A stretch of DNA of 64,000 nucleotides. It comes from Alphaproteobacteria bacterium (GTDB lineage Bacteria > Pseudomonadota > Alphaproteobacteria > MPNO01). Below, piece by piece: positions 1 to 64,000 of this stretch; the stretch's first letter is position 1, and every line of letters begins with the position of its first letter. The translations under genes and the position numbers were made by a program. The notes beneath the pieces were generated by a model, which did not search any database, was not told the DNA's origin, and saw only the letters and a list, made by a program, of their open reading frames with translations. The stretch is from positions 2,944,001-3,008,000 of the forward strand of contig OZ219866.1 in the NCBI GenBank assembly GCA_964291675.2, in the 5' to 3' direction.

Positions 1-935
1 ATCTGCTCGCGGACGATGTCGATCCCGGTGATCGCCTCGGTCACCGGATGCTCCACCTGGAGGCGCGTGTTCATCTCGATGAAGTAGAATTCGCCGTCCT
101 CGAAGAGAAATTCCAGGGTGCCTGCGCTGCGATAGCCGAGGCGTTGCATCGCCTGGCAGGCGATGCCGCCGATCCGGTCGCGCTGGTCGTCGTTCAGCGC
201 CGGAGAGCCCGCCTCTTCCAGCACCTTCTGGTGGCGGCGCTGGAGCGAGCAGTCGCGCTCGCCGAGATGGACGACATTGCCTTCCCGGTCGGCGAGCACC
301 TGCACCTCGATGTGGCGGGGCCGGTCGAGATATTTCTCGATATAGACCGATTCGTCGCGGAAGGCCGCCTTGGCCTCGGAGCGCGCCATGGCGAGCGCCG
401 AGGGCAGCACGTCGGCGGCCTCCGCGACCTTCATGCCGCGCCCGCCACCGCCGCCGGCCGCCTTGATCAGCACCGGAAAGCCGATTTCCCCGGCGATTCG
501 CGCCGCCTCCGAATCCTCGCTCACCGGACCGTCCGAGCCGGGGACGGCGGGGACGCCGAGCCCGATCATCGCCTTCTTGGCCGCGATCTTGTCGCCCATC
601 ATCGCGATGTGATCCGCCGACGGCCCGATGAAGCAGAGGCCGTGCTCCTCGACGATGGAGGCGAACTTGTCGTCTTCCGACAGGAAGCCGTAGCCCGGAT
701 GGATGGCGTCCGCGCCCGCGATCACCGCCGCCGAGACGATCGCCGGCACGTTGAGATAGCTCTGGCGCGCCGCCGGCGGGCCGATGCAGACGCTCTCGTC
801 GGCGAGCCGGACATGCATCGCGTCCTTGTCCGCCGTCGAGTGCACCGCGACGGTCTGGATTCCCATCTCCTTGCACGCACGGTGGATCCGCAGAGCCACC
901 TCTCCCCGGTTGGCGATAAGGACCTTGTCGAACAA
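1..935 (-). CDS. accC: Acetyl-CoA carboxylase biotin carboxylase subunit (3' end outside window)
   Basis: Minus strand from TTG at 935 reads [26 protein letters not shown], later [10 protein letters not shown] and [13 protein letters not shown]; directly downstream of accB. Confidence 0.95.
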
Positions 936-945
936 GCGGGACCCC

Positions 946-1398
946 TTATTCGAGGACGATCAGCGCTTCGCCGAATTCCACCGGTGCTGCATCGGAGACC
1001 AGAATGCGGGCGACCTTGCCGGCGCGCGGCGCGCGGATCGGGTTAAAAGTCTTCATCGCCTCGATCAGAAGCAGCGTGTCGCCGGCGGCGACCGTGTCGC
1101 CGGGCTGCACGAAAGGCAGGGCGCCGGGCTCCGGCGCGACATAGACGGTGCCGACCATGGGCGCGACGACGGCATCCTCCGTCGCAGGCTCCGGGGCTTC
1201 CGGCGCGAGCGGCGGCGACTCCGGCGGCGGAACGGAAGCGGGCGGCGGCGCGGGCGCGGCGGCGTGCGCCGCCGCGGTCCGCCCGGTCACCCGGATCCGG
1301 CGGTCGCCCTCGGCATATTCGATTTCCCCGAGCCCGGTCTCTTCCAGCAGGGATGCCAGCCGCCGGATCAACGCTTCGTCGATCTCCAGCGGCGGCAT
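946..1398 (-). CDS. accB: Biotin carboxyl carrier protein
   Basis: APMVGTVY and EAMKTFN biotinylation motif, Pro/Ala linker; ATG overlaps the aroQ stop. Confidence 0.95.
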
Positions 1399-1853
1399 CA
1401 GCCCGCTTTCGCTGCGCCCGACGCCAGACGGGAAGCGGCTTCGACGGCGAGGGTGTAGCCGTGGCTGCCGAAGCCGCAGATCACCCCGGCGGCGACCCTG
1501 GAGACATAGCTGTCGTGGCGGAACGCCTCGCGCCGGTGCGGGTTGGACAGATGCAGCTCGATCACCGGAAGCTCGCTCGCGACAAGCGCATCCATCAGGG
1601 AGAGCGATGTGTGGGTGAGCCCCGCGGGGTTGATCACGATCGCGTCCTGGGTCTCGCGCGCGGCGTGAATCCAGTCGATCAGCTCGCCCTCGTGGTTGGA
1701 CTGGCGGAAGTCGATTTCGACGCCGAGCGAACGCCCCTTGTCGCGGCACAGCCTCTCGATCTCGGCCAGCGTCTCGCGGCCGTAGATCTCCGGCTGGCGT
1801 GTACCGAGCATGTTGAGGTTGGGGCCGTTGAGGACGAGGACGCGGGGGGCCAA
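1398..1853 (-). CDS. aroQ: Type II 3-dehydroquinate dehydratase
   Basis: [40 protein letters not shown] motifs. Confidence 0.97.
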
Positions 1854-2017
1854 GCTCGATCACTTCCGGTGAGAGGGGACAAATCTATATAGGGGGACGG
1901 GATTCGATTCGCAACGACGGCGTGCGCGACGCCCCTCTCCCGACCCCTTTACAGCCTCCGCAACCCCGTCTATCACCGGCGCCCTCGCTCCGGCGTGGCT
2001 ATGGGCGGCGGCGCAGC

Positions 2018-3148
2018 ATGACCGACAAGATCGCACGCTTTCTCGCGGCCCGCCGGCCGGCCACGCCTTGCCTGGTGGTCGATCTCGACGTCGTCGAGGA
2101 GAACTACCGCGCGCTCGTCGAAGCCCTGCCCACGGCCGAGATCTACTACGCCATGAAGGCCAACCCGGCGCGGCCGATCGTCGAGCGTCTCGAACGCCTG
2201 GGTTCCAGCTTCGACACCGCCAGCATCTACGAGATCGAGCAGTGTCGGGCGCTCGGCATCGCGCCGGAGCGGATGGCCTATGGCAGCACCGTCAAGAAGG
2301 AGCGCGACATCCGCAGCGCGCACGCCTACGGCGTCGGGCTGTTCGCCTTCGACAGCGAGGCCGAGCTCGCCAAGCTCGCCCGCGCGGCCCCCGGCGCCCG
2401 GGTGCTGTGCCGCATCGCGATGGAGGGCGCCGGCGCCGACTGGCCGCTGTCGGAGAAATTCGGCTGCCGCATCGACATGGCGATCGATCTTCTCCAGCGC
2501 GCGGGCGCGCTCGGTCTCGATCCGCACGGCCTGTCTTTCCATGTCGGCTCGCAGCAACGCGATGTCGCGCAGTGGGATATCGCGATCGGGCGGTCGGCAA
2601 TGGTCTTCACCGCGCTGAACCGGCGCGGCGTCGACCTCGAGACGATCAATCTCGGCGGCGGGTTTCCCGCGCGCTACCGCCAGCACGCACCCCCGGTGGA
2701 GCGCTACGGCGCGGCGATTTCCGCCGCGATGACCCGGCATTTCGGCAACAACCTGCCACGCATGATGATCGAGCCGGGGCGCTGCATCCCCGGCGATGCC
2801 GGCGTCATCCAGACCGAGGTGGTGCTGATTTCGCGCAAATCCCGCGACGACGACAGGCGCTGGGTCTATCTCGACGTCGGGCGTTTCGGCGGGCTGCCCG
2901 AGGTGCTGGACGAGGCGATCCAGTACCAGCTGCGCACCGGGCGCGACGGCGGGCCGACCGGACCGGTGGCGATCGCCGGGCCGACCTGCGACGAGGTCGA
3001 CATGCTCTACGAGAATGCGGGCTACGAGCTTCCGCTCGCGCTCCGGATCGGCGACCGGATCGAGATCCTGAGCGCCGGCGCCTACACGGCGAGCTACGCC
3101 TCGATTGGCTTCAACGGCTTCCCGCCGCTCGACGAGTACTACATCTAG
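2018..3148 (+). CDS. Ornithine/lysine decarboxylase (fold III PLP enzyme)
   Basis: YYAMKANP, SFHVGSQ, NLGGGF, IEPGR, GPTCD, GAYT motifs. Confidence 0.9.
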   Translation: MTDKIARFLAARRPATPCLVVDLDVVEENYRALVEALPTAEIYYAMKANPARPIVERLERLGSSFDTASIYEIEQCRALGIAPERMAYGSTVKKERDIRSAHAYGVGLFAFDSEAELAKLARAAPGARVLCRIAMEGAGADWPLSEKFGCRIDMAIDLLQRAGALGLDPHGLSFHVGSQQRDVAQWDIAIGRSAMVFTALNRRGVDLETINLGGGFPARYRQHAPPVERYGAAISAAMTRHFGNNLPRMMIEPGRCIPGDAGVIQTEVVLISRKSRDDDRRWVYLDVGRFGGLPEVLDEAIQYQLRTGRDGGPTGPVAIAGPTCDEVDMLYENAGYELPLALRIGDRIEILSAGAYTASYASIGFNGFPPLDEYYI

Positions 3149-3912
3149 CGGGCTTCGGTGCGCCCGTCCGCGGCCGCCTCGCGCGCGTCCGCGACGAGTT
3201 GGCGCATCGTCTCCAGATCGCGCCCGCCGCGGATCACCTTGCCGCCGATGACGAATGACGGGGTGCCGTTGAGGGAGAGCGCGTCGGCGATGGCGTAGTT
3301 GCGGTTGATGATGCGGGCGATGTCGGGCTTTCCGAGATCGCGTTCCAGCCGCCGCCGGTCGAGCCCCGCCTGCTCGGCGAGGGAGAGCACCTTGCCCCTG
3401 TCCAGCGCGCCGCGCGACTCCATCATGAGGTCGTGGAAGCGCAGGTATTTCGCACCGCCCTGGTTGCGCGAGGCCAGCGCCGCGCGGGCGGCGAAGACCG
3501 ATTCGGGACCGAGAATCGGCCATTCGATGTAGACCCGACGGATCTTGCCGTCGGACGCGATGAGCTCGTCGACGATCGGATGGACCCGCCGGCACACGCC
3601 GCAGCGGTAGTCGAAGAACTCGACCACGGTCACGTCGCCGTCGACATTGCCGCCCACCGGGGTCGCCGGGCGCTCGAACAGGTCCCGCCGGTACTTCTCG
3701 ATGGCGACCGCGGCGGCGCTCTCCTTCGCCGCCTCGCGCTTGGCCGCGAGCGCCTCCATCGCGCGCTCGATCACCTCCGGATGGCGCAGCAGGTAGGACT
3801 CGACGACGCTTTCAATGGCCTGGCGCTGCTCGGCCGTCATCTCGGCCGCGCGGGCGGGGAGTGCGCCCGCCACGGCGATCGCACAGACCGCCGCGAGAAT
3901 CCATGAGCGCAT
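3145..3912 (-). CDS. DsbA-family thiol-disulfide oxidoreductase
   Basis: Signal peptide, EFFDYRCGVC (CxxC), GTPSF. Confidence 0.9.
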   Translation of the reverse strand: MRSWILAAVCAIAVAGALPARAAEMTAEQRQAIESVVESYLLRHPEVIERAMEALAAKREAAKESAAAVAIEKYRRDLFERPATPVGGNVDGDVTVVEFFDYRCGVCRRVHPIVDELIASDGKIRRVYIEWPILGPESVFAARAALASRNQGGAKYLRFHDLMMESRGALDRGKVLSLAEQAGLDRRRLERDLGKPDIARIINRNYAIADALSLNGTPSFVIGGKVIRGGRDLETMRQLVADAREAAADGRTEAR

Positions 3913-3989
3913 GCCGCTTCTCCCGTTCGCCGATCCAATTCCGCAAGCGCGCCGTCGCGATTCTATCACGGCAGGCGCCATGCCGCCGC

Positions 3990-5366
3990 TCACCGTCCCC
4001 GCGCGCGCCGTTTCAGCGTGCCCAGCAAATCCTCCGCGCGCAGGCGGCCGGCGGAGCCCTCCTCGAACAGGCGCTTGGCCCGTTCGGCCATCAGCACCGC
4101 ATCGCCCGTTCGTCCGGCGCGCATGGCATATTCGGCCGAGGCGAGCGCGGCTTCGCCGAGCTTTCCCGAGCGTCCATAGGCCGTCGCGGCAAGGCGCCAG
4201 GCGAGTGCGATGGTATCGTCGTAGCGCAGCGCCTCTTCCAAATTGGAGACCGCCGACCCGAGCAGCGTCTGCCGGTTGGTCTCGATCATGGCATGGGCGA
4301 GCCCGACGCGCAGCAGCGGCGCATCGGGAAGTTGCTCGACCGCGCGGCGGTAGTAGGGCAGGGCGTCCGCGATCCGGCCGCTCTCGAACAGGATCTGGCC
4401 CTTGAGCTCGAGAAAATACGGGTCTTCCGGATGCTCGGAGATCAGCCCGGAGACGGTGTCCAGCGCCTTGGCGAATTCCGCCTGGCGATAATGCGCGACG
4501 GCGCGGGCGTAGCGCGCCGGCACGGAGCCGTCGCTCGCCGGATATTTGCGCAGGGTTTGCTCGGGCCGGTCGAGGAAGCCGTCGAGCTTGGCGACCATGC
4601 GCCGATGCGCGTCGATGGCCGCCGGCGGGGCCGGGACGTCGGAATGCCTGGAATTCGCGACATGGTTGCGCAGGAACGCGATCCGGTCGCGGGTCAGCGG
4701 ATGGGTGACCTGGTAGCTGATCTGCTCCTCTTCCTGCCGGCTCAGGAACAGGCTCTGGTAGTCCTCGAGAATCTCCATGAATTCGAGCAAGCCGCGGCTC
4801 GACTGGCCGGTCCGGTCGAGCAGGCGGACGGCCGCGCGGTCCGCCGAATTCTCCTGCGTCCGGCTGAAGGAAAGGAGCCGCGAGCGCACCAGATGCTGGC
4901 CCGCGCTGATGGTCGCGATCGCCACCCCGGCATCGCCCGCCAGCGTGCCGAGGACGGCGCCGATCACGGCGCTCATCAGCGTCGGCGTGGCGGCGTCGCG
5001 CAGCACGGTGTCGAGCCGCGCCAGGTGACCGCCCGCGATGTGACCCGTCTCATGCGCCAGCACCCCGATCACCTGCCCCGGATGCGTGGTCCGGCGCAGC
5101 AGGCCGGTGGTCAGGAACATGTGCCGCCCGCGCGAGACGAAGGCGTTGGGCGCGTTCGAGCGCAGCAGGTGGATGCGCACCGAATCGGGCTCGACGCCGG
5201 CGGCGTCGAGGATCGGTTCGAGATGGGACCGGATAATATTCTCGATCTCGGTGTCGTAGATCTGTACCGTCGGGGCGGCGAGAGCCGGCGCGGCGGACGC
5301 GATCAGCAAGGCGCCGCTCAGGGCCTTCACCCAAGCGGCGAGGCGAATGAAACCGGTACGGAACAT
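3990..5366 (-). CDS. M48 family metalloprotease with TPR region (BepA/YfgC-like)
   Basis: NAF, AHETGH (HExxH), FSRTQENSAD, THP motifs; signal peptide. Confidence 0.9.
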   Translation of the reverse strand: MFRTGFIRLAAWVKALSGALLIASAAPALAAPTVQIYDTEIENIIRSHLEPILDAAGVEPDSVRIHLLRSNAPNAFVSRGRHMFLTTGLLRRTTHPGQVIGVLAHETGHIAGGHLARLDTVLRDAATPTLMSAVIGAVLGTLAGDAGVAIATISAGQHLVRSRLLSFSRTQENSADRAAVRLLDRTGQSSRGLLEFMEILEDYQSLFLSRQEEEQISYQVTHPLTRDRIAFLRNHVANSRHSDVPAPPAAIDAHRRMVAKLDGFLDRPEQTLRKYPASDGSVPARYARAVAHYRQAEFAKALDTVSGLISEHPEDPYFLELKGQILFESGRIADALPYYRRAVEQLPDAPLLRVGLAHAMIETNRQTLLGSAVSNLEEALRYDDTIALAWRLAATAYGRSGKLGEAALASAEYAMRAGRTGDAVLMAERAKRLFEEGSAGRLRAEDLLGTLKRRARGR

Positions 5367-5391
5367 CGAACACCTTGTTCTGTGTAGGCGT

Positions 5392-6855
5392 ATGTGGGTC
5401 GCTGTCCGCCGTAAAACAATCTTCTTCGCCGTCATTCCCCTGCTGGCGGGGTGCGGGACCGTCTCCCAGCCTCTCGGCGTTGTCGGTCGCGCCGCGGACG
5501 GCTTCGGCGGCGCCGTCGCGGATGAGCCGACCGCCGCCCTGGTCGCGCGGGATATCCTGTCCGCCGGCGGCAACGCGGCCGACGCCGCGGTGGCGCTCTA
5601 TTTCGCGCTCGCCGCGACCTATCCGGTCGCGGCGGGTATCGGCGGCGGCGGGGTCTGTCTGGCCTACGATTCCCGCAGCAACCGGCCCGGGATGGTCGAT
5701 TTCGGCCTCGCGCGGATGGCGGGGTCGGCCGGCGCGAAGCCCGGTGTCGCGCCGCCCGGCAATGTCCGCGGCATGGCCGCCCTGCACGCGCGCTTCGGTG
5801 GGCTTCGCTGGGCCCGGCTGGTTCAGCCGGGCGAACGTATCGCCCGTTTCGGCCATCGGATCTCGCGCGCCCTGGCGCGCTCGATCGCCGCCAACGCCGC
5901 TCGCCTCCGGCGCGACGAGCGGGCGCGCTCTCTCTTCTTCAGACCCGACGGCAGCCCGCTGCGGGAAGGCGACCGTCTGGAACAGGTGACGCTCGCCACG
6001 GTCATCGGCCAGCTACGGTTCCAGGGAGCGGGCGCGCTCCACAGCGGTCCCCTGGCGCGCCGCTATGCCGAGTCCGCCGCCGCCATCGGCAGCAGCCTGC
6101 CCGTCGCGGCGCTGCGCAGCGCCACGCCGGCGTGGCGCGAACCGCAACGCTTCGAGGTCGGCGACCATGAAGCCGTGCTGGTGCCCTCCTCGATGGCGGC
6201 GGGGCTGTGGCGACGGCTCTTCGTCGAGGGGGCGTATGGCCGCGCCGACGACACCGGCAAGGCGCGGGCGATCGCCGAGGCGGCGCTCGCCGCCGGCCGA
6301 CCGGCGCCGGGCGCCCATCCCGCCTCGCCGGACTTGAGCGGGACCACGGGTTTCGCCGTAATCGACCGCGCCGGCGGGGCCGTCGCCTGCCGCCTCTCGA
6401 TGAACGGGGCCTTCGGGACGGGGAGGATTCTCCCCGGAATCGGGGCTTTTGCCGCGGCGCCCGGGCGCGGGACCGAGGCGGCCTCGATCGCCGTCGTCAG
6501 CAACGCCAACACCCGCAACACGTTCTTCGCCGCCGCGGCTTCCGGCGGACCGGCCTCCGCCGCCGCCCTGGTCCGGGTTGCCGGCGGCGTCCTGTTCGAC
6601 GGAAGGCCGGTGGCGGACGCCCTGGCGGACGGCCGCGTCTCCGCCGATGCCCGATCGCGGACGGTCTACGCCGAGGCCGGAATTGCCGATACCGCCGCGC
6701 CGTTCCGGGGCCGCGGCTTCAGGATCGTCGCCGGCGGCTCGCTCGGCCGCGTCAACGCGATCCACTGCCCCGGCGGCAGCCGGCGCGGCCAGGACAGCTG
6801 CCGCTACGGCGTCGATCCGCGCGGATTCGGCCACGCCGCGAGCGCGGCGCGGTAG
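5392..6855 (+). CDS. Gamma-glutamyltransferase-family lipoprotein
   Basis: LLAGC lipobox, GGNAADAA, GIGGGG, GTTGFAVID (Thr nucleophile region). Confidence 0.8.
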   Translation: MWVAVRRKTIFFAVIPLLAGCGTVSQPLGVVGRAADGFGGAVADEPTAALVARDILSAGGNAADAAVALYFALAATYPVAAGIGGGGVCLAYDSRSNRPGMVDFGLARMAGSAGAKPGVAPPGNVRGMAALHARFGGLRWARLVQPGERIARFGHRISRALARSIAANAARLRRDERARSLFFRPDGSPLREGDRLEQVTLATVIGQLRFQGAGALHSGPLARRYAESAAAIGSSLPVAALRSATPAWREPQRFEVGDHEAVLVPSSMAAGLWRRLFVEGAYGRADDTGKARAIAEAALAAGRPAPGAHPASPDLSGTTGFAVIDRAGGAVACRLSMNGAFGTGRILPGIGAFAAAPGRGTEAASIAVVSNANTRNTFFAAAASGGPASAAALVRVAGGVLFDGRPVADALADGRVSADARSRTVYAEAGIADTAAPFRGRGFRIVAGGSLGRVNAIHCPGGSRRGQDSCRYGVDPRGFGHAASAAR

Positions 6856-6856
6856 C

Positions 6857-8017
6857 ATGGCGCTCAAGCGCGCCGCCCGCGGGTCGGTCCCGCCCTTCAT
6901 CGTGATGGACGTCATGCGCGTGGCCAACGAGCGCGCGGCGGCCGGAGAGGACATCGTCCACCTGGAGGTGGGACAGCCGGCGACATCCGCGCCCCGCGCC
7001 GTGCTCGACGCGGCCGCCGCGGTGCTGGAGCGCGATCCGCTGGGCTACACCGAAGCGACCGGCATCCCCGATCTCCGCTCGAGGATCGCCCGGCACTATC
7101 GCGAACGCTACGGCATCGACCCGGATCCGGCGCGGATCGTCGTCACCACGGGGTCGTCCGGCGGGTTCATGCTCGCCTTTCTGGCGGCCTTCGATCCCGG
7201 CGACCGCGTCGCCCTGGCCGATCCCGGATACCCGGCCTACCGCAACATCCTTTCGGCGCTCGGCATCGAGGCGGTGTGCATCGCGACAGGGCCGGAGACC
7301 CGGTTTCAGCCGACACCCGCGCTGCTGGAGGCCGAGGGCCGCCTCGACGGGCTGATCGTCGCGAGCCCGGCCAATCCCACCGGCACGATGCTCGACCGCG
7401 CCGCGCTCGCCGCGCTCGCGGGCTATTGCGCCGAGCGCGGCATCCGCCTGATCTCCGACGAGATCTATCACGGCATCGCCTACGAAGCCCCGGCCGATAC
7501 CGCGCTCCGCTTCACCGACCGGGCGGTGGCGATCAACAGCTTCTCGAAATACTTCTCGATGACCGGCTGGCGAATCGGCTGGATGGTGGTGCCGGAAGAC
7601 CTCGGCCGGGCCGTGGAATGCCTGGCCCAGAACCTGTTCATATCGCCGCCTACCCTGGCGCAGCATGCCGCCATCGCGGCTTTCGACTGCGCCGCCGAGC
7701 TCGACCGCAATGTCGCCAGATACGCGGAGAACCGGGCAATCCTGCTGGCCGGATTGCCGCCGATCGGCTTCGCCCGCTTCGCGCCCGCCGACGGCGCGTT
7801 CTATCTCTACGCCGACGTCCGCGCGTTCGGCATCGACAGCCGGGAGCTGAGCCGCCGGCTACTCGCCGAGGCGGGGGTCGCGGTCGCTCCCGGGCTCGAC
7901 TTCGACCGGCGCCGCGGCGGAGACTACGTGCGGCTGTCCTTCGCCGGATCGCAGCAGGACATGCGCGAGGCGGTGGCGCGGCTGGAGCGCTGGGCTGGCG
8001 CCGCGCCGGCTATTTGA
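6857..8017 (+). CDS. PLP-dependent class I/II aminotransferase
   Basis: [28 protein letters not shown]. Confidence 0.93.
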
Positions 8018-10820
8018 CGATCTTCTGCCACCAGCCGCGCCGTTTCGGGCGGTCGTTCTCCTCCGCGACGACGGCGTCGGCCGATTCGGACCCCGCCTCC
8101 CCTCCCGGCGCCGCCAGCGCCGGTGCGGGATCGGGCTCCGGCGGGGCGACCGACACCGGCTCGGGCTCGGGTTCCGCTATCGCAACCGGCTCGGGCGCGG
8201 GTTCCGGTATCGCGACCGGCTCGGGCTCGGGTTCCGCTATCGCGACCGGCTCGGGCTCGGGTTCCGGCATCGCGACCGGCTCGGGCGCGGGTTCCGGTAT
8301 CGCGACCGGCTCGGGCTCGGGTTCCGCTATCGCGACCGGCTCGGGCTCGGGTTCCGGCATCGCGACCGGCTCGGGCGCGGGTTCCGGTATCGCGACCCGC
8401 TCGGGCTCGGGTTCCGGCATCGCGACCGGCTCGGGCTCGGGTTCCGCTATCGCGACCGGCTCGGGCTCGGGTTCCGGCATCGCGACCGGCTCGGGCGCGG
8501 GTTCCGCTATCGCGACCCGCTCGGGCTCGGGTTCCGGCATCGCGACCGGCTCGGGCTCGGGCTCCGACCGGGGCTCCTGGACCGCTCCCGATTCGGGCAC
8601 GCCGTCGCCGTCGGGAGCCGCGCCGGGCGTCGCGGAACCGTCGGTCTCCGCCGCTCCGCCGGTGTCGGACGCCGCCTTGGAGCCGCGCCCCGACCGCCGG
8701 CGTCCCCCCCGGCGTCCCGAGCGTTTCCGGGCGGGCCGCTTCTCGCCGCCGGCGCCTTCGCCTTCGGTCTCTGCGGTCTCCTCCGACACGGCTTCCTCGG
8801 GCGGCTGTGCGGTCGTTTCCGCGGCGGGCTCGGCGACCGCTTCCGCGGCCGGCTTGCGCCGCGAGCGCCGGCGCCGCGAGCGCTTCTTCTCGCCGTCTTC
8901 CGCGGCGGCCTTGGCGGGCTTGTCCGCCGCTTCTGCGGCTGGCGGACGCTCGTCGGATTCCGCCGCGCGCACCCGCTCGATGCGCATATCGGGCGGAATC
9001 ACGCTGTCGTCGCCGAGCAGCGTGACCCGGAATCCGTAGCGGTTTTCGATGTCGGTCAGCATCGCCCGCTTGTTGTTGAGCACGTAGAGCGCGACCGAGC
9101 TGGGGATCGAGACCGTGACCTCGCCCAGACGGTGCCGGATTCCCTCGTCCTCCAGCGCGCGCAGCACCTGAAGCGCCATCGACTCGGTGGACCGCACGAA
9201 CCCGGCGCCCCGGCAATGGGGACAGGTCTGGCTGCTCGCTTCCTGCAGGCTCGGACGCAACCTCTGACGCGACAGCTCCAGCAGGCCGAAACCGCTGATC
9301 CGGCCGATCTGGATGCGCGCCCGGTCCGCCTTCATCGCCTCCTTGAGCCGGCGTTCGACCTGGCGCAGGTTGCGGTTTTCCTGCATGTCGATGAAGTCGA
9401 TGACGACGAGCCCCGCGAGGTCGCGCAGCCGGAGCTGGCGGGCGATCTCGTCGGCCGCTTCGACATTGGTGTTGACCGCGGTCTCCTCGATATTGCGCTC
9501 GCGCGTCGAACGGCCCGAGTTGACGTCGATGGAGACCAGCGCCTCGGTCGCCTGGATGACCAGGTAGCCGCCCGACTTGAGCTGCACCTCGGCGCTGTGG
9601 ATCGCATCGAGCTGCCCCTCGATCTGATAGCGGTGGAAGAGGGGGATGTCGGTCTCGCGATAGCGCTGGACCCGCTTGGCGTGGCTCGGCGTCAGCATCC
9701 GCATGTATTTCTTGGCGGTCTGGTAGGCCTCCATCCCGTCGACCAGGACCTCCTCCACGTCCCTGGTGTAGAGGTCGCGGATGGCCCGCTTGATCAGGCT
9801 CGCGTCCTCGTAGACCAGGGCCGGCGCGATCGAGTTGAAAGTCCGCTCGCGCACTTCGTCCCAGTTGCGGCTCAGATACTCGAAGTCCCGGCGGATTTCC
9901 GCCTTGCTCCGCTCGGTCCCGGCGGTCCGTATGATGACGCCCATCCCGTTCCGGATTTCGAGGTCGTCGATGATCTTCTTGAGCTTCTTGCGCGCGTTCG
10001 CGTTGGTGATCTTGCGCGAAATGCCGCCGCCGCGCGCCGTGTTGGGCATCAGGACGCAGTAGCGCCCGGCCAGCGAGATATAGGTGGTCAGCGCCGCGCC
10101 CTTGTTGCCGCGCTCTTCCTTGACCACCTGGACCAGGATGATCTGGTTGCGCTTGATGACTTCCTGGATCTTGTAGCGTCGGGCGCGCCGCCGGCCCGAT
10201 CCCGATTCGGCGTCGCCGTTGCCGTCCTTGCGCTTGCGTCCCCGGCGCCGCCTGCGGGGGGCGGGCCGAGCCTCTTCGCCGCCGGCGTCTTCGCCGTCTT
10301 CGTTTGCGGAGCCCGCCGCTTCCGGCGCCGCCTCCCCGTCCGCAGAGCCCTGAGGTTCTTCCGAATTCCCGGCCTCCGCGGCCGCTACATCGGCGAGCGG
10401 GGCGCCGGCCGATTCGGGAAGCGCGGCATCGGCCTCGTCCTCGGCCGGCTCCGCGTCGTCGGCCTCGGACATCTCCTCCACCGTGCTGTCGATCTCGTCG
10501 ACCAGCGCCTGCGCGACGTTTTCGTTCCCGCCCTCGGCGTTCTCCGCTGCGACCAGCGCCTCGCGGTCTTCCACCGGGATCTGGAAGTAGTCGGGGTGGA
10601 TGTCGTTGAAGGCCAGGAAGCCATGCCGGTCGCCCCCGAAATCGACGAACGCCGCCTGCAGGGACGGTTCGACTCGGGTGACCTTGGCTAGATAGATGTT
10701 TCCCTTGAACTGGCGTTTGGTCGACGTCTCGACGTCATACTCATCCAGCCGGTTCGCGCTGGTGATGACGACACGCACCTCTTCGAGGTGGGTGCCGTCG
10801 ATCAGCATCCGTTTTGTCAT
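8010..10820 (-). CDS. rne: Ribonuclease E
   Basis: [46 protein letters not shown] zinc link, C-terminal KRRGWWQK. Confidence 0.96.
8161..8550. repeat. In-frame 30-bp tandem repeat (about 13 copies) inside rne
   Basis: Unit tcgggctcgggttccg(c/g)(t/c)atcgcgaccggc repeats every 30 nt and encodes [20 protein letters not shown]. Confidence 0.95.
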
Positions 10821-11224
10821 CAATTGCTCCGGGGCCGGCGCGGCGCGACGCAAGGCGTCGTGACGGCGCGCCCGGCCGTGTTTCGGTCGTGGCCTCGAGG
10901 GGCGCCGTCGAAACCCGGTCGCGCGGAATGGGCTCCGCCCGATCTCGGCCGATACGGCTGCCGAATTCTTTGCTTGCCTCGGACCCGGCCATTCTCTCCA
11001 AATTCCGACGTCAGCGTGCGGCGCCGGCTTTCGCCGGGCGCACTGCCGGCACGGCATCGCCGCTGCGTGCCGCATGCGCGGCCGAGCCCAGCCGGCCGCG
11101 TCCGAAACATAGTCGCGCGGCCCCGCGCACTCAACCGCATTCCTCACCGCCCGGCGGTCGATTGACACGCCGCGCGCGGCCAAGAAGAATTCCCGCCGCC
11201 GCAGTGGCCGCCGAGGAACGAATC

Positions 11225-12475
11225 ATGCGGGTCGAGGCCGTCAGATCCGACATCCCCCAGCCTCTCGCCAACTACACCGAGGCGTTTTGCGCCGGCGGGC
11301 TGATCTTCGCGGCGGGCCAGCTTCCCACCGATTTCACGACCGGAATACCGCCCGAGGCGCGGACCGATCCGGCGTTTCCCTATTACGGGTCCGACATCAA
11401 GAAACGCACCCGGTACGTGCTGAACAACCTCGTCCGGACCTTCGAGGCGGCGGGCTCCTCGCTCGACCATGTCGTCAAGGCGCAGGTGTTCCTCGAAGAC
11501 CTCAACGATTTCAACGCTTTCGACGAGGTCTGGAAGGAATATTTCAGGACCCCGCCGGCACGCACCACGGTCGGCACCAGCGGCCTGCTGGTCCGGGACG
11601 CGATGATCGAGATCGACCTGATCGGCTATGTGCCCGGCGAGCTCGACTGTACCGCGGTGACGTCCGATGTGCCCCAGCCGCTCGCCAGCTACACCGAGGC
11701 GTTCCGGGTCGGCGGGCTGGTCTTCGCCGCCGGCCAGCTTCCCACCGATTTCACCACCGGAATCCCGGCCGAGGCGCGGACCGACCCGGCGTTTCCCTAT
11801 TACGGCTCCGACATCAAGAGGCGCACCCGCTACGTGCTCGGGAACCTGGCCCGGACCTTCGAGGCGGCGGGCTCCTCGCTCGATCGCGTGGTCAAGGCGC
11901 AGGTCTTCCTGGAGGATCTCCACGAGTTCGATGCCTTCGACGAGGTCTGGAAGGAGTATTTCGATTCGCCGCCGGCGCGGACGACGGTCGGCACGACGGG
12001 TTTGCTGGTCAAGGATTCGATGATCGAGATCGACCTGATCGGCTACGTTCCCGGCGCGCTCGAATGCACCGCGATCCGGTCCGACAGCCCGCAGCCGCTC
12101 GCCAACTACACCGAGGCGTACCGGCTGGGCGATTACGTCTTCGCCGCGGGCCAGGTGCCGAGCGACTTCGTCGCCGGAATTCCGGCCGAGGCCAGGGTCG
12201 ATCCGGCCTTTCCCTATTACGGTTCCAACATCAAGAAGCGCACCCGCTATGTCCTGGACAATCTGGCGCGCACCTTCGCCGCCGCGGGGAGCTCGCTCGA
12301 CGATGTCGTCAAGGCTCAGATCTTCCTGGAAGACCTCAACGATTTCAACGCCTTCGATGAGGTCTGGAAGGAATATTTCGACATCCCGCCGGCGCGGACC
12401 ACGGTCGGCACCACGGGTCTTCTGGTCCCCGACGCGCTGATCGAGATCGATCTGATCGGGGCGGTTCGAGGCTGA
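11225..12475 (+). CDS. Triple tandem RidA/YjgF-domain protein
   Basis: Three 139-aa units at an exact 417-bp period, each with AGQ, LDxVVKAQxFLED, PPARTTVG and IEIDLIG. Confidence 0.92.
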   Translation: MRVEAVRSDIPQPLANYTEAFCAGGLIFAAGQLPTDFTTGIPPEARTDPAFPYYGSDIKKRTRYVLNNLVRTFEAAGSSLDHVVKAQVFLEDLNDFNAFDEVWKEYFRTPPARTTVGTSGLLVRDAMIEIDLIGYVPGELDCTAVTSDVPQPLASYTEAFRVGGLVFAAGQLPTDFTTGIPAEARTDPAFPYYGSDIKRRTRYVLGNLARTFEAAGSSLDRVVKAQVFLEDLHEFDAFDEVWKEYFDSPPARTTVGTTGLLVKDSMIEIDLIGYVPGALECTAIRSDSPQPLANYTEAYRLGDYVFAAGQVPSDFVAGIPAEARVDPAFPYYGSNIKKRTRYVLDNLARTFAAAGSSLDDVVKAQIFLEDLNDFNAFDEVWKEYFDIPPARTTVGTTGLLVPDALIEIDLIGAVRG

Positions 12476-12484
12476 GGAGCGCAG

Positions 12485-12781
12485 ATGGCCAAGTTCCTGA
12501 TACTCGCGCGGCCCAGGAAGCCGCTGCCGCAAAAGGCCAATGTCGACGGCGCCCGGGCCCAGTGGCGGGCGCTGCGCGACGAGGGCAGGGCGGAGGTGTT
12601 CGAGATCGTCGAGGACAACGGCGCCGGGTTCGCGGTGTTCCTCGACGTCGAAGACCATGACGAGCTGATGGCCGTGCTGTTCCGCAACCCGGGCGGCAGC
12701 TGGGGTTCCTACGAGGTCTACCCGCTCGGTACGCTGGAAGGCGAGACCCGGGCGATGCGCGAGGCGGGGATCATCGGCTAG
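12485..12781 (+). CDS. Small protein, probable muconolactone isomerase-like (DUF3303-like) fold
   Basis: RBS gaggag; MAKFL...GFAVFLDVEDHDEL...YEVYPL pattern; fold is inferred. Confidence 0.6.
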   Translation: MAKFLILARPRKPLPQKANVDGARAQWRALRDEGRAEVFEIVEDNGAGFAVFLDVEDHDELMAVLFRNPGGSWGSYEVYPLGTLEGETRAMREAGIIG

Positions 12782-12796
12782 CGGCGGGAGAAGGAC

Positions 12797-13051
12797 ATGG
12801 CGAAGTTTCTCATCATCAACCGGCCGCCGCCGCACCGCACCAAGGACGCGCCGGTCGGCCAATGCGTCAACCATTTCGTGTCGCTCGGCGAGAGCAACCG
12901 GGCGAGCGTCTACCCGATCGCCGGGCTCAAGGGCTATGCCACGCTGGTCGACGTGGACGACCACGAATCGCTGCGCGACGTGGTCGCGGGCAACGCGATG
13001 GGCAATATCGAGGAATACCGGATCATCGCGCTCGCCGATCTCCGCGACTGA
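12797..13051 (+). CDS. Small protein, paralog of the preceding ORF
   Basis: MAKFL...GYATLVDVDDHESL...YRIIAL aligns with the upstream ORF; RBS aagga. Confidence 0.6.
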   Translation: MAKFLIINRPPPHRTKDAPVGQCVNHFVSLGESNRASVYPIAGLKGYATLVDVDDHESLRDVVAGNAMGNIEEYRIIALADLRD

Positions 13052-13161
13052 CCCGGGCCCGAAGGCGGCGTCGAACGGTCGGACCGCCGGCACGGTACCC
13101 GGTCATGGACTAAATCGCCCACCGCGCGTATAGATGCGGTCCGGGATTTGGGGCCGGGTAC

Positions 13162-14364
13162 ATGTTCCTGAGAACGAGGCGCCTGTGGACGCCTGTCGGG
13201 ATTGCGCTGGCGCTGACCGCCTGCGCCGCGGCCGCCGCCGACGCCGCCACTCTCGTCATGGGCGCTCGAATCGGCCCCGACAAGGCCAAGACGCGGTTCG
13301 TGCTCGATCTCAGCGCGCAGGTGAAATTCGCCGTATTCACCCTCGACAAGCCGTACCGCGTGGTCATCGACCTGCCGCCGGTGACATGGCGGCTCGACCC
13401 GCTGAGGGCGCCCAGAGGCGGGCTGGTCCAGGCGTTCCGCTACGGACATTTCAGCGACACGATCTCGCGCGTGGTGCTCGACGTCTCGCGGCCGGTGGCG
13501 GTCGAGAGCGCGTTCCTGCTGCCCCCCAGGGGCAACCGCGCATATCGGCTGGTGGTGGATCTGCGCGCGGTGAGCGCGACCCGATTCGCCAAGCGCGCAT
13601 CGCCGGGCCGCGCGGCGAAGCCGCCGGCGGAAACCGAACCCGTCCCGCTTCCCAAACGCCGCATCGCGCGCAGCGTCAAGACGGTCGCCGTCGACCCCGG
13701 CCATGGCGGGGTCGATCCCGGCGCGATCGGGGTGCGCGGCACGCGCGAGAAGCGGGTGACGCTGGCCCACGCCGTGGCGGTGGCGAGGAAGCTGCGCGCG
13801 ACGGGGCGTTACCGCGTGGTGATGACCCGCGCGCGCGACGTGTTCGTGCCGCTGCGCCGGCGGGTGGCGACGGCGCGCCGCCACGCCGCGGATCTGTTCA
13901 TCTCGCTGCACGCCGATTCGATTCCGGGAAAGAAGGTGCGCGGCGCCTCGGTCTACACGCTCTCCGAACGCGCCTCCGACAAGGAGGCGGCGGCGCTCGC
14001 CGCCAGGGAGAACAAGGCGGACCTGATCGCCGGGATAGACCTCACCGAGCAGACCTCGGAGGTCGCCAGCTTTCTCATCGATCTCGCGCAACGCCAGACG
14101 ATGAACGATTCGGCGATCTTCGCGCGCATCCTCACGCGCGAGATCGGCAAGGTCCGCCCCCTGCTTCGCAACACCCACCGATTCGCGGGTTTCGCGGTTC
14201 TCAAGGCACCCGACGTTCCCTCGGTTCTGGTCGAGCTCGGCTACCTGTCCCACCGGTCCGAGGAGCGCAGCCTCAACCGGGCGCGCGACCGCGAGCGCGT
14301 CGCCGCCGCGATCGTCCGCGCCATCGACAGCTATTTTGCCCGCGAACAGGCCTTCAAACGGTAG
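13162..14364 (+). CDS. amiC: N-acetylmuramoyl-L-alanine amidase (AMIN + Amidase_3)
   Basis: DPGHGGVDPGA, FISLHAD, SVLVELGYLS; N-terminal RVVIDL/RVVLD AMIN motifs. Confidence 0.92.
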   Translation: MFLRTRRLWTPVGIALALTACAAAAADAATLVMGARIGPDKAKTRFVLDLSAQVKFAVFTLDKPYRVVIDLPPVTWRLDPLRAPRGGLVQAFRYGHFSDTISRVVLDVSRPVAVESAFLLPPRGNRAYRLVVDLRAVSATRFAKRASPGRAAKPPAETEPVPLPKRRIARSVKTVAVDPGHGGVDPGAIGVRGTREKRVTLAHAVAVARKLRATGRYRVVMTRARDVFVPLRRRVATARRHAADLFISLHADSIPGKKVRGASVYTLSERASDKEAAALAARENKADLIAGIDLTEQTSEVASFLIDLAQRQTMNDSAIFARILTREIGKVRPLLRNTHRFAGFAVLKAPDVPSVLVELGYLSHRSEERSLNRARDRERVAAAIVRAIDSYFAREQAFKR

Positions 14365-14448
14365 GATCCCTTCCCATATCTCATTGACCGGCCACCCTCG
14401 GCCCCGATCCCCGTGCGGGCGGGAACGGCCCGGTGACTTGCGGTCGAC

Positions 14449-16872
14449 ATGCGTGTTCTGAAGACGATCGGCGTACTGGCTGCGGTATTCGTCGTCGTCG
14501 GGCTTCTCGCCGGCGGCGGTGCCGTCTGGCTGCTCTACTCCTATAGCCGCGGCTTGCCGGACTACGCCCAGCTCGCCGATTACGAGCCGCCCATGGTGAG
14601 CCGAATCCATGCCGGAGACGGCAGGCTGCTCGCCGAGTTCGCGACCGAGAAACGGGTCTTCGTCCCGGTCTCGGCCATGCCCCGCCGGGTGATCGACGCC
14701 TTCGTCTCGGCCGAGGACAAGACGTTCTTCGAGCATTCCGGGATCGACCCGCCCGGGATCGCGGTCGCCCTGATCAGGAACCTGATGCGGCTCGGCACCG
14801 ACCGGCGGCCGGTCGGCGCGTCGACCATCACCCAGCAGGTGACCAAGAATTTCCTGCTGACCGACGCCGTCTCCTACCGGCGCAAAATCCGCGAGATCCT
14901 TCTCGCCTTCCGGATCGAGCGCGCGCTGTCGAAGGAGCGCATTCTCGAGCTGTACCTCAACCAGATCTATCTCGGGCTCGGCTCCTATGGCGTCGCCGCC
15001 GCCGCCATCAACTACTTCAACAAGTCGCTCGACGAGCTGACCGTCGCCGAGGCCGCCTTCCTCGCCGGCCTGCCCAAGGCGCCCAACAACTACAACCCCG
15101 AACGCCGCCCCAGGGCCGCGCGCGCGAGGCGGGATTACGTGATCGGCCGGATGTTGAGCGACGGACGTATCGACGAGGCCCAGGCGACGCTCGCCCGGTC
15201 GCGACCGGTGACGCTCACGCCGCCCGACGAGGTGCTGGTCGCCAAGGCCGAATACTTCGTCGAGGAGGTGCGCCGCGAGCTCGCCGCGCGGTTCGGGACG
15301 ACGCAGCTCTATGGCGGCGGCCTGTCGGTGCGGACCACGCTCGATCCCGGCTTGCAGGCGGCCGCCGACCGGTCGTTGCGCGGCGGCCTGCTCGCCTACG
15401 ACCGGCGGCATGGCTGGCGCGGTCCGGTGGCCCGGATCGACCCGGATCTGCCGATCGCCGCCCAGCTCGGGCAGCACCGCATCGCCGGCATGCCGGAGGG
15501 CTGGCGATTGGCCGTGGTCGACCGGGTGGACGAAACCGCCGCCGCCATTCGCCTGGTGTCGGGAGAGCACGGGACGATTGCGCTCGACCGGCTGCGCTGG
15601 GCACGCGAGCGGCTGGAGGATCAAAGGCTGGGCCCCGCGGTCGAACGGGTTTCCGACGTGCTCGCGCCCGGCGATGTCGTCAGCGTCGAGCCCGTGGCCG
15701 CCGCCGAGGGCGAGCCGGAGGGCGTGGGCTACGCGCTCCGCCAGATCCCCGACATCGACGGGGCGCTGGTCGCGCTCGACCCCCATACCGGCCGCGTGCT
15801 GGCGCTCACCGGCGGGTTCAGCTACGCGGCCAGCCAGTTCAACCGCGCCACCCAGGCCAGGCGCCAGCCCGGCTCGGCCTTCAAGCCCTTCGTCTACCTC
15901 GCCGCCCTGGACCACGGCTTCACCCCCTCCAGCCTGGTGCTCGACGCCCCCTTCGTCATCGATCAGGGGCCGGGGATGGGCAAGTGGAAGCCGGCCAACT
16001 ACACCAAGCGCTTCTACGGCCCCAGCCCGATGCGGATCGGCATGGAGAAATCCCGCAACCTGATGACCGTCCGCGTGGCGCAGCGCATCGGCATGGAGGC
16101 GGTGGCGCGCTACGCCGAACGGCTCGGCGTGGTCGACCGGCTGCCGCGGATCCTGTCGATGTCGCTCGGCGCGGGCGAGACCACCCTGCTGCGCCTGACC
16201 GCCGCCTACGCCATGCTGGTCAATGGCGGAAACAGGATCGTGCCGACCTTCCTCGACCGCATCCAGGACCGCAACGGCAAGACCGTGTTCCGGCACGACC
16301 GGCGCGAGTGCCCCGGCTGCACCGGCGTTGCCTGGACCGGCCAGGCCGAGCCCGACCTGCCGGATGCGCGCGAACGGGTCGCCGACGGGGGGAGCGCCTA
16401 TCAGGTGGTCTCGATGCTGGAAGGCGTCGTCCAGCGCGGTACCGGGCGGCGGGTCCGGGCGGTGGGCAAGCCGATCGCCGGCAAGACCGGCACCACCAAT
16501 GACAGCCGCGATGCCTGGTTCGTCGGCTTCTCGCCCGATCTCGCGGTCGGCGTCTTCGTCGGCTTCGACGCGCCCAAATCCCTCGGCCGAAACGAGACTG
16601 GCTCGTCGGCGGCGGCGCCCATATTCCGCGATTTCATGCAGGCCGCGCTCGAGGACAAGCCGGCGACGCCGTTCCGCATCCCGCCCGGGATTCGCCTGGT
16701 CCGGGTGGACGCGGCGACCGGGCTGGTCGCGCGCGGGCCGGGCAGGGGGGTGATCCTCGAAGCGTTCAAGCCGGGCACCGAACCCGCCGCCCCTCAGCCC
16801 GTCGTCGGAGGCGCCGCGGCGCCGGCGGCGGAGGACCCGGCTACACCGAAGCGTCGCCGCGACCTATATTAG
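14449..16872 (+). CDS. mrcA: Penicillin-binding protein 1A
   Basis: EDKTFFEHSG and GASTITQQ (transglycosylase); GSAFK, SRN and KTGT (transpeptidase). Confidence 0.95.
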   Translation: MRVLKTIGVLAAVFVVVGLLAGGGAVWLLYSYSRGLPDYAQLADYEPPMVSRIHAGDGRLLAEFATEKRVFVPVSAMPRRVIDAFVSAEDKTFFEHSGIDPPGIAVALIRNLMRLGTDRRPVGASTITQQVTKNFLLTDAVSYRRKIREILLAFRIERALSKERILELYLNQIYLGLGSYGVAAAAINYFNKSLDELTVAEAAFLAGLPKAPNNYNPERRPRAARARRDYVIGRMLSDGRIDEAQATLARSRPVTLTPPDEVLVAKAEYFVEEVRRELAARFGTTQLYGGGLSVRTTLDPGLQAAADRSLRGGLLAYDRRHGWRGPVARIDPDLPIAAQLGQHRIAGMPEGWRLAVVDRVDETAAAIRLVSGEHGTIALDRLRWARERLEDQRLGPAVERVSDVLAPGDVVSVEPVAAAEGEPEGVGYALRQIPDIDGALVALDPHTGRVLALTGGFSYAASQFNRATQARRQPGSAFKPFVYLAALDHGFTPSSLVLDAPFVIDQGPGMGKWKPANYTKRFYGPSPMRIGMEKSRNLMTVRVAQRIGMEAVARYAERLGVVDRLPRILSMSLGAGETTLLRLTAAYAMLVNGGNRIVPTFLDRIQDRNGKTVFRHDRRECPGCTGVAWTGQAEPDLPDARERVADGGSAYQVVSMLEGVVQRGTGRRVRAVGKPIAGKTGTTNDSRDAWFVGFSPDLAVGVFVGFDAPKSLGRNETGSSAAAPIFRDFMQAALEDKPATPFRIPPGIRLVRVDAATGLVARGPGRGVILEAFKPGTEPAAPQPVVGGAAAPAAEDPATPKRRRDLY

Positions 16873-16914
16873 CCGCGCCCGCCACGTCAGCGAGAAACCC
16901 CGGAGCGGTCCGAC

Positions 16915-18028
16915 ATGCGCGCGGAAATCGAGTCCGTCCTCGGCGAGATCGAGCAGTCGCTTGCGCTGCTGAGGAGGCATCTTTGACCCCGAGAGATCCG
17001 AGGCCCGGCTGGCGGCGCTGAACGCGCTGGTCGAGGACCCGGCGTTCTGGAACGATCCCGAGCGCGCGCGCGACGTGATGCGCGAGCGCACGCGGCTCGA
17101 CGGCGCGCTCGCCGCCTGGCGGGCGCTCGACCGCGAAATGCGGGACAACCGCGACCTCGTCGAGCTCGGCGAGGCCGAGGACGACGGCGAGGTCGTCGCC
17201 GAGGCCGAGGCCGCCCTGGTCGCGCTGCGCGACCGCGCGGCGCGGATGGAGACCGAGAGCCTGCTCTCCGGCGAAGCCGACGGCAATGACAGCTTCGTCG
17301 AGATCCATGCCGGCGCCGGCGGCACCGAGTCGCAGGACTGGGCGGAGATGCTGGCGCGGATGTACGCGCGCTGGGCCGAAGCGCATGGCTATGCCGTCGA
17401 GATGCTGGAGGAGAGCCCGGGCGAGGAGGCCGGCTTCAAGTCGGTCACCATGCGCGTCAAGGGGGAGAACGCCTATGGCTGGCTCAAGACCGAGAGCGGG
17501 GTTCACCGCCTGGTCCGCATCTCGCCCTTCGACGCCAGTTCGCGGCGGCATACCAGCTTCGCCTCGGTCTGGGCCTATCCGGTGATCGACGACGACATCG
17601 CGATCGAGATCGAGGACAAGGACATCCGCATCGACACCTACCGCGCCTCGGGCGCCGGCGGGCAGCACGTCAACCGGACCGACAGCGCGGTCAGGATCAC
17701 CCATCTGCCCACCAATATCGTCGTCCAGTGTCAGAACGACCGCTCGCAGCACCGCAACCGGGCGGCCGCCTTCGCGATGCTGCGCGCCCGGCTCTACGAG
17801 CAGGAATTGCAGAGGCGCGAGGCCGAGGCCCAGGCCGAGCACGCCGCCAAGAGCGAGATCGGCTGGGGGCACCAGATCCGCTCCTACGTGCTGCAGCCCT
17901 ACCAGATGGTGAAGGACCTGCGCACCAATATCGAGAAGGGGAACCCCCAGGCGGTGCTCGACGGCGATCTCGACGCCTTCATGGCCGCCGCGCTCGCCGC
18001 CAGGCTCGGCGCGCGCCCGTCGGGTTAG
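16915..18028 (+). CDS. prfB: Peptide chain release factor 2 (programmed +1 frameshift)
   Basis: ATG at 16915 gives 23 codons ending CTT TGA C (16981-16987); the +1 frame carries SPF and GGQ motifs. Confidence 0.97.
16972..16987 (+). promoter_or_regulatory. prfB autoregulatory frameshift site
   Basis: AGGAGG internal Shine-Dalgarno 3 nt before CTTTGAC. Confidence 0.95.
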
Positions 18029-18127
18029 CGTCCCGCTTCGGCAGCGTCTCTCCATCGCCATCGCGCCCCGCCCGTCATGGCCGGCCCCCGCAACGAGTCC
18101 GGGGGCGTTCCGGCCCTCCGCAGCGCC

Positions 18128-19192
18128 TCACAGACCCCCGATCACCTCGGCCCATTCGTCGAGCGTCTCCTCGTGGCCGAAGCGGATGTGGCAGGAGAAC
18201 TGGGTGAAGCCGGCCGCTGCCAGCGCGCGGATCGCCTCGCGGAGCTGCGACTTCGTTCCCGTGATCGTCGCATTGCGGATCAGCTCGCCGGTGATCAGCG
18301 GCGCCTCGTCCGGGCGCAGGAACAGGAGATGGCCGCGATGCAAAGTGAGGTAGCGCGCATCCTCCGGCGTGTAGCCCCGGTAGAGCGTGCGGTAGCGCTC
18401 CAGCAGCGGGGCGAGGGGGGCGGGGAGGTCGAGCCGGATCGTCCCGAATCGCTCCTGCTCGACCAGGTTGTGCAGCACCACCGCGGCGGCCGGCCCGGCC
18501 AGCGCCTTCGCGCGTTCGCTGTCGAACGCCTCGCCCTCGGCCAGCACGCAGCCGCCGGTGATCGCCGTCGCGTAGAGCCCGGCCGGGTCGCGCCCCGCCT
18601 CGCGCATGGCGTCCCGCATGTCCGCGGCATCGGCGGCCGCGCGATCGAGATTGCCCACCGCCGACATCCAGCCCGCCCCGATCCGCGCCGTCAGCCGCCG
18701 CCCCTTGGGGCCGAACGCCGAGACATGGAAGCGGACCGGGTCGTCGATATTGATCAGCCCGTGCTCGGGGTTGAGGAAGCGTATCCGGCTGGTCCCCTCC
18801 GCGTCGCTCCACGCCACCGTGTCGCCGTCGAGCAGGCCCTTCACGACCTCGATGTATTGCGCCATCTCGGCCAGCGGCACCGCGCCGCGGCCCATCGTGC
18901 GGCGCGCGGTAAACCCGGTGGATATGCCGAAATCGATGCGCCCCGGCGCCAGCTTGTTGAGCGAGGCGAGCGCGTTGGCGGTCACCGGCGCGATCCGGTT
19001 CGACGGCACCGCGACCGCGCTGCCGAGCCGGATCCGCGAGGTCTCCATGGCCGCGGCCGCCATGGCGACGAACACGTCGGCGTTGAGCAGCTGGGTGTCG
19101 GAGAACCAGGCATAGTCGAAGCCGAGCGCCTCGGCCCGCCTGGCCGTCTTCCAGTGCTCCGCCGCGGTCGCGAAGCTGACCCCGAAATCCAT
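18128..19192 (-). CDS. LLM-class flavin-dependent oxidoreductase
   Basis: AEALGFDYAWFSD, TSRIRLG, APGRIDFGI, SAFGPK luciferase-like pattern. Confidence 0.88.
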   Translation of the reverse strand: MDFGVSFATAAEHWKTARRAEALGFDYAWFSDTQLLNADVFVAMAAAAMETSRIRLGSAVAVPSNRIAPVTANALASLNKLAPGRIDFGISTGFTARRTMGRGAVPLAEMAQYIEVVKGLLDGDTVAWSDAEGTSRIRFLNPEHGLINIDDPVRFHVSAFGPKGRRLTARIGAGWMSAVGNLDRAAADAADMRDAMREAGRDPAGLYATAITGGCVLAEGEAFDSERAKALAGPAAAVVLHNLVEQERFGTIRLDLPAPLAPLLERYRTLYRGYTPEDARYLTLHRGHLLFLRPDEAPLITGELIRNATITGTKSQLREAIRALAAAGFTQFSCHIRFGHEETLDEWAEVIGGL

Positions 19193-19324
19193 CGCCCGAT
19201 CCCGTCGGTTGCGCGCCGCATAGTGGGCGGTCCCGGGCGCTCCCCGTCAACCCGGCCGGGACCGGCTTGACAGCCCGCCCGCCATCGACAAAGAGAGCGC
19301 GGGACCCCAGCCGGGAGACATCGA

Positions 19325-19756
19325 TTGGGACGCTGGCACGAGACCCACCGCGCGGTCGTCCACCCTTGGTATTGCGACCAGTTCGGGCATATGAACGTCC
19401 GCCATTACTGCAATTTCTTCGACGATGCCGGGTTCCATATCTGGAGCCATATCGGCTGTCCGCACAGCGAGATGAAGGCGCGCGGGGTGATGCTGGTGGT
19501 CGCCCGCAACACCCTCAACTTCATCCACGAGATGAAGGCCGGCGAGCTGCTGCGCATCGAGACCGCCTTCATCCGCGTGGGCCGCAAGAGCTGCACCCAT
19601 CTCAACCGGATGTACAACGTCGACGACGGCACGCTGACCGCGACGCTCGAATCGGTCGAGGTGTTCTTCGATCCCGCGACCCGGACCTCCGCGCCCATGC
19701 CGGAGGACATAAGGGCGTTGCTGACCGAGGCCCTGGTGCCGCTCGAGGACGGGTAG
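19325..19756 (+). CDS. 4HBT-like acyl-CoA thioesterase
   Basis: VHPWYCDQFGHMNV hot-dog fold motif; TTG start uncertain. Confidence 0.85.
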   Translation: MGRWHETHRAVVHPWYCDQFGHMNVRHYCNFFDDAGFHIWSHIGCPHSEMKARGVMLVVARNTLNFIHEMKAGELLRIETAFIRVGRKSCTHLNRMYNVDDGTLTATLESVEVFFDPATRTSAPMPEDIRALLTEALVPLEDG

Positions 19757-19833
19757 CGACGCATCGCGCGGTTTGTAACCGCCGTGCCGAACCGATAGCC
19801 TCGCCCGGACCCGCCCCAACCGATCGGAACGTC

Positions 19834-20853
19834 ATGTCAGGGATCGAGCGCGCCAACGGGCACCGGCCGGACGGTGTTCTCGACATCGTCCATCCCGCGC
19901 TGATGGGCGCCTCCCGCCCCGACCCCGCCGAGCTCGCCTACGACCTCGATCCCGTGCTGGGCGCGGTCTTCCGGCTGCGCGCCGAGGTCCCGGCGAGCGC
20001 CTTCACGGCGACCATCCTGGGCACCGAGCGCGAGGGCAACGGCGTGCTGATCGGCGCCGACGGGCTGGTGCTGACGATCGGCTATCTGATCACCGAGGCC
20101 GACCGGATCGCGCTCACCGACGTCGACGGGCGGACCGTGTCCGCTTCTCCGGTCGGCTACGACCACGAGACCGGGTTCGGGCTGGTGCGGGCCGACGAGG
20201 CGCTCGATGCCGCCCCGGTGGCGATCGGCCGCTCCGGCGTGGTGTCGGCGAAGGACCCGGTGGTCATCGCCTCGTTCGGCGGCATCAAGCACGCGATCGA
20301 GGGCGAGGTGGCGGTCGTGCGCGAGTTCGCCGGGTCCTGGGAATACATGCTCGACGAGGCGATCTGCACGGTTCCCGTCCACCCCTATTGGGGCGGCGCC
20401 GCGCTGATCGACCGGTCGGGGGCGCTGGTCGGCTGCGGGTCGCTCTATGTCGAACACTCGCTCGACGGCGGCGAGACGGTGCCGGGCAACCTGTTCGTGC
20501 CGATCGACCTGCTGGCGCCGATCCGGGACGATTTGGTGAGCACCGGGCGGGCGCGGCGCGCCGGGCGCCCCTGGCTCGGCGTCTATGTCAACGAATCCGA
20601 CGACCGGCTGGTGGTGACCGGGGTCGCCGCCAACGGACCCGGCGACCAGTGCGGCGTGCAGCCGGGCGATGCGATCCTCTCGGTCGAGGGCGTCGCGGCG
20701 TCCGGCCTGGCGCATTACTACCGGACGGTCTGGGCCGCCGGGGAGCCGGGGGCGGAGATCCGCCTGACCGTGCTCAGGGACGACGACGTGCTGTCGATCC
20801 GGGTGCGCTCGGGCGACCGCTACAGCTATCTCAAGCTGCCGCGCCCGCACTGA
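19834..20853 (+). CDS. S1C/HtrA-like trypsin-fold + PDZ protein, probably non-catalytic
   Basis: GNGVLI, LTIGYLI, GYDHETGFGLV, RPWLG PDZ start; canonical His and Ser motifs absent. Confidence 0.82.
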   Translation: MSGIERANGHRPDGVLDIVHPALMGASRPDPAELAYDLDPVLGAVFRLRAEVPASAFTATILGTEREGNGVLIGADGLVLTIGYLITEADRIALTDVDGRTVSASPVGYDHETGFGLVRADEALDAAPVAIGRSGVVSAKDPVVIASFGGIKHAIEGEVAVVREFAGSWEYMLDEAICTVPVHPYWGGAALIDRSGALVGCGSLYVEHSLDGGETVPGNLFVPIDLLAPIRDDLVSTGRARRAGRPWLGVYVNESDDRLVVTGVAANGPGDQCGVQPGDAILSVEGVAASGLAHYYRTVWAAGEPGAEIRLTVLRDDDVLSIRVRSGDRYSYLKLPRPH

Positions 20854-20868
20854 GCGGCCGCACCGGGA

Positions 20869-21333
20869 TCAGAGCGACCCGACGGCTTCGAGCACGGCGT
20901 CGACATGGCCGTTGACGCGGACCTTGCGCCAGATGCGGCGGATCGCGCCGGTCTCGTCGATCAGGAAGGTCGCGCGCTCGATCCCCATGAAGCTGCGCCC
21001 GTACATGGATTTCTCGACCCAGGTGCCGTAGGCCTCGCACACGCTGCCGTCGAGGTCGGCGGCCAGCGTAAACGGCAAATCGTGCTTCGCCTTGAACCGG
21101 TCGTGCCTGGCGACGCTGTCCTTCGACACGCCCACGACCACGGCATCGAGACCGGTAAAGTCCGGGAGCGAATCGCGGAAGGCGCAGGCCTCCCTGGTGC
21201 ATCCCGGCGTGTCGTCCTTCGGATAGAAGTAGAGCACGATTTTGCGGCCCGCGAGGCCGGCGAGCGACACGGTTCCGCCGCCGTCGGTCGCCATCTCGAA
21301 ATCGGGTGCGCGCTGTCCAACCTCCAGCGTCAT
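20869..21333 (-). CDS. bcp: Peroxiredoxin Bcp
   Basis: LYFYPKDDTPGCTREAC. Confidence 0.95.
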   Translation of the reverse strand: MTLEVGQRAPDFEMATDGGGTVSLAGLAGRKIVLYFYPKDDTPGCTREACAFRDSLPDFTGLDAVVVGVSKDSVARHDRFKAKHDLPFTLAADLDGSVCEAYGTWVEKSMYGRSFMGIERATFLIDETGAIRRIWRKVRVNGHVDAVLEAVGSL

Positions 21334-24317
21334 CGGCGATCCTTTCCTGTCGTGGCCTCGGCCGCGGCCGCGGGTCCGGCGACGATCTCCTCGAAATGCC
21401 GGTACGACCGGGCGGCGAGGGCGAGGCTCCTCTCTTCGAGCGCCGCGTAGTCCGCCGAGCCCGTTGCGCGGGCGACGAATTCCTGCAACGCGGGCGATTC
21501 GTGGCGGCCCGCCACCCCGGCGCCGAAGGCCAGGCGAACGATCCCCTGCAGCCGCCGCCACAGCGTCATCGCCTCGATCAGCTCGCCGGCGACCGACGGG
21601 TCCAGGCAACCGGCGGCGGCCAGCCGTTCGAGCGCGTCGGTGGTATCGGTCGACAGCACCTCGGGGTGGCTGTGGGCGTGGCGAAGCTGGAGATACTGGG
21701 CGATGAACTCGATGTCGATCATGCCGCCGCGAAACCGCTTGATCGACCAGAAGTCGTCGACCGCAAGCTCCCGCTCCATTCTGTCGCGCATGTCGGCGAC
21801 CGCAGAGACCAGCCGGTCCGGGTCGCGCTCCCGGGTGAGCACCGACGCGATGGTCTTCTCGATGCGCGCGGCGAACGCTTCCGGCGCGGCGATCACCCTG
21901 GCGCGGGTCAGCGCCAGATGCTCCCAGGTCCAGGCATCTTCGTTCTGATAGCGCGTGAACGCCGCGAGCGAGGTGGCGATCGGCCCCGACGCGCCGGCCG
22001 GGCGCAGCCGCATGTCGACCTCGTAGAGACTCCCTTCGTTGGTCGGCGCCGACATGGCGCCGATGAAGCGCTGGCACAGCCGGGCGTAGTAGGTCTGGCA
22101 GGGCAGCGGGCGCGAACCGTCGGACTCGGCATGCTCGTCCCCGGTCTCGTAGAGGAACAGGAGATCGAGGTCCGACTCGGTGGTGAGCTCCCGCCCGCCG
22201 AGCTTGCCGAAACCGAGCACGGCGAAGGCGCTGTCCGGCACCGCGCCGTGCCTGCGCGCGAAATCGCGCGCGGTCGCGGGCAGCAGGGCGCGCACGCAGG
22301 CCGTGGCGATGTCGGCCAGCGGCCGGCCCGCCTCCGCCCCGTCGATCCGGCCGTTGAGCATCTGCACGCCGATCTCGAACACGCGGACGTTGTTCCAGTA
22401 GCGGCAGGCGTCGAGAACGTCCTCGTAGTGGTGGGCTTCGGCGAGCGCCCGTTCGAGGTCGGCGGCGAGCCCCTCGCTGCCGGCGCCGGGGTCCAGCGAC
22501 CCGGGCTGCAAGACGCCTTCGAGCATGATCGGGTGACGGCTGAGCAGGTTCGCGAGCCGGGGGGCGCTTCCCATGATCCTGGCGAGCAGCGCCAGCAGCG
22601 CCGGGTTGTTGGTGAACAGCGAGAGGATGTGCACCCCGGCCGGAAGCGTGCGCAGGAAGTCGTCGAAGCGGAGCAGCGCGGCGTCCGGGTCGTTGGTGGT
22701 CGACAGGGTCTCCAGCACGGTCGGGATGAGCTCGGTCAACAGCTCGCGCGCCCGCGCGCTGCGGGTCGACGAGTAGCGGCCGTGATGCCAGATGCGGATG
22801 CGCTCGGCCACCCGGCCGGGCTCCCGGAAGCCCATCCGCGACAGGGTCTCCAGGGTTTCCGGGTCGTCCTCGGCGCCGGTGAAGACCAGGTTTCCCGGAC
22901 CCGACAGATCGGGGGTCTTTTCGAACAGCACGGCGTAGTGCGATTCGACGGCGCGCAGCTCCTCCAGCAGCGCCGCCTCGAACGCCGCCCGGCCGTCATA
23001 CCCCATGAGAAGGGCGATGCGTTCCAGCTCCGCCTCGTCCTGCGGCAGGGAATGGGTCTGCTGGTCGTCGATCATCTGCAGGCGATTCTCGATCCGGCGG
23101 TGAAACCGGTAGGCCTGGATCAGCCGGCTGCTGACGACGGATTCGAGAAGACCCGCGCGCGCCAGCGCGCGCAGCGCATCGCAGGTGTCGCGGACCCTCA
23201 ACGAGGAATCGCGCCCGCCCCAGATGAGCTGCTGGGTCTGGGCGAAGAACTCGATCTCGCGGATGCCGCCGCGGCCCAGCTTGATGTCGTGCCCGGCTAC
23301 GTCCATCGTCGAGCCGCCGCGCCGGGCGTTGATCTGGCGCTTGATCGAATGGATGTCCTGGATGGCGAAGAAATCGAGGCTCTTGCGCCAGACGAACGGA
23401 TGCAGCATTTCGAGAAACGCTTCTCCCGCCACGATGTCGCCGGCGATCGGGCGGGCCTTGATCATCGCCGCCCGTTCCCAGTTCTGGCCGGCGCTCTCGT
23501 AATAGATCTCGGCCGCCCTTGTGGCGACCGCGACCGGCGTGGATCCCGGATCGGGGCGCAGCCTCAGATCGGTGCGGAAGACGTAGCCGTCACTGGTCCG
23601 TTCGGCCATCACCTTGACCAGGTTCTGGGTGAGGCGGATCATGCATTGCTGAAGGCTGGTTCTGCCCGTGTATTCGATCAGCGCGCCGTCATAGAGCACG
23701 ATCAGGTCGATATCGCTCGAGTAGTTGAGCTCGCGCCCGCCGAGCTTCCCCATGCCGAGCACGATCCATCCTGAGGCGAGCGACGGATGGTCCGGCGCGG
23801 GCAGCGCGATTTCGCCCGCCGCCGCCGCCCCGGCGAGCAGGTGGTCGACGGCGATCTCCAGCGAGCGCTGGGCGAAGTCGGAGAGACGGGCGCACACGGT
23901 CTCCACCGGCCAGGCGCCGCTCAGATCGGCGACGGCGGTTGCGAGCGAGGTTCTTCTCTTGGCGACGCGAAGCGCCGACATTATCTCTTCGGTGCCGGCA
24001 TCGTGCGGCCCCATGCGATCGAGCGTCGCCATCGTCCGATCCCACGCCGCCTGCACGCCATCGGCGAGCAAGTCACAGGCGAATGCGATATCGCGGATGG
24101 CACAATGGGTGAGGAAGGGGCTGTTACCGAACACCGTCGAAAGCACTGAGCGCGCAGCCGGGTCGGCGGCGAGCGCGCGGGCGCGGCGCGCGGTTTCCGG
24201 CGCGGCCTCGGAAGCGGCCTCTTCCCAGCGTTCGAACGCGAGCTCGGCCGCCGCCGGGTTTGCCGGCCGGGGGAGGTCTCCGGTGTCGGCGACGGGTTGT
24301 TCTGCGGTCGGCGTCAA
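21330..24317 (-). CDS. glnE: Glutamine synthetase adenylyltransferase
   Basis: Two nucleotidyltransferase repeats, GMGKLGGRELNYSSDIDL and GFGKLGGRELTTESDLDL; DLRLRP, GGIREIEF. Confidence 0.96.
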   Translation of the reverse strand: MTPTAEQPVADTGDLPRPANPAAAELAFERWEEAASEAAPETARRARALAADPAARSVLSTVFGNSPFLTHCAIRDIAFACDLLADGVQAAWDRTMATLDRMGPHDAGTEEIMSALRVAKRRTSLATAVADLSGAWPVETVCARLSDFAQRSLEIAVDHLLAGAAAAGEIALPAPDHPSLASGWIVLGMGKLGGRELNYSSDIDLIVLYDGALIEYTGRTSLQQCMIRLTQNLVKVMAERTSDGYVFRTDLRLRPDPGSTPVAVATRAAEIYYESAGQNWERAAMIKARPIAGDIVAGEAFLEMLHPFVWRKSLDFFAIQDIHSIKRQINARRGGSTMDVAGHDIKLGRGGIREIEFFAQTQQLIWGGRDSSLRVRDTCDALRALARAGLLESVVSSRLIQAYRFHRRIENRLQMIDDQQTHSLPQDEAELERIALLMGYDGRAAFEAALLEELRAVESHYAVLFEKTPDLSGPGNLVFTGAEDDPETLETLSRMGFREPGRVAERIRIWHHGRYSSTRSARARELLTELIPTVLETLSTTNDPDAALLRFDDFLRTLPAGVHILSLFTNNPALLALLARIMGSAPRLANLLSRHPIMLEGVLQPGSLDPGAGSEGLAADLERALAEAHHYEDVLDACRYWNNVRVFEIGVQMLNGRIDGAEAGRPLADIATACVRALLPATARDFARRHGAVPDSAFAVLGFGKLGGRELTTESDLDLLFLYETGDEHAESDGSRPLPCQTYYARLCQRFIGAMSAPTNEGSLYEVDMRLRPAGASGPIATSLAAFTRYQNEDAWTWEHLALTRARVIAAPEAFAARIEKTIASVLTRERDPDRLVSAVADMRDRMERELAVDDFWSIKRFRGGMIDIEFIAQYLQLRHAHSHPEVLSTDTTDALERLAAAGCLDPSVAGELIEAMTLWRRLQGIVRLAFGAGVAGRHESPALQEFVARATGSADYAALEERSLALAARSYRHFEEIVAGPAAAAEATTGKDRR

Positions 24318-24395
24318 GCGCGGTTCTCCGGCGGTGGAGAGGCCGACCGAAAGTGTTCCCTCGGCCGTTCCCGGTCAAGCGGGCGCGGGCTCGCC

Positions 24396-27300
24396 ATGAT
24401 GCGCCGCCTGCTCCGCATCGGCGTCGACGTCGCCCTGCTCAGCGCCCTCACGCTGGTCGGTCTGACCCTTTTCGGCGCGTGGAAAATTTCCGAAGGCCCG
24501 GTATCCCTCGGCTTTCTCAAGCCCCATGTGGAGCGGCGGCTGGCCGCGCTCGACCTCCCCCACCGCATCGCCTTCTCCGACCTCGTGCTGACCTGGGGCG
24601 GCACAAGACGGCCGCTCGATCTGGTGATGTCGGACGCCGAGCTGCGCGGCAGGGACGATGTCGTGGTCGCCAAGGTTCCCGAACTCTCCATCGGGCTGTC
24701 GCCGGCCGCGCTTCTGGACGGCAGGCTGGTGCTCAAGACGATCCGCCTGAGCGACGCCGCGGTTTCGGTGATGCGGCGCAAGGACGGCACGTTGAGCATC
24801 GGCCTGGCCGGGGAGGGCGGCCGATCCCTCACGCTGTTCGAGTCCGGCGGCGAGGGCGGGTCCGGCGAGAGCCTGCTGGGGAAGCTCGAACGCGTCGCCA
24901 TCCACCGCGCCTCGGTCTCGCTGGAGGACCGGCTGCTCGGGCTGCGCATGAGCCCCGACCGGGTATCGGTCGATTTCGAGCGCCGGGACCGGGCGATCGT
25001 CAGCGTGTTCGACCTCGACGGCTGGTCCGGCGACGAGCGGCTCTCGATGGCGGGCGTGGCGGAATACCGGCTGGCGGACCGCACCACCCATGTCGCGCTC
25101 GACTTCGCCGGCCTGGTGCCCGACCGCCTGGCGGCGATCCTCGCCGGCTGGTTCCCCCGCCTTCCCGACCTCCGGGGCGTCTCGGTTCCGCTTGAGGGGC
25201 ATCTCGCCGCGACCTCCGACGCCGGCGGCAGCATCCGCGACGCGCGCTTCGCCATCAGCGGCGGCGCGGGGTCGCTGCGCCTGGCCGAGCTCGGCAATCA
25301 CCGCTACGACATCCGTTCGCTCGTCCTCGACGGAAGTTACGGCGCCGCCGACGGGGCGGTCGAGATCGACCGGCTGGACATCGATTTCGGCAAGCCCAGG
25401 CTGTCCCTGACCGGCAGGCTCGCCGGGGTCGATCGTAAGCCGCGGCTGAACGCGCGCGCGAAGCTCGTCGGGATGACCATGTCGGCGCTGCCGCGCTACT
25501 GGCCCGAGGGGGTGGCCGAGGGCGCGCGAAGCTGGCTGGCCGCCAATCTGAACCGGGGCGAAGTCCGCGATCTGGCCGCCGATCTCGCGCTCTCCTTTGC
25601 CGATGGCGGGGCCAGGATCGAGCGGGTCGAGGTGACCCTCGGCATGGTGCGCGCGACCCTCCACTACCTAAAGCCGCTGCCCCCCATTACCGAGGCCCGG
25701 GGCTCCGTCACCATCGGCCGCGACCGGATACGGATCGCCGTCGACGGGGGCGGGGTTTCCGATCTCGTCCTGTCCGAGGGGCTGATCCACATCACCGGTC
25801 TCTCGGCGGACACGGCGCATATGGCGTTGCAGGGCCGGGTGACCGGGCCGCTGGCCACGGCGCTCTCGGTGCTCGACCATCCGCGCCTGGGCTACGCATC
25901 CAAGGTCGGTCTCCGGCCGGGCGGGGTGCGCGGCAGGCTGGCGATGCGGATCGAGGCGAGCTTTCCGCTGATCGACGCGCTGGCGCTCGACGACGCGAAG
26001 ATCGGCGCGGCGGGCACGCTCACCGGCGCGGTCGCCGACGGGGCGTTCCTCGGCGAGGACCTGGCCGACGGGGCGCTGCGTTTCACGCTCAACAACCAGG
26101 GTATGAAGATCGACGGAGATGCGCGCGTTTCCGGCGTCTCCGCCGCCGTCGGCTGGCGCGAGGATTTTACCGGCACCGAGGAGCCGCGCCGGCGCTACAG
26201 CGTGCGGGCGCGGCTCACCGAAGCCGACCGGGAGCGCCTCGGCGTGACCCTCGCCCCGCTGGTGCGGGGACCGGTCTCGGTGGCCGCGGATTACGCCGTG
26301 TTCTCCGGCGGTGCCGCCCGCGCGACGGGCACGCTCGACGCCGCCGAAGCGGAGGTCGCCCTGCCCCCCCTCGAATGGTGGAAACCGCCCGGCGTGAAGG
26401 GACGGGCGTCGTTCGAAATCGCCTTCGACAAGGGCCGCGCGCGGGCGATCCGCATCAAGGACCTCGTGGCCGGCGATCTCCGGGCGGCGGGTCGGGTCAG
26501 GCTCGACCGCGGAAGCATAAGCAGGGTGGAGATCGACCGCCTCGCCGTCCCCGACCGCTTCGACCTTGCGGGCGCGCTGTCGATCGACGAGGCGGAGGGC
26601 TGGACGATCGACGCCGGCGGCCGGCTGTTCGACGCCGCGCCGATCCAGCGCCTGACCCAGGGAGAGGGCGAATCCAGCCTGCCGCCGCTGCGCATCGCCG
26701 CCCGGCTCGATCGCGTGCTGCTCACCGCCGGGCGGTCGGTCGAGAAGGCGTCGCTCGCCGCCCGCTACCGCGACGGGAGCTGGCAGGCGATCGACCTCTC
26801 CGGCCGGTTTCCCAACGGAAAGCGCTTCGATCTCAGCTACCGCCCCCGCGACGGCGCCGGACGGCTGCAGGCGACCAGCATGGATGCCGGGGAGATGCTG
26901 GGCCTGGTGGGCGAGACCAAATGGGTCCGCGGCGGCCGGCTGACCGTTGCCGCCGAGGGCCAGACCGGCGATCGGGAAGGGCAGTGGAAGGGCAGGATCG
27001 CCATCCGCGACTTCGTGCTCACCGGCGCGCCCAGGCTGGTGCAGGCGCTGCGCCTTGCCTCGCTCGGCGCCCTGTCGGAGGAGCTCGGCGGGCGCGGCGT
27101 GCGGGTGACCGCGCTCGACATCCCGTTCACCCATGGCGGGTCGAAGCTCCGCTTCGCCGAGGCGCGGGCGTTCGGTCCGGGAATCGGCGTCACCGGCAGC
27201 GGGACCATCGACGTCGACGAGGAGACCGTTGAGATCGACGGCACCCTGGTGCCCGCCTATCCGCTCAACGCGGCGCTTGGCGAGGTTCCGGGCATCGGTT

Positions 27301-27488
27301 TTATCTTTTCCGCCGAGAAGGGCGGCGGCCTGTTCGCCGCGCCCTTCGCGATCCGCGGCAAGGTCGAACAGCCGTCCTTCACCGTGAACCCGCTCGGCGT
27401 GCTGACGCCCGGCGTGTTCCGCAACATCTTCCGGATATTCGACAGCAAGCGCGAGGACCCGCCGCCGGAGCCGCAGCCCAAGCGGTGA
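24396..27488 (+). CDS. AsmA-like/YhdP family large membrane protein
   Basis: N-terminal TM, long beta-rich body, C-terminal GTLVPAY...VNPLGVLTPG; usual position between glnE and tyrS. Confidence 0.8.
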   Translation: MMRRLLRIGVDVALLSALTLVGLTLFGAWKISEGPVSLGFLKPHVERRLAALDLPHRIAFSDLVLTWGGTRRPLDLVMSDAELRGRDDVVVAKVPELSIGLSPAALLDGRLVLKTIRLSDAAVSVMRRKDGTLSIGLAGEGGRSLTLFESGGEGGSGESLLGKLERVAIHRASVSLEDRLLGLRMSPDRVSVDFERRDRAIVSVFDLDGWSGDERLSMAGVAEYRLADRTTHVALDFAGLVPDRLAAILAGWFPRLPDLRGVSVPLEGHLAATSDAGGSIRDARFAISGGAGSLRLAELGNHRYDIRSLVLDGSYGAADGAVEIDRLDIDFGKPRLSLTGRLAGVDRKPRLNARAKLVGMTMSALPRYWPEGVAEGARSWLAANLNRGEVRDLAADLALSFADGGARIERVEVTLGMVRATLHYLKPLPPITEARGSVTIGRDRIRIAVDGGGVSDLVLSEGLIHITGLSADTAHMALQGRVTGPLATALSVLDHPRLGYASKVGLRPGGVRGRLAMRIEASFPLIDALALDDAKIGAAGTLTGAVADGAFLGEDLADGALRFTLNNQGMKIDGDARVSGVSAAVGWREDFTGTEEPRRRYSVRARLTEADRERLGVTLAPLVRGPVSVAADYAVFSGGAARATGTLDAAEAEVALPPLEWWKPPGVKGRASFEIAFDKGRARAIRIKDLVAGDLRAAGRVRLDRGSISRVEIDRLAVPDRFDLAGALSIDEAEGWTIDAGGRLFDAAPIQRLTQGEGESSLPPLRIAARLDRVLLTAGRSVEKASLAARYRDGSWQAIDLSGRFPNGKRFDLSYRPRDGAGRLQATSMDAGEMLGLVGETKWVRGGRLTVAAEGQTGDREGQWKGRIAIRDFVLTGAPRLVQALRLASLGALSEELGGRGVRVTALDIPFTHGGSKLRFAEARAFGPGIGVTGSGTIDVDEETVEIDGTLVPAYPLNAALGEVPGIGFIFSAEKGGGLFAAPFAIRGKVEQPSFTVNPLGVLTPGVFRNIFRIFDSKREDPPPEPQPKR

Positions 27489-27497
27489 CCGGGCCGG

Positions 27498-28754
27498 TCA
27501 GACCGGCGTCACGATGACATGCCGCTTGCGGCCGGCCGACAGCTTCATCACCCCGTCCGGCGTCAGATCGCCCAGCGTGACCGTCTGCATCTCGCTGTTG
27601 AAGGCGCGGTCGTTGAGCCGGCCGCCGCCGCCCCGGATCAGCCGCCGCGCATCGGCCCTGGACGCAGCGAGCCCGGCGCGCGCGATCAGGTCGAAAGCCG
27701 CGATCCCGCTCTCCAGCTCGGACCGGTCGAGCGCGTAGCGCGGCAGGTCCGACCCCAGCGCGCCGTCCTCGAAGGTGGTGCGCGCGGTCGCCTCGGCGCG
27801 CCTCGCCTCCGCCGCGCCGTGGCACAGCGCCGTCGCCTCGCGCGCCAGCACCTTCTTGGCCTCGTTGATCTCGGCGTCGCGCAACGCTTCGAGCCGGGCG
27901 ATCTCGTCGAGCGGCAGGGTCGTGAACAGCCGCAGGAACCGGCCGACATCGCCGTCGGCGGCGTTGCGCCAGAACTGGTAGTAGTCGTATGCGCTCACCC
28001 GGTCGGCGTTGAGCCAGACCGCGCCGCCCGCCGTCTTGCCCATCTTCTCGCCCGAAGCGGTGGTGATCAGCGGCGAGGTCAGCCCGTAGAGCGCCGCCCC
28101 GTCGGTGCGCCGTGCCAGCTCGATGCCGGAGACGATGTTGCCCCACTGGTCGGACCCGCCCATCTGCAGGATGCAGCCGGTCCGCCGGTAGAGCTCCATG
28201 AAGTCGTAGGCCTGGAGCACCATGTAGTTGAATTCGAGGAAGCTCAGCGGCTGCTCGCGGTCGAGCCTGAGCCGGACCGAATCGAAGCCCAGCATGCGGT
28301 TGATCGAGAAGTGGCGCCCGAATTCGCGCAGGAACGGGATATACGAGAGCCCGTCGAGCCAGTCCGCATTGTTCATCATCACCGCATCGGTCGGACCGTC
28401 GCCGAATGTCAGGAACTGCGAGAAGACCCGCTTGATGCCGTCCAAATTGGCGAGGATCCGCTCCTCCGAGAGCAGTTGACGGGATTCGTCCTTGCCCGAA
28501 GGGTCGCCCACCTTGGTGGTCCCGCCGCCCATCAGCACGATCGGCTTGTGGCCGGTCCGCTGCCACCAGCGCAGCAGCATGATCGGCATGAGCGAGCCCA
28601 CATGCAGGCTGTCCGCGGTGCAGTCGAAGCCGATATAGCAGAGCTTCGGCACGCCCTCGGAGAGCGCCGCGTCGAGCCCGCCCGCGTCGGTGCACTGGTG
28701 AACGAACCCGCGCTCGGCGACGGTTCTCAGGAAGTCCGAGCCGTAGACTGTCAT
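27498..28754 (-). CDS. tyrS: Tyrosine--tRNA ligase
   Basis: [30 protein letters not shown]. Confidence 0.97.
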
Positions 28755-28874
28755 CGCAAACTCCAAGGAGCGTGGCGGCGCTCGGGCACAGCCTCCCGGC
28801 TGCCCGAAACCGTTGGCGCCCGCTTCGCCGGCCGGTTTAACATCCGGCCGTCCGAGAAACAAAGGGAGTCGACC

Positions 28875-29744
28875 ATGGAACCGAGCCGCACCGGGCCCTT
28901 CGCTTACGTTCCGATCAACCGGCGGGCGAAGCTCACCTGGCCCGGCGGGGCGCGGCTCGCCCTCTGGGTGATCCCCAATATCGAGATCTTTCCGCTCGAC
29001 GAACCGGTCCCCGGCGGCACCGGGATGGCGCCCGACATCATCAACTGGGCGCCGCGCGACTATGGCGCCAGGGTCGGGGTGTTCCGCATCATGGAGGTGC
29101 TGGAGCGTCACGGGGTCAGGGGCACCGTCGCCCTCAACTCGGAGGTCTGCGACGACTACCCCGAGATCGTCGAGGACGCCAGGGCGCTCGGCTGGGAGTT
29201 CATGGGCCACAACGAGAGCAACTCGCGCTACCTCCACCACATGGAGCCGGAGGCCGAGCGCGATACCGTGAAGCGCGTCTTCGACCGCATCGAGGCCGCG
29301 ACCGGGGCGCGGCCGCGCGGCTGGCTGTCGTCGGGGCTGCAGGAGAGCTGGCACACGCTCGATTATCTGATCGACAACGGCGCCGCGTATGTCGCCGACT
29401 GGATCAACGACGACCAGCCCTACCGGATGGATGTCGACGGGCGACAGATCTGCTCGATCCCCTATTCCGGCGAGATCAACGACCTGCCGGCGATGATCCG
29501 CATGGGGCGGACGGCGGAGGAGTTCGAGACCATGATCAAGCGCCAGTTCGACGTGCTGTACCGCGAAGGAGCCGAGTCCGGAAGGGTGATGGCGATCTGC
29601 CTCCACCCGTTCGTCATCGGCATGCCGCACCGGATCGGCGCGCTCGAAGGCGGGCTGGACTATATCTGCGCCCATGACGGCGTCTGGCGCGCCACCGGGT
29701 CGGAGATCGTCGACCACTATCTTGCGACCGTCCCCGCGGACTGA
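28875..29744 (+). CDS. Polysaccharide deacetylase family (PuuE/allantoinase-like)
   Basis: [30 protein letters not shown]. Confidence 0.85.
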
Positions 29745-29761
29745 CCGCGGGGCCTGCGGGC

Positions 29762-30841
29762 ATGGCCGGGGCGGAAGGCCACGCCTGGGTCGTCGGGCTG
29801 ATGAGCGGCACCTCGCTCGACGGCATCGACGCGGCGCTGATCGAGACCGACGGCGAGACCGTCCGCGCCTTCGGACCGGCGGCGACCTTCCCCTATCCCG
29901 CGGCGTTCCGCGCCCGGCTCGCGGCGACGCTCGGCCGGTCGTCGGGCTACGAGGCGGTCGAGTCCGAGCTCACCCGCCGCCATGCCGATGCGGTGCGGCG
30001 GCTCCTCGCCGGGCTTCCCGCCGACCGCCCGGCGCCCGCTCTGGTCGGGTTTCACGGCCACACGATCGACCATCGCCCGGGCGACGGGGTGACCGTGCAG
30101 ATCGGCGACGGCGGAGCGCTCGCGCGCGCGCTCAAGCTTCCGGTGGTCGACGATTTCCGCAGCGCCGACGTGGCGGCGGGCGGGCAGGGGGCGCCGCTCG
30201 CGCCGCTCTACCACGCGGCCCTGCTCGGCGATGCCGCGGCGCCGGTCGCGGTGCTCAATATCGGCGGCATGGCGAACCTGACCTGGATCGGCCGGCGTGC
30301 GCCGCCAATCGCCTTCGATACCGGACCCGGCAACGCGCTGCTCGATCAATGGGTGGAGCGCCACACCGGGCGGCGCTACGACGCGGACGGCGCGCTGGCG
30401 GCCACCGGGCGCGTCTCGCAGGAGGTCGTGGCGCGCTACCTCGCCGATCCCTGGTTCGACCGGGCGCCGCCCAAATCGCTCGACCGGCTGGATTTTTCCC
30501 TCGACCCCGTCGCCGGGCTGTCCGCGGCGGACGGCGCGGCGACGCTGGCCGAGGTCACCGCGGCCGCGGTCGCGCGCGCTCTCGCCCATCTGCCCGCGCC
30601 GCCGGCGCGCTGGCTGGTTGCCGGCGGGGGGCGCCGCAACCCGGTCATCATGGCGCGGCTCTCCGCCCTGCTCGGCGTCGCTTGCGACCCCGTCGAGGCG
30701 CAGGGCTGGCGGGGCGACGCGCTGGAGGCCGAGGCCTTCGCCTTTCTCGCGATGCGCAGCCGGCGCGGCCTCCCGCTCAGCCTGCCCACCACCACCGGCG
30801 TCGCCGCGCCGACCGCCGGCGGCAGGCTGCATCTGCCCTAG
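29762..30841 (+). CDS. anmK: Anhydro-N-acetylmuramic acid kinase
   Basis: [39 protein letters not shown]. Confidence 0.96.
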
Positions 30842-30844
30842 GGT

Positions 30845-30961
30845 GCGTCCTTCGCTACGCCCCGGATCAAGTCCGGGGCTGCTCAGGATGAGGAGAGGTT
30901 GGCATGCCGCAAAAATACTTCCTCGTCCCGAGTAGGCGCGAAGCGCTGCACCGAGGGACGC
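30845..30961. repeat. MITE/REP-like palindromic element
   Basis: Terminal inverted repeat gcgtccttcg...cgagggacgc; internal ctcaggatgagg/cctcgtcccgag; related copy at 63836-63941. Confidence 0.75.
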
Positions 30962-30996
30962 CTCGCCGCATCGGCTCCATCGAGAGCGGACAGCTT

Positions 30997-31338
30997 CTAG
31001 CGGATCGGCCGGATCGCTACATCGCCGGACGCCGCCTCCCGCCGCCGGTCCTCGATCAGCGAGTCCGACAGGCTGACATCGGCGGGGACGGCCTTGCCAA
31101 GGATGCGCCGGGCCATGCGGACGGCCGCCGACGCGCTGGTCAGCCGGACGACGCCGTCGCCGTCGATCGTCGCGACCAGGGTGTCGCCTTCCTGCACTCC
31201 CATGGCCTCGCGGAAACCCGCCGGAATGACGATGCGTCCGCCGCGACCCATCTTCACCGCGATCCGATCGTCGGCTGGAGGGCCGTCCCGTCCCAGGTCG
31301 GTCGCGCGCCGCCCGTGCTCGGTCTTGTCCCGTCGCAT
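30997..31338 (-). CDS. AbrB/MazE-family antitoxin-like protein, orphan
   Basis: KMGRGGRIVIPAGFREAMGVQEGD motif, C-terminal SLSDSLIEDRRRE; no toxin follows. Confidence 0.8.
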   Translation of the reverse strand: MRRDKTEHGRRATDLGRDGPPADDRIAVKMGRGGRIVIPAGFREAMGVQEGDTLVATIDGDGVVRLTSASAAVRMARRILGKAVPADVSLSDSLIEDRRREAASGDVAIRPIR

Positions 31339-31340
31339 GC

Positions 31341-32003
31341 TCAGTCTTCCTCGCCTTCGCCCACGGGGCCGACGCGGGCGTCGAGATAGTCGTCCATGTG
31401 CCCGGTGAGCACGTCGAGGTGCTCGTTGAAGAAATGGTCGGCGCCCTCGATCACCCGGTAGTCGATGGTCACGCCGCGCTGGTTGGAGAGGTGCTCGGCG
31501 AGCTCGGCGACCGAATCCTGCGGCACCTGCTGGTCGGCATCGCCGTGCAGGAACAGGCCCGAGCACGGGCAGGGCGCGAGGAAGGAGAAGTCGTAGAGGC
31601 TCGCCGGCGGCGCGATGGAGACGAAGCTGGTAATCTCCGGCCGGCGCATCAGCAGCTGCATGCCGATCCAGGCGCCGAAGGAGAAGCCGCCGATCCAGCA
31701 TTGCGGCGCGTCGGGGTTGCAGGATTGCAGCCAGTCCAGCGCCGCCGCCGCGTCGCTGAGCTCGCCCAGCCCCTCGTCATAGACGCCTCGCGACCGCCCG
31801 ACCCCGCGGAAGTTGAAGCGCAGCGCCGAGAATCCACGCCTGGTGAACACCTGGAACGCCTGGAACACCACCCGGTTGTTCATCGTCCCGCCATATTGCG
31901 GGTGCGGATGGAGCAGGATCGCGATCGGCGCGTTGGGCGTCTTGCTGTGGTAGTAGCGGCCTTCCAGCCGTCCCTCGGGGCCGTTGAATATGACCTCGGG
32001 CAT
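31341..32003 (-). CDS. Alpha/beta hydrolase
   Basis: HPHPQYGGTMNN, GFSFG nucleophile elbow, GADHFF. Confidence 0.92.
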   Translation of the reverse strand: MPEVIFNGPEGRLEGRYYHSKTPNAPIAILLHPHPQYGGTMNNRVVFQAFQVFTRRGFSALRFNFRGVGRSRGVYDEGLGELSDAAAALDWLQSCNPDAPQCWIGGFSFGAWIGMQLLMRRPEITSFVSIAPPASLYDFSFLAPCPCSGLFLHGDADQQVPQDSVAELAEHLSNQRGVTIDYRVIEGADHFFNEHLDVLTGHMDDYLDARVGPVGEGEED

Positions 32004-32216
32004 CGCTGGAAATTCCTCCTCGCCTGGACCCGGCCGGGCATTATCGGCGGTTGACAGGTCAGGACGCGCAACTAGGTTTGCGACGCCGCCGGTATATCGG
32101 CTGGCGCGGACGGCGAATGCTCCGCCCGCGAGAGCGTCGGCATTTATATCATAACCGCGGCACCGGACTTCAAGGAGGCCGGCTTCGTTCGAGCGGGCCG
32201 GCGCGGAAGACGAGCG

Positions 32217-33329
32217 ATGAACGCCACGGTCTATCTGGACTACAACGCGAGCGCGCCGGTATGGCCCGAAGCCGCCGAGGCGGCGGCCGAGGCGATGCGC
32301 GCGGGCGCCAACGCCTCGTCCATCCACGCCCCGGGCCGGGCCGCGCGGGCGCGCGTCGAGCGGGCGCGCGAGTCGGTCGCCCGGCTGGTCGGCGCGGACC
32401 CGGCCGGGATCGTCTTCACCGGCGGCGGCACCGAGGCCAACAACCAGGCGATCCGCTGTTCCGGCGCCCGGCGCGTTCTGGTCTCGGCGATCGAGCACGA
32501 ATCGGCGCTGTCCGCCGACGAGGGTGCGGAACGGCTCCCGGTCACGGCGGACGGCGTCCTCGACCTCGAGGCGCTCGACCGCGCGCTGGCCGCCGATCCG
32601 CGTCCCGCCCTGGTTGCCGTCATGCTGGCCAACAACGAGACCGGCGTCGTCCAGCCGGTCGCCGAGGCGGTCGCGGCGGCGCGGCGCCACGGCGCCCGCG
32701 TCCATTGCGACGCGGTCCAGGCGGCGGGCAAGATCCCGGTCGATGTCGCGGCGCTGGGCGCGGACAGCTACGCCCTCTCCGCGCACAAGCTGGGCGGGCC
32801 GCAGGGCGTCGGCGCGCTGGTGCTGCGCGATCCCGACGGCGCGGCGCCGCTGATCCATGGCGGCGGGCAGGAGCGCGGCCGGCGCGCCGGCACCGAGAAC
32901 GTCGCCGGGATCGCGGGTTTCGGCCGCGCGGCGGAGATCGCGGCCGAGCGGCTGGACGACTTCGCCCGCCTGTCCGCGCTGCGCGACCGGATGGAGGCGG
33001 ATATCCGCGCGCTCGATCCCGCCGCCTGGATGCCGGGCGCCGCCGCGCCCAGGCTGCCCAACACCTCGATGGCGATCATGCCGGGCTGCGAGAGCGCGGC
33101 GCAGGTGATCGCCATGGACCTCGACGGCATCGCGGTCAGCGCCGGCTCCGCCTGCTCCTCCGGCAGGGTGCGCCCGCCTTACGTGCTCGCCGCGATGGGC
33201 GTGGACGGGGAAGCGGCGATGTGCGCGCTCCGCGTCAGCCTCGGCTGGCGCACCACCGCCCAAGAGGTCGACCGCTTCGTCGCCGCCTGGGCGCGGCTGC
33301 GCCGCCGCACCGCGCGCCGCGTCGCCTGA
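32217..33329 (+). CDS. Cysteine desulfurase (IscS/NifS family)
   Basis: YLDYNAS, NNETG, SAHKLGGP, SAGSACSSG. Confidence 0.93.
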   Translation: MNATVYLDYNASAPVWPEAAEAAAEAMRAGANASSIHAPGRAARARVERARESVARLVGADPAGIVFTGGGTEANNQAIRCSGARRVLVSAIEHESALSADEGAERLPVTADGVLDLEALDRALAADPRPALVAVMLANNETGVVQPVAEAVAAARRHGARVHCDAVQAAGKIPVDVAALGADSYALSAHKLGGPQGVGALVLRDPDGAAPLIHGGGQERGRRAGTENVAGIAGFGRAAEIAAERLDDFARLSALRDRMEADIRALDPAAWMPGAAAPRLPNTSMAIMPGCESAAQVIAMDLDGIAVSAGSACSSGRVRPPYVLAAMGVDGEAAMCALRVSLGWRTTAQEVDRFVAAWARLRRRTARRVA

Positions 33330-33339
33330 GGGCCGGACG

Positions 33340-33672
33340 GTGCCGCGCATCGCGTTCATATCGGCGGATGGCGGGCGCCGCGAGATCGACGCCGAGGCCG
33401 GCCGCTCGGTGCTGGAGATCGCCTGGGCGCACGGTGTCGAGGTCGAAGGCGCCTGCGAGGGCTCGATGGCCTGCTCGACCTGCCATGTGATCCTGAGCGA
33501 GGCCGATTACGACCGGCTACCGCCCTCCAGCGACGACGAGGAGGACATGCTCGACCTCGCCTGGGGGGTGACGCCGGTATCCCGCCTCGGCTGCCAGATC
33601 GTCGTCACCGAGGCGCTCGACGGGATCGAGCTCACCCTGCCCGCCGAGACCGTCAACCACATGGACGACTGA
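33340..33672 (+). CDS. fdx: 2Fe-2S ferredoxin (adrenodoxin-like)
   Basis: GACEGSMACSTCH...SRLGC. Confidence 0.93.
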   Translation: MPRIAFISADGGRREIDAEAGRSVLEIAWAHGVEVEGACEGSMACSTCHVILSEADYDRLPPSSDDEEDMLDLAWGVTPVSRLGCQIVVTEALDGIELTLPAETVNHMDD

Positions 33673-33681
33673 GCCGTACCC

Positions 33682-34821
33682 ATGATTTCGCTCGACATCG
33701 ACAAGCCGCGCGAAGCCACCCTCGTGGCGGTCGCCATGTCGGGCGGCGTCGACAGCGCGGTGACGGCGGCCCTGGTCGCCGAGGCGGGCTACCGGGCGGT
33801 CGGCGTCACGCTGCAGCTCTATGACGACGGCACGGCGGCGTCGCGCAAGGGGGCGTGCTGCGCCGGGCAGGACATCTACGACGCCAGGCGCGCCGCCGAC
33901 GCGATCGGCATCCCGCACTACGTGCTCGACTACCGGAGCCGGTTCCGCGAGAGCGTGATCGAGCCCTTCGCCGACTCCTATGTCGCCGGCGAGACGCCGG
34001 TTCCCTGCGTGACCTGCAACCGGACGGTCAAGTTCCGCGACCTGATGGCGCTGGCGCGCGACTTCGGCGCCGATGCGCTGGCCACCGGGCATTACGCGCG
34101 CCGCCTGGCCGGGCCGGACGGGCCGGAGCTGCACCGCGCCGTCGATGCCGACCGCGACCAGAGCTACTTCCTGTTCGCGACGACGCGCGACCAGCTCGCC
34201 TTTCTGCGCTTTCCCCTCGGCGGCATGAGGAAGCAGGCAGTGCGCCGGGAAGCCCGGCGTCTCGCCCTGCCGGTGGCGGCCAAGCCGGACAGCCAGGACA
34301 TCTGCTTCGTGCCCGCCGGCGGCTATGCCCGAACCGTCGAGCGCCTGCGCCCCGGCGCCGCCGAGCCGGGCGACATCGTCGACCTCCGGGGCCGGCGTCT
34401 CGGCAGTCATGACGGGACGATAAACTTCACCGTCGGGCAGCGCCGCGGGCTCGCCATAGGCGGCACCGGCGAGCCGCTCTACGTGGTCCGCACCGAGCCC
34501 GCGAGGCGGCGCGTCGTGGTCGGCCCGCGCGATGCGCTGGCCCGCAGCGAGATCCGCATCGGCGGGCTCAACTGGCTCGCCGGCGCCCGGCCGCCGCCCG
34601 GCCCCGTCGCCGTGCGGGCGAAGATTCGCTCGATGCGCCCGCCCGCCGCGGCGACCCTGCGCGCGGGCTCGGGCGACGAAGCCACGGTCGCGCTGGATTC
34701 GCCCGAGCACGGCATCGCGCCCGGCCAGGCCTGCGTTCTCTACGACGGCGAGCGGGTGCTCGGCGGCGGCTGGATCCGCCAGACGCCCTTGGTCCTTGAC
34801 ACCGTCCGGGGCCGGCCGTAA
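33682..34821 (+). CDS. mnmA: tRNA 2-thiouridylase
   Basis: [35 protein letters not shown]. Confidence 0.97.
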
Positions 34822-34836
34822 AGCGTCCCCTCCGGT

Positions 34837-34912
34837 GGCGGAGTAGCTCAGTTGGTAGAGCAGCGGAATCATAATCCGTGGGTCGCTGGTTCGAGTCCGG
34901 CCTCCGCTACCA
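34837..34912 (+). tRNA. tRNA-Met (CAT), probably elongator
   Basis: 76-nt cloverleaf ggcggagtagctcagttggtagagc...gcgga-atCATaa-tccgt...ttcgagt...cctccgctacca with encoded CCA. Confidence 0.95.
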
Positions 34913-34982
34913 CTTATTTCCTTGAAATGGTTTACATTTTCCGCAGCCGAGTCCCCTCCGGCTTTGGCCGGGTCGGCGCAAC

Positions 34983-35285
34983 TTGCTCGGCGGCGCTGTG
35001 GATTTCCTGAGCCCAGCCGTTCTCCTGAGCCTTTTCAAATGGCTTTGGGATCAGTTTCCAATGTGGAGAATCCGGCGCTACGCTCCAAGCGCCAAAAGGG
35101 TAAGGCTTGTTGTCGCCTTGACTCGTTCAGACTACGAGGCCATCCCTTCAGACTTGAAGGAAGGCATCATGTTCCTTCAGTTACCCGACCAGCCACCAGA
35201 TCAAGGCGACCGGCCCCCCGACCCAGACGGTCACGAGAAGAACGAGCTGGACGGCACCGAGCCATCCGGGACGAAGGGGGAATGA
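34983..35285 (+). CDS. Hypothetical protein in lower-GC segment next to the tRNA
   Basis: 100-aa ORF with hydrophobic N-terminus and atypical codon use; no recognised motif. Confidence 0.35.
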   Translation: MLGGAVDFLSPAVLLSLFKWLWDQFPMWRIRRYAPSAKRVRLVVALTRSDYEAIPSDLKEGIMFLQLPDQPPDQGDRPPDPDGHEKNELDGTEPSGTKGE

Positions 35286-35574
35286 CCTCTTCGCCTCTTC
35301 GTACATGAGTTCCATGGAATCAATATAGTCTTCGTCAAGATTCTGGTAAAGCCAGTACATCGCTGGGGCAGCGTTGATCGTCGGTCACAGCCCAAGTCAC
35401 CCGGAGACCGCCAATTGCGCGCTCTGGGCGTCCATGGTCCCCCGGTTCGTCGTCCCCGACCGCCGCGCCCGCCGTACCGACAGTGTCGTACTTCGCAAGC
35501 TCCGGGCTCCCCGGCGAGGCCGGGACCCGTTCCCGTCCGATAGCGGGCGTCGACACGCATTTAAGAGAGAGTAT

Positions 35575-35603
35575 TTGACAAGATTATCCATCCATGATAG
35601 TAT
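35575..35603 (+). promoter_or_regulatory. Sigma70-like promoter
   Basis: TTGACA-N17-TAGTAT in an AT-rich patch. Confidence 0.6.
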
Positions 35604-35924
35604 TTCTAAAGGAATGTATCAATGATCCTTCATAAATACTTGAAAAGTCCTGAATTCTGTCTTAGCGTTCCCGGCCTCTGGGCGAGCGGCCCCGGCCGGG
35701 AGGGTGCTTCCGGCGAACGGCTTGACAGCGACCCCAGCGGTTCGGGAGGCATCTCGAACTCCCCACCCCCCGCTTTAGATTAGCCCCTCCAGCGGGGGGT
35801 GGGGGTTCTGAGCCGGCGACCGGCGCCGGCATTCGCGAAGCCGCCATGCCGGGCTTGCCCGGCGCCCGGCGGATCGTCAGTGTAGCCCCCCGGCGATCAC
35901 GCAACCCCTCGCTTCCCGGCCATT

Positions 35925-36995
35925 ATGGACCTGCTGCTTTCCGAAGAGCAACGCATGCTGCGCGACAGCGCCCGCCGCTTCCTCGCCGATACCGGCGGGG
36001 CGGAGCGGGTGCGGCGCCTGCGCGGGACCGAGCACGGCTTCGACCGCGAGGTCCTGCGGGCGATGGCGCAACAGGGCTGGCTCGGCGTGCTGGTGTCGGC
36101 CGACCGGGGCGGGCTCGGGCTCGGCCTCACCGAGGCGGCGCTGCTGCTGGAACAGGCGGGCCGCGCGCTCGCCCCCGAGCCGGCCGGCGCGTCGATCGTG
36201 ACGGCCGCCGCGCTCGCCGGCTGCGAGGGAACCGAAGCGCTGCTGGCGCGCGTCGTCGCGGGCGAGACGCTGGTGGTTCCGGCGCTCGCCGCCGATGGCG
36301 GTGGCGTCCGCGCGCGGCCGGAGGCGGGCGAAGTCGTGCTGCTCGACGGGTCCTGCGCCGGCGTGATCGCGGCCGGCGCCGCGGACGGGCTGCTGGTCGG
36401 CGCCGCCGGCCCCGACGGTCCGCTGCTCTGCCATGTCGAGGCCGGCGCCCGGGGGCTCGGGATCGCGCCCCGGCGCACGGTCGACGGCGCGTCGTTCGGC
36501 GACGTCGTCTTCGAGGGCGTCGCCGCGCGACCGCTGGCGGCGCGGCAGAACCGGGGGTTCGGCCGGCCGGCGGCGCTGCGCGACGGCCTGCTGGTCGCGG
36601 CCTCGGCGGAGCTTCTCGGGGCGATGGACGCGGCGCTCGACATGACGCTCGACTATCTCCGCACCCGCGAGCAGTTCGGCCGCCCTCTCGGCGCCTTCCA
36701 GGCGCTGCAGCACCGCGCCGTCGACGACTTCACCCGCATCGTCGGCACGCGGTCGCTGCTGTTCCGCATCGCCGGCGGCGACGGCGACATCGCGCCGGCG
36801 ATGGCCGCCGCGCTCAAGGCGCATGCCGCCGACTCGGCGCTCCTCGTGACCAAGTCGGCGATCCAGATGCACGGCGCCATCGGGTTCACCGACGAGCACG
36901 ATTCCGGGCTCTACCTCAAGCGCGCGATGACGCTCGCCGCCTGGCTCGGCAACCCCGCCGCCCAGCGCGCCCGCTACGCCGAGGCGATGCTGTGA
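35925..36995 (+). CDS. Acyl-CoA dehydrogenase family protein
   Basis: REQFGRPLGAFQALQH, IQMHGAIGFTDE. Confidence 0.9.
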   Translation: MDLLLSEEQRMLRDSARRFLADTGGAERVRRLRGTEHGFDREVLRAMAQQGWLGVLVSADRGGLGLGLTEAALLLEQAGRALAPEPAGASIVTAAALAGCEGTEALLARVVAGETLVVPALAADGGGVRARPEAGEVVLLDGSCAGVIAAGAADGLLVGAAGPDGPLLCHVEAGARGLGIAPRRTVDGASFGDVVFEGVAARPLAARQNRGFGRPAALRDGLLVAASAELLGAMDAALDMTLDYLRTREQFGRPLGAFQALQHRAVDDFTRIVGTRSLLFRIAGGDGDIAPAMAAALKAHAADSALLVTKSAIQMHGAIGFTDEHDSGLYLKRAMTLAAWLGNPAAQRARYAEAML

Positions 36996-37062
36996 GGGAA
37001 TGGCTGCCTGGCGGCGAAATTTGCGCTTAAATGGCGCAGGCACCCTTGGGAGGGACCGCGCC

Positions 37063-37905
37063 ATGATGATCCAGACCGCCCCGCCGGGCGAGCCCCGCTT
37101 CCTGTGCTCGATGCGCGAGCACAACGCGCTCTGCGGGCAGTTCGTGCGCGCCTTCGGCAACGACGCCTTCGAGCGCTGCGAGCCGCATGACGAGATGGTC
37201 TATGTCGTCAGCCACCACGACTACGGCTGGGACGCGTTCGACGGCAACCCGGTGCTCGACGAGCGCTCCGGCCTGCCCTGCGGCATCGGCAACGCGCCGG
37301 TGCCGGGCGGCACCGACACCGGCCGGCGCTCGGCCGAGGTCAACGAGGCGCGCCACCTCTATTGCGGGCTGCTGTCGTCGATGCATTCCTGGGGGCTCTA
37401 TCACGGGCGCTACGGCTACTCGGAGTTCCGGGTGCGGCCGGGCGGGTCGACCTCGATCCCGGTCGGGCCGGCCGACCGCGCCGACGTCGACCGCATGCTG
37501 GACGGCGAGATCGCGCGCCAGGAGCGCATCAGGGAGGCGCTCGCCGCCGACCCGGAGACCGCGCCCTGGGTGGAGGAGGCGCACCTCGTGCAGAACTACA
37601 AGCAGCTCCAGTTCTTCGACACGCTCGCGCTCTATTTCAACCTGCGCCACGAGACCGACCGCGGCGTCGAGACCTTTGTTTGCGTGCCGCGGGACGCCGA
37701 GACCGACGCCGAGGTGACGGTGACGCCGAGGGGCGGCGGCGTCTACGCGCTCGATCCGTTCCCCTTCGCCGGCGACCGGCTGGTAGCGGTGTGCAGCGGG
37801 CGCCATCTCGCCGCCTATGGCGAGGGCGAGGCGCCGGCAGACCTCGCCGCCGCGCTCGCGCTCCTGCCCGCCGAGACCCAGACCTACACCCTCGTGAAGG
37901 GCTGA
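37063..37905 (+). CDS. DUF3891-like (HD-like) protein
   Basis: EHNALCGQF, HHDYGW, SMH, LQFFDTLAL, LDPFPF pattern. Confidence 0.7.
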   Translation: MMIQTAPPGEPRFLCSMREHNALCGQFVRAFGNDAFERCEPHDEMVYVVSHHDYGWDAFDGNPVLDERSGLPCGIGNAPVPGGTDTGRRSAEVNEARHLYCGLLSSMHSWGLYHGRYGYSEFRVRPGGSTSIPVGPADRADVDRMLDGEIARQERIREALAADPETAPWVEEAHLVQNYKQLQFFDTLALYFNLRHETDRGVETFVCVPRDAETDAEVTVTPRGGGVYALDPFPFAGDRLVAVCSGRHLAAYGEGEAPADLAAALALLPAETQTYTLVKG

Positions 37906-37980
37906 ATGCACGCCGAGGTTGCAGCCCCGCCCGGCCCCGGCTAGGCTCGAACCAGCGCGCGATTGCGGAGACCGGCCGGG

Positions 37981-38424
37981 ATGGCCGCTGCGTTCGATAC
38001 CCTGACCGCCGCCCGCCGCATGGAAGACGCGGGGATGAAGCGCGAACAGGCGGAAGCCGTCGCCGAAGCCGTCCGCTCGGCCGCGGAATCCGACCGCGAA
38101 GAGTTGGCGACCAAGACGGATCTGGCAGGCGTCAAAGCCGACGTGGCGGCCGTCAGGTCGGAGCTCGCCGCGCTGAGGGCGGAGGTCAAGTCGGATCTCG
38201 ACGCGCTGAGGGCGGAGGTCAAGTCGGATCTCGACGCGCTGAGGGCGGAGTTCAAGTCGGAGCTCGACGCGCACAGGACGGAATTCAAGTCCGAACTCGA
38301 GACGGGTCTTGCGGGGCTCAGGGTGGAGCTGGTGGACCGGATCCAATCGACCGAACGGCGCATGTATGCCGCCGTCTTCGGCGTTGGCGGGCTGCTGTTC
38401 GCCGCGCTCAAGCTGGTTCCCTGA
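37981..38424 (+). CDS. CCDC90/DUF1640-like coiled-coil protein, copy 1
   Basis: FDTLTAARRMEDAGMKREQAEA head, LATKTDL neck, 11-aa repeat stalk, C-terminal TM. Confidence 0.85.
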   Translation: MAAAFDTLTAARRMEDAGMKREQAEAVAEAVRSAAESDREELATKTDLAGVKADVAAVRSELAALRAEVKSDLDALRAEVKSDLDALRAEFKSELDAHRTEFKSELETGLAGLRVELVDRIQSTERRMYAAVFGVGGLLFAALKLVP

Positions 38425-38580
38425 CGCCGGAAGCAGGCGATCCCGCCGCCGCGTTCGCGGGCCCGCCGACCGACATTCGGACCCACACACTTGTGAACGT
38501 CCGATCCTCGGATGGCATTGCGGGTGCATCCGGTCACGGCTACGCTTGCCTCAGCGCGCCGCGTAGGGACATGGGTTGGA

Positions 38581-38892
38581 ATGGCCGCCGGTTTCGACAC
38601 CCTGACCGCCGCCCGCCGCATGGAAGAGGCGGGCATGAAGCGCGAGCAGGCGGAAGCCGTCGCCGAAGCCGTCCGCACCGCTGCGGAATCCGGCCGCGAG
38701 GAGCTGGCGACCAAGACTGACGTGGCAGCTGTCAAGACGGACCTGGCGGAACTCAAGGTAGAGCTCAAGGGGGACATCTCCGCGCTCAGGGTGGAGCTCG
38801 TGGACCGGATGCAGTCCGGCGAACGGCGCATGTATGCCGCCGTCTTCGGGGTTGGCGGGTTGCTGTTCGCCGCGCTCAAGCTGGTTCCCTGA
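38581..38892 (+). CDS. CCDC90/DUF1640-like coiled-coil protein, copy 2 (short stalk)
   Basis: Head and TM tail nearly identical to copy 1. Confidence 0.85.
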   Translation: MAAGFDTLTAARRMEEAGMKREQAEAVAEAVRTAAESGREELATKTDVAAVKTDLAELKVELKGDISALRVELVDRMQSGERRMYAAVFGVGGLLFAALKLVP

Positions 38893-39009
38893 CGCCGACC
38901 GGTACCCGGACCCACGCAGTTGTGAAGTCATGACCGTGCGACGGCGTTGCCGGTGCATCCGGTCGCGGCTAGGCTCGCCCCATCGTCGCGAGCGCGGAGA
39001 CCGGCCGGG

Positions 39010-39302
39010 ATGGCCGCAGCCTTCGATACCCTGACCGCGGCCCGCCGCATGGAACAGGCGGGGATGAAGCGCGAGCAGGCGGAAGCCGTCGCCGAAGCCG
39101 TTCGCTCGGCTGCCGAGTCCGGCCGCGAAGAGTTGGCGACCAAGATGGACATCGCAAGATGGACATCGCGGCTCTCAAGGTGGACATGGCGGCACTCAAG
39201 GCCGAGCTCCTGGACCGGATGCAATCCGGCGAACGGCGCATGTATGCCGCCGTCTTCGGGGTTGGCGGGCTGCTGTTCGCCGCGCTCAGGCTGGTTCCCT
39301 GA
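39010..39302 (+). pseudogene. CCDC90/DUF1640-like copy 3, frameshifted
   Basis: 14-bp tandem duplication caagatggacatcg (39141-39168) shifts the frame; removing one copy restores a 93-codon ORF. Confidence 0.85.
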
Positions 39303-39392
39303 CGCCCGCGCGGGGCCGCGCCCGCCGCATGCACGCGCCGCGCCGGTCTGTTACTCTCGCGCGCAACTGCAATCCGAAAGGCCGGTCGCGCG

Positions 39393-40640
39393 ATGAAGGT
39401 GCTCTGGTTCCATCTGATGCCCTACACCGAGCTCCCCGACGACTTCAAGGAGCGCCACCCGGGTGTCTGGGTCGAGATCGACCCGGCGCTGTTCGATCCC
39501 GAACGCGCGCACCTGATGTACAACGACTTCATGGACGAGCTCGAATTCGCCGCCGAGCAGGGGTTCGACGGGATCTGCGTCAACGAGCACCACTCCAACG
39601 GCTACGGGCTGATGCCGTCGCCCAATTTGATCGCCGCCAGCCTGGCGCGGCGCACCGGCGACGCGGCGATCTGCGTGATGGGGAGCTCGGTCGCGCTCTA
39701 CGACCCGCCGATCCGGGTGGCCGAGGAGTTCGCGATGATCGACTGCATATCGGGCGGGCGGCTGATCGCCGGCTTCCCGGTCGGCACGCCGATGGACACC
39801 TGCTACGCCTACAGCCGCAACCCCGGGCTCTTGCGCCCGCGCTACTACGAGGCGATCGACCTGATCACCCGCGCCTGGCGCGAGGAGAAGCCGTTCCCCT
39901 ATAACGGCCGCTTCAACCGGCTGCGCTACGTCAACCCGTGGCCGCGCCCGGTCCAGAAGCCGCGCCCGCCGGTCTGGGTGCCGGGCTCGGGCTCGGTCGA
40001 GACCTGGCGGATGTGCTACGAGAACGACTTCGTCTACGCCTACCTCTCCTACTGGGGCTACAAGGCGGGGCTCGGCGTGATGAAGGGGTTCTGGGAGGAG
40101 ATGAAGGCGATGGGGGCCGAGCCCAACCCCTACCACGCCGGCTTCCTCCAGGCCGTCGGCGTCGCCGAGAGCCGCGCCGAGGCGGTCGACCTCTATGCCG
40201 GGCCGGCGAGCTATTTCTATGACCGCTGCCTCCATCTCGACCCCAAATTCGCCCGCCCGCCGGGCTATGTGTCGGAGGCGACGGTGCGCTCGCGCATCAC
40301 CTCGCAGGTCTCCCGGGCGGCCGACCAGGCGATCGCCGCGCGGCCCTTCCATTCCGAGGACGCCAACGTCCTGGAGCAGGGCCACGTCATCGTCGGCAGC
40401 CCCGACGAGGTCGCCGACCAGCTCCGCGAGGTGGCGGTCAACCTCAATGTCGGCCACCTGATGCTGCTGCTCCATTTCGGCGACATGTCGAAGGACCTGA
40501 CCAGGTACAACACAAGGCTGTTCGCCGAGCGGGTGCTGCCGCAGATCGCCGATTTGTTCGACGACGAATGGGAAGACAAGTGGTGGCCCAGCCCGATGCC
40601 GAGCCAGAGCCGCGCGGTGCCGGAGCCGGTCGCCGTATGA
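39393..40640 (+). CDS. LLM-class flavin-dependent monooxygenase
   Basis: GFDGICVNEHH, RVAEEFAMID, SGGRL, PRPVQKPRPP. Confidence 0.9.
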   Translation: MKVLWFHLMPYTELPDDFKERHPGVWVEIDPALFDPERAHLMYNDFMDELEFAAEQGFDGICVNEHHSNGYGLMPSPNLIAASLARRTGDAAICVMGSSVALYDPPIRVAEEFAMIDCISGGRLIAGFPVGTPMDTCYAYSRNPGLLRPRYYEAIDLITRAWREEKPFPYNGRFNRLRYVNPWPRPVQKPRPPVWVPGSGSVETWRMCYENDFVYAYLSYWGYKAGLGVMKGFWEEMKAMGAEPNPYHAGFLQAVGVAESRAEAVDLYAGPASYFYDRCLHLDPKFARPPGYVSEATVRSRITSQVSRAADQAIAARPFHSEDANVLEQGHVIVGSPDEVADQLREVAVNLNVGHLMLLLHFGDMSKDLTRYNTRLFAERVLPQIADLFDDEWEDKWWPSPMPSQSRAVPEPVAV

Positions 40641-41428
40641 CGAGCATCGCCCAACGCTCCGCCGCGGTTTCCGGCGGCGAGCTGCGGGTATGGGAGAAGG
40701 GCGCGGGGCCGGGCGTGTGCTTCTTCGCCGGCGTCGTCGGGCTGCCCCGCTGGCTGCCGGTGCTCGACCTTCTGGCCGGGGCGCATCGCGTCGTCGCCCC
40801 GTCGCTGCCCGGCGCGCCGGGCGGGCATTCGGCGGACCTCCTCGACGAGCATGTCGACTGGCTGCTGGCCGCGCGCGACGCCCACCTTGCGGCGGAGACC
40901 GACGGCGGCGCGCTGATCGGCGCCTCGACCGGCGGCGCGCTCGCCGCCGATGTCGCGGCGGTGTGGCCGGGGGCGGTGGCGAGGCTGGTGCTGATCGCCC
41001 CGTTCGGCGTGTTCGACGAGGCCGAGCCGATCGCCGACATCTTCGCCCAGCGCCCCGCCGACCGTTCGCCGCTGCTCAGCAACCGGCCGGACGAGCTCGA
41101 CGCCTATACCGCCGCCGCCGCCGGCGACGCGGACGAGACGCTCGAATGGGACCTCGCGATGCAGCGCGCCAACAACGCGGCGGCGCGCCTGCTGTGGCCG
41201 CTCGGCGATACCAGGCTGGCGACGCGTCTCGGGCGGATCGCCTGCCCGACGCTGCTGCTCCGGGGCGCCGACGACCGGGTGATGCCGCGCTCCTACGCCG
41301 CGCGCATGGCGGATGCGATCTCCGGCCCCACCACGATCCGCGAGATAGCGGGCGCCGGCCACATGGCCGAGTTCGACCGCCCCGACGCGGTGGCGGCGGC
41401 GATCGCGGAGTTCCTCGCCGCGGCCTGA
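40637..41428 (+). CDS. Alpha/beta fold hydrolase
   Basis: GASTGG nucleophile elbow, GADD, AGH. Confidence 0.88.
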   Translation: MTSIAQRSAAVSGGELRVWEKGAGPGVCFFAGVVGLPRWLPVLDLLAGAHRVVAPSLPGAPGGHSADLLDEHVDWLLAARDAHLAAETDGGALIGASTGGALAADVAAVWPGAVARLVLIAPFGVFDEAEPIADIFAQRPADRSPLLSNRPDELDAYTAAAAGDADETLEWDLAMQRANNAAARLLWPLGDTRLATRLGRIACPTLLLRGADDRVMPRSYAARMADAISGPTTIREIAGAGHMAEFDRPDAVAAAIAEFLAAA

Positions 41429-41450
41429 ACCGCCCCCGGGACCGCGCGGG

Positions 41451-42884
41451 TCAGCGCTTGCCGCCGAATCCCGCGCTCAAATCCGCGCGCAGCACGACAC
41501 CGCCCATGCCCTCATGGCCCGGACCGAAGAACGCGCCGGTCACCTCCCCTGCATCGCCGCCGGTCCGGATGAAGCCGTTGCCGCGCACCTCGATCGCGTA
41601 GCCCAGGCGGCCGTCGCGCCATGTCGTCCCGCTCCCCGCCGGTCCCGGCGCCGCGCCGGCGGGCCAGCGCTCCAGCGCGGAAAAATCCAGCGCGCCCGTC
41701 AGCGAGCCCAGATCCACGGCGAGGTCGGCCGCGCCGGCGACGGACTCCGCCCCCGGCGTGAGCCCCGCGAGGCGGCCGGACCAGCTTGCGCGGCCGGAGA
41801 GCGCCGCGTTGTCCCCGAGCGGCGACCCCGGCGCGGGCCCGGCCGCCCAGGGCTGCGCGAGCCCGTTGCGCAGCGCGGCGCCGAACGCCAACTCGCCGCC
41901 CGCGACGTCGATGGCGCCGCGGATATGCATCGAGACGTCCGACCAGGACCCGAGCGCCGCCGCGATACGGTCCGGCGGGGTCCCGGGCGGCAAGTGGCGA
42001 TAGACCGCGAGCAGCGCCTCGCGATCGAGGGGGTGGAGCACGTGCGGGGTCAACGCCTCGCTGCCGCCCGAAACCATCAGCGTTGCCGGGAACCGGTTCG
42101 GGTCCACATGGCCGCGACCGAGCAAATGGATCAGCTCGTGCGCGATCACGCCCAGCCTTTCCAGCCCCTCGGTTTGCGCCGGGTCGATCCAGACCCGGCC
42201 GGCGACGATATCGATCCGCCAGGGAGCTTCCGGGTCTCCCGTGGGCTCGAGCGCGTAGCGCGGCGCCGCGAGCCCGATATCCTCCCCGCCCGGCGGCGCC
42301 GCTCCGACAGGCCAATCCGCCTGCGGCGCGAACGCGACCAGGATTTCTCCCACCGCAGCCTCCATCGCCTCGCTGGGGACGAATTCGCCGCCGAACCGGA
42401 GCTGCCAGTCTTGCGGCAGGGCCGCGTTGATCGCCTGCACCACGCGGACCGTCTCGTCGAGCAGCGCCGGCGGCGTGCCTTCGGCGACGCGAACCGCCGG
42501 CGGCGCCGCCGCGAAGCGAAGGACGAGCCCGCCGGGGATGAACTGGTCGTCCGCGTCGGCCTCCTCGCCCGGGTCCAGATACCCAGCGGCGTCCGCCCGC
42601 AGATAGGCGACCAGCTCGGCCGCGCCGACGCCGTCGGCGATCGGTCCGTGCGAGACGCGGGCCTCGCCGTGACGGGCGACCCGCGGCAGCCCGTCGGCGG
42701 GCGCGGCGACGTCCGCCCCCACATGCACAAGACCGTCGAGCTTCACGGTCGGTGCCTGGCGCGCCTGGCCGGGCGTTTGCAGCGCGACGTTCGAAGGATC
42801 CCCGGCCGGCATCCGGGCGTCTTCGGCGCAGGCGGCCAGCATGGCCGCAACCCCCACGGCCAACCCGTTGCGCAAGAGCTTCAT
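41451..42884 (-). CDS. Surface lipoprotein: metzincin peptidase plus TbpB-like beta-barrel
   Basis: LAAC lipobox, HELIHLLGRGH then TLM Met-turn, C-terminal GEVTGAFFGPGHEGMGG...AGFGGKR. Confidence 0.75.
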   Translation of the reverse strand: MKLLRNGLAVGVAAMLAACAEDARMPAGDPSNVALQTPGQARQAPTVKLDGLVHVGADVAAPADGLPRVARHGEARVSHGPIADGVGAAELVAYLRADAAGYLDPGEEADADDQFIPGGLVLRFAAAPPAVRVAEGTPPALLDETVRVVQAINAALPQDWQLRFGGEFVPSEAMEAAVGEILVAFAPQADWPVGAAPPGGEDIGLAAPRYALEPTGDPEAPWRIDIVAGRVWIDPAQTEGLERLGVIAHELIHLLGRGHVDPNRFPATLMVSGGSEALTPHVLHPLDREALLAVYRHLPPGTPPDRIAAALGSWSDVSMHIRGAIDVAGGELAFGAALRNGLAQPWAAGPAPGSPLGDNAALSGRASWSGRLAGLTPGAESVAGAADLAVDLGSLTGALDFSALERWPAGAAPGPAGSGTTWRDGRLGYAIEVRGNGFIRTGGDAGEVTGAFFGPGHEGMGGVVLRADLSAGFGGKR

Positions 42885-43219
42885 GGCGTTTCTCCGTCGA
42901 CCCCCGCCGCGCCCGCGGCCGGCACCCCATGGTATCGCCCGGACACGCCCCGCCAATAGAGCCCGAAGGCCGGGGCCGGAAGTGCCGTTTGCCCAAAAAT
43001 CCATGCCGCGGCGGCATCGACCGGGCGAGGGCCGTCCAACCGGCAGCCGCGCCGCGCGCATCGCCGAGGCGATCTCCGGTCCCGCGACGGTCCGGGAGAA
43101 GGAGCACGTCGGCCACATGGCCGGATTCGACCCTGACGATGAGACGGGCGATGCCATCGCGGAGTTCCTGACGGGAGGCGCAAGCCGGAGTTTGGCCTCG
43201 GCGTTCGGCCGGCCCGGTG

Positions 43220-43591
43220 CAAAGGAAGTCTTGATACGCCTTGAAGACGGAGACGCGCTGGTCCCGCTGTCGTGGCACCTTGAGGTTCGCAACGGTCTCC
43301 TCGTCGCGATGCGGCGGGGGCGGACCCTCGGAACGTCTCGGTGTGCTGTCCGACCTGCCCATCCGGACCGACAGGCATGCAAACCTCGAAACCGCCTTCG
43401 CCCTGGCCGAGAGGCATGCGTTGTCGTTCTACGGCGCGGTCTATCTCGAGCTTGCGTGCCGCCACGAGGCGCCGCTCGCGACGTTCGACAACGCGCTTGC
43501 CCGGGCCGCCGCCGACGAGGGTCTGATCCCGGTCGGCGACAGGGGCTGCGGCGAGGTGGGGTGGCTGCAACAGCACGAGGACTTCGACTGA
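43220..43591 (+). pseudogene. PIN/VapC toxin remnant
   Basis: VPLSWHLEVRNGLL, frameshift near 43320, then LAERHALSFYGAVYLELA...LATFDNAL; N-terminal xxDxS strand missing and YDA changed to YGA. Confidence 0.8.
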
Positions 43592-43594
43592 CTG

Positions 43595-43935
43595 GATCAC
43601 CCCCGGACTCGTTCCGGGGGCCGGGCATGACGAGGGTGGGTGTGGGTGTTGGCGCTCCCCCCATGTCATGGCCGGACTTGTTCCGGCCACCCATGCGGCA
43701 CCCTCGCGCGCATGGCGGCCCGCCGGGAGAGGCGGCGGCGCCAGTGGGTGCCCGGATCAAGTCCGGGCATGACGGGAGGGGGTGTGGGTGTTGGCGCTTC
43801 CCCACCCCGTCATGGCCGGACTTGATCCGGCCATCCACGCGGCCTCTCCCCCGCATGACGGTCCGACGGGACGGGTGGCGGCGTCCATGGATGCCCGGAA
43901 CACTCCCGGACTCGTTCCGGGGGCCGGGCGTGACG
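43595..43935. repeat. Cluster of CGTC-type REP palindromes
   Basis: gtcatggccggacttg(a/t)tccggcca and tgcccggatcaagtccgggcatgacg in alternating orientation. Confidence 0.88.
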
Positions 43936-44037
43936 GAAGAAGTGTCGTTGGCGTCCCGCTCGTCAAGTAATGGTTATGAGCCGCTATCGAAGGACGGCCT
44001 GGACCGCGTCCGCGGTTCCATCTGAAACGGACAGGCC

Positions 44038-44820
44038 CTACTTCGCGTGCGACGGGCGCCAGCGGAAGGCGCGGTGCTCCAGCCTCGCGAACACGCCGTG
44101 TTCGAGGATCAGCATCAGGATCACGAACAGGATCACCCAGGCCAGCACCTGCTCCATGCTGAACTGCTCGAACCAGAAGAAGAACATGTAGCCGATGCCG
44201 AACTTGATGCCGAAGGTCTCGGCCAGCGCGACGATCTTCCAGGTCATGCCGAAGGAGAAGCGGAAGGCGGAGAAGATATAGGGCATGAGCTGCGGCAGAT
44301 AGACCTTGCGGATCAGCGCCCGGCGGTCGGCCTTGAACGACTTCGCCATGTCGATCAGCGACTTGTCCATCGCCTTGGCGCCCTCGAAGATGTTCACCGC
44401 CACGAAGGGCGTGACCACGCCGATCACCGCGACCAGGCTGCCGACCTCGTTGAAGCCGAACCACAGCACGGCGAGAAACACCATCAGGATGGTCGGCATG
44501 GTGAGCGCCAGCGGGATCAGCGCCAGCAGCGAGTGCTCGAAGACCTTGCGCAGCCCCATGGTGAGGCCGATGCCGATGCCGGCCAGCATGGCGGCGGCGA
44601 AGGTGACGAAGATCCGCGCGAGCGAGATTCCGATGTGAAAGAACGCGGTCTGCCCCTCGGGGCCGAGCGTCGCCAGGTTGGTGAGGATGGTGGCGCCGAT
44701 CAGCAGCGGGCCCGGCAGCACCGTCTCGTCGCCCATCAGCAGCGCGGTGATCCACCAGATGACGATCAGCGCGACGATGGAGCCCGCCCGCAGCCCGACC
44801 GCTTTCCACCTCGCGCTCAT
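44038..44820 (-). CDS. ABC transporter permease (NitT/TauT family)
   Basis: Multi-TM protein with EAA-like LIDMAKSFKA loop and WKIVALAE. Confidence 0.9.
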   Translation of the reverse strand: MSARWKAVGLRAGSIVALIVIWWITALLMGDETVLPGPLLIGATILTNLATLGPEGQTAFFHIGISLARIFVTFAAAMLAGIGIGLTMGLRKVFEHSLLALIPLALTMPTILMVFLAVLWFGFNEVGSLVAVIGVVTPFVAVNIFEGAKAMDKSLIDMAKSFKADRRALIRKVYLPQLMPYIFSAFRFSFGMTWKIVALAETFGIKFGIGYMFFFWFEQFSMEQVLAWVILFVILMLILEHGVFARLEHRAFRWRPSHAK

Positions 44821-44821
44821 G

Positions 44822-45650
<829 letters not shown>

Positions 45651-45661
<11 letters not shown>

Positions 45662-46424
45662 ATTTGTGCCTCCAGACGAATGTGCGCTTCTCCCACAGGC
45701 GGAAGATCAGCAGGTCGATCAGGGTCATGATGATCATGAAGCTGATGCCCCAGGCGAGCATCATGTCGACGCGGGTGTCCTCGAACCAGTAGATGAGCCG
45801 CTGGCCGACGCCGCTGGCGACGCCGAACGCCTCGCCGACCAGGACGATCTTCCACGACAGCGAGAGCGCGATCCTGAGCGCCGAGAACAGATAGGGCATG
45901 AGCTGCGGGATGATCACCTTGCGGATCACCAGCGAACGGTCCGCCCGGTAGACATGGGCCATGTCGATCAGCGCCTTCTCGACCGCCTTGGTGCCTTCCC
46001 ACACATTCATCGAGACGAAGGGGAAGACGATCAGCAGGACCGTCAGCAAGGGCGCGATCTCCGACAGGCCGAACCAGAGCACCGCGAGGAACGCCCAGCA
46101 GATCGCCGGGAAGGTCAGCAGCACCATGATCCAGCTGTCGAGGAACGCCTCCAGGTCGCGCCTGAGGCCCATCATCAGGCCGATCGCGGTGCCGATCAGC
46201 ATCGACAGCACCAGCCCCTGGAAGATCCGCGAGACCGTCTGCCAGACCACCAGATAGGTCTCGGCCTCGCCATAGACCTCGATCACCCGGTCGAGCAGCA
46301 CCAGCGGGCCCGGCAGGAAGACCGGCAGGAACAGGAGCGAGACCAGCTGCCAGAGGATCAAGGCGGCGACGACGGTCATCAGCCCGGGCAGGAAGCCGGG
46401 CCGGAACAGCTCCCATTCCCTCAT
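45651..46424 (-). CDS. ABC transporter permease (NitT/TauT family)
   Basis: Paralog of the other permease; WKIVLVGE. Confidence 0.9.
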
Positions 46425-46649
46425 GGCGCGCCTCCCGGGCCGGGGCGCGCTGCGCCGGGCCGCTCGGGCCGGCGTCGACGGGTTGCAGTCATGGGCGTCT
46501 CGCTGCCATGGGAACGCCGCAATATGGCACAGCGCGACCGGCGGGTGTAACCCCGCCGGTAGGCTCGCGAAATTGTGGGCGCGGTGTGGTCTTGAATGGC
46601 GCCAAGCGGCGGCCCATAGTCGGCGGGGCTCGACAGGGAGCGACAGGCG

Positions 46650-46910
46650 ATGGAACTGTCCCTGCGCGAGGCCAGGGCGCGGCTCTCCGAGCTCGTCGCC
46701 GCCGCGCGGGCGATCGTCACCCGGCACGGCGGCATCGACTTCGACAGGCTGGAGAAGACCCGCCGGCGCCTCGGGATCGAGGACGGGGACGGCTGGCCGG
46801 AGGCGTTCGACGATCCCGCCTTCAGCCGGCGCGTGCTCTGTCTCGACGACGAGTAGCCCGCCCGAAGATGCGCCTCAAGCTCAACGCCCGCCATCCCTCC
46901 GGCGCGCGCA
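46650..46910 (+). pseudogene. Internally deleted Phd antitoxin copy plus 45-nt vapC fragment
   Basis: ORF 46650-46856 matches 47079-47360 with in-frame deletions; 46866-46910 is 44/45 identical to 47494-47538. Confidence 0.8.
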
Positions 46911-47078
46911 GCTCCCAGCCCCTCATGGCGCGTCCCCCATGGCTCGGCGAACCCCGCACCATCGCACAGCGGGGCAGGCGATCCCCGACGGCGCTTTCGC
47001 GCAATTGTGATCACAACGTACGCTTGATTCGGAGCCTGCCGCAGCCGATAGTCCGACCACCGGATCGGGAGCGAGTCC

Positions 47079-47360
47079 ATGGAGCTTTCCTTGCGCGAGG
47101 CCAAGGCACGGCTTTCCGAACTCGTCAGCGCCGCGCGCAACGGCGAGCGGGTGGTCATCACCCGGCACGGCCGGCCGGCCGCCGAACTGGTGCGCTGCGA
47201 CCGGAGCGGCGGCATCGACTTCGACAAGCTGGAGGAAACCCGCCGGCGCCTCGGGATCGAGGACGCGCCGCCCGAAGAGGTTGCGGCGATGGAGGCCGCG
47301 TTCCACGATCCCGCGTTCAGCCGCCAGGCGCTCGGGCTGGAGGACGAAGAGGACGGCTGA
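47079..47360 (+). CDS. Phd/YefM family antitoxin
   Basis: LREAKARLSELV...GERVVITRHGRPAAEL. Confidence 0.9.
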   Translation: MELSLREAKARLSELVSAARNGERVVITRHGRPAAELVRCDRSGGIDFDKLEETRRRLGIEDAPPEEVAAMEAAFHDPAFSRQALGLEDEEDG

Positions 47361-47363
47361 CCG

Positions 47364-47759
47364 GTGCGCGTCCTCCTCGACACGACCTATCTCTACCGGC
47401 TGATGGAGGCGCTGGGGACGCTGCCCGCGGCAGACCGGGAATTCCTCGCCGCGAACGAGGCCCGGCTCTATGTCAGCGCGGTGTCGATCTGGGAGATGCG
47501 CCTCAAGTTCAACGCCCGCCATCCCTCCGGCGCGCGCAAGAGCCCGTTCGACCCCAATGACGCGATCGCCGCGCTCGAAGGCCAGGAGGTGACCTTCCTG
47601 CCGCTCACCATGGCGCATGCCGCGGCGGCGCTGGAGACGCCGCTCGAACACCGCGACCCGTTCGACGAGTTGCTGCTTGTCCAGGCCCAGGTCGAGGGCC
47701 TCAGCCTGCTCACCGCCGACCGCCGCCTCGCCGCCCACCCGCTGGCGGTCACGGCGTAG
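47364..47759 (+). CDS. vapC: VapC/PIN toxin
   Basis: VLLDT, SAVSIWE, HRDPFD, LLTAD. Confidence 0.92.
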   Translation: MRVLLDTTYLYRLMEALGTLPAADREFLAANEARLYVSAVSIWEMRLKFNARHPSGARKSPFDPNDAIAALEGQEVTFLPLTMAHAAAALETPLEHRDPFDELLLVQAQVEGLSLLTADRRLAAHPLAVTA

Positions 47760-47774
47760 GGCGGGCGACTGCAA

Positions 47775-47948
47775 ATGTCCGACCTGACGCGATCTTCCAT
47801 CCAGGCCGCCCGAACGACCGCCGAGGGCGAACGGCCCCGGATGCGGAGGCGAAACGACGATCTCCACGACTTTCTGGCCCGGGTAACGCCGGACAACCTT
47901 CATCCCGAGCAGGACACCGGCGAGCCCCGGGGCAACGAGGAATGGTAG
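47775..47948 (+). pseudogene. MazE-like antitoxin C-terminal remnant
   Basis: 57-aa ORF ending LHDFLARVTPDNLHPEQDTGEPRGNEEW resembles the MazE C-terminus; no AbrB domain. Confidence 0.7.
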
Positions 47949-47982
47949 CGGCCCAGGCGATCTTCCTAAACGTTCCCCCCTC

Positions 47983-48210
47983 CGTCATGGCCGGAATTGA
48001 TCCGGCCACCCATGCGCGGACTTGATCCGCGCAACCACTGGCGCCACCGGTACAACGCCCCGTCGGGAGGAGCGGCGGCGCCAGTGGATGCCCGGATCAA
48101 GTCCGGGCATGACGATGGGGGGAGGCATGGTGATGGGGCGGGAAACGCCGGGCGCGACGCGCGTCGAAGGCTAAACCGGACAGCAGTGGACTCGATCCGG
48201 CCATCCATGC
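47983..48210. repeat. REPIN-like element and REP half-site
   Basis: cgtcatggccgg...tgcccggatcaagtccgggcatgacg (47983-48114), then aaaccggacagcagtgg joined to a REP right half. Confidence 0.85.
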
Positions 48211-48265
48211 AGCCCCTCTGCCCGCACGGCAGTGGACCGGGGAGCGCAGACCCGTCGAAGTCGGC

Positions 48266-48295
48266 TTGACAATCTGTTCTTACAACTTGTAAATA
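48266..48295 (+). promoter_or_regulatory. Promoter with palindromic operator upstream of hicBA
   Basis: TTGACA at 48266; ttacaa-c-ttgtaa palindrome at 48280-48292 overlapping the -10 region. Confidence 0.6.
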
Positions 48296-48334
48296 TAGTC
48301 TCCGGGCCGCGCTGCGAAAAGACGGGGTTCCCGA

Positions 48335-48898
48335 ATGGCTGCACGGAGCGAACGCGGACCGGACAGCGGAGCGATCCATGCGGAGGTCCTCGCGGCTGCC
48401 CGACGTCTCTGCTCCCCGCCGGGCTGGAGCTTCAGGCTGATCGACGTGGTCCGCGACCTGCCCCATCTGAAGGAAGGCTCGGTCCGCACCCATATCGTCA
48501 GCCGGTGCTGCGTGAACGCGCCGGCCAACCATCCCCATCGCTGGCCGTATTTCCGCCGCGTGGGCCGGGGCCGCTACGAGCTCCTTCCGGCATTCCGCCC
48601 CTCCGAGATGGAGGAACCGCGCTCTCCCTTGGAGACCGCCGACGGGGATCGGCGGCACGCCCCGGCACCCGATTCGCGGTCCGCGATCCATGCGGTGATC
48701 TCCGAGAGCGAGGGGTGGTACGTGGCGGAATGCCTCGAAGTCGCCGTCGTCACCCAGGGCCGGTCGCTGGACGAGACCCTGGCGAACCTGCGCAGCGCGC
48801 TCGCGCTGCACCTCGACGACGAGGAGCTGGCGCGGGCCGGGCTGCAGCCGGCGCCGCGGCTCGTGGTCAACTACGAGACCGCCGCCGTCTCCCCCTGA
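48335..48898 (+). CDS. HicB-like antitoxin with an extra N-terminal (winged-helix-like) domain
   Basis: C-terminal SEGWYVAECLEVAVVTQGRSLDETLANLRSALAL HicB fold; N-terminal SVRTHIVSRCCVNAP...RVGRGRYEL. Confidence 0.8.
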   Translation: MAARSERGPDSGAIHAEVLAAARRLCSPPGWSFRLIDVVRDLPHLKEGSVRTHIVSRCCVNAPANHPHRWPYFRRVGRGRYELLPAFRPSEMEEPRSPLETADGDRRHAPAPDSRSAIHAVISESEGWYVAECLEVAVVTQGRSLDETLANLRSALALHLDDEELARAGLQPAPRLVVNYETAAVSP

Positions 48899-49143
48899 TG
48901 CCCCGCCTGAAGCGGCTGACATCGCGGGCCGTCGTGCGGATTTTCCGGCGCTTCGGGTTCGAGGTCGTCTCGACCCGGGGCAGCCACGCGAAGCTCGTCC
49001 GCATGACCGCGTCCGGCGAACGGCAGGTTCTTACCGTGCCCATGCACACAGAGCTCGCTCCCGGCACACTGCGCGCGATCTACCGCCAAGCGTCCCGTTT
49101 CGTCGCTTCCGCGGAGCTGCGGCGCGCGTTCTATTCCGAGTGA
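48898..49143 (+). CDS. hicA: HicA toxin
   Basis: GFEVVSTRGSHAKL...TVPMH...LAPGTLRAI; TGATG overlap with the upstream gene. Confidence 0.9.
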   Translation: MPRLKRLTSRAVVRIFRRFGFEVVSTRGSHAKLVRMTASGERQVLTVPMHTELAPGTLRAIYRQASRFVASAELRRAFYSE

Positions 49144-49153
49144 GTCCCCGCCC

Positions 49154-49648
49154 TCACCGCGTCGGCGCGCGGCTGAACTCGTTGTTGGCGGCGACGAGCG
49201 CCGCGAGGCTTCGCATCAGCCGGGCGCGGTCGGGCTCGCTCAGCGGCGCCACCAGGCGCTCCTGGGCGCGCAGCATGGCGGCCTCCATCCGCGCGGTCAG
49301 CGCCGCGCCGTCCGGCGTCAGATAGGCGAGGCGCACGCGCCGGTCCTCATCCCCCCGGCGGCGTTCGATCAGCCCGCGCTGGGCGAGGCGTTGCAGCACG
49401 TCGGCGACATTGGTGCGGTCGATCCCGGCGTCCCGCGCCAGCGTGATCTGGTCCCGCCCGGGCGCGATCGCGAGCGCCGTCAGCACCGCGTACTGCACCG
49501 GCGTCACGTCGAACCCGCGGCACTCTTCGAGGAACAGCGCGACATGGATCTGGTGCAGCCGGCGGATCAAAAACCCCGGCCGGTCCCACAGCCGCGCCTC
49601 GATCTCGGCTTCCGGCGCCGCCTGGCCGTCCTCCCGGCCTCCGCTCAT
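49154..49648 (-). CDS. MarR family regulator
   Basis: PGFLIRRLHQ, TPVQY, DRRVRLAYLT. Confidence 0.92.
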   Translation of the reverse strand: MSGGREDGQAAPEAEIEARLWDRPGFLIRRLHQIHVALFLEECRGFDVTPVQYAVLTALAIAPGRDQITLARDAGIDRTNVADVLQRLAQRGLIERRRGDEDRRVRLAYLTPDGAALTARMEAAMLRAQERLVAPLSEPDRARLMRSLAALVAANNEFSRAPTR

Positions 49649-50619
49649 CCCGCCGGACCGCCGAGCAGCAGCCCGTTATTGCCGCCCAGGATGCCGTCCC
49701 CCGCATCGCCGAGGGCGCGGATGCCGTCGACGAAGGCCCTGACGGCCGCGGGCTTGCGGATCTCCTGCGGGTAGTCGCTCGCGAACACGATGCGCTCGGC
49801 CGGAAGCTCGACCAGCGAGGTCGCGACCGAGCGCGCATCGCCGCAGAACCCGGCGGTGTCGAACACCATGCGCTCGGCGAGGTAATCGTCGAAGTCGCGC
49901 TCGGGATTGCGGCCGTGCCGGTCGTTGCCCGCCGTGCCCCAGAACGCGCGGTCCTGGTAGCTGCGGATGCGCCCCAGCACCGAGGCGATGCCGCCGCCGA
50001 GATGGGCCATCTGGACGGTGAGGTCCGGGTGGCGGTCGAACACGCCGCCATTGACCAGGCGGATCGTCGCCTGGATCAGCGAGAACTCGCGCCCGACCGC
50101 GCGGGCGAGGTCGTAGGCGTCGAACTGCCGCGCATGGGTGAGGCGGAGCGCCGGGTGGACGAAGACGTAGAGCCCGAGCCTGGACGCCTCGGCCCAGAAC
50201 GGGTCGAGCTCGGGCGCGTCGAGCCCGATGCCGTCGAACTCCGACGTGATGACCACGCCCGGGAAGCCGAGCTCGCCCGCGCAGCGCGCGAGCTCGCGCA
50301 TCGCCTCGGCTCCGCCCAGCGGGTGGGCGTGCGCGGTGCCGGCGAAGCGGCCGGGATAGGCGCGCTCCGCCGAGCTGGCGGCGTCGTTGCAGAGCCTCGA
50401 CTTCTCGATCCCGGCGCACATCCCCTCGGCGCAGGAGAGCATCGCGGTCCCGATGCCGGCCGCGTCCATCATCTCGACATGGGCGTCGAGGTCGACCAGC
50501 AGGTTGTGGAAGCTGTAGGACGGCACGCCGTTCTCGTCGTAGCGGGTGAACGGCGCGTCGCCTGCGCCGTCCGGCAGCAGCTCGCGCGGCAGGAAGTGGT
50601 GCTGGAAGTCGACGATCAT
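49645..50619 (-). CDS. Amidohydrolase_2 family (ACMSD-like)
   Basis: DFQHH, FVHP, AHLGG, FDTAG, FASDYP. Confidence 0.88.
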   Translation of the reverse strand: MIVDFQHHFLPRELLPDGAGDAPFTRYDENGVPSYSFHNLLVDLDAHVEMMDAAGIGTAMLSCAEGMCAGIEKSRLCNDAASSAERAYPGRFAGTAHAHPLGGAEAMRELARCAGELGFPGVVITSEFDGIGLDAPELDPFWAEASRLGLYVFVHPALRLTHARQFDAYDLARAVGREFSLIQATIRLVNGGVFDRHPDLTVQMAHLGGGIASVLGRIRSYQDRAFWGTAGNDRHGRNPERDFDDYLAERMVFDTAGFCGDARSVATSLVELPAERIVFASDYPQEIRKPAAVRAFVDGIRALGDAGDGILGGNNGLLLGGPAG

Positions 50620-51641
50620 TGCGGCACCGCCTCCAGCCCGACGATGCGCGCCGGGTTGAGCACCGAGACCCGGCGGATCTCGTCCTCGTCCAGCCCGAAC
50701 GCCGCCATGTAGCCGCGGATCAGGCGGATGCACTCGACCGAGTTGGGGAACAGCGGCTCGCCGGCATCCGACGACAGCGTGCAATGGGCCGGCCCCACTG
50801 CGCGGATCGCCTCGTACATCCGCGCCGGGTCGACGCCGAGCAGCGGCGACAGCTCGTCATAGGTGAAGTTGAGCGTAATCCCGGCGCCCGCCAGGCGCTT
50901 CATGTGCTCGATCTCGAGGTCGACGAAGGGGCTGAACGGGTGGTCGATCACCGCCTTCCCGAAGCCGAGCGCGGCGACCAGCTCGGCGAGGCGGTCGATC
51001 TCCCCATGGGTCGCGTGGCCGAAGAACAGCGCGATGCCGCGCTCGGCGCAGAGCCTCACGATATCCGCCACCTCGTCCTTCAGGCGTCCGTCCTCGCCCA
51101 GCAGGTAGTGGCCCTTCTCCAGCGCCTCCTCCCAGGGCAGCGGCTCGGAATGCGCCGCCGGGTCGGCGTCGGGGTCCCACCAGATCTCGCGCCCGCCCAC
51201 CTTGAAGTAGGTGTTGGCGTGGTTGAACACGGGCAGCCAGAGCGCGACCGCGCCCGAGGCGATCTGGTCCTCGCACCAGCGCCTGGTCGGCGCCGAGCCG
51301 TCGAACCCCATCAGCGCGCCGGCCCAGCACTCGACCGGCCGCACCCCCTCGGCGTCGGCCCATTCGGCGAGCGCGTCGCGGATGCGCCCCACCGCGTCGG
51401 CCGGGCGGGCGAAATCGGTGATGGTCTTGAACAGGATCCCCCGCATGCCCGAGCGCGAGGCGAATTTGGCGAGCGCCAGCGCGTCCTGCTGGCCGCCATG
51501 GGCGTGGCAGTGGATGTCGATCGCATCCGTCACGTTGGGCGCCTCGGGCGGGAAGAACACGCCCGGCGCATAGCCGCGCCGCGCCGGGTAGGAGGTGACG
51601 CAGCGCTCCTCGGTCGGGGTCGCGGGTGTGGTCCTCGCCAT
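50616..51641 (-). CDS. DUF6282-like metal-dependent TIM-barrel protein
   Basis: AIDIHCH, FGH, IDHP, LSSDAG. Confidence 0.75.
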   Translation of the reverse strand: MARTTPATPTEERCVTSYPARRGYAPGVFFPPEAPNVTDAIDIHCHAHGGQQDALALAKFASRSGMRGILFKTITDFARPADAVGRIRDALAEWADAEGVRPVECWAGALMGFDGSAPTRRWCEDQIASGAVALWLPVFNHANTYFKVGGREIWWDPDADPAAHSEPLPWEEALEKGHYLLGEDGRLKDEVADIVRLCAERGIALFFGHATHGEIDRLAELVAALGFGKAVIDHPFSPFVDLEIEHMKRLAGAGITLNFTYDELSPLLGVDPARMYEAIRAVGPAHCTLSSDAGEPLFPNSVECIRLIRGYMAAFGLDEDEIRRVSVLNPARIVGLEAVPQ

Positions 51642-51848
51642 CGCCTGTCCTCGGATAGGGGTGCCGGGGGCAGACTACATCAGAAGGGCGGGCGTTGGGA
51701 TCAGAAGGGCGGGCGTTGGGCAGGCGGGGCGGTTGTCGCTTCGGGCGGGGCGGGAATGCGCTCTCCCCACCGTCCCCACCCGCGCCGGCCTTGAACCGAG
51801 CGTCCGGTTTTCTTACGTTTCTTTTATCGATTGGAAAAGGTTACGACC

Positions 51849-52061
51849 ATGTCAAGGACAGCAACCCTGTCGTCCAAGTTCCAGATCTCGATCCCGAAGG
51901 CGGTGCGAACGGCTCGGCAATGGGAAGCCGGGCAGGTCTTCGCCTTCATCCCCAAGGGAACCGGCGTCCTCCTCGTTCCGGTCCCGGATCGCGACGCGCT
52001 CGCCGGCATCGCCGATGGCGCCGCGACGGACGGCTACCGCGATCGCTCGGATCGGCGCTGA
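51849..52061 (+). CDS. AbrB/MazE-type antitoxin
   Basis: TLSSKFQISIPKAVR motif; stop overlaps the toxin start. Confidence 0.9.
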   Translation: MSRTATLSSKFQISIPKAVRTARQWEAGQVFAFIPKGTGVLLVPVPDRDALAGIADGAATDGYRDRSDRR

Positions 52062-52435
52062 TGCGCCTCGTCGACAGCTCGGCCTGGATCGAGTGGCTGA
52101 TCGGCTCGCCCGTGGGAGAGGCCGTTGCGGAGCGCCTTCCGGAACAGCCTGCCTGGCTGGTTCCGACCATCGTCCAGCTCGAGCTCGCGAAGTGGCTCAC
52201 CCGGGAGCGTGGCGAGGACGAGGCCGATCGGGCGATCGCCTTCACCCAGGTCTGCAGCGTCGCCCCCCTGGACACGGAGATCGCTCTCGCCGCCGCCGAG
52301 GCCTGCCGTACGCACGGCCTCGCAACCGCGGACGCCATCGTCTTCGCCACCGCCCGTGCGCATGAGGCCGACCTGCTGACCTGCGATCGCCACTTCGAAG
52401 GCCTCCCCGGCACGATCCTCATCCCCAAGACCTGA
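52061..52435 (+). CDS. vapC: VapC/PIN toxin
   Basis: LVDSSAWIE, PTIVQLE, TADAIV, LLTCDRHF. Confidence 0.92.
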   Translation: MRLVDSSAWIEWLIGSPVGEAVAERLPEQPAWLVPTIVQLELAKWLTRERGEDEADRAIAFTQVCSVAPLDTEIALAAAEACRTHGLATADAIVFATARAHEADLLTCDRHFEGLPGTILIPKT

Positions 52436-52520
52436 GCCGGCGCCATTTTCCCCTCCGGGCGGCGCGTCGCTTCGGGCGGGGCGGAGAACGCCGGCGAGGC
52501 CCGCCCCGCCATCCCCGCCC

Positions 52521-52733
52521 CGTCATGGCCGGCCCCCGGATCGAGTCCGGGGGCGATCCGGCCATCCATGCCGCCTCGCGGCCCGCGAGGCGGTGGGTCG
52601 GGAGGGGCGGCGGCGCCAGTGGGTGCCCGGATCAGCCCCCTTCGTCATGGCCGGACTTGATCCGGCCATCCACGCGGCCTCTCCGCCCGCACGACGGTCC
52701 GACGAGAGGGGCGGCGGCGCCAGTGGGTGCCCG
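52521..52733. repeat. REP cluster whose last REP is interrupted by the IS
   Basis: cgtcatggccgg palindromes; ccagtgggtgcccg breaks off at 52733 and resumes as cggatcaagtccgggcatgac at 54093. Confidence 0.85.
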
Positions 52734-52812
52734 ATGGAGTGGACGCCCCCTCCGACGGCATCTGTGTGCCAAAGTGGCGGTGTCATCAACCCACTTGGAG
52801 GAGGGAGCATCC

Positions 52813-53844
52813 ATGGCCGAGGTTAGCATGATCGGGATCGATCTTTCGAAGCGGAGTTTTCAGCTGCACGGGATGTGCGCGGACGGCTCGGTGGGTTTCC
52901 GCCGGACGCTGAGCCGCGGCAGGCTGCTCGCCTTTGTGGCGCGTCAGCCGCGCTGCGTGGTGGCGATGGAGGCGTGCGGGGGTGCGCATCACTGGGGTCG
53001 CGAGATCCTCGATCTGGGCCATGAGGTGCGGCTGGTGCCGCCGGTCTATGTGAAGCCCTTCGTGAAGCGCCAGAAGAACGATGCGGCGGATGCGGCGGCG
53101 ATCTGCGAGGCGGCGTCGCGGCCGACCATGAGCCTGGTTGCGGTGAAGACGGCCGAGCAGCAGAGCCGCGGCATGCTGTTCCGGGTGCGCGATCTCCTGG
53201 TGCGCCAGCGCACCCAGGCGCTCGACGCGCTGCGCGGCCATCTGGCGGAGTTCGGGCTGGTGGCGCCGAAGGGTCCGGCGAGTGTCGGCAAGCTCGCGGT
53301 GGCGCTGGAGGCTGCGCGGGCCGGTCTGCCGGACCGGGTGGGCGAGCTCGCCGGGGTGCTGCTGGAGCAGATCGCCGGGCTGGACGAACAGGTCGCCGAG
53401 CTCGACAAGGAGCTGCGCGCCGAGGCGCGGCGGGATGCGGATGCGCGCCGGCTGATGACCATACCGGGGGTCGGGCCGGTCACCGCGATGGCGATCCAGG
53501 CCTTCGCGCCGCCGCTCGACGGGTTCCGCCGCGGGCGCGACTTCTCGGCCTGGCTCGGGCTGGTGCCGCGCCAGCACACGACGGCCGGCAAGCCGCGGCT
53601 GGGCAGGATATCGAAGATGGGCCAGCGCGATCTCAGGCGGCTCTTGGTGCTCGGCGCCATGTCGGTGGTCCGCAGCGCCGGGCGCCACGACACGGTGCGC
53701 GACCCGTGGCTGGCCGGGATGCTGGCCACCAGGAAGCCGAAGAAGCTGATCGCCGTGGCGCTGGCCAACCGCACCGCGCGCATCGCCTGGGCGATGACCA
53801 CGAGACAGCAGAGCTACCGGGCGCCCGCGCCGAACACCGCCTGA
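52813..53844 (+). CDS. IS110-family recombinase/transposase (IS1111 group)
   Basis: GIDLSK, MEACG, KNDAADA (DEDD); IPGVGP, AWLGLVP, ALANR. Confidence 0.95.
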   Translation: MAEVSMIGIDLSKRSFQLHGMCADGSVGFRRTLSRGRLLAFVARQPRCVVAMEACGGAHHWGREILDLGHEVRLVPPVYVKPFVKRQKNDAADAAAICEAASRPTMSLVAVKTAEQQSRGMLFRVRDLLVRQRTQALDALRGHLAEFGLVAPKGPASVGKLAVALEAARAGLPDRVGELAGVLLEQIAGLDEQVAELDKELRAEARRDADARRLMTIPGVGPVTAMAIQAFAPPLDGFRRGRDFSAWLGLVPRQHTTAGKPRLGRISKMGQRDLRRLLVLGAMSVVRSAGRHDTVRDPWLAGMLATRKPKKLIAVALANRTARIAWAMTTRQQSYRAPAPNTA

Positions 53845-53849
53845 GCGCG

Positions 53850-54060
53850 GCGGATGCGGGCCGCCGTCGGCAGTGCGGGCGAGGTCTGAGGACGGGTAAG
53901 GACAAACGGTCGATGAGACGGGATCGGGAAAACCAGTTTGATCCGGCGCGCCGAAGAGCACGCGTGCCCGTATGCCATACAGGCCCGCGGCGCCGCATAG
54001 GCCGCAAGCAGAGGCCGCATAGACGACAGCACCTGACCGCACTGTCCGAACCGTTCGAAA
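53850..54060 (+). ncRNA. Candidate seek/bridge RNA of the IS1111-group element
   Basis: Contains ttgatccgg and gtgcccg matching the two halves of the target REP, and catagacga matching the circle junction; ends approximate. Confidence 0.7.
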
Positions 54061-54092
54061 AAAAACCTTGCACCGCCGGGGGCGTCCATAGA

Positions 54093-54575
54093 CGGATCAA
54101 GTCCGGGCATGACGAGGGAGGGCCGGGGGCGACGGCGGCATGCGACGACGCGTCGCGCGTGTCGCGATCCGTGTCCCGATCCGGCGGATGGGCCGGAAAT
54201 TCGCGCGTACCGAGGCTTTGCGCCCGGTCCAGCTCATCCAAACCGGACAGCAGTGGCCTCGATCCGGGCATCCACTGGCGCCGCCGCTCCTCCCGACGGG
54301 GCGTTGTACCGGTGGCGCCAGTGGTTGCGCGGATCAAGTCCGCGCATGGGTGGCCGGATCAAGTCCGGCCATGACGGGGTGGGGGTGGCGGTGGAGGAGT
54401 ACGGGAGCCGGGGGCGGACCGCCCCACCCGTGGGTGCCCGGAACGAGGCCGGGGTGACAACGGAGGGGCAGGGACGGCAAGTGCGGGCGTGCGGCGATCC
54501 GTGTCCCGATCCGGCGGATGCGCCGATATCCCGCCCGGATCAAGGCTTTGCGCCCGGTCCAGCTCATATAAACCG
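54093..54575. repeat. REP/REPIN cluster with two copies of a roughly 75-bp unit
   Basis: gcgatccgtgtcccgatccggcggatg...aggctttgcgcccggtccagctcat at about 54164-54237 and 54494-54567; reverse REPIN at about 54255-54376. Confidence 0.85.
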
Positions 54576-54639
54576 TCATGGTCTCGGCGGTGCTGAGCCA
54601 CCCCGTGGCATGAAACTCGGGGCGTTCGGCTGAGGGTTT

Positions 54640-54860
54640 GCCGATCGTCGCGCGGGTCTGCCGTGGCAGGATGGGAATGGTGGAGGCGGCGACGCGTGAG
54701 CGTTCCGTTTATCGGTGATGTGGTTCCCGAGATATAAACTGCTTCCGGCGGTCGGCTCCGCACCCCGTACTGTGCCCGGCCCGCGGCCGTGGACGCGCGG
54801 CAAATCGAACCGCACCCGCTCGACGGGTGCGTGTCCTTCCGACCGCTGTCCCCGCCTCCA
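54640..54860 (+). ncRNA. Candidate bridge RNA of the IS110-group element
   Basis: atataaac (54732-54739) equals the left target flank; cggcaaa (54798-54804) equals the right-end donor; both lie in hand-predicted internal loops; ends approximate. Confidence 0.65.
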
Positions 54861-54922
54861 CCGTGGCGATGCCACGGCGCGATCCTACGCCGCCGTGGCG
54901 AGAGCGCAACGAGGAGGACAGC

Positions 54923-56174
54923 GATGAAGACGGAAGGCTTGCACGTCGTGCGGCCGCGCGCGGCGGGTCTGGACGTGCACAAGATGGAGATCACCGCGAC
55001 GGTTCGCCTGTGCGAGGGCGAGGGCGAGCCGGTGGTGGAGACGCGCTGCTTCAGCTCGCTTCCGAGCGGTCTGGCGGAGATGGTCGCCTGGCTGACCGGT
55101 CGCCGCGTCGAGGCCGCTGTCATGGAAGGGACCGGGATCTACTGGCAGGCGCCCTTCGCGGCGGTGGAGGCGGCGGGGATCGAAGCGATCCTGGTGCACG
55201 CGCGTCAGGTCAAGCAGTTGAAGGGGCGCAAGACCGATGTCGCCGACAGCGTGTGGCTGGCCTGCGTGTGCCAGTTCGGGCTCTGCACGCCTTCCCATGT
55301 TCCCCCCGAGCCGTTCCGGGAGCTGCGCTCGCTGAGCCGCCAGCGGCGTACCCTGGTCAGGCAGCGCTCGACCGTGCGCAACCGGGTGCAGAAGATCGTC
55401 GACCGCGCCGGCCTGCGCATCGGCGGCATCCTCTCCGACGTCTTCGGCGTCAACGGCCGCAAGATCCTCGACGGGCTGGCGCAAGCCACGCCGCGCGCGG
55501 TCATCCTCGCCTCGCTCACCGGCCACGTCGCCAACAAGCTGGAGGGGCTCGGCGAGGCGCTCTCCCTGAGCCTGGGCGACAACGACCGCTTCATGCTCGG
55601 CGATCTGCTGGACGAGCATGACGCGCTCGAGGCGCGCATCGCGTCCTACGGCGAGAAGATCGACCGGCAGATGACGCCGTGGCAGGAACAGCTCCGCCTG
55701 CTGACCACCATCCCCGGCATCGACCGCATCGCCGCCTCGACCATCCTGATCGAGATCGGCCCGGATATCGAGGCGTTCGCCTCCAAGCAGCACTTCGCCG
55801 CCTGGGCCGGGCTCTGCCCCGGCAACAACGAAAGCGGCGGAAAGCGCCGCAACGCGCGCACCCGAAGGGGCTCCAAGACGCTGCGCGCCAGCCTCGTCGA
55901 ATGTGCCCACGGCGCGGCCCGAACCAAGGGGTGCCAGTTCGAGGCCCACCACCGCGCGCTCGCCGCCCGGCGCGGATACAAGCGCGCCATCGTGGCCGGC
56001 GCACACAAGATGCTGCGCATCGTTTATGTCGTGCTCAAGACCGGCAGGCCCTACTACGACCGCACCGCCGACTACGACGCGCTGATGGTCAAGCGCAACG
56101 CCCCGCGCTGGATCCGAATGCTCCGCCGCTACGGCTACATCCAACCCCGGCGCGCCGAACCCAAGGCCACCTGA
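54923..56174 (+). CDS. IS110-family recombinase/transposase
   Basis: GLDVHK, MEGTG, KTDVADS (DEDD); TIPGI, AWAGLCPGNNESGG; RBS gaggagga. Confidence 0.95.
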
Positions 56175-56525
56175 CCGGCCCGCATAACGCCGGACCGCCG
56201 CGCGGGACCGCTTCGGGCCACATCGGGGAAGTCCACCGCTCGTCTCCGCCGCCCCCTTCCGGCGATCTCAGCCAACTCCCTCCCGGCGTTGGATGGGGCC
56301 CTCGCGCGCCCCCACCGAAACTGTTTCACGGCAAACCGGACAGCAGTGGACTCGATCCGGGCATCCATGCCGCCTCGCGGCCCGCGAGGCGGTGGGTCGG
56401 GAGCGCTGCCGGCGACCCCACGGCGGTTTCGTCGTCGCCGCGCGACGGCGTCTTATTAAACTTTTGCCCTGTAATCCTAATAGCGCCAAGCCTAGCTACG
56501 TTTCGTTTAATTGGGGCGCCCGTCC

Positions 56526-56770
56526 ATGTACCGGGGCGAGACCGGCCGATACGAAGCGACCGTCGTGGGCGGCGAGACGGTGCGGGCCTTCGTTCCGGCC
56601 GCCCTGCCCCCGGCGCCCCCGCTCGACTATCCTTCCCGGCGGCGTCGGCGGCAATGGAGATCCTCGAAAACTCGGGCATCGCGCGCGAGTTGACGGGCAA
56701 GAAGCGCAACCGCCGGTTCGGCTATGCCCGCTATGTCGCCATCCTCGGCGAGGGAACCGAACCGCTGTGA
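56526..56770 (+). pseudogene. Fic family protein remnant (catalytic core deleted)
   Basis: N-terminus GETVRAFVPAALPP joined out of frame to C-terminus ELTGKKRNRRFGYARYVAILGEGTE; no HPFxDGNGR. Confidence 0.8.
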
Positions 56771-56792
56771 GCGGCCGGGCGCCTTTCGCCCC

Positions 56793-57116
56793 TCAGCACC
56801 CCAGCACCCGCACATGCCCTTCCGCGCCGTAGTCGAGCAGGAGGCGGTCGCGCGTGACCAGCGTATAGCCGAACGCCCGCGCGGTGGCGGCGAGGATGCG
56901 ATCCGCCGGGTCGGCGGGCGGCGAGCCGGGCAGGGCGCAGGAGGCGATCGGCACCGAGGGCGGCATCTCGGCCAGCGCCACCCCGGGCAGCGCGCAGAAG
57001 CGCTCGAACCATGCCCCGGGCGCGAGCGACAGGGCGATCCGGCCCTGTCGCTCCAGCATGGCGAGCTCCCACGCGGTCACCGGGGAGACGGCGAGCCCCG
57101 CGCCCGGCCCCGTCAT
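56793..57116 (-). pseudogene. 5'-truncated VapC/PIN toxin
   Basis: VSPVTAWEL, DPADRIL, LVTRD present; N-terminal LLDT strand and antitoxin missing. Confidence 0.78.
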
Positions 57117-57120
57117 CCCC

Positions 57121-57345
57121 CTACCGCAGCACCGTCTCCAGCACCGCGCCGAGCAGGCCGAGGGCGACCGAAGCCATCATGCCGTAGGCGATCAGCATCA
57201 CCGGGCGGAAGCTCTCCTTGGTGACGAACTCCTCCAGCCGGTCGTGGATCGCCCTGGTGCGCTCGTCGAGCCGGGCGAGCAGCACCCGGTCCTCGCCGTT
57301 GAACGGCCGGGCGGATGCGGTGTAGCGCTCGTCGGTGCGGTCCAT
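57121..57345 (-). CDS. Small phage membrane protein (holin/XhlA-like)
   Basis: LARLDERT coiled coil, FVTKESF, single C-terminal TM; last gene of the phage-like operon. Confidence 0.55.
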   Translation of the reverse strand: MDRTDERYTASARPFNGEDRVLLARLDERTRAIHDRLEEFVTKESFRPVMLIAYGMMASVALGLLGAVLETVLR

Positions 57346-57348
57346 GGC

Positions 57349-57735
57349 TCAGCCCCGGCGCCGGCGATACGCGGCGAGCCGGCCGGCGCGCGCCGCCTCG
57401 ACGAAGCGCTCGATCGCCGCCAGGGCCGAGCGCGGCGGACCGCCCGCGGCGGCGGGCGGCGGGAGCGCCGGGAACGGCACCCGGGGCGGCGGGGAGGCGG
57501 GCATCGGCGGCGCCGGCCGGCCGGGCCGCGGCATCGCCGCGCCGCCCGCCGGCAGCCGCGGCGGCGCCGGCATCGGCGTCCGCCCCTTCACCGGCTCGGC
57601 TCCGGCGGTCAGGAAATCGGCGAGCAGGCGGAGCGCGACGGCCCGGTAGTCCGGGTCCCCGGGCGGGTGGGTCATGCGCGGCGTGCGGGCGGACGCGCTG
57701 CCGCGCCGGAAGGTGGATATCGGGTGCTTCTCCAT
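57349..57735 (-). CDS. Proline-rich hypothetical phage protein
   Basis: RBS ggag before ATG; fills the gap in the operon. Confidence 0.45.
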   Translation of the reverse strand: MEKHPISTFRRGSASARTPRMTHPPGDPDYRAVALRLLADFLTAGAEPVKGRTPMPAPPRLPAGGAAMPRPGRPAPPMPASPPPRVPFPALPPPAAAGGPPRSALAAIERFVEAARAGRLAAYRRRRG

Positions 57736-57755
57736 CTCGGTTCTCCGGTTCGGGT

Positions 57756-58865
57756 TCAGGCGGCCGCGTCGAGGCGCTCGGCCAGCGCGTCGACCCGGGC
57801 GGCGAGCCCCTTGACCGCCGACATGGTGGCGCCGATGGCGTCCATCGCGTCGATGGTCCGCCCGTCGCCGGCGAACGCGGCGGCGAAGTCCTCGGCGTAG
57901 GGGCCGATATGCGGCGTCGGGTCGCCGCGGTAGCGCCAGCGCTCGACGTCGAGGCCGCGCAGCCTGGCGAGGCTGTCCGCATGGTCCGCCGGGCGGTTGT
58001 CCGTCTTCACCGCCCGGCTGGAGGCGAACAGCGCCGCGGTGCCGAGCGCCTGGCCGAGCCCCTGGCGGAACTGGTTCCACTGCCCGAGCCGGGCGTTGTA
58101 GCGGTTGAGCCCGGCCCGCTGCGACAGCGCGTGGGCGCCGAGCACGTCGAGCGGCGCCGCCGGGGCGAAGCCGGGCAGGCCGACCGGCGCCACCTGCTGG
58201 CCGCCGAGCAGGGCGGCGAGCTCGTTGAACTGCTGCTGGCGCAGCGCCGCGCGCTCGGCGAAGCCCTGCCGGCGGGCGGCGGAGCGCCGGGCGAAGGCGC
58301 GGTCCGCCTCGGCCCCGCCCTCCGCCACCGCCGCCCAGGCCGCATCCTGGCGGGCGCGGTTGCCGGCATCGAGCAGGCGGTCGAACTCCGCGCCGCCGGC
58401 GCTGCCCTCGGCGATCGGCAGGCCGCGATTGGCGAGGCTCTGGCGCAGCCGGCGCTCCTGGCGCTCGATCTCCGGGTCGAGCAGGCCGAGCGCCCGCTGG
58501 TAGGAAGCCCGCTCGGCGCGGCCGCGCAGCGCCTCCAGCCCGGCGGCGTCGAACGCGGGCGGCAGGCCGGCGGTATCCAGCCCGCCGAATCGCAGCCCCC
58601 GCGCCCGGTCCAGCGCCTGGCCGGCGAGCGTCCGGCCGATCGCCTCCTGGCGGGCGCGGAAGTCCTGCTGGTAGGGCGTCTCGACCACCCGCGTCGCATG
58701 GCGCGACGCGCCGGGGTCGAAGACGAACTGCCCGTCATCGCCCACCGTTCCGTAGAGCAGATTGCCCTGCGGGGTGAACTGGCTGATCCGGTTGGCCGCG
58801 GCCTGGGCCTCGATCAGCTTCGCCGGGTCGGGTACGGGGGGCGGTTTGGGGGGTCGTTTTCCCAT
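57756..58865 (-). CDS. Phage virion/DNA-ejection-like protein with C-terminal peptidase S74-like chaperone domain
   Basis: MGKRPPKPPPVPDP...NRISQFTPQG N-terminus, Gln/Ala helical body, SSRAVK...WRY...IGPYAEDF. Confidence 0.7.
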   Translation of the reverse strand: MGKRPPKPPPVPDPAKLIEAQAAANRISQFTPQGNLLYGTVGDDGQFVFDPGASRHATRVVETPYQQDFRARQEAIGRTLAGQALDRARGLRFGGLDTAGLPPAFDAAGLEALRGRAERASYQRALGLLDPEIERQERRLRQSLANRGLPIAEGSAGGAEFDRLLDAGNRARQDAAWAAVAEGGAEADRAFARRSAARRQGFAERAALRQQQFNELAALLGGQQVAPVGLPGFAPAAPLDVLGAHALSQRAGLNRYNARLGQWNQFRQGLGQALGTAALFASSRAVKTDNRPADHADSLARLRGLDVERWRYRGDPTPHIGPYAEDFAAAFAGDGRTIDAMDAIGATMSAVKGLAARVDALAERLDAAA

Positions 58866-59286
58866 GTCGGTCTCCTGTCCAGCGGCATTCGCGCCGCAGC
58901 ATCGAATAGATTGCGGCGTCCTCGCCGGTCGGCCAGGCTTCGCGGGCCATGCCCTCGTAGCGGAAGCCCAGCCGTTCGACGAAGCGCCTGGCGGTCCGGT
59001 TGCCGCGCCTGATCGTGGCCTGCACCCGGCGCGCGCCGAGCTGCTCGAACGGGTAGCGGAACGCGGCCTCGAGCACCCAGCGCCGGCACCAGCGCGGCGA
59101 GGTGCTCGCGATCGACATCTCCAGCGCGCCGGGCCGGTCGCGCCAGCCGCTATAGACGATGCCGGCGACCAGGCTTCCGTCCTCGACCACGCCGATCGCC
59201 GCGGCCGGGCCGAAATCCTCGATCCCCAGCCGGCGGCCGACCCAGCGGGCGATCTCCGCGTCGCTTCCCAGCGCGAGGCTCGGCAT
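58735..59286 (-). CDS. Phage GNAT acetyltransferase
   Basis: AFRYPFEQLG, N...RRFVERLGFRYEG, YSMLRRECRW; usual position after podovirus tail genes. Confidence 0.8.
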   Translation of the reverse strand: MPSLALGSDAEIARWVGRRLGIEDFGPAAAIGVVEDGSLVAGIVYSGWRDRPGALEMSIASTSPRWCRRWVLEAAFRYPFEQLGARRVQATIRRGNRTARRFVERLGFRYEGMAREAWPTGEDAAIYSMLRRECRWTGDRHGKTTPQTAPRTRPGEADRGPGRGQPDQPVHPAGQSALRNGGR

Positions 59287-59383
59287 GGCGTGTTTCCCGT
59301 GTTGGTTCGATTTTCGACGCGCGCCGCCCGCGCGGCCTCTCCGCTTGCGAGGCGGACGGCAGGGAGGCGCGCACTCCCCGCCC

Positions 59384-59645
59384 CGTCATGGCCGGACTTG
59401 ATCCGGCCACCCATGCGCGGACTTGATCCGCGCAACCACTGGCGCCACCGGTACAACGCCCCGTCGGAAGGAGCGGCGGCGGCAGTGGGTGGCCGGATCA
59501 AGTCCGGCCATGGGTGCCCGGATCAAGTCCGGGCATGACGAGGGCAGCATGACGAGGGGCGTGTTGGCGCTCCCCCACCACGTCATGGCCGGACTTGTTC
59601 CGGCCATCCAGGCGGCCTCTCCGCTTGCGAGGCGGCGGGTCGGAG
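59384..59645. repeat. REPIN/REP cluster inside the phage-like operon
   Basis: Near-identical copy of the 47983-48114 element plus further REPs. Confidence 0.88.
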
Positions 59646-59664
59646 GGCCGTATCGAAAACCGGG

Positions 59665-60609
59665 CTACGTCTTGACGATCCAGTTCAGCACCACGGTCGG
59701 CTGCACGTTGTTGTGCGCCCGGCCGCTGCCCACGCGGCCGGTGTAGCCGCGGATGGCGTGGCTGTGCGATCCGCCCGATGCGGTGCTCTGCGTGCCGGAC
59801 GCGTTGTTGTTGCCCCAGCTCAGCCTGGAGTAGTTGCCGCTGGTGTGGAACGCGCCGGTGTTTATCGAGTGGTTGTGGCTGCCGGCGGACGCCGTGGCGA
59901 GGGTGCCCCGCGCGTGCGAATGCGACGGCATCTGGGACGAGCCGAGGGTATGCGTCTCCGCGCCGCCGGCCGCGCCGAGCGTGTCGCCGTCGACGCCGCC
60001 CGACTGGCCGGTCAGCCGGTTCGCCGCGCTGCCGCCCATGTCGTCCTTGCCGGCGACGGCGCGGCCGCGCAGATCGGGCAGGTTGAAGCTGGTCGAGCCG
60101 TCGCCCGCGCCGTGGGTCGTGCCGATCGCCGCGAACAGGGCGGGGTAATCGTCGCGCGACACCGCCTGGCCGTAGCACAGCAGCCAGCCGGCCGGCGCGG
60201 CGGCGCCGGCGAAGGGCGCCAGCATCCCGGCCGGCAGGGCCGACGGGGCCGACAGCCCGGCGACGGTGGCGCCGTCCTCGACGGCGAGCGAGGCGCCGCT
60301 CTCCAGCCTCAGCGTCGAGCCCGACAGAATTTCCAGCGCGTCCGCGCGGAAGCGGAAATCCACCGCGCCGGCGAGCTTCACGTCGATCCGGTCGTCCTCG
60401 GCGGCGGCGATCGAGGTGTCGCCGTCGCCGTCGAGCACCAGCTCGTGCCCGGCGAGCGAGACCCGGTCGGTGGCGAGCAGGAGCGCGCTCGGCGTGCCCT
60501 CGCCGTCCTCGACCGGGCGCGGCACGCCGTCGATCCCGCGGTTCGCGTTGGAGACCTGCAGCAGGTCCTTGTAGGTGTCCTTGGGCTTCTTGCCCGTCAA
60601 TGCGGTCAT
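59665..60609 (-). CDS. Tail fibre protein with tail-collar domain
   Basis: PAGWLLCYGQAVSRDDYPALFAAIG...FNLPDLRGR, HSH repeats, HNNVQP. Confidence 0.88.
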   Translation of the reverse strand: MTALTGKKPKDTYKDLLQVSNANRGIDGVPRPVEDGEGTPSALLLATDRVSLAGHELVLDGDGDTSIAAAEDDRIDVKLAGAVDFRFRADALEILSGSTLRLESGASLAVEDGATVAGLSAPSALPAGMLAPFAGAAAPAGWLLCYGQAVSRDDYPALFAAIGTTHGAGDGSTSFNLPDLRGRAVAGKDDMGGSAANRLTGQSGGVDGDTLGAAGGAETHTLGSSQMPSHSHARGTLATASAGSHNHSINTGAFHTSGNYSRLSWGNNNASGTQSTASGGSHSHAIRGYTGRVGSGRAHNNVQPTVVLNWIVKT

Positions 60610-62162
60610 CAGATCAGTCCTCGCCCGGTTTCGAGCTGAAAGGTCAGCGTTTCCCATTCGAGTTCGTCGCTGGTCTCGGAGGTGAGCCTCGCGCCCAGCG
60701 CGTAGCCGAGCCCGTCGGCGGCGCGCCATTCGGCGATCGTCGTCTGCTCGCCGCCCTGCCAGACCAGGTCGCCCCAGATCTCCCAGACCGTATCGGCGCC
60801 CTCCCAGCCGTCGCCCGCCGGGCCGAAGCCGGTGACCACGGCCGGCGCGCCGGCGCTGCGGAAATCGGCCAGCGCGGCGAGCCCGATCCGCGCCTCCGCC
60901 TTGCCGCGCAGCACCGGGCGCAGGCAGATGCAGCGCTTCATCAGGTCGCGCCGGCCGAAGGCGTTGAACGCGGTCTGCGCATCGCCGGCGATGGTCCTGC
61001 CCGCGTCGGTGGTGCCGCCGATCCGGTTGACCGTCCCCGAGGCGGCGCCGAAATGGGCGTTCTCGTCCCACACCGCCCAGGCATGGGCGTCGATCCCGGT
61101 CCAGCGCGCCCAGGCGCCGGTCCGCGTGTCCATCACGTATTGCTCGAACCGGCCGCCGCCGAGCGGGGCGTTGACGATGGCCCGCCCGGCCCGCGCATGC
61201 ACCACGACCTGCCAGCCGGCGTTGGGCCCGTGGCGCCGCACCGCCTCGACCAGGGTCGGGCGGATCTTGTCGGACACCACCCCGCTGGGGGTGAGCGAGC
61301 CCTCGCTGACCAGCCGGGCGATCGAGATCAGCCCTTCCGAGGTCAGCACCACCAGATCGGAGCCGCGCCGGGCCACGCCGCGCACGTCGACCGGGGCGCC
61401 GGCGCGGAACACGCCGACCAGGCGCCAGTCGGAGCCCGGGTCGTCGCCGCGATAGACCACGATGTCGCCGGACGACATGCAGAACACCGCGAGGTCCTCG
61501 CCGATGCCGCCGCCGCCCCAGACGTCTGACCCGCCCTCGACGTTCCACGAGCCCATGCAGACCAGGTTGCCGCCGAACTGGCCGACCCGGGACAGCGGGA
61601 AGCGCGCCAGGCTTCCGCCCAGCGCGTCGGTCTCCGAGTACCAGAAATCCTGGCTGTCGCGCTCGAAGAAATAGGTGCGCGAGCGGTGGGTCATGATGCC
61701 GAGCAGCCGTTGCGGCGCCAGCCCGTCGCCCGAGACCGTCATCGCCGCGACGGCGCGGCCGTCGAAGATCTGCGGCGCGTCGGTGCCGTTGACCAGACCC
61801 ATGCGGCCGTTGAAGCTGACGCCCTGCCAGCGGTTCTCCGCGAAACCGGTCGCCAGCCGGGCCGGCGCGCCGGAGATCTCGTAGATGCCGCCATCGGCCG
61901 CCGCGACGGTCTTGCGCACGCTGCCGGCGTGGAACGCGGCCAGGGTCTCGACCGGCCCCGAAGCGAAGCCCGACACCAGCGGCTGGAAGCCCTCGCGCAC
62001 CGCGAGCGCGGCGATCCCCGGGTTCCAGTTGTCCAGCCTCACCGCGTCGGTGGGCGGCATCAGGTTGAGCGAATCGCGGGTGTTCAGCCCGCCCACCGGG
62101 GCCGGCACGGTGACCGTCATGGTGGCGGCGCGGCGCCGCCTGGCGCGCCGTCGCCTCAGCAT
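60609..62162 (-). CDS. Podovirus tail nozzle/DNA-stabilisation protein (P22 gp10-like)
   Basis: PAPVGGLNTRD N-terminus, beta-propeller-like body, follows the adaptor gene; start may be 62120. Confidence 0.75.
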   Translation of the reverse strand: MLRRRRARRRRAATMTVTVPAPVGGLNTRDSLNLMPPTDAVRLDNWNPGIAALAVREGFQPLVSGFASGPVETLAAFHAGSVRKTVAAADGGIYEISGAPARLATGFAENRWQGVSFNGRMGLVNGTDAPQIFDGRAVAAMTVSGDGLAPQRLLGIMTHRSRTYFFERDSQDFWYSETDALGGSLARFPLSRVGQFGGNLVCMGSWNVEGGSDVWGGGGIGEDLAVFCMSSGDIVVYRGDDPGSDWRLVGVFRAGAPVDVRGVARRGSDLVVLTSEGLISIARLVSEGSLTPSGVVSDKIRPTLVEAVRRHGPNAGWQVVVHARAGRAIVNAPLGGGRFEQYVMDTRTGAWARWTGIDAHAWAVWDENAHFGAASGTVNRIGGTTDAGRTIAGDAQTAFNAFGRRDLMKRCICLRPVLRGKAEARIGLAALADFRSAGAPAVVTGFGPAGDGWEGADTVWEIWGDLVWQGGEQTTIAEWRAADGLGYALGARLTSETSDELEWETLTFQLETGRGLI

Positions 62163-62872
62163 CGGCCGGACCCCGGGAAGCCGCCATCCGGCAGGGCGGC
62201 GGCGAGCGCGGCGGGCGCGGCGCCGTCCAGCCGCAGCGTGGGCCGCCCGCCGTCGCGCGCGATCGCGCGGGCGAGCACCGAGAGGTACTCGTTGAGGTCG
62301 TCGTCATAGGCCAGCCCCACGGCCTTCTTGAAACGCCATTTCACCCCCATGGCGGCGATCTCCTCGGACAGGGCGAAGCGGTCGTCGTCGGCCTCCCAGC
62401 CGCGCCGCCTGGCGCCCGAGGCGGCGATCACGATGTCCGCCGTGACGTATTCGAAGGCAAGCTCGCCGCCCGCCCGGGCGGGCGCCGGGTAGAGGTGGAA
62501 GCCGCCGCCGTGGATGCGGAAGCAGCGACCCACGCCCCCGGCTCCGCCGCGCGCGGCCAGCAGCGCCTGCCATTGCGGGCCGGACAGCGGGCCGTCGAGC
62601 CGCCGCCCGGCGGTCCGGTCCCAGGCGGTGCCGTCGACGATATGGCCGAAATCCGCGGGCAGGCCGTCCGGCTGCGCGGTCGCGGCGGCGGCGGCGAAGA
62701 CGTGCTCGCGCACCAGCGCGGTCCACTCCGCGGCCCCGGACATCGAGAAGATCTCCTGGCGCGCGGCGGCGAGCAGGCGGATCGCGGCGGTCTCCGGGTT
62801 GCCGGTGACCGCGGCGGGCGGCGCCACCCCGGCCTCGGCGGCGGCTTCGCGGCAGATATCGAGCAGGCTCAT
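62156..62872 (-). CDS. Head-tail adaptor/tail tubular protein
   Basis: MSLLDICREAA, LPADF, WDRT, GPLSGPQWQ, FEYV, GVKWRF pattern. Confidence 0.7.
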   Translation of the reverse strand: MSLLDICREAAAEAGVAPPAAVTGNPETAAIRLLAAARQEIFSMSGAAEWTALVREHVFAAAAATAQPDGLPADFGHIVDGTAWDRTAGRRLDGPLSGPQWQALLAARGGAGGVGRCFRIHGGGFHLYPAPARAGGELAFEYVTADIVIAASGARRRGWEADDDRFALSEEIAAMGVKWRFKKAVGLAYDDDLNEYLSVLARAIARDGGRPTLRLDGAAPAALAAALPDGGFPGSGRC

Positions 62873-63447
62873 CGGCGGCGCTCCCGCCTTCCCTGCCCGG
62901 CCTGGCGCAGCCGCGCGTTGTCGCCCTCCAGCCGCGCGACCTCGCGCTTGAGGCGGGCGATCTCGGCGCGCAGCGCCGTCTCGGTCTCGGTCTGCGGCTG
63001 CAGGAACTGGCGCGCGCGCTCGGCGAGGGCGGCGGCGGTCTCGCCGATCCGCTCGCGCAGCGCCTCGTCGGCGCCGGCCACCTGCTCGACGGTGAACACT
63101 TCCAGCGCCTTGAGCTCGGCCACCCCCGCCACGGTGAGATAGGGCCAGTGCTCGATCGGCGTGCCGGACGGGCGCTCGCGCCTGGCCTCGAAGGCGGCCC
63201 AGCGGCCGGGCCAGCGCGCGCGGTCGGCATCCGAGGCGCGGCGGTCGACGACGCTGTTGCGGTCGCCCGGCACCAGCACGCGGACATAGGCGATCTCGTC
63301 GAACACCGGCCGGCCGCGCTCCTCGCTGCGCGCCGGGTTCCGCACCGCGCGCATGTAGAAATGCGGGATGCAGTCGTCGCGCCCGCCATTCTGCTGCTCG
63401 GCGGCGAAATTCTCCCAGTAGCCGGAATCGTCGGGAACCGGTTGCAT
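62869..63447 (-). CDS. Conserved phage hypothetical protein
   Basis: GRPVFDE...PGD...RWP...GTPIEHWP...TVEQVA pattern recalled from podovirus-like morphogenesis clusters; RBS aaagga. Confidence 0.7.
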   Translation of the reverse strand: MQPVPDDSGYWENFAAEQQNGGRDDCIPHFYMRAVRNPARSEERGRPVFDEIAYVRVLVPGDRNSVVDRRASDADRARWPGRWAAFEARRERPSGTPIEHWPYLTVAGVAELKALEVFTVEQVAGADEALRERIGETAAALAERARQFLQPQTETETALRAEIARLKREVARLEGDNARLRQAGQGRRERRR

Positions 63448-63485
63448 GGCTCGTCCTTTCTGGTTGGTGGGGGCCTGCCCCCTTC

Positions 63486-63816
63486 CGTCATGCCCGGCTC
63501 CCGGAACGAGTCCGGCGGCCGGGCATCTCGCTCCACCGGGCGCGGTGCCGGCGGCGCCCATGGGTGCCCGCTTCCCCCGCCCCCCTCCCCCCCGCCCCCT
63601 CGTCATGGCCGGACTTGATCCGGCCACCCATGCGCGGACTTGATCCGCGCAACCACTGGCGCCACCGGTACAACGCCCCGTCGGGAGGGGCGGCGGCGCC
63701 CTCCCTTCCGTCATGCCCGGCCCCCGGAACGAGTCCGGGGGCCGGGCATCTCCCTCCACCGGGCGCAGTGCCGGCGGCAGGCCCGGTGGATGGCCGGAAC
63801 GAGTCCGGCCATGACG
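63486..63816. repeat. REP/REPIN cluster
   Basis: cgtcatgcccgg and cgtcatggccgg palindromes; REPIN copy from 63601. Confidence 0.88.
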
Positions 63817-63835
63817 ATGGGGGCGGGCAGGGCGC

Positions 63836-63941
63836 GTCCTTCGATACGCCGCTTCGCGGCTACTCAGGATGAGGGAAAGTCTCTTGGTCCAACAAAAGAC
63901 CCTCATCCCGAGTAGGCCCCGCAGGGGCCGTATCGAGGGAC
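63836..63941. repeat. MITE/REP-like palindromic element
   Basis: Terminal inverted repeat gtccttcgatacg...cgtatcgagggac; internal tactcaggatgaggg/ccctcatcccgagta. Confidence 0.8.
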
Positions 63942-64000
63942 TACCCCGCCCGCGGGTGGGCGACGATGGCCGGGCGGGCGGCGGCGGCGCTGCCGGCGGC
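63941..64000 (-). CDS. 3' end of a probable upstream phage gene
   Basis: Open frame ...AAGSAAAARPAIVAHPRAG* entering from the window edge. Confidence 0.4.
   Translation of the reverse strand, partial: AAGSAAAARPAIVAHPRAG

Follow-up and report, generated by a model that had tools for sequence, protein, structure and literature searches.

The insertion sequence described here, which lies within a 64,000-nt stretch of DNA (the window), is in our reading a member of the IS1111 group of the IS110 family whose 3′ non-coding region supplies a guide RNA for the transposase, and we put the probability of this reading at roughly 0.88. The explanation is anchored in the anatomy of the element, the sites of its copies, an RNA structure resolved by covariation and the covariation of guides with flanking DNA. 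RNA guides and a CG core had been proposed in a first-pass annotation of the letters, and this proposal is supported by homologous RNA positions that change with the flanks in relatives and by a guide order equal to the published layout. Since REP-targeting IS1111 and IS110 elements with characterised guide RNAs have already been published (ISPa11, ISPpu9/10), the element is not the first of its kind and adds another member to the IS1111 group. With its relatives it contributes a well-resolved ortholog family with a CG or TG core to the RNA-guided recombinases, and its roughly 40 natural pairs of guide and target, all on a single conserved scaffold, tabulate the correspondence between loop positions and the DNA positions that they read, for an IS1111 layout that is less well described than that of IS621. 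For the host genome, it is an ordinary REP-restricted insertion sequence that avoids genes.

Anatomy of the element and its REP target

The left boundary reads GGGTGCC-CG and then, from 52734, ATGGAGTGG, and the right boundary reads CCATAGA up to 54092 and then CG-GATCAAGTCC (Table 1). These boundaries, together with an uninterrupted REP (GGGTGCCCGGATCAAGTCC, 43746-43764) that contains only one CG, bear out the claim that the element splits a REP at this dinucleotide. The subterminal inverted repeats of 11 bp, located 6 nt (left) and 4 nt (right) inside the element ends, are within the 7–17 bp typical of the IS1111 group (PMC11208160), and the long downstream non-coding region of that group is present as well, with 248 nt 3′ of the transposase gene (53845-54092) versus 79 nt 5′. 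The left end (LE) begins with ATGG in most relatives. Two other copies in the genome measure 1376 bp, compared with 1359 bp for the window element.

The transposase combines a DEDD N-terminal (RuvC-like) domain with an IS110-type C-terminal domain (Pfam PF01548 at 2.3e-12 and PF02371 at 4.5e-22) and scores 318 bits against the NCBIfam model NF033542, "IS110 family RNA-guided transposase" (cut-off 140). Purely by motif, D10, E53, D90 and D93 are candidates for the DEDD residues. Residues 249-258 (GLVPRQHTTA) are a TA variant of the GL-P----S/T-G motif, which the available text of PMC11187229 places in the C-terminal part of IS1111-group transposases, occasionally with TA; the same text gives a size range of 330-350 aa, which includes the 343 aa found here. 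Similarity to IS1111-type transposases spans the full length of the protein, with 39.5% identity to the IS4321-family enzyme (residues 1-337, 98% of the length) and 38.8% to the IS5075-family enzyme (98% of the length). On both Pfam domains, the NCBIfam match and the IS4321-family similarity over 98% of the length, the original call of an IS1111-type family is upheld.

The element targets one arm of a pair of inverted REPs. All four copies in the genome lie within G(G/A)TGCC-CG-GATCAAGTCCGGGCATGACG, split at the identical CG and in the same orientation, matching the suggestion that other copies might share the REP position, and their flanks are unrelated past 100-200 nt. Insertion is site-specific and orientation-specific and adds no bases besides the shared core, and the copies differ from each other by just a handful of changes. 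The 13-mer GTGCCCGGATCAA was found in the window twice exactly and seven times with one mismatch (0.15 expected), and genome-wide it occurs at 67 exact, unoccupied positions, in agreement with the earlier statements that the REP is abundant and that free targets remain in the window.

Table 1. Features of the window element, its guide RNA gene and the split REP (positions within the window)
Feature	Position	Strand	Remarks
Left half of split REP target (GTGCC) plus core CG (52732-52733)	52727..52733	+	identical to B guide 53964-53970
IS1111-group insertion sequence	52734..54092	+	1359 bp between both CG cores; short form
Left end (LE)	52734..52812	+	79 nt; first bases ATGGAG
Left subterminal inverted repeat TGGACGCCCCC	52740..52750	+	reverse complement of 54078-54088
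Transposase gene	52813..53844	+	343 aa plus stop; ORF open in all four genome copies
seekRNA/bridge-RNA gene, short form	53904..54042	+	139 nt; 157 nt in intact copies; covariance model R1
P0 5′ strand GGTCG	53908..53912	+	pairs with TGACC 54034-54038; closes whole RNA; helix 1
P1 5′ strand GGGATCGGG	53920..53928	+	helix 2; partner strand deleted in window copy
T guide (right-target guide) TTGATCCGG	53938..53946	+	reverse complement of C-CG-GATCAA
P2 hairpin between both target guides	53947..53963	+	helix 4; the CGCG stem of the first-pass annotation
B guide (left-target guide) GTGCCCG	53964..53970	+	identical to GTGCC-CG
18-nt deletion site (CGATTTGGACCCGATCCG in long copies)	53968..53970	+	placement ambiguous by 2-nt CG
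Candidate right-donor guide TGCCAT	53973..53978	+	opposite LE ATGGAG
Donor-loop hairpin	53982..54016	+	P4a GGCC 53982-85/GGCC 54013-16; P4b GCGGC 53987-91/GCCGC 54001-05; helices 5, 6
Left-donor guide CATAGACG	54018..54025	+	identical to right end CATAGA plus CG
-35-like TTGCAC	54068..54073	+	17 nt, then GA+CG+AT across the circle junction = GACGAT; putative function
Right subterminal inverted repeat GGGGGCGTCCA (54078-54088) plus terminal TAGA	54078..54092	+	
Core CG plus right half of split REP (GATCAAGTCC)	54093..54104	+	

Guide RNA structure and guide-target covariation

The structure of the RNA was modelled on 40 relatives (covariance model R1), and RNAalifold, run on 40 sequences, recovered P0, P1, P2, P4a and P4b. 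The model holds 28 base pairs, with 98.7% of 1118 cells paired and compensatory changes on both sides in 13 of the 28, from relatives that are not independent samples; none of 500 shuffles matched any of these measures, and slid controls paired at 20-45%. In P0, GC is replaced by AU in nine relatives, and P1, a stem kept in 40/40 aligned relatives, shows compensatory change in six of its eight pairs. The P2 hairpin of the window copy has one C-A mismatch (53949/53960) in the register of the family and forms four pairs in a CGCG/CGCG register. A complete target-binding loop, consisting of the stem P1, the two guides T and B and the inner hairpin P2, is a feature of the family and is also found in the two long copies of the genome. 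Applied to the 3′ region of IS4321, R1 scores 24.4 bits (next match 6.6), and AAAACGGAA and ATAGATTC in the region thus found match the known flank and end of IS4321. The Rfam scan of positions 52000-57000 (E up to 10) returned only chance-level matches to unrelated families, none of them inside the 3′ region of the element and none named as such an RNA. A single-sequence fold of the non-coding region of the window is not better than shuffles (z -0.23 and -1.35) and has the T guide paired, the poor fold being due to the 18-nt deletion discussed below.

All four strings that the first-pass annotation had singled out, including TTGCAC and CATAGACG with a following A (54018-54026), are found at their places, and TTGATCCGG, GTGCCCG and CATAGACG fall in internal loops of the RNA model. 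The T and B guides overlap at C-CG in the target, and T, which is complementary to the top strand, is located 5′ of B, which is complementary to the bottom strand; this is the layout given for IS1111 seekRNAs in the available text of PMC11187229. When the 223-nt non-coding stretch was shuffled 5000 times with dinucleotides preserved, the 9-mer, the 7-mer and the 8-mer were equalled in length by a core-anchored match 1, 249 and 14 times, respectively, and all three jointly never.

Guide covariation was scored as exact core-anchored matches of at least 7 nt in fixed windows, comparing cognate pairs with non-cognate pairs of the same core, after 23 of the 80 fetched loci had been left out because one end was missed by the patterns or the contig was too short. 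The 45 relatives analysed, which represent 41 distinct sites and are not independent samples, gave matches in 18/45 cognate versus 4/1034 non-cognate comparisons for the T guide, 33/45 versus 4/998 for the B guide and 38/45 versus 0/346 for the left-donor guide. Counted by distinct targets, at least 7 nt were matched in 23/33 on the left and 15/38 on the right. At this threshold, the exact match of the T guide fails in 27/45 relatives; the closest multi-copy relative has two mismatches adjoining the core. Individual relatives illustrate how the loops follow the sites. For instance, the element of G016, which is 72% identical, is inserted at AAGTC-CG-GGCATGAC and has AAGUCCG at the B position and ACACACG at the donor position, whereas L086 has both the T guide and the right flank in common with the window element. 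Similarly, L084 has CUUGAGCCGG in its RNA beside CG-GCTCAAGG, and elements with a TG core (L117, L092 and L098) carry CA or TG within their guides.

The fourth guide is a tentative assignment. A search for a core-including right-donor guide by exact matching gave only scattered matches of 3-5 nt and was abandoned in favor of the NNCCAT segment, which may act as the right-donor guide. Its CCAT is conserved in every relative, and the two positions upstream track positions 5-6 of the LE only partly, with a mismatch at LE position 5 in one clade of nine relatives (one row of which is a duplicate element). In the window copy, the segment would form four Watson-Crick pairs and one wobble with the LE, with one mismatch and the core not paired.

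Proposed mechanism, alternatives and known systems

We propose that an RNA of ~157 nt from the 3′ non-coding region guides the DEDD transposase by means of two arms on the basal stem P0. In the target arm, P1 would close a large internal loop in which the P2 hairpin separates the two guides, so that the T guide UUGAUCCGG on the 5′ side could pair with the top strand of C-CG-GATCAA and the B guide GUGCCCG on the 3′ side with the bottom strand of GTGCC-CG. The donor arm would contain CAUAGACG, a match to the right end plus core, and a short CCAU-containing segment opposite the first bases of the LE. Recombination at the CG core would then place the element, in one orientation, in one arm of an abundant REP outside genes, and excision would join the ends, such that the conserved TTGCAC comes to lie 17 nt upstream of GACGAT and may drive both transposase and RNA. 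The steps that we infer comprise transcription and processing, formation of the circle, activity of the promoter and the consequence of the deletion. A TTG is located 25 nt before the right end in 30/40 relatives, and the linear element gave no hit, sigma-70-like promoters included, when scanned for promoters and terminators. The search of sequencing runs yielded one strong run (share 0.65) and many small shares, with two RNA runs at 0.08 and 0.07, as contigs; in the contigs of four runs, no right-end-to-left-end joint appears among the joints listed, and stretches lacking coverage carry no weight as evidence. "Skips" in the contigs from 526xx-527xx to 54093 were considered as excision at this locus and rejected, as their sides are 21-26 letters long with other letters between and look like other REP copies.

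Recognition of the REP mainly by the protein, or through the hairpin structure of the REP, would make the RNA matches secondary. The target is indeed one arm of an inverted REP pair, and a 2026 preprint on ISPpu10 (10.64898/2026.03.19.712850) proposes, in its available text, a structural layer besides base pairing, but relatives with 58-75% protein identity occupy 41 different sites, many of which are not REP-like, and the guide positions of these relatives track their site, which leaves such recognition very improbable. Still harder to credit is that the matches arose by chance or represent a captured REP fragment without guiding function: the genome is full of REP-like sequence and the 7-mer alone recurred in 249 of the 5000 shuffles, but the three matches together never did, and the conserved loops, fixed positions and covariation across relatives speak against it. 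Base pairing through guides in the RNA is the preferred reading of target choice. A different question is whether all four copies are inactive relics that no longer move in this genome, which we regard as unlikely. There are only four copies versus 67 free exact targets, no circle junction was seen among the contig joints listed, and the right-donor segment of the window copy differs from the family consensus; against this stand a transposase ORF that is open in 4/4 copies, the few changes that separate the copies, and intact ends and guides.

Several characterised elements share parts of this organization. ISPa11 (IS1111 family, Pseudomonas aeruginosa) also occupies a fixed position in the REP of its host and has a top-strand match 5′ of the bottom-strand match, and its seekRNA, which derives from the 3′ non-coding region, is recovered together with the transposase on purification, according to the available text of PMC11187229; as judged from the published description, it differs in host, REP and guides. 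In IS4321, which with IS5075 has the related transposases mentioned above, R1 aligns end to end with the 3′ region and the guides are in the same places as in the RNA of the window element, but IS4321/IS5075 (IS1111 family) target the inverted repeats of Tn21-type transposons instead of a REP, their RNA sequences are distant, and core and ends differ. The accessible account in PMC11187229 of ISEc11 and ISXne4 (IS1111 family) describes natural retargeting by changed loops on a conserved stem, a requirement for the non-coding region in cis or in trans, and a junction promoter; unlike the window element, they use targets that are linear and not repeats, and a natural deletion variant of the RNA gene is not described in that account. 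ISPpu9 and ISPpu10 (IS110 family, Pseudomonas putida) belong to other subgroups and are likewise multi-copy and inserted in REPs; the available text of PMC12288879 reports modular circles, a junction promoter in ISPpu10, and a small RNA downstream of ISPpu9 (Ssr9) that is not required for transposition. The bridge RNA of IS621 (IS110 group), as presented in the available text of PMC11208158, has two loops and a dinucleotide core, and each loop contains a left-side guide to the bottom strand and a right-side guide to the top strand. However, the IS621 RNA is in the left end and has its guides in reversed order, the IS621 core is CT and the element is without long subterminal repeats, whereas the right-donor guide of the window element is short and leaves the core uncovered.

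An 18-nt deletion in the RNA gene

A feature that the first-pass annotation had not seen is an 18-nt deletion, present both in the window copy and at C2:1391795, which takes away the 3′ strand of the closing stem of the target-binding loop, P1. With R1, the short copies fall from about 148 to 93 bits; the window copy scores 93.2 bits and the two long copies 148.7 and 147.1 bits, a loss of 55 bits. The long form is predicted to fold into P1 (summed pair probability 7.99), and in the short form the predicted partner of the P1 5′ strand is the T guide instead (summed probability 5.83), with the mean unpaired probability of the T guide falling from 0.37 to 0.08. The objection that the matches might be base-paired inside the RNA, which the first-pass annotation had raised against itself, thus holds for the T guide as predicted in the window copy, because of the deletion, and does not hold for the two full-length copies. 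The two short copies have in common the deletion, three substitutions and a 1-nt indel, and the deletion therefore predates the arrival of the short form at its second locus. All other fetched relatives are without this deletion. In sequencing run X1, one contig carries the long form (insertion behind 53968) and no contig spans the short junction among those listed; the short form is known from the assembly alone.

Short copies keep an open transposase gene and intact ends. From the modelled folding, their RNA is probably poor or inactive, and they probably rely on RNA supplied by the two intact copies, with whose help the copies in the window and at C2:1391795 would most likely have moved; for ISEc11, the available text of PMC11187229 reports that the non-coding region acts in trans. 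That the deletion is harmless instead, so that the short RNA still guides by itself and the window copy is fully autonomous, seems doubtful to us, if the most plausible of the alternatives. In its favour, the deletion leaves every guide, P0, P2 and the donor arm untouched, the short form is found at two loci, and for ISEc11 an RNA of 82 nt was enough, where the full form has 154 nt (PMC11187229, available text). The conservation of P1 across all aligned relatives with its compensatory changes, the 55-bit loss, the predicted sequestration of the T guide and the lack of any further fetched relative with such a deletion argue against autonomy. Dependence on the intact copies, our preferred reading, can be addressed directly with this natural allele pair of the RNA gene, intact versus P1-deleted, on otherwise near-identical elements: is the closing stem of the target loop needed, and is the RNA used in trans in nature?

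A 1-nt loss in the RNA gene of L042 was considered as immunity to its own guides and rejected, as the sister elements L041, L043 and L044 have other targets and the same loss. Two relatives contain tandem arrays of the 3′ part of the RNA gene plus the right end, with edges at the same two CG positions. It is conceivable, if improbable, that the B-guide DNA, which contains the left flank plus core, serves as a half-target for the element's own recombinase, such that the 18-nt deletion and the arrays of the relatives would be scars of self-recombination and the short copies, proficient in transposase but dead in RNA, would spread on RNA supplied in trans. A deletion through recombination of two internal CG sites is disfavoured because the second of them resembles neither donor nor target half-sites and because an intramolecular event would need more than 18 bp.

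An IS1111-group element in a repeated host target

The element region contains an ORF of 343 codons (see the table of features). Its product contains both Pfam domains of IS110-family transposases, scores 318 bits with the NCBIfam model 'IS110 family RNA-guided transposase', and is 39.5% identical to the IS4321-family transposase over 98% of its length and 38.8% identical to the IS5075-family transposase. Outside the CG at either end lie the halves of the REP GGGTGCC-CG-GATCAAGTCC, and the element has an 11-bp inverted repeat inset 6 nt from its left and 4 nt from its right end, a left end of 79 nt and a 3′ non-coding region of 248 nt. Subterminal inverted repeats, a short left end and a long 3′ non-coding region have been published as characteristic of the IS1111 group (PMC11187229, PMC11208160). 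Judged by its sequence, the element has each testable defining feature of that group, and the IS1111-type identity proposed in the first-pass annotation is borne out by the domains, the NCBIfam match, the inverted repeats and the long 3′ region. Elements of this kind are already known, as REP-targeting IS110/IS1111 members have been described since 2006 (PMC1525189), the REP target and seekRNA of ISPa11 were characterised in 2024 (PMC11187229), and ISPpu9 and ISPpu10 likewise reside in REPs (PMC12288879). The deletion allele and the large table of natural guides and targets obtained here are useful rather than surprising.

Features of the window and parts of the modelled guide RNA
Feature	Position	Strand	Description
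Element	52734-54092	+	Starts ATGGAGTGGACGCCCCC..., ends ...GGGGGCGTCCATAGA; CG at either side
Transposase ORF	52813-53844	+	343 codons
Intact REP	43746-43764
Inverted REP pair	43667-43775 and 52640-52733		About 100 nt, GTCATGGCCGGACTTG... to ...CCGGATCAAGTCCGGGCATGAC
Segment 5′ of P0	53890-53903		GGTAAGGGCAAAC; columns 14-27 of RNA alignment A1
P0			Basal stem of the RNA
Target arm			Stem P1 closing a loop with the T guide, hairpin P2, B guide
Donor arm			Conserved NNCCAT segment, then two-part hairpin P4a/P4b, then donor guide
T guide	53938-53946		Right-target guide
B guide	53964-53970		Left-target guide
Deletion edges	53968-53970		Window copy
Donor guide	54018-54025		Left-donor guide
TTGCAC	54068		25 nt before right end
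Second IS110-family element	About 54576-56332		Long upstream non-coding region
Its transposase	54921-56174		417 aa
Likely toxin-antitoxin pair	51831-52435		PIN domain (3.6e-19) and small MazE/AbrB-like protein; just upstream of REP cluster

All four genome copies of the element lie in the same REP sequence, interrupt it at the identical CG and have the same orientation, with A in place of G at the outermost left half-site position of one copy. Their flanks are similar for only 100-200 nt, the extent of the repeat unit, and unrelated farther out, so the four represent separate insertions. The first-pass annotation, which had called for other copies to be compared at this position, had also placed an intact REP exactly and anticipated further free targets in the window. 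The 13-mer spanned by the two target guides occurs there in two exact and seven one-mismatch copies (0.15 expected), and uninterrupted at 67 places in the genome. Two inverted REPs make up a unit of which the target REP is the right arm, and the left flanks of all four copies are 76-96% alike across this unit.

Covariation of guides with targets

When the non-coding stretch was shuffled 5000 times with dinucleotides preserved, core-anchored matches of 9, 8 and 7 nt were reached 1, 14 and 249 times, respectively, and all three jointly in none. The comparison of guides with flanks among relatives is the stronger test. Relatives were sampled from the same family of genomes and from 80 loci of public genomes at 58-75% protein identity, 57 of which had both element ends recognisable; removal of duplicates and inclusion of the element's own long form left 45 elements at 41 distinct sites. 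We counted exact core-anchored matches of at least 7 nt within fixed non-coding windows for cognate and for same-core non-cognate pairings. The T guide matched the right flank in 18/45 cognate and 4/1034 non-cognate pairings, the B guide the left flank in 33/45 and 4/998, and the donor guide the right end in 38/45 and 0/346, trials that are not independent, as the 45 elements are related to one another. By distinct target, 23 of 33 left and 15 of 38 right targets were matched over at least 7 nt.

Individual relatives illustrate the pattern. A 72% identical element in genome G016 occupies the site AAGTC-CG-GGCATGAC (at least 11 identical loci examined) and has AAGTCCG and ACACACG where the window element has GTGCCCG and CATAGACG. 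T guide and right flank are both as in the window element at locus L086, the T guide at L084 differs from it at the same two bases as its flank, and in relatives whose core is TG, the guide core positions read CA and TG. The earlier proposal that the guides are matched to the host REP is thus upheld by the joint shuffle result and by the covariation in the 45 relatives.

The flanks of the element at L042 represent the conserved 5′ portion of the RNA gene of another relative (GGGCAAA-CG-GTCAATCGAGACGGGATCGGG...), and its B guide (GCAAACG) and T guide (TTGACCG) match them; this insertion sequence is directed at the guide-RNA gene of related elements. A subfamily at 42-44% amino acid identity (L018, L022-L024, L027, L028, L032, and a fragment in the element's own genome at L034) always has GGAGAA as its left flank and ATG 6-9 nt into its right flank, a site resembling the spacer between ribosome-binding site and start codon. 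Its T-guide region varies between genomes and matches its own right flank at a fixed place in four of six loci (9, 9, 8 and 7 nt), two loci matching only imperfectly; non-cognate matches are mostly of 5 nt, with one of 6, and L024 and L028, sister loci with a common right flank, match one another.

The predicted guide RNA and an 18-nt deletion

RNAalifold was applied to the own long form and 39 relatives, L094 being excluded because of an insertion between its RNA gene and right end, and the consensus of these 40 sequences has five helices. In the trimmed alignment, standard pairs fill 98.7% of 1118 cells and 13 of 28 pairs have changed on both sides; none of 500 shuffles attained any of its pairing measures, and sliding the partners by 1-3 columns lowered pairing to 20-45%. 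The modelled RNA has the plan of the IS621 bridge RNA but with the guide order reversed (PMC11208158), as described for IS1111 seekRNAs (PMC11187229). The NNCCAT segment, a candidate right-donor guide, has complementarity to the initial bases of the left end. The two positions that vary in it track that end only partly, and it has no pairing with the core. A covariance model derived from this alignment matched the genome at the four copies and nowhere else, hence no orphan RNA genes. It also aligned the IS4321 3′ region end to end (24.4 bits vs 6.6 for the next match), where the loop positions correspond to the Tn21-type inverted repeat and to the right end of IS4321. No Rfam family covers the element's 3′ RNA. 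The nearly invariant GGTAAGGGCAAAC directly 5′ of P0, outside the model, may belong to the RNA itself or serve in processing or binding. At L043 and L097 the RNA gene is interrupted at differing positions by sequence starting ATCCTATGAGG, possibly another mobile element that enters such genes.

A scan of the linear element found no sigma-70-like promoter. The window copy has TTGCAC 25 nt before its right end, where 30 of 40 relatives also have a TTG. If the ends were joined, GA-CG-AT would follow TTGCAC after 17 nt, forming a putative junction promoter of the sort known in the IS1111/IS110 family (PMC11187229, PMC12288879).

The four copies are of two lengths. The window copy and that at C2:1391795 lack 18 nt (CGATTTGGACCCGATCCG) right after the B guide, and three substitutions and a 1-nt indel further distinguish them from the two copies of 1376 bp. 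The lost nucleotides form the 3′ strand of P1, which none of the 40 aligned sequences lacks, and the covariance score is 148.7 and 147.1 bits for the long copies vs 93.2 for the short. The long form alone folds into P0 and P1 (-60.1 kcal/mol, z -2.36), unlike the short form (z -0.56). In the predicted short-form fold, the 5′ strand of P1, left without its partner, pairs instead with the T guide, whose sequence resembles the lost strand; early folds of the window sequence were unconvincing for this reason. Pairing of the guide matches within the RNA, named in the first-pass annotation as evidence against them, is therefore predicted for the T guide of the short form, whereas the long form folds into P0/P1. 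On these models the short-form RNA is probably impaired. The presence of the short form at two unrelated loci indicates that it moved after the deletion, and the simplest account would be RNA acting in trans from the intact copies, a mode of supply shown experimentally for ISEc11 (PMC11187229). The long form is seen in one contig of sequencing run X1, and the short-form junction is known from the assembly alone.

Arrays, rearrangements and neighbouring elements

A full relative located in a REP at L014 (G014:C1, minus strand; 69% amino acid identity) has three extra identical 142-nt units between element and right flank. Each begins directly behind the DNA of the B guide (GGAAGTC-CG) and ends with the CG that follows the right end, so that the edge of a unit reproduces left target and core exactly. 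At L091, from 3275 to the locus end, a tandem array has at least 13 units, which are 131 nt long (161 nt in two cases). They contain the donor half of the RNA gene and the right end, and start after GCTCCG-CG, which matches five of the last seven bases of that element's left target. Tandem units keeping the left-donor match have been reported in IS110 loci, in a 2026 preprint that makes no mention of IS1111 (10.64898/2026.08.14.744561). The two edges of the window copy's deletion coincide with the two CG positions at which the units of L014 and L091 start, with a 2-nt CG microhomology, which may be coincidence or a recombinase scar. Rearrangements at CG sites within the RNA gene or right end also occur at L058 and L075 (left end of a second copy joined after ...GAGGC-CG), L087 (second copy's left end joined after GGGGGCG of the right inverted repeat), and L118 and L072 (right-end duplications of 10 and 30 nt).

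The second IS110-family element of the window has eight genome copies, each within a repeat of about 176 nt that is present in some 30 copies, some of them in tandem at 330-nt spacing. The PIN-domain gene is preceded by a small MazE/AbrB-like protein that falls below the Pfam cut-off (20.6 vs 24.7 bits), and the two likely form a toxin-antitoxin pair.

Follow-up and report, generated by a model that had tools for sequence, protein, structure and literature searches.

The 64-kb window analysed here (the whole stretch of DNA, 64,000 nt in length) very probably harbours an active-looking IS110-family insertion sequence with a bridge (seek) RNA, encoded in its left non-coding end, that guides insertion. 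The element adds a natural case to the RNA-guided bridge recombinases already known, and the layout of its RNA is somewhat different. If the analogy with IS621 holds, the left-end RNA would bind the recombinase, its same-sense guides would anneal to the target and donor bottom strands, and the circular element and the site would exchange strands at an AA core. The 3' strand of the target module (AUAUAAAC) repeats the left side of the target, that is, ATAT, the core AA and AC, and the donor module (CGGCAAAU) repeats the right end of the element and the core.

The IS110-family element spans positions 54572-56332 of the window (plus strand) and comprises 1,763 bp when one copy of the AA core is counted. 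Its coding and non-coding parts are the following:

54580-54616, plus strand: conserved start of the left end, found in all relatives, with a hairpin (54580-54599), CACCCCGT (54599-54606) and CATGAAAC (54609-54616)
54572-54923, plus strand: left non-coding end, 352 nt, encoding the predicted bridge RNA
54912-54919, plus strand: ribosome-binding site before the start codon of the recombinase
54924-56174, plus strand: recombinase gene, 416 aa, with PF01548 at residues 14-161 and PF02371 at residues 258-342
56175-56332, plus strand: right non-coding end, 158 nt, ending with GTTTCA (56323-56328) and CGGC

The motif TGAAAC in the start of the left end is an inverted match to the GTTTCA near the right end. 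Eight copies of the element, 99-100% identical to one another, are present in the genome (4.81 Mb, 2 contigs), and the frame is broken near codon 97-99 in two of them. The product of the frame at 54924-56174 exhibits both Pfam domains of the family above their cut-offs (PF01548, DEDD_Tnp_IS110, E 2.4e-22; PF02371, Transposase_20, E 3.5e-23) and scores 264.8 bits against the NCBIfam model NF033542 'IS110 family RNA-guided transposase' (cut-off 140), in agreement with the earlier note, which had described a long-form IS110 protein of 416 aa. Alignment with ISCro4 placed D17 (GLDVHK), E68 (MEGTG), D105 and D108 (KTDVADS) and S304 (NESGG) on the same motifs; these residues are presumably equivalent to D11, E60, D102, D105 and S241 of IS621. 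The nearest solved structures, ISCro4 and IS621, are weak matches only (58-59 bits), and all matches to plasmid and PDB proteins share less than 44% identity and bear generic names.

Relatives were gathered at 78 loci in genomes and 15 in metagenomes, and in 5 genomes belonging to the same order. The clade is sporadic, being found in sponge-associated Alphaproteobacteria and in genomes of Pseudomonadales, Vicinamibacterales and Binatia; a search of 150 other genomes of the class with the RNA covariance model described below gave no matches. In contigs of two public sequencing runs, 54569 is followed directly by 56333, or 54568 by 56332, so that 1,763 bases are skipped, which fits the element boundaries; the same contigs, whose sides measure 28-32 nt, may equally be explained as paralogous empty units.

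The strings and coordinates listed by the earlier note are all exact in the window. The left junction of the filled site, ccagctcATATaaaccg, lies at 54559-54575 and the right one, ggcaaaccggacagcagtgg, at 56330-56349, so that the site reads CCAGCTCATAT-AAACCG-TCATGG… from 54559 and …CACGGC-AAACCG-GACAGCAGTGG from 56327. Three features define the insertion site and its neighbour:

54559-54571, plus strand: left flank of the filled site, CCAGCTCATAT, together with the AA core's left copy (54570-54571)
56333-56349, plus strand: right copy of the AA core (56333-56334) with the right target flank ACCGGACAGCAGTGG
54229-54256, plus strand: empty paralogous site in the adjacent 330-bp repeat unit, …CTCATCC-AA-ACCGGACAGCAGTGG

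The left arms of the two repeat units (54154-54245 and 54484-54575) match to 84% over 92 nt at an offset of exactly 330 nt, and the right arm at 56332-56367 is 97% alike to 54239-54274 over 36 nt. The offset of 330 nt is the period of a tandem repeat, which forms an array of 4.0 units with 98% matches beside another copy of the element (L004, 3292-4602). The empty site is ccagctcATCCaaaccggacagcagtgg, also written CCAGCTCATCC-AAACCGGACAGCAGTGG (54229-54256), and differs from the left target guide by two mismatches, ATCC standing for ATAT. The idea of a natural pair of on- and off-target sites, put forward in the earlier note, was borne out in that the adjacent ATCC unit is a natural mismatched site.

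The extent of the core was deduced from the relatives. In the L034 group, whose 41 loci were reduced to 32 distinct sites by dropping tandem copies and copies devoid of a right end, the right flanks diverge straight after GGCAA or GGCAAA, and the left flanks have only (G)ACA before AA in common; the core is therefore AA. All relatives show left junctions of the form …AAAC-NN-YCATG and a right end of the form TTYNNNGC-AA. An A-rich core, as proposed in the earlier note, stands, but AAACCG in the role of the core is ruled out, since the right flanks of the relatives vary directly after GGCAA. The ACCG common to both junctions probably reflects a likeness of the right side of the target to the start of the element, or chance. 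Only the short AA core is common to both ends, and insertion is site-specific, as judged from the filled and empty units and from the flanks of the relatives.

The structure of the left-end RNA was derived with RNAalifold and by inspection; a covariance model was built from 10 sequences, and its 27 matches, of which 25 are distinct, were realigned. The predicted RNA comprises the following parts:

54679-54862, plus strand: bridge RNA core (predicted), 184 nt, a conserved block in the left-end alignment
54679-54692 with 54849-54862, plus strand: closing helix P1
54698-54702 with 54740-54744, plus strand: helix P2, which closes the target module
54703-54712, plus strand: 5' loop strand of the target module, UUCCGUUUAU, with the putative right target guide (54703-54710), assigned by a family-wide complementarity test
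54713-54729, plus strand: hairpin P3, between the two target guides
54730-54739, plus strand: 3' loop strand of the target module
54732-54739, plus strand: putative left target guide, AUAUAAAC, made up of four programmable bases, the AA core and AC, in the sense of the target top strand
54746-54755 with 54839-54848, plus strand: helix P4, which closes the donor module
54756-54771, plus strand: J1, CUCCGCACCCCGUACU, a conserved single strand of the donor multiloop
54772-54794, plus strand: hairpin P5
54795-54810, plus strand: J2
54798-54805, plus strand: putative left donor guide, CGGCAAAU, in the sense of the right end and core (CGGC-AA-AC, the last position a G-U wobble)
54811-54831, plus strand: hairpin P6
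54832-54838, plus strand: J3

Among the 25 distinct sequences, 94.7% of the pairing cells can form the proposed pairs, as against 83.8% in shuffled alignments and 39-49% when the 3' partners are slid, and changes on both sides occur in 25 of the 50 pairs; the alignment used for these counts was fitted to the proposed structure and leans towards it. All five pair measures lie above those of all 500 shuffles, the significance of which is overstated because the elements compared are related. G-U pairs are frequent (for instance, 22 of 24 at one P2 pair), and the plus strand must therefore be the one that acts as RNA. In the resulting model the left-end RNA folds into a three-way junction that carries the target module first and the donor module second. 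The single-sequence fold of the left end is indistinguishable from that of shuffled sequences (z -1.41), as expected at 69% G+C, and an Rfam scan of 51500-57500 returned only two sub-threshold chance matches.

The earlier note had recognised a structured bridge RNA in the left end, with target before donor, and had suggested folding and covariation across homologs with different targets as a check; the 184-nt fold covaries, and the left target guide tracks the flanks. The details of its target loop fared less well. The gag/ctc stem thought to close the loop pairs in only 54.2% of the cells, and the tcgg placed opposite atataaac belongs to helix P4.

The string atataaac itself (54732-54739), an 8/8 match to the filled site, does coincide with the left target guide, and its four leading bases follow the flanks of the relatives. 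ATATAAAC occurs twice in the 64-kb window (54566 and 54732) against 0.01 occurrences expected, and none of 100 shuffles reached two; the match between the junction and the 5' end exceeds chance. When the four bases before AAAC were compared with the left flank in 17 distinct elements (first site of each), 63 of the 68 positions matched. Deranged guide-flank pairings averaged 18.7 and peaked at 31, and none reached 63 in 10,000 trials. Over all 64 sites the agreement is 4/4 in 36 cases, 3/4 in 24, 2/4 in three and 0/4 in one. The added metagenome elements showed 4/4 (L131, L119, L018) or 3/4 (L124, L125), and L122 only 2/4. Bases to the left of these four contribute little to the match. It appears that programming is confined to about four bases left of the core and that the ATAT found here fits the filled units, not the adjacent ATCC unit.

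An IS110-family element whose site is chosen through recognition of the repeat by the protein, or through homology with the repeat, with ATATAAAC in the left end being a chance or relic copy, would also account for some of these data. All eight copies do lie in one repeat family, the same repeat flanking each of them on both sides, and the three ATATAAAC sites outside the repeat are empty; since the copies share a single repeat family, flank conservation alone cannot separate reading by RNA from reading by protein. Such an explanation is nevertheless extremely unlikely: the four bases covary with the left flank in the 17 elements, which reside in unrelated hosts and flanks, they are located in the loop of a covarying fold, and the 8-mer is hardly to be expected in the window at all.

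The right target guide was assigned to the other strand of the target loop. On the target top strand, AAACCGGA, it can pair at two places here: its GUUU with AAAC and its UCC with GGA. In this element the match of UUCCGUUU is broken by one base, leaving four contiguous pairs, or seven with one mismatch or bulge. Across the family, the summed longest complementary runs amount to 88 against a mean of 69.0 (sd 3.9), a value that none of 20,000 trials reached, and runs of at least 5 were found in 8 of 23 cognate versus 33 of 506 non-cognate pairs. A smaller test, on 17 elements, yielded 61 compared with 51.0; 34 of 10,000 trials came out as high. In the 32-site L034 group no right-flank preference was found beyond one A. 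The right target guide lies 5' of the left one, in the order right and then left, which is the reverse of IS621. Three other strings considered as right-hand guides were rejected: UCCGG (54746-50) lies in helix P4, GCUGUCC (54846-52) in P1/P4 and GACGG (54822-26) in P6.

The left-end structure could, on the other hand, be mainly a regulatory leader of the recombinase mRNA, affecting translation or stability, with the flank matches serving excision or recognition of the DNA ends, which would resemble inverted repeats, and not RNA guidance. It is true that the fold stops 62 nt before the start codon, with the ribosome-binding site (54912-54919) next, and that several segments of the left end copy the termini in inverted or direct form (TGAAAC/GTTTCA; 54631-54643 versus the joined ends). 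The G-U pairs and compensatory changes, however, reveal selection on a plus-strand RNA, the geometry of same-sense and antisense guides equals that which the available text of the published studies reports from experiments with IS621 and ISEc21, and the protein passes the NCBIfam model for RNA-guided transposases; a leader of this kind is therefore very unlikely to be the main role of the structure.

On the side of the donor, the cggcaaa at 54798-54804, pointed out in the earlier note as matching the right end, corresponds to the left donor guide, which tracks the right end in the relatives. CGGCAAA has seven matches in the window where 6.3 are expected; alone it is at chance level, and its weight comes from the relatives. 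At the only position that varies (G or A), guide and right end agree in 17 of 17 elements, a test which rests on that one column, and also in L119, L121 and L124. A right donor guide was not found: a column scan, exact-run searches of both ends and a junction-complement test gave no family-wide signal. None of the RNA columns changes in step with the variable left-end bases, and L080, L085 and L119 differ at those bases, yet their donor-loop strands are identical. One segment upstream of the folded core is a candidate:

54631-54643, plus strand: TGAGGGTTTGCCG, candidate right donor guide or anti-LDG stem, complementary at 12 of 13 positions to the joined ends CGGC-AA-ACCGTCA (top strand)

Its complementarity is marginal across the family (69 of 5,000), and some relatives are devoid of the segment.

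The donor module might instead be a simple internal loop closed by GGAC/GUCC, not a multiloop closed by P4 and containing P5. The ggac/gtcc stem had been named in the earlier note as closing the donor loop, and it does pair in 93.8% of the cells; what did not hold is its support from covariation, as both-side changes occur in none of the four GGAC/GUCC pairs, and the stem competes with P5, which has one compensated pair. In the GAAC lineage the change is compensated in P5 (C-G to U-A, three sequences) and not in GUGC. The simple loop seems rather unlikely, and the multiloop is preferred here.

The use of natural sites was surveyed by a census of those repeat-family sites of this genome that contain an intact AAACCGG, sorted by the four bases left of the core:

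ATAT: 5 of 5 filled
ACAT: 2 of 6 filled
ATCT: 1 of 5 filled
ATAC: 0 of 2 filled
AGCT: 0 of 1 filled
ATCC: 0 of 11 filled

When pooled, five of five perfect sites are filled, three of the 14 counted as having one mismatch (the ACAT, ATCT, ATAC and AGCT rows) and none of the 11 two-mismatch ATCC sites. The targets ATAT-, ACAT-, ATCT- and ATCC-AAACCGGACAG form a series that differs in the four bases before a common right part. Nine more empty units are altered in the A-run or in the next bases, and three of these have ATAT followed by AAG or GAAC. Genome-wide, ATATAAAC was found 16 times, namely in eight guides, five junctions and three empty sites outside the repeat.

A sister genome (G019) encodes an identical protein. 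Its left end has six differences, including one base in each target guide: AUCU and UUCCUUUU replace AUAU and UUCCGUUU, and the element is inserted in CATCT sites. A third copy lies at GGCT-AA-AGGAGA, where UCCUUU is complementary to AAAGGA. Both guide variants (54734 A>C, 54707 G>T) are also present in sponge-metagenome contigs. Of the ATCT-AAACCGG sites of G019, two are filled and seven empty (30 of 51 matching loci), so occupancy is far from saturated. The view of the earlier note that the guide match explains specificity can accordingly be kept in part: the filled sites fit, but a match is insufficient, because the three 8/8 ATATAAAC sites in this genome and the seven ATCT sites in G019 are empty.

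As regards expression and the circular form, no promoter-like site came up when the left end and a relative's natural end-to-end junction were scanned for sigma-70 promoters. No back-joint is listed among the contigs of four runs, contigs being prone to lose rare forms. In a relative, tandem copies whose ends abut occur naturally (L045, L050, L055, L093). The predicted sequence of the joined ends is GGC-AA(A)-CCGTCATGG. Contigs from one metatranscriptome run fall in 26 of 30 bins, and among the parts covered is 54714-54884 of a variant, with DNA carry-over possible; these contigs carry no information on the transcript, its ends or its strand.

The clade may use a distinct bridge-RNA design, a tentative reading that we consider possible rather than probable. 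Its left-end RNA may be as in IS110 and its order of target guides as in IS1111; the RNA may form a three-way junction; the AA core may lie within an A-run that allows slippage by one base; the left guides may extend past the core into the partner, with a possible bottom-strand 'handshake'; and the donor's right side may be read by conserved DNA motifs or by the upstream left-end segment, not by the donor loop. If true, this would be a naturally 'half-guided' recombinase, and its specificity would shrink, in some members, to about 6-7 bases (ACA-AAA, from a genome that holds at least 34 copies).

In IS621, according to the available text of Durrant 2024 (PMC11208160) and Hiraizumi 2024 (PMC11208158), the left guides read in the same direction as the top strand and the right guides are complementary to it, the target and donor loops are simple internal loops ordered as stem, LTG, stem loop, RTG and stem, and the core is CT. 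The present element resembles IS621, so described, in carrying its RNA in the non-coding left end, target module ahead of donor module, in left guides of top-strand sense that include the core, in a right target guide that complements the core and right flank, in its DEDD and Tnp domains and in its insertion into a repeated extragenic element. Unlike IS621, it has a distant protein (58 bits, C-terminal domain only) of 416 instead of 328 aa. As far as those texts go, it also differs from IS621 in its AA core in place of CT, in target-loop guides that appear to run right and then left, in a donor strand placed in a multiloop, in about four programmable left bases versus seven, in left guides that run 1-2 bases past the core, and in that a right donor guide and handshake bases were not found here.

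Donor-binding bases in a multiloop are described in the available text of Durrant 2024 (PMC11208160) for many IS1111 elements. The seekRNAs of the IS1111 type (ISEc11, ISPa11, ISKpn4) are, in the accessible part of Siddiquee 2024 (PMC11187229), encoded downstream of the gene, and the transposases measure 330-350 aa. The order of target guides, right and then left, and the sub-terminal inverted motif TGAAAC/GTTTCA are IS1111-like by that account, whereas the position of the RNA upstream of the gene and the length of 416 aa are not; and while IS1111 elements possess sub-terminal inverted repeats of 7-17 bp, only a single, asymmetrically placed 6-bp motif is present here. The same source names a subgroup with proteins of 395-455 aa, IS110 itself among its members; the element can be likened to this long IS110-proper subgroup in its length of 416 aa and its upstream non-coding region.

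ISPpu10 and other IS110 elements target REP, and base pairing alone as the basis of specificity is treated as an open question in the portion available of a preprint (bioRxiv 10.64898/2026.03.19.712850). As in ISPpu10, all insertions of the present element, in a different host, are in copies of one conserved intergenic repeat. The accessible part of a 2026 preprint lists 86 covariance models, many of which depart from IS621, along with 32,190 bridge RNA predictions, and the present layout may therefore already be catalogued. As RNA-guided IS110 recombinases are known and already being engineered, one more member is not news by itself. What the element offers is a natural specificity series within one genome, together with a sister element that has an identical protein. 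Its relatives range from strict (repeat-only) to promiscuous (a motif of about six bases, at least 34 copies), a range relevant to the rules of off-target insertion.

Judged from sequence comparison, the mechanism appears to be that of the known bridge/seek RNA. The element seems to depart from it in the multiloop donor module, the missing right donor guide and the reversed order of target guides in a left-end RNA, as well as in the AA core, the four-base left guide and guides that run past the core. The AA core and the reversed guide order in a left-end RNA would widen the known design space of these recombinases.

The target of the main element, an IS110-family insertion with a 416-aa recombinase, lies within a 330-bp tandem repeat, of which two diverged units occupy window positions 54154-54575. 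In the source genome (contigs C1 and C2), 31 units of this repeat were found empty, and a run of 4.0 units with 98% matches adjoins another copy of the element on C1 (locus L004, 3292-4602). Three sites of the same genome, two of which are copies of one sequence, carry a perfect ATATAAAC followed by G with no element present; AAACG at these sites can pair with the CGUUU in the right guide strand.

Empty perfect ATATAAAC sites in the source genome
C1 250383, minus strand
C2 2422342, minus strand
C2:1697837

The number of A residues at the junctions was found to differ by one between copies. In the source genome, GGCAACCGG alternates with GGCAAACCGG, the junctions of a Pseudomonadales relative read either CAGCAATGCGG or CAGCAAATGCGG, and those of tandem copies contain either 3 or 4 A's. 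These data suggest that the exchange point slips within the A-run.

Loci with varying A count
C1:829229, source genome
C1 605981, minus strand, source genome
L096-L105, relatives
L040/L045, relatives

At locus L009 of the source genome, an additional, partial right end of ~178 nt (C2:1939775-1939952) comes after that of the copy itself and begins at the internal, target-like site …CATAA|CGCCGGACC. In the copy at C1 103595 (minus strand), 15 nt of the right tip are duplicated. In L069, from about position 3734, two different family members abut, the left end of one following immediately on the right end of the other, and a second, interrupted match to the RNA model is present in the same locus (795-957 / 2326-2421). 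Related elements appear to have inserted into one another or in tandem at L069.

With respect to the ends of the element, CACCCCGT occurs twice, close to where the left end begins (window 54599-54606) and in J1, a conserved single strand of the donor multiloop (54761-54768), and every relative preserves CCCCG at the two positions. The right non-coding end (window 56175-56332 and its counterparts in the relatives) is 158-200 nt in length, which is long for an IS110-type element, and is well conserved within subgroups, e.g. …CACATCGGGGAAGTCCACCGCTCGTC….

A separate, shorter IS110-family gene (window 52816-53841, plus strand; 342 aa, PF01548 and PF02371) is located ~700 bp upstream of the main element, both being embedded in one repeat-rich stretch. 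The sequence preceding this gene exhibits 77-85% likeness to that on the right of the main element.

Shared repeats in the window
52555-52629, beside the 342-aa gene
52659-52733, beside the 342-aa gene
56354-56428, right of the main element

Most of the public sequencing runs with near-identical words (X1-X20, from 15 studies in all; X1, X2, X3 and X14 were compared with the element) are labelled sponge metagenomes, and these labels provide a lead only to a sponge habitat of the element.

A relative with 92% protein identity (L034-L068 and others), found in one Alphaproteobacteria MAG and two others, has inserted at least 34 times, at sites that are unrelated to one another and have only (G)ACA-AA-A in common; tandem copies with abutted ends were observed in L045, L050, L055 and L093. 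The site of another, metagenomic relative (L121/L122) matches the right target guide at 6/6 positions and the left one at only 2/4, and may represent a half-match insertion. Half-match recombination is reportedly the subject of a 2026 preprint.
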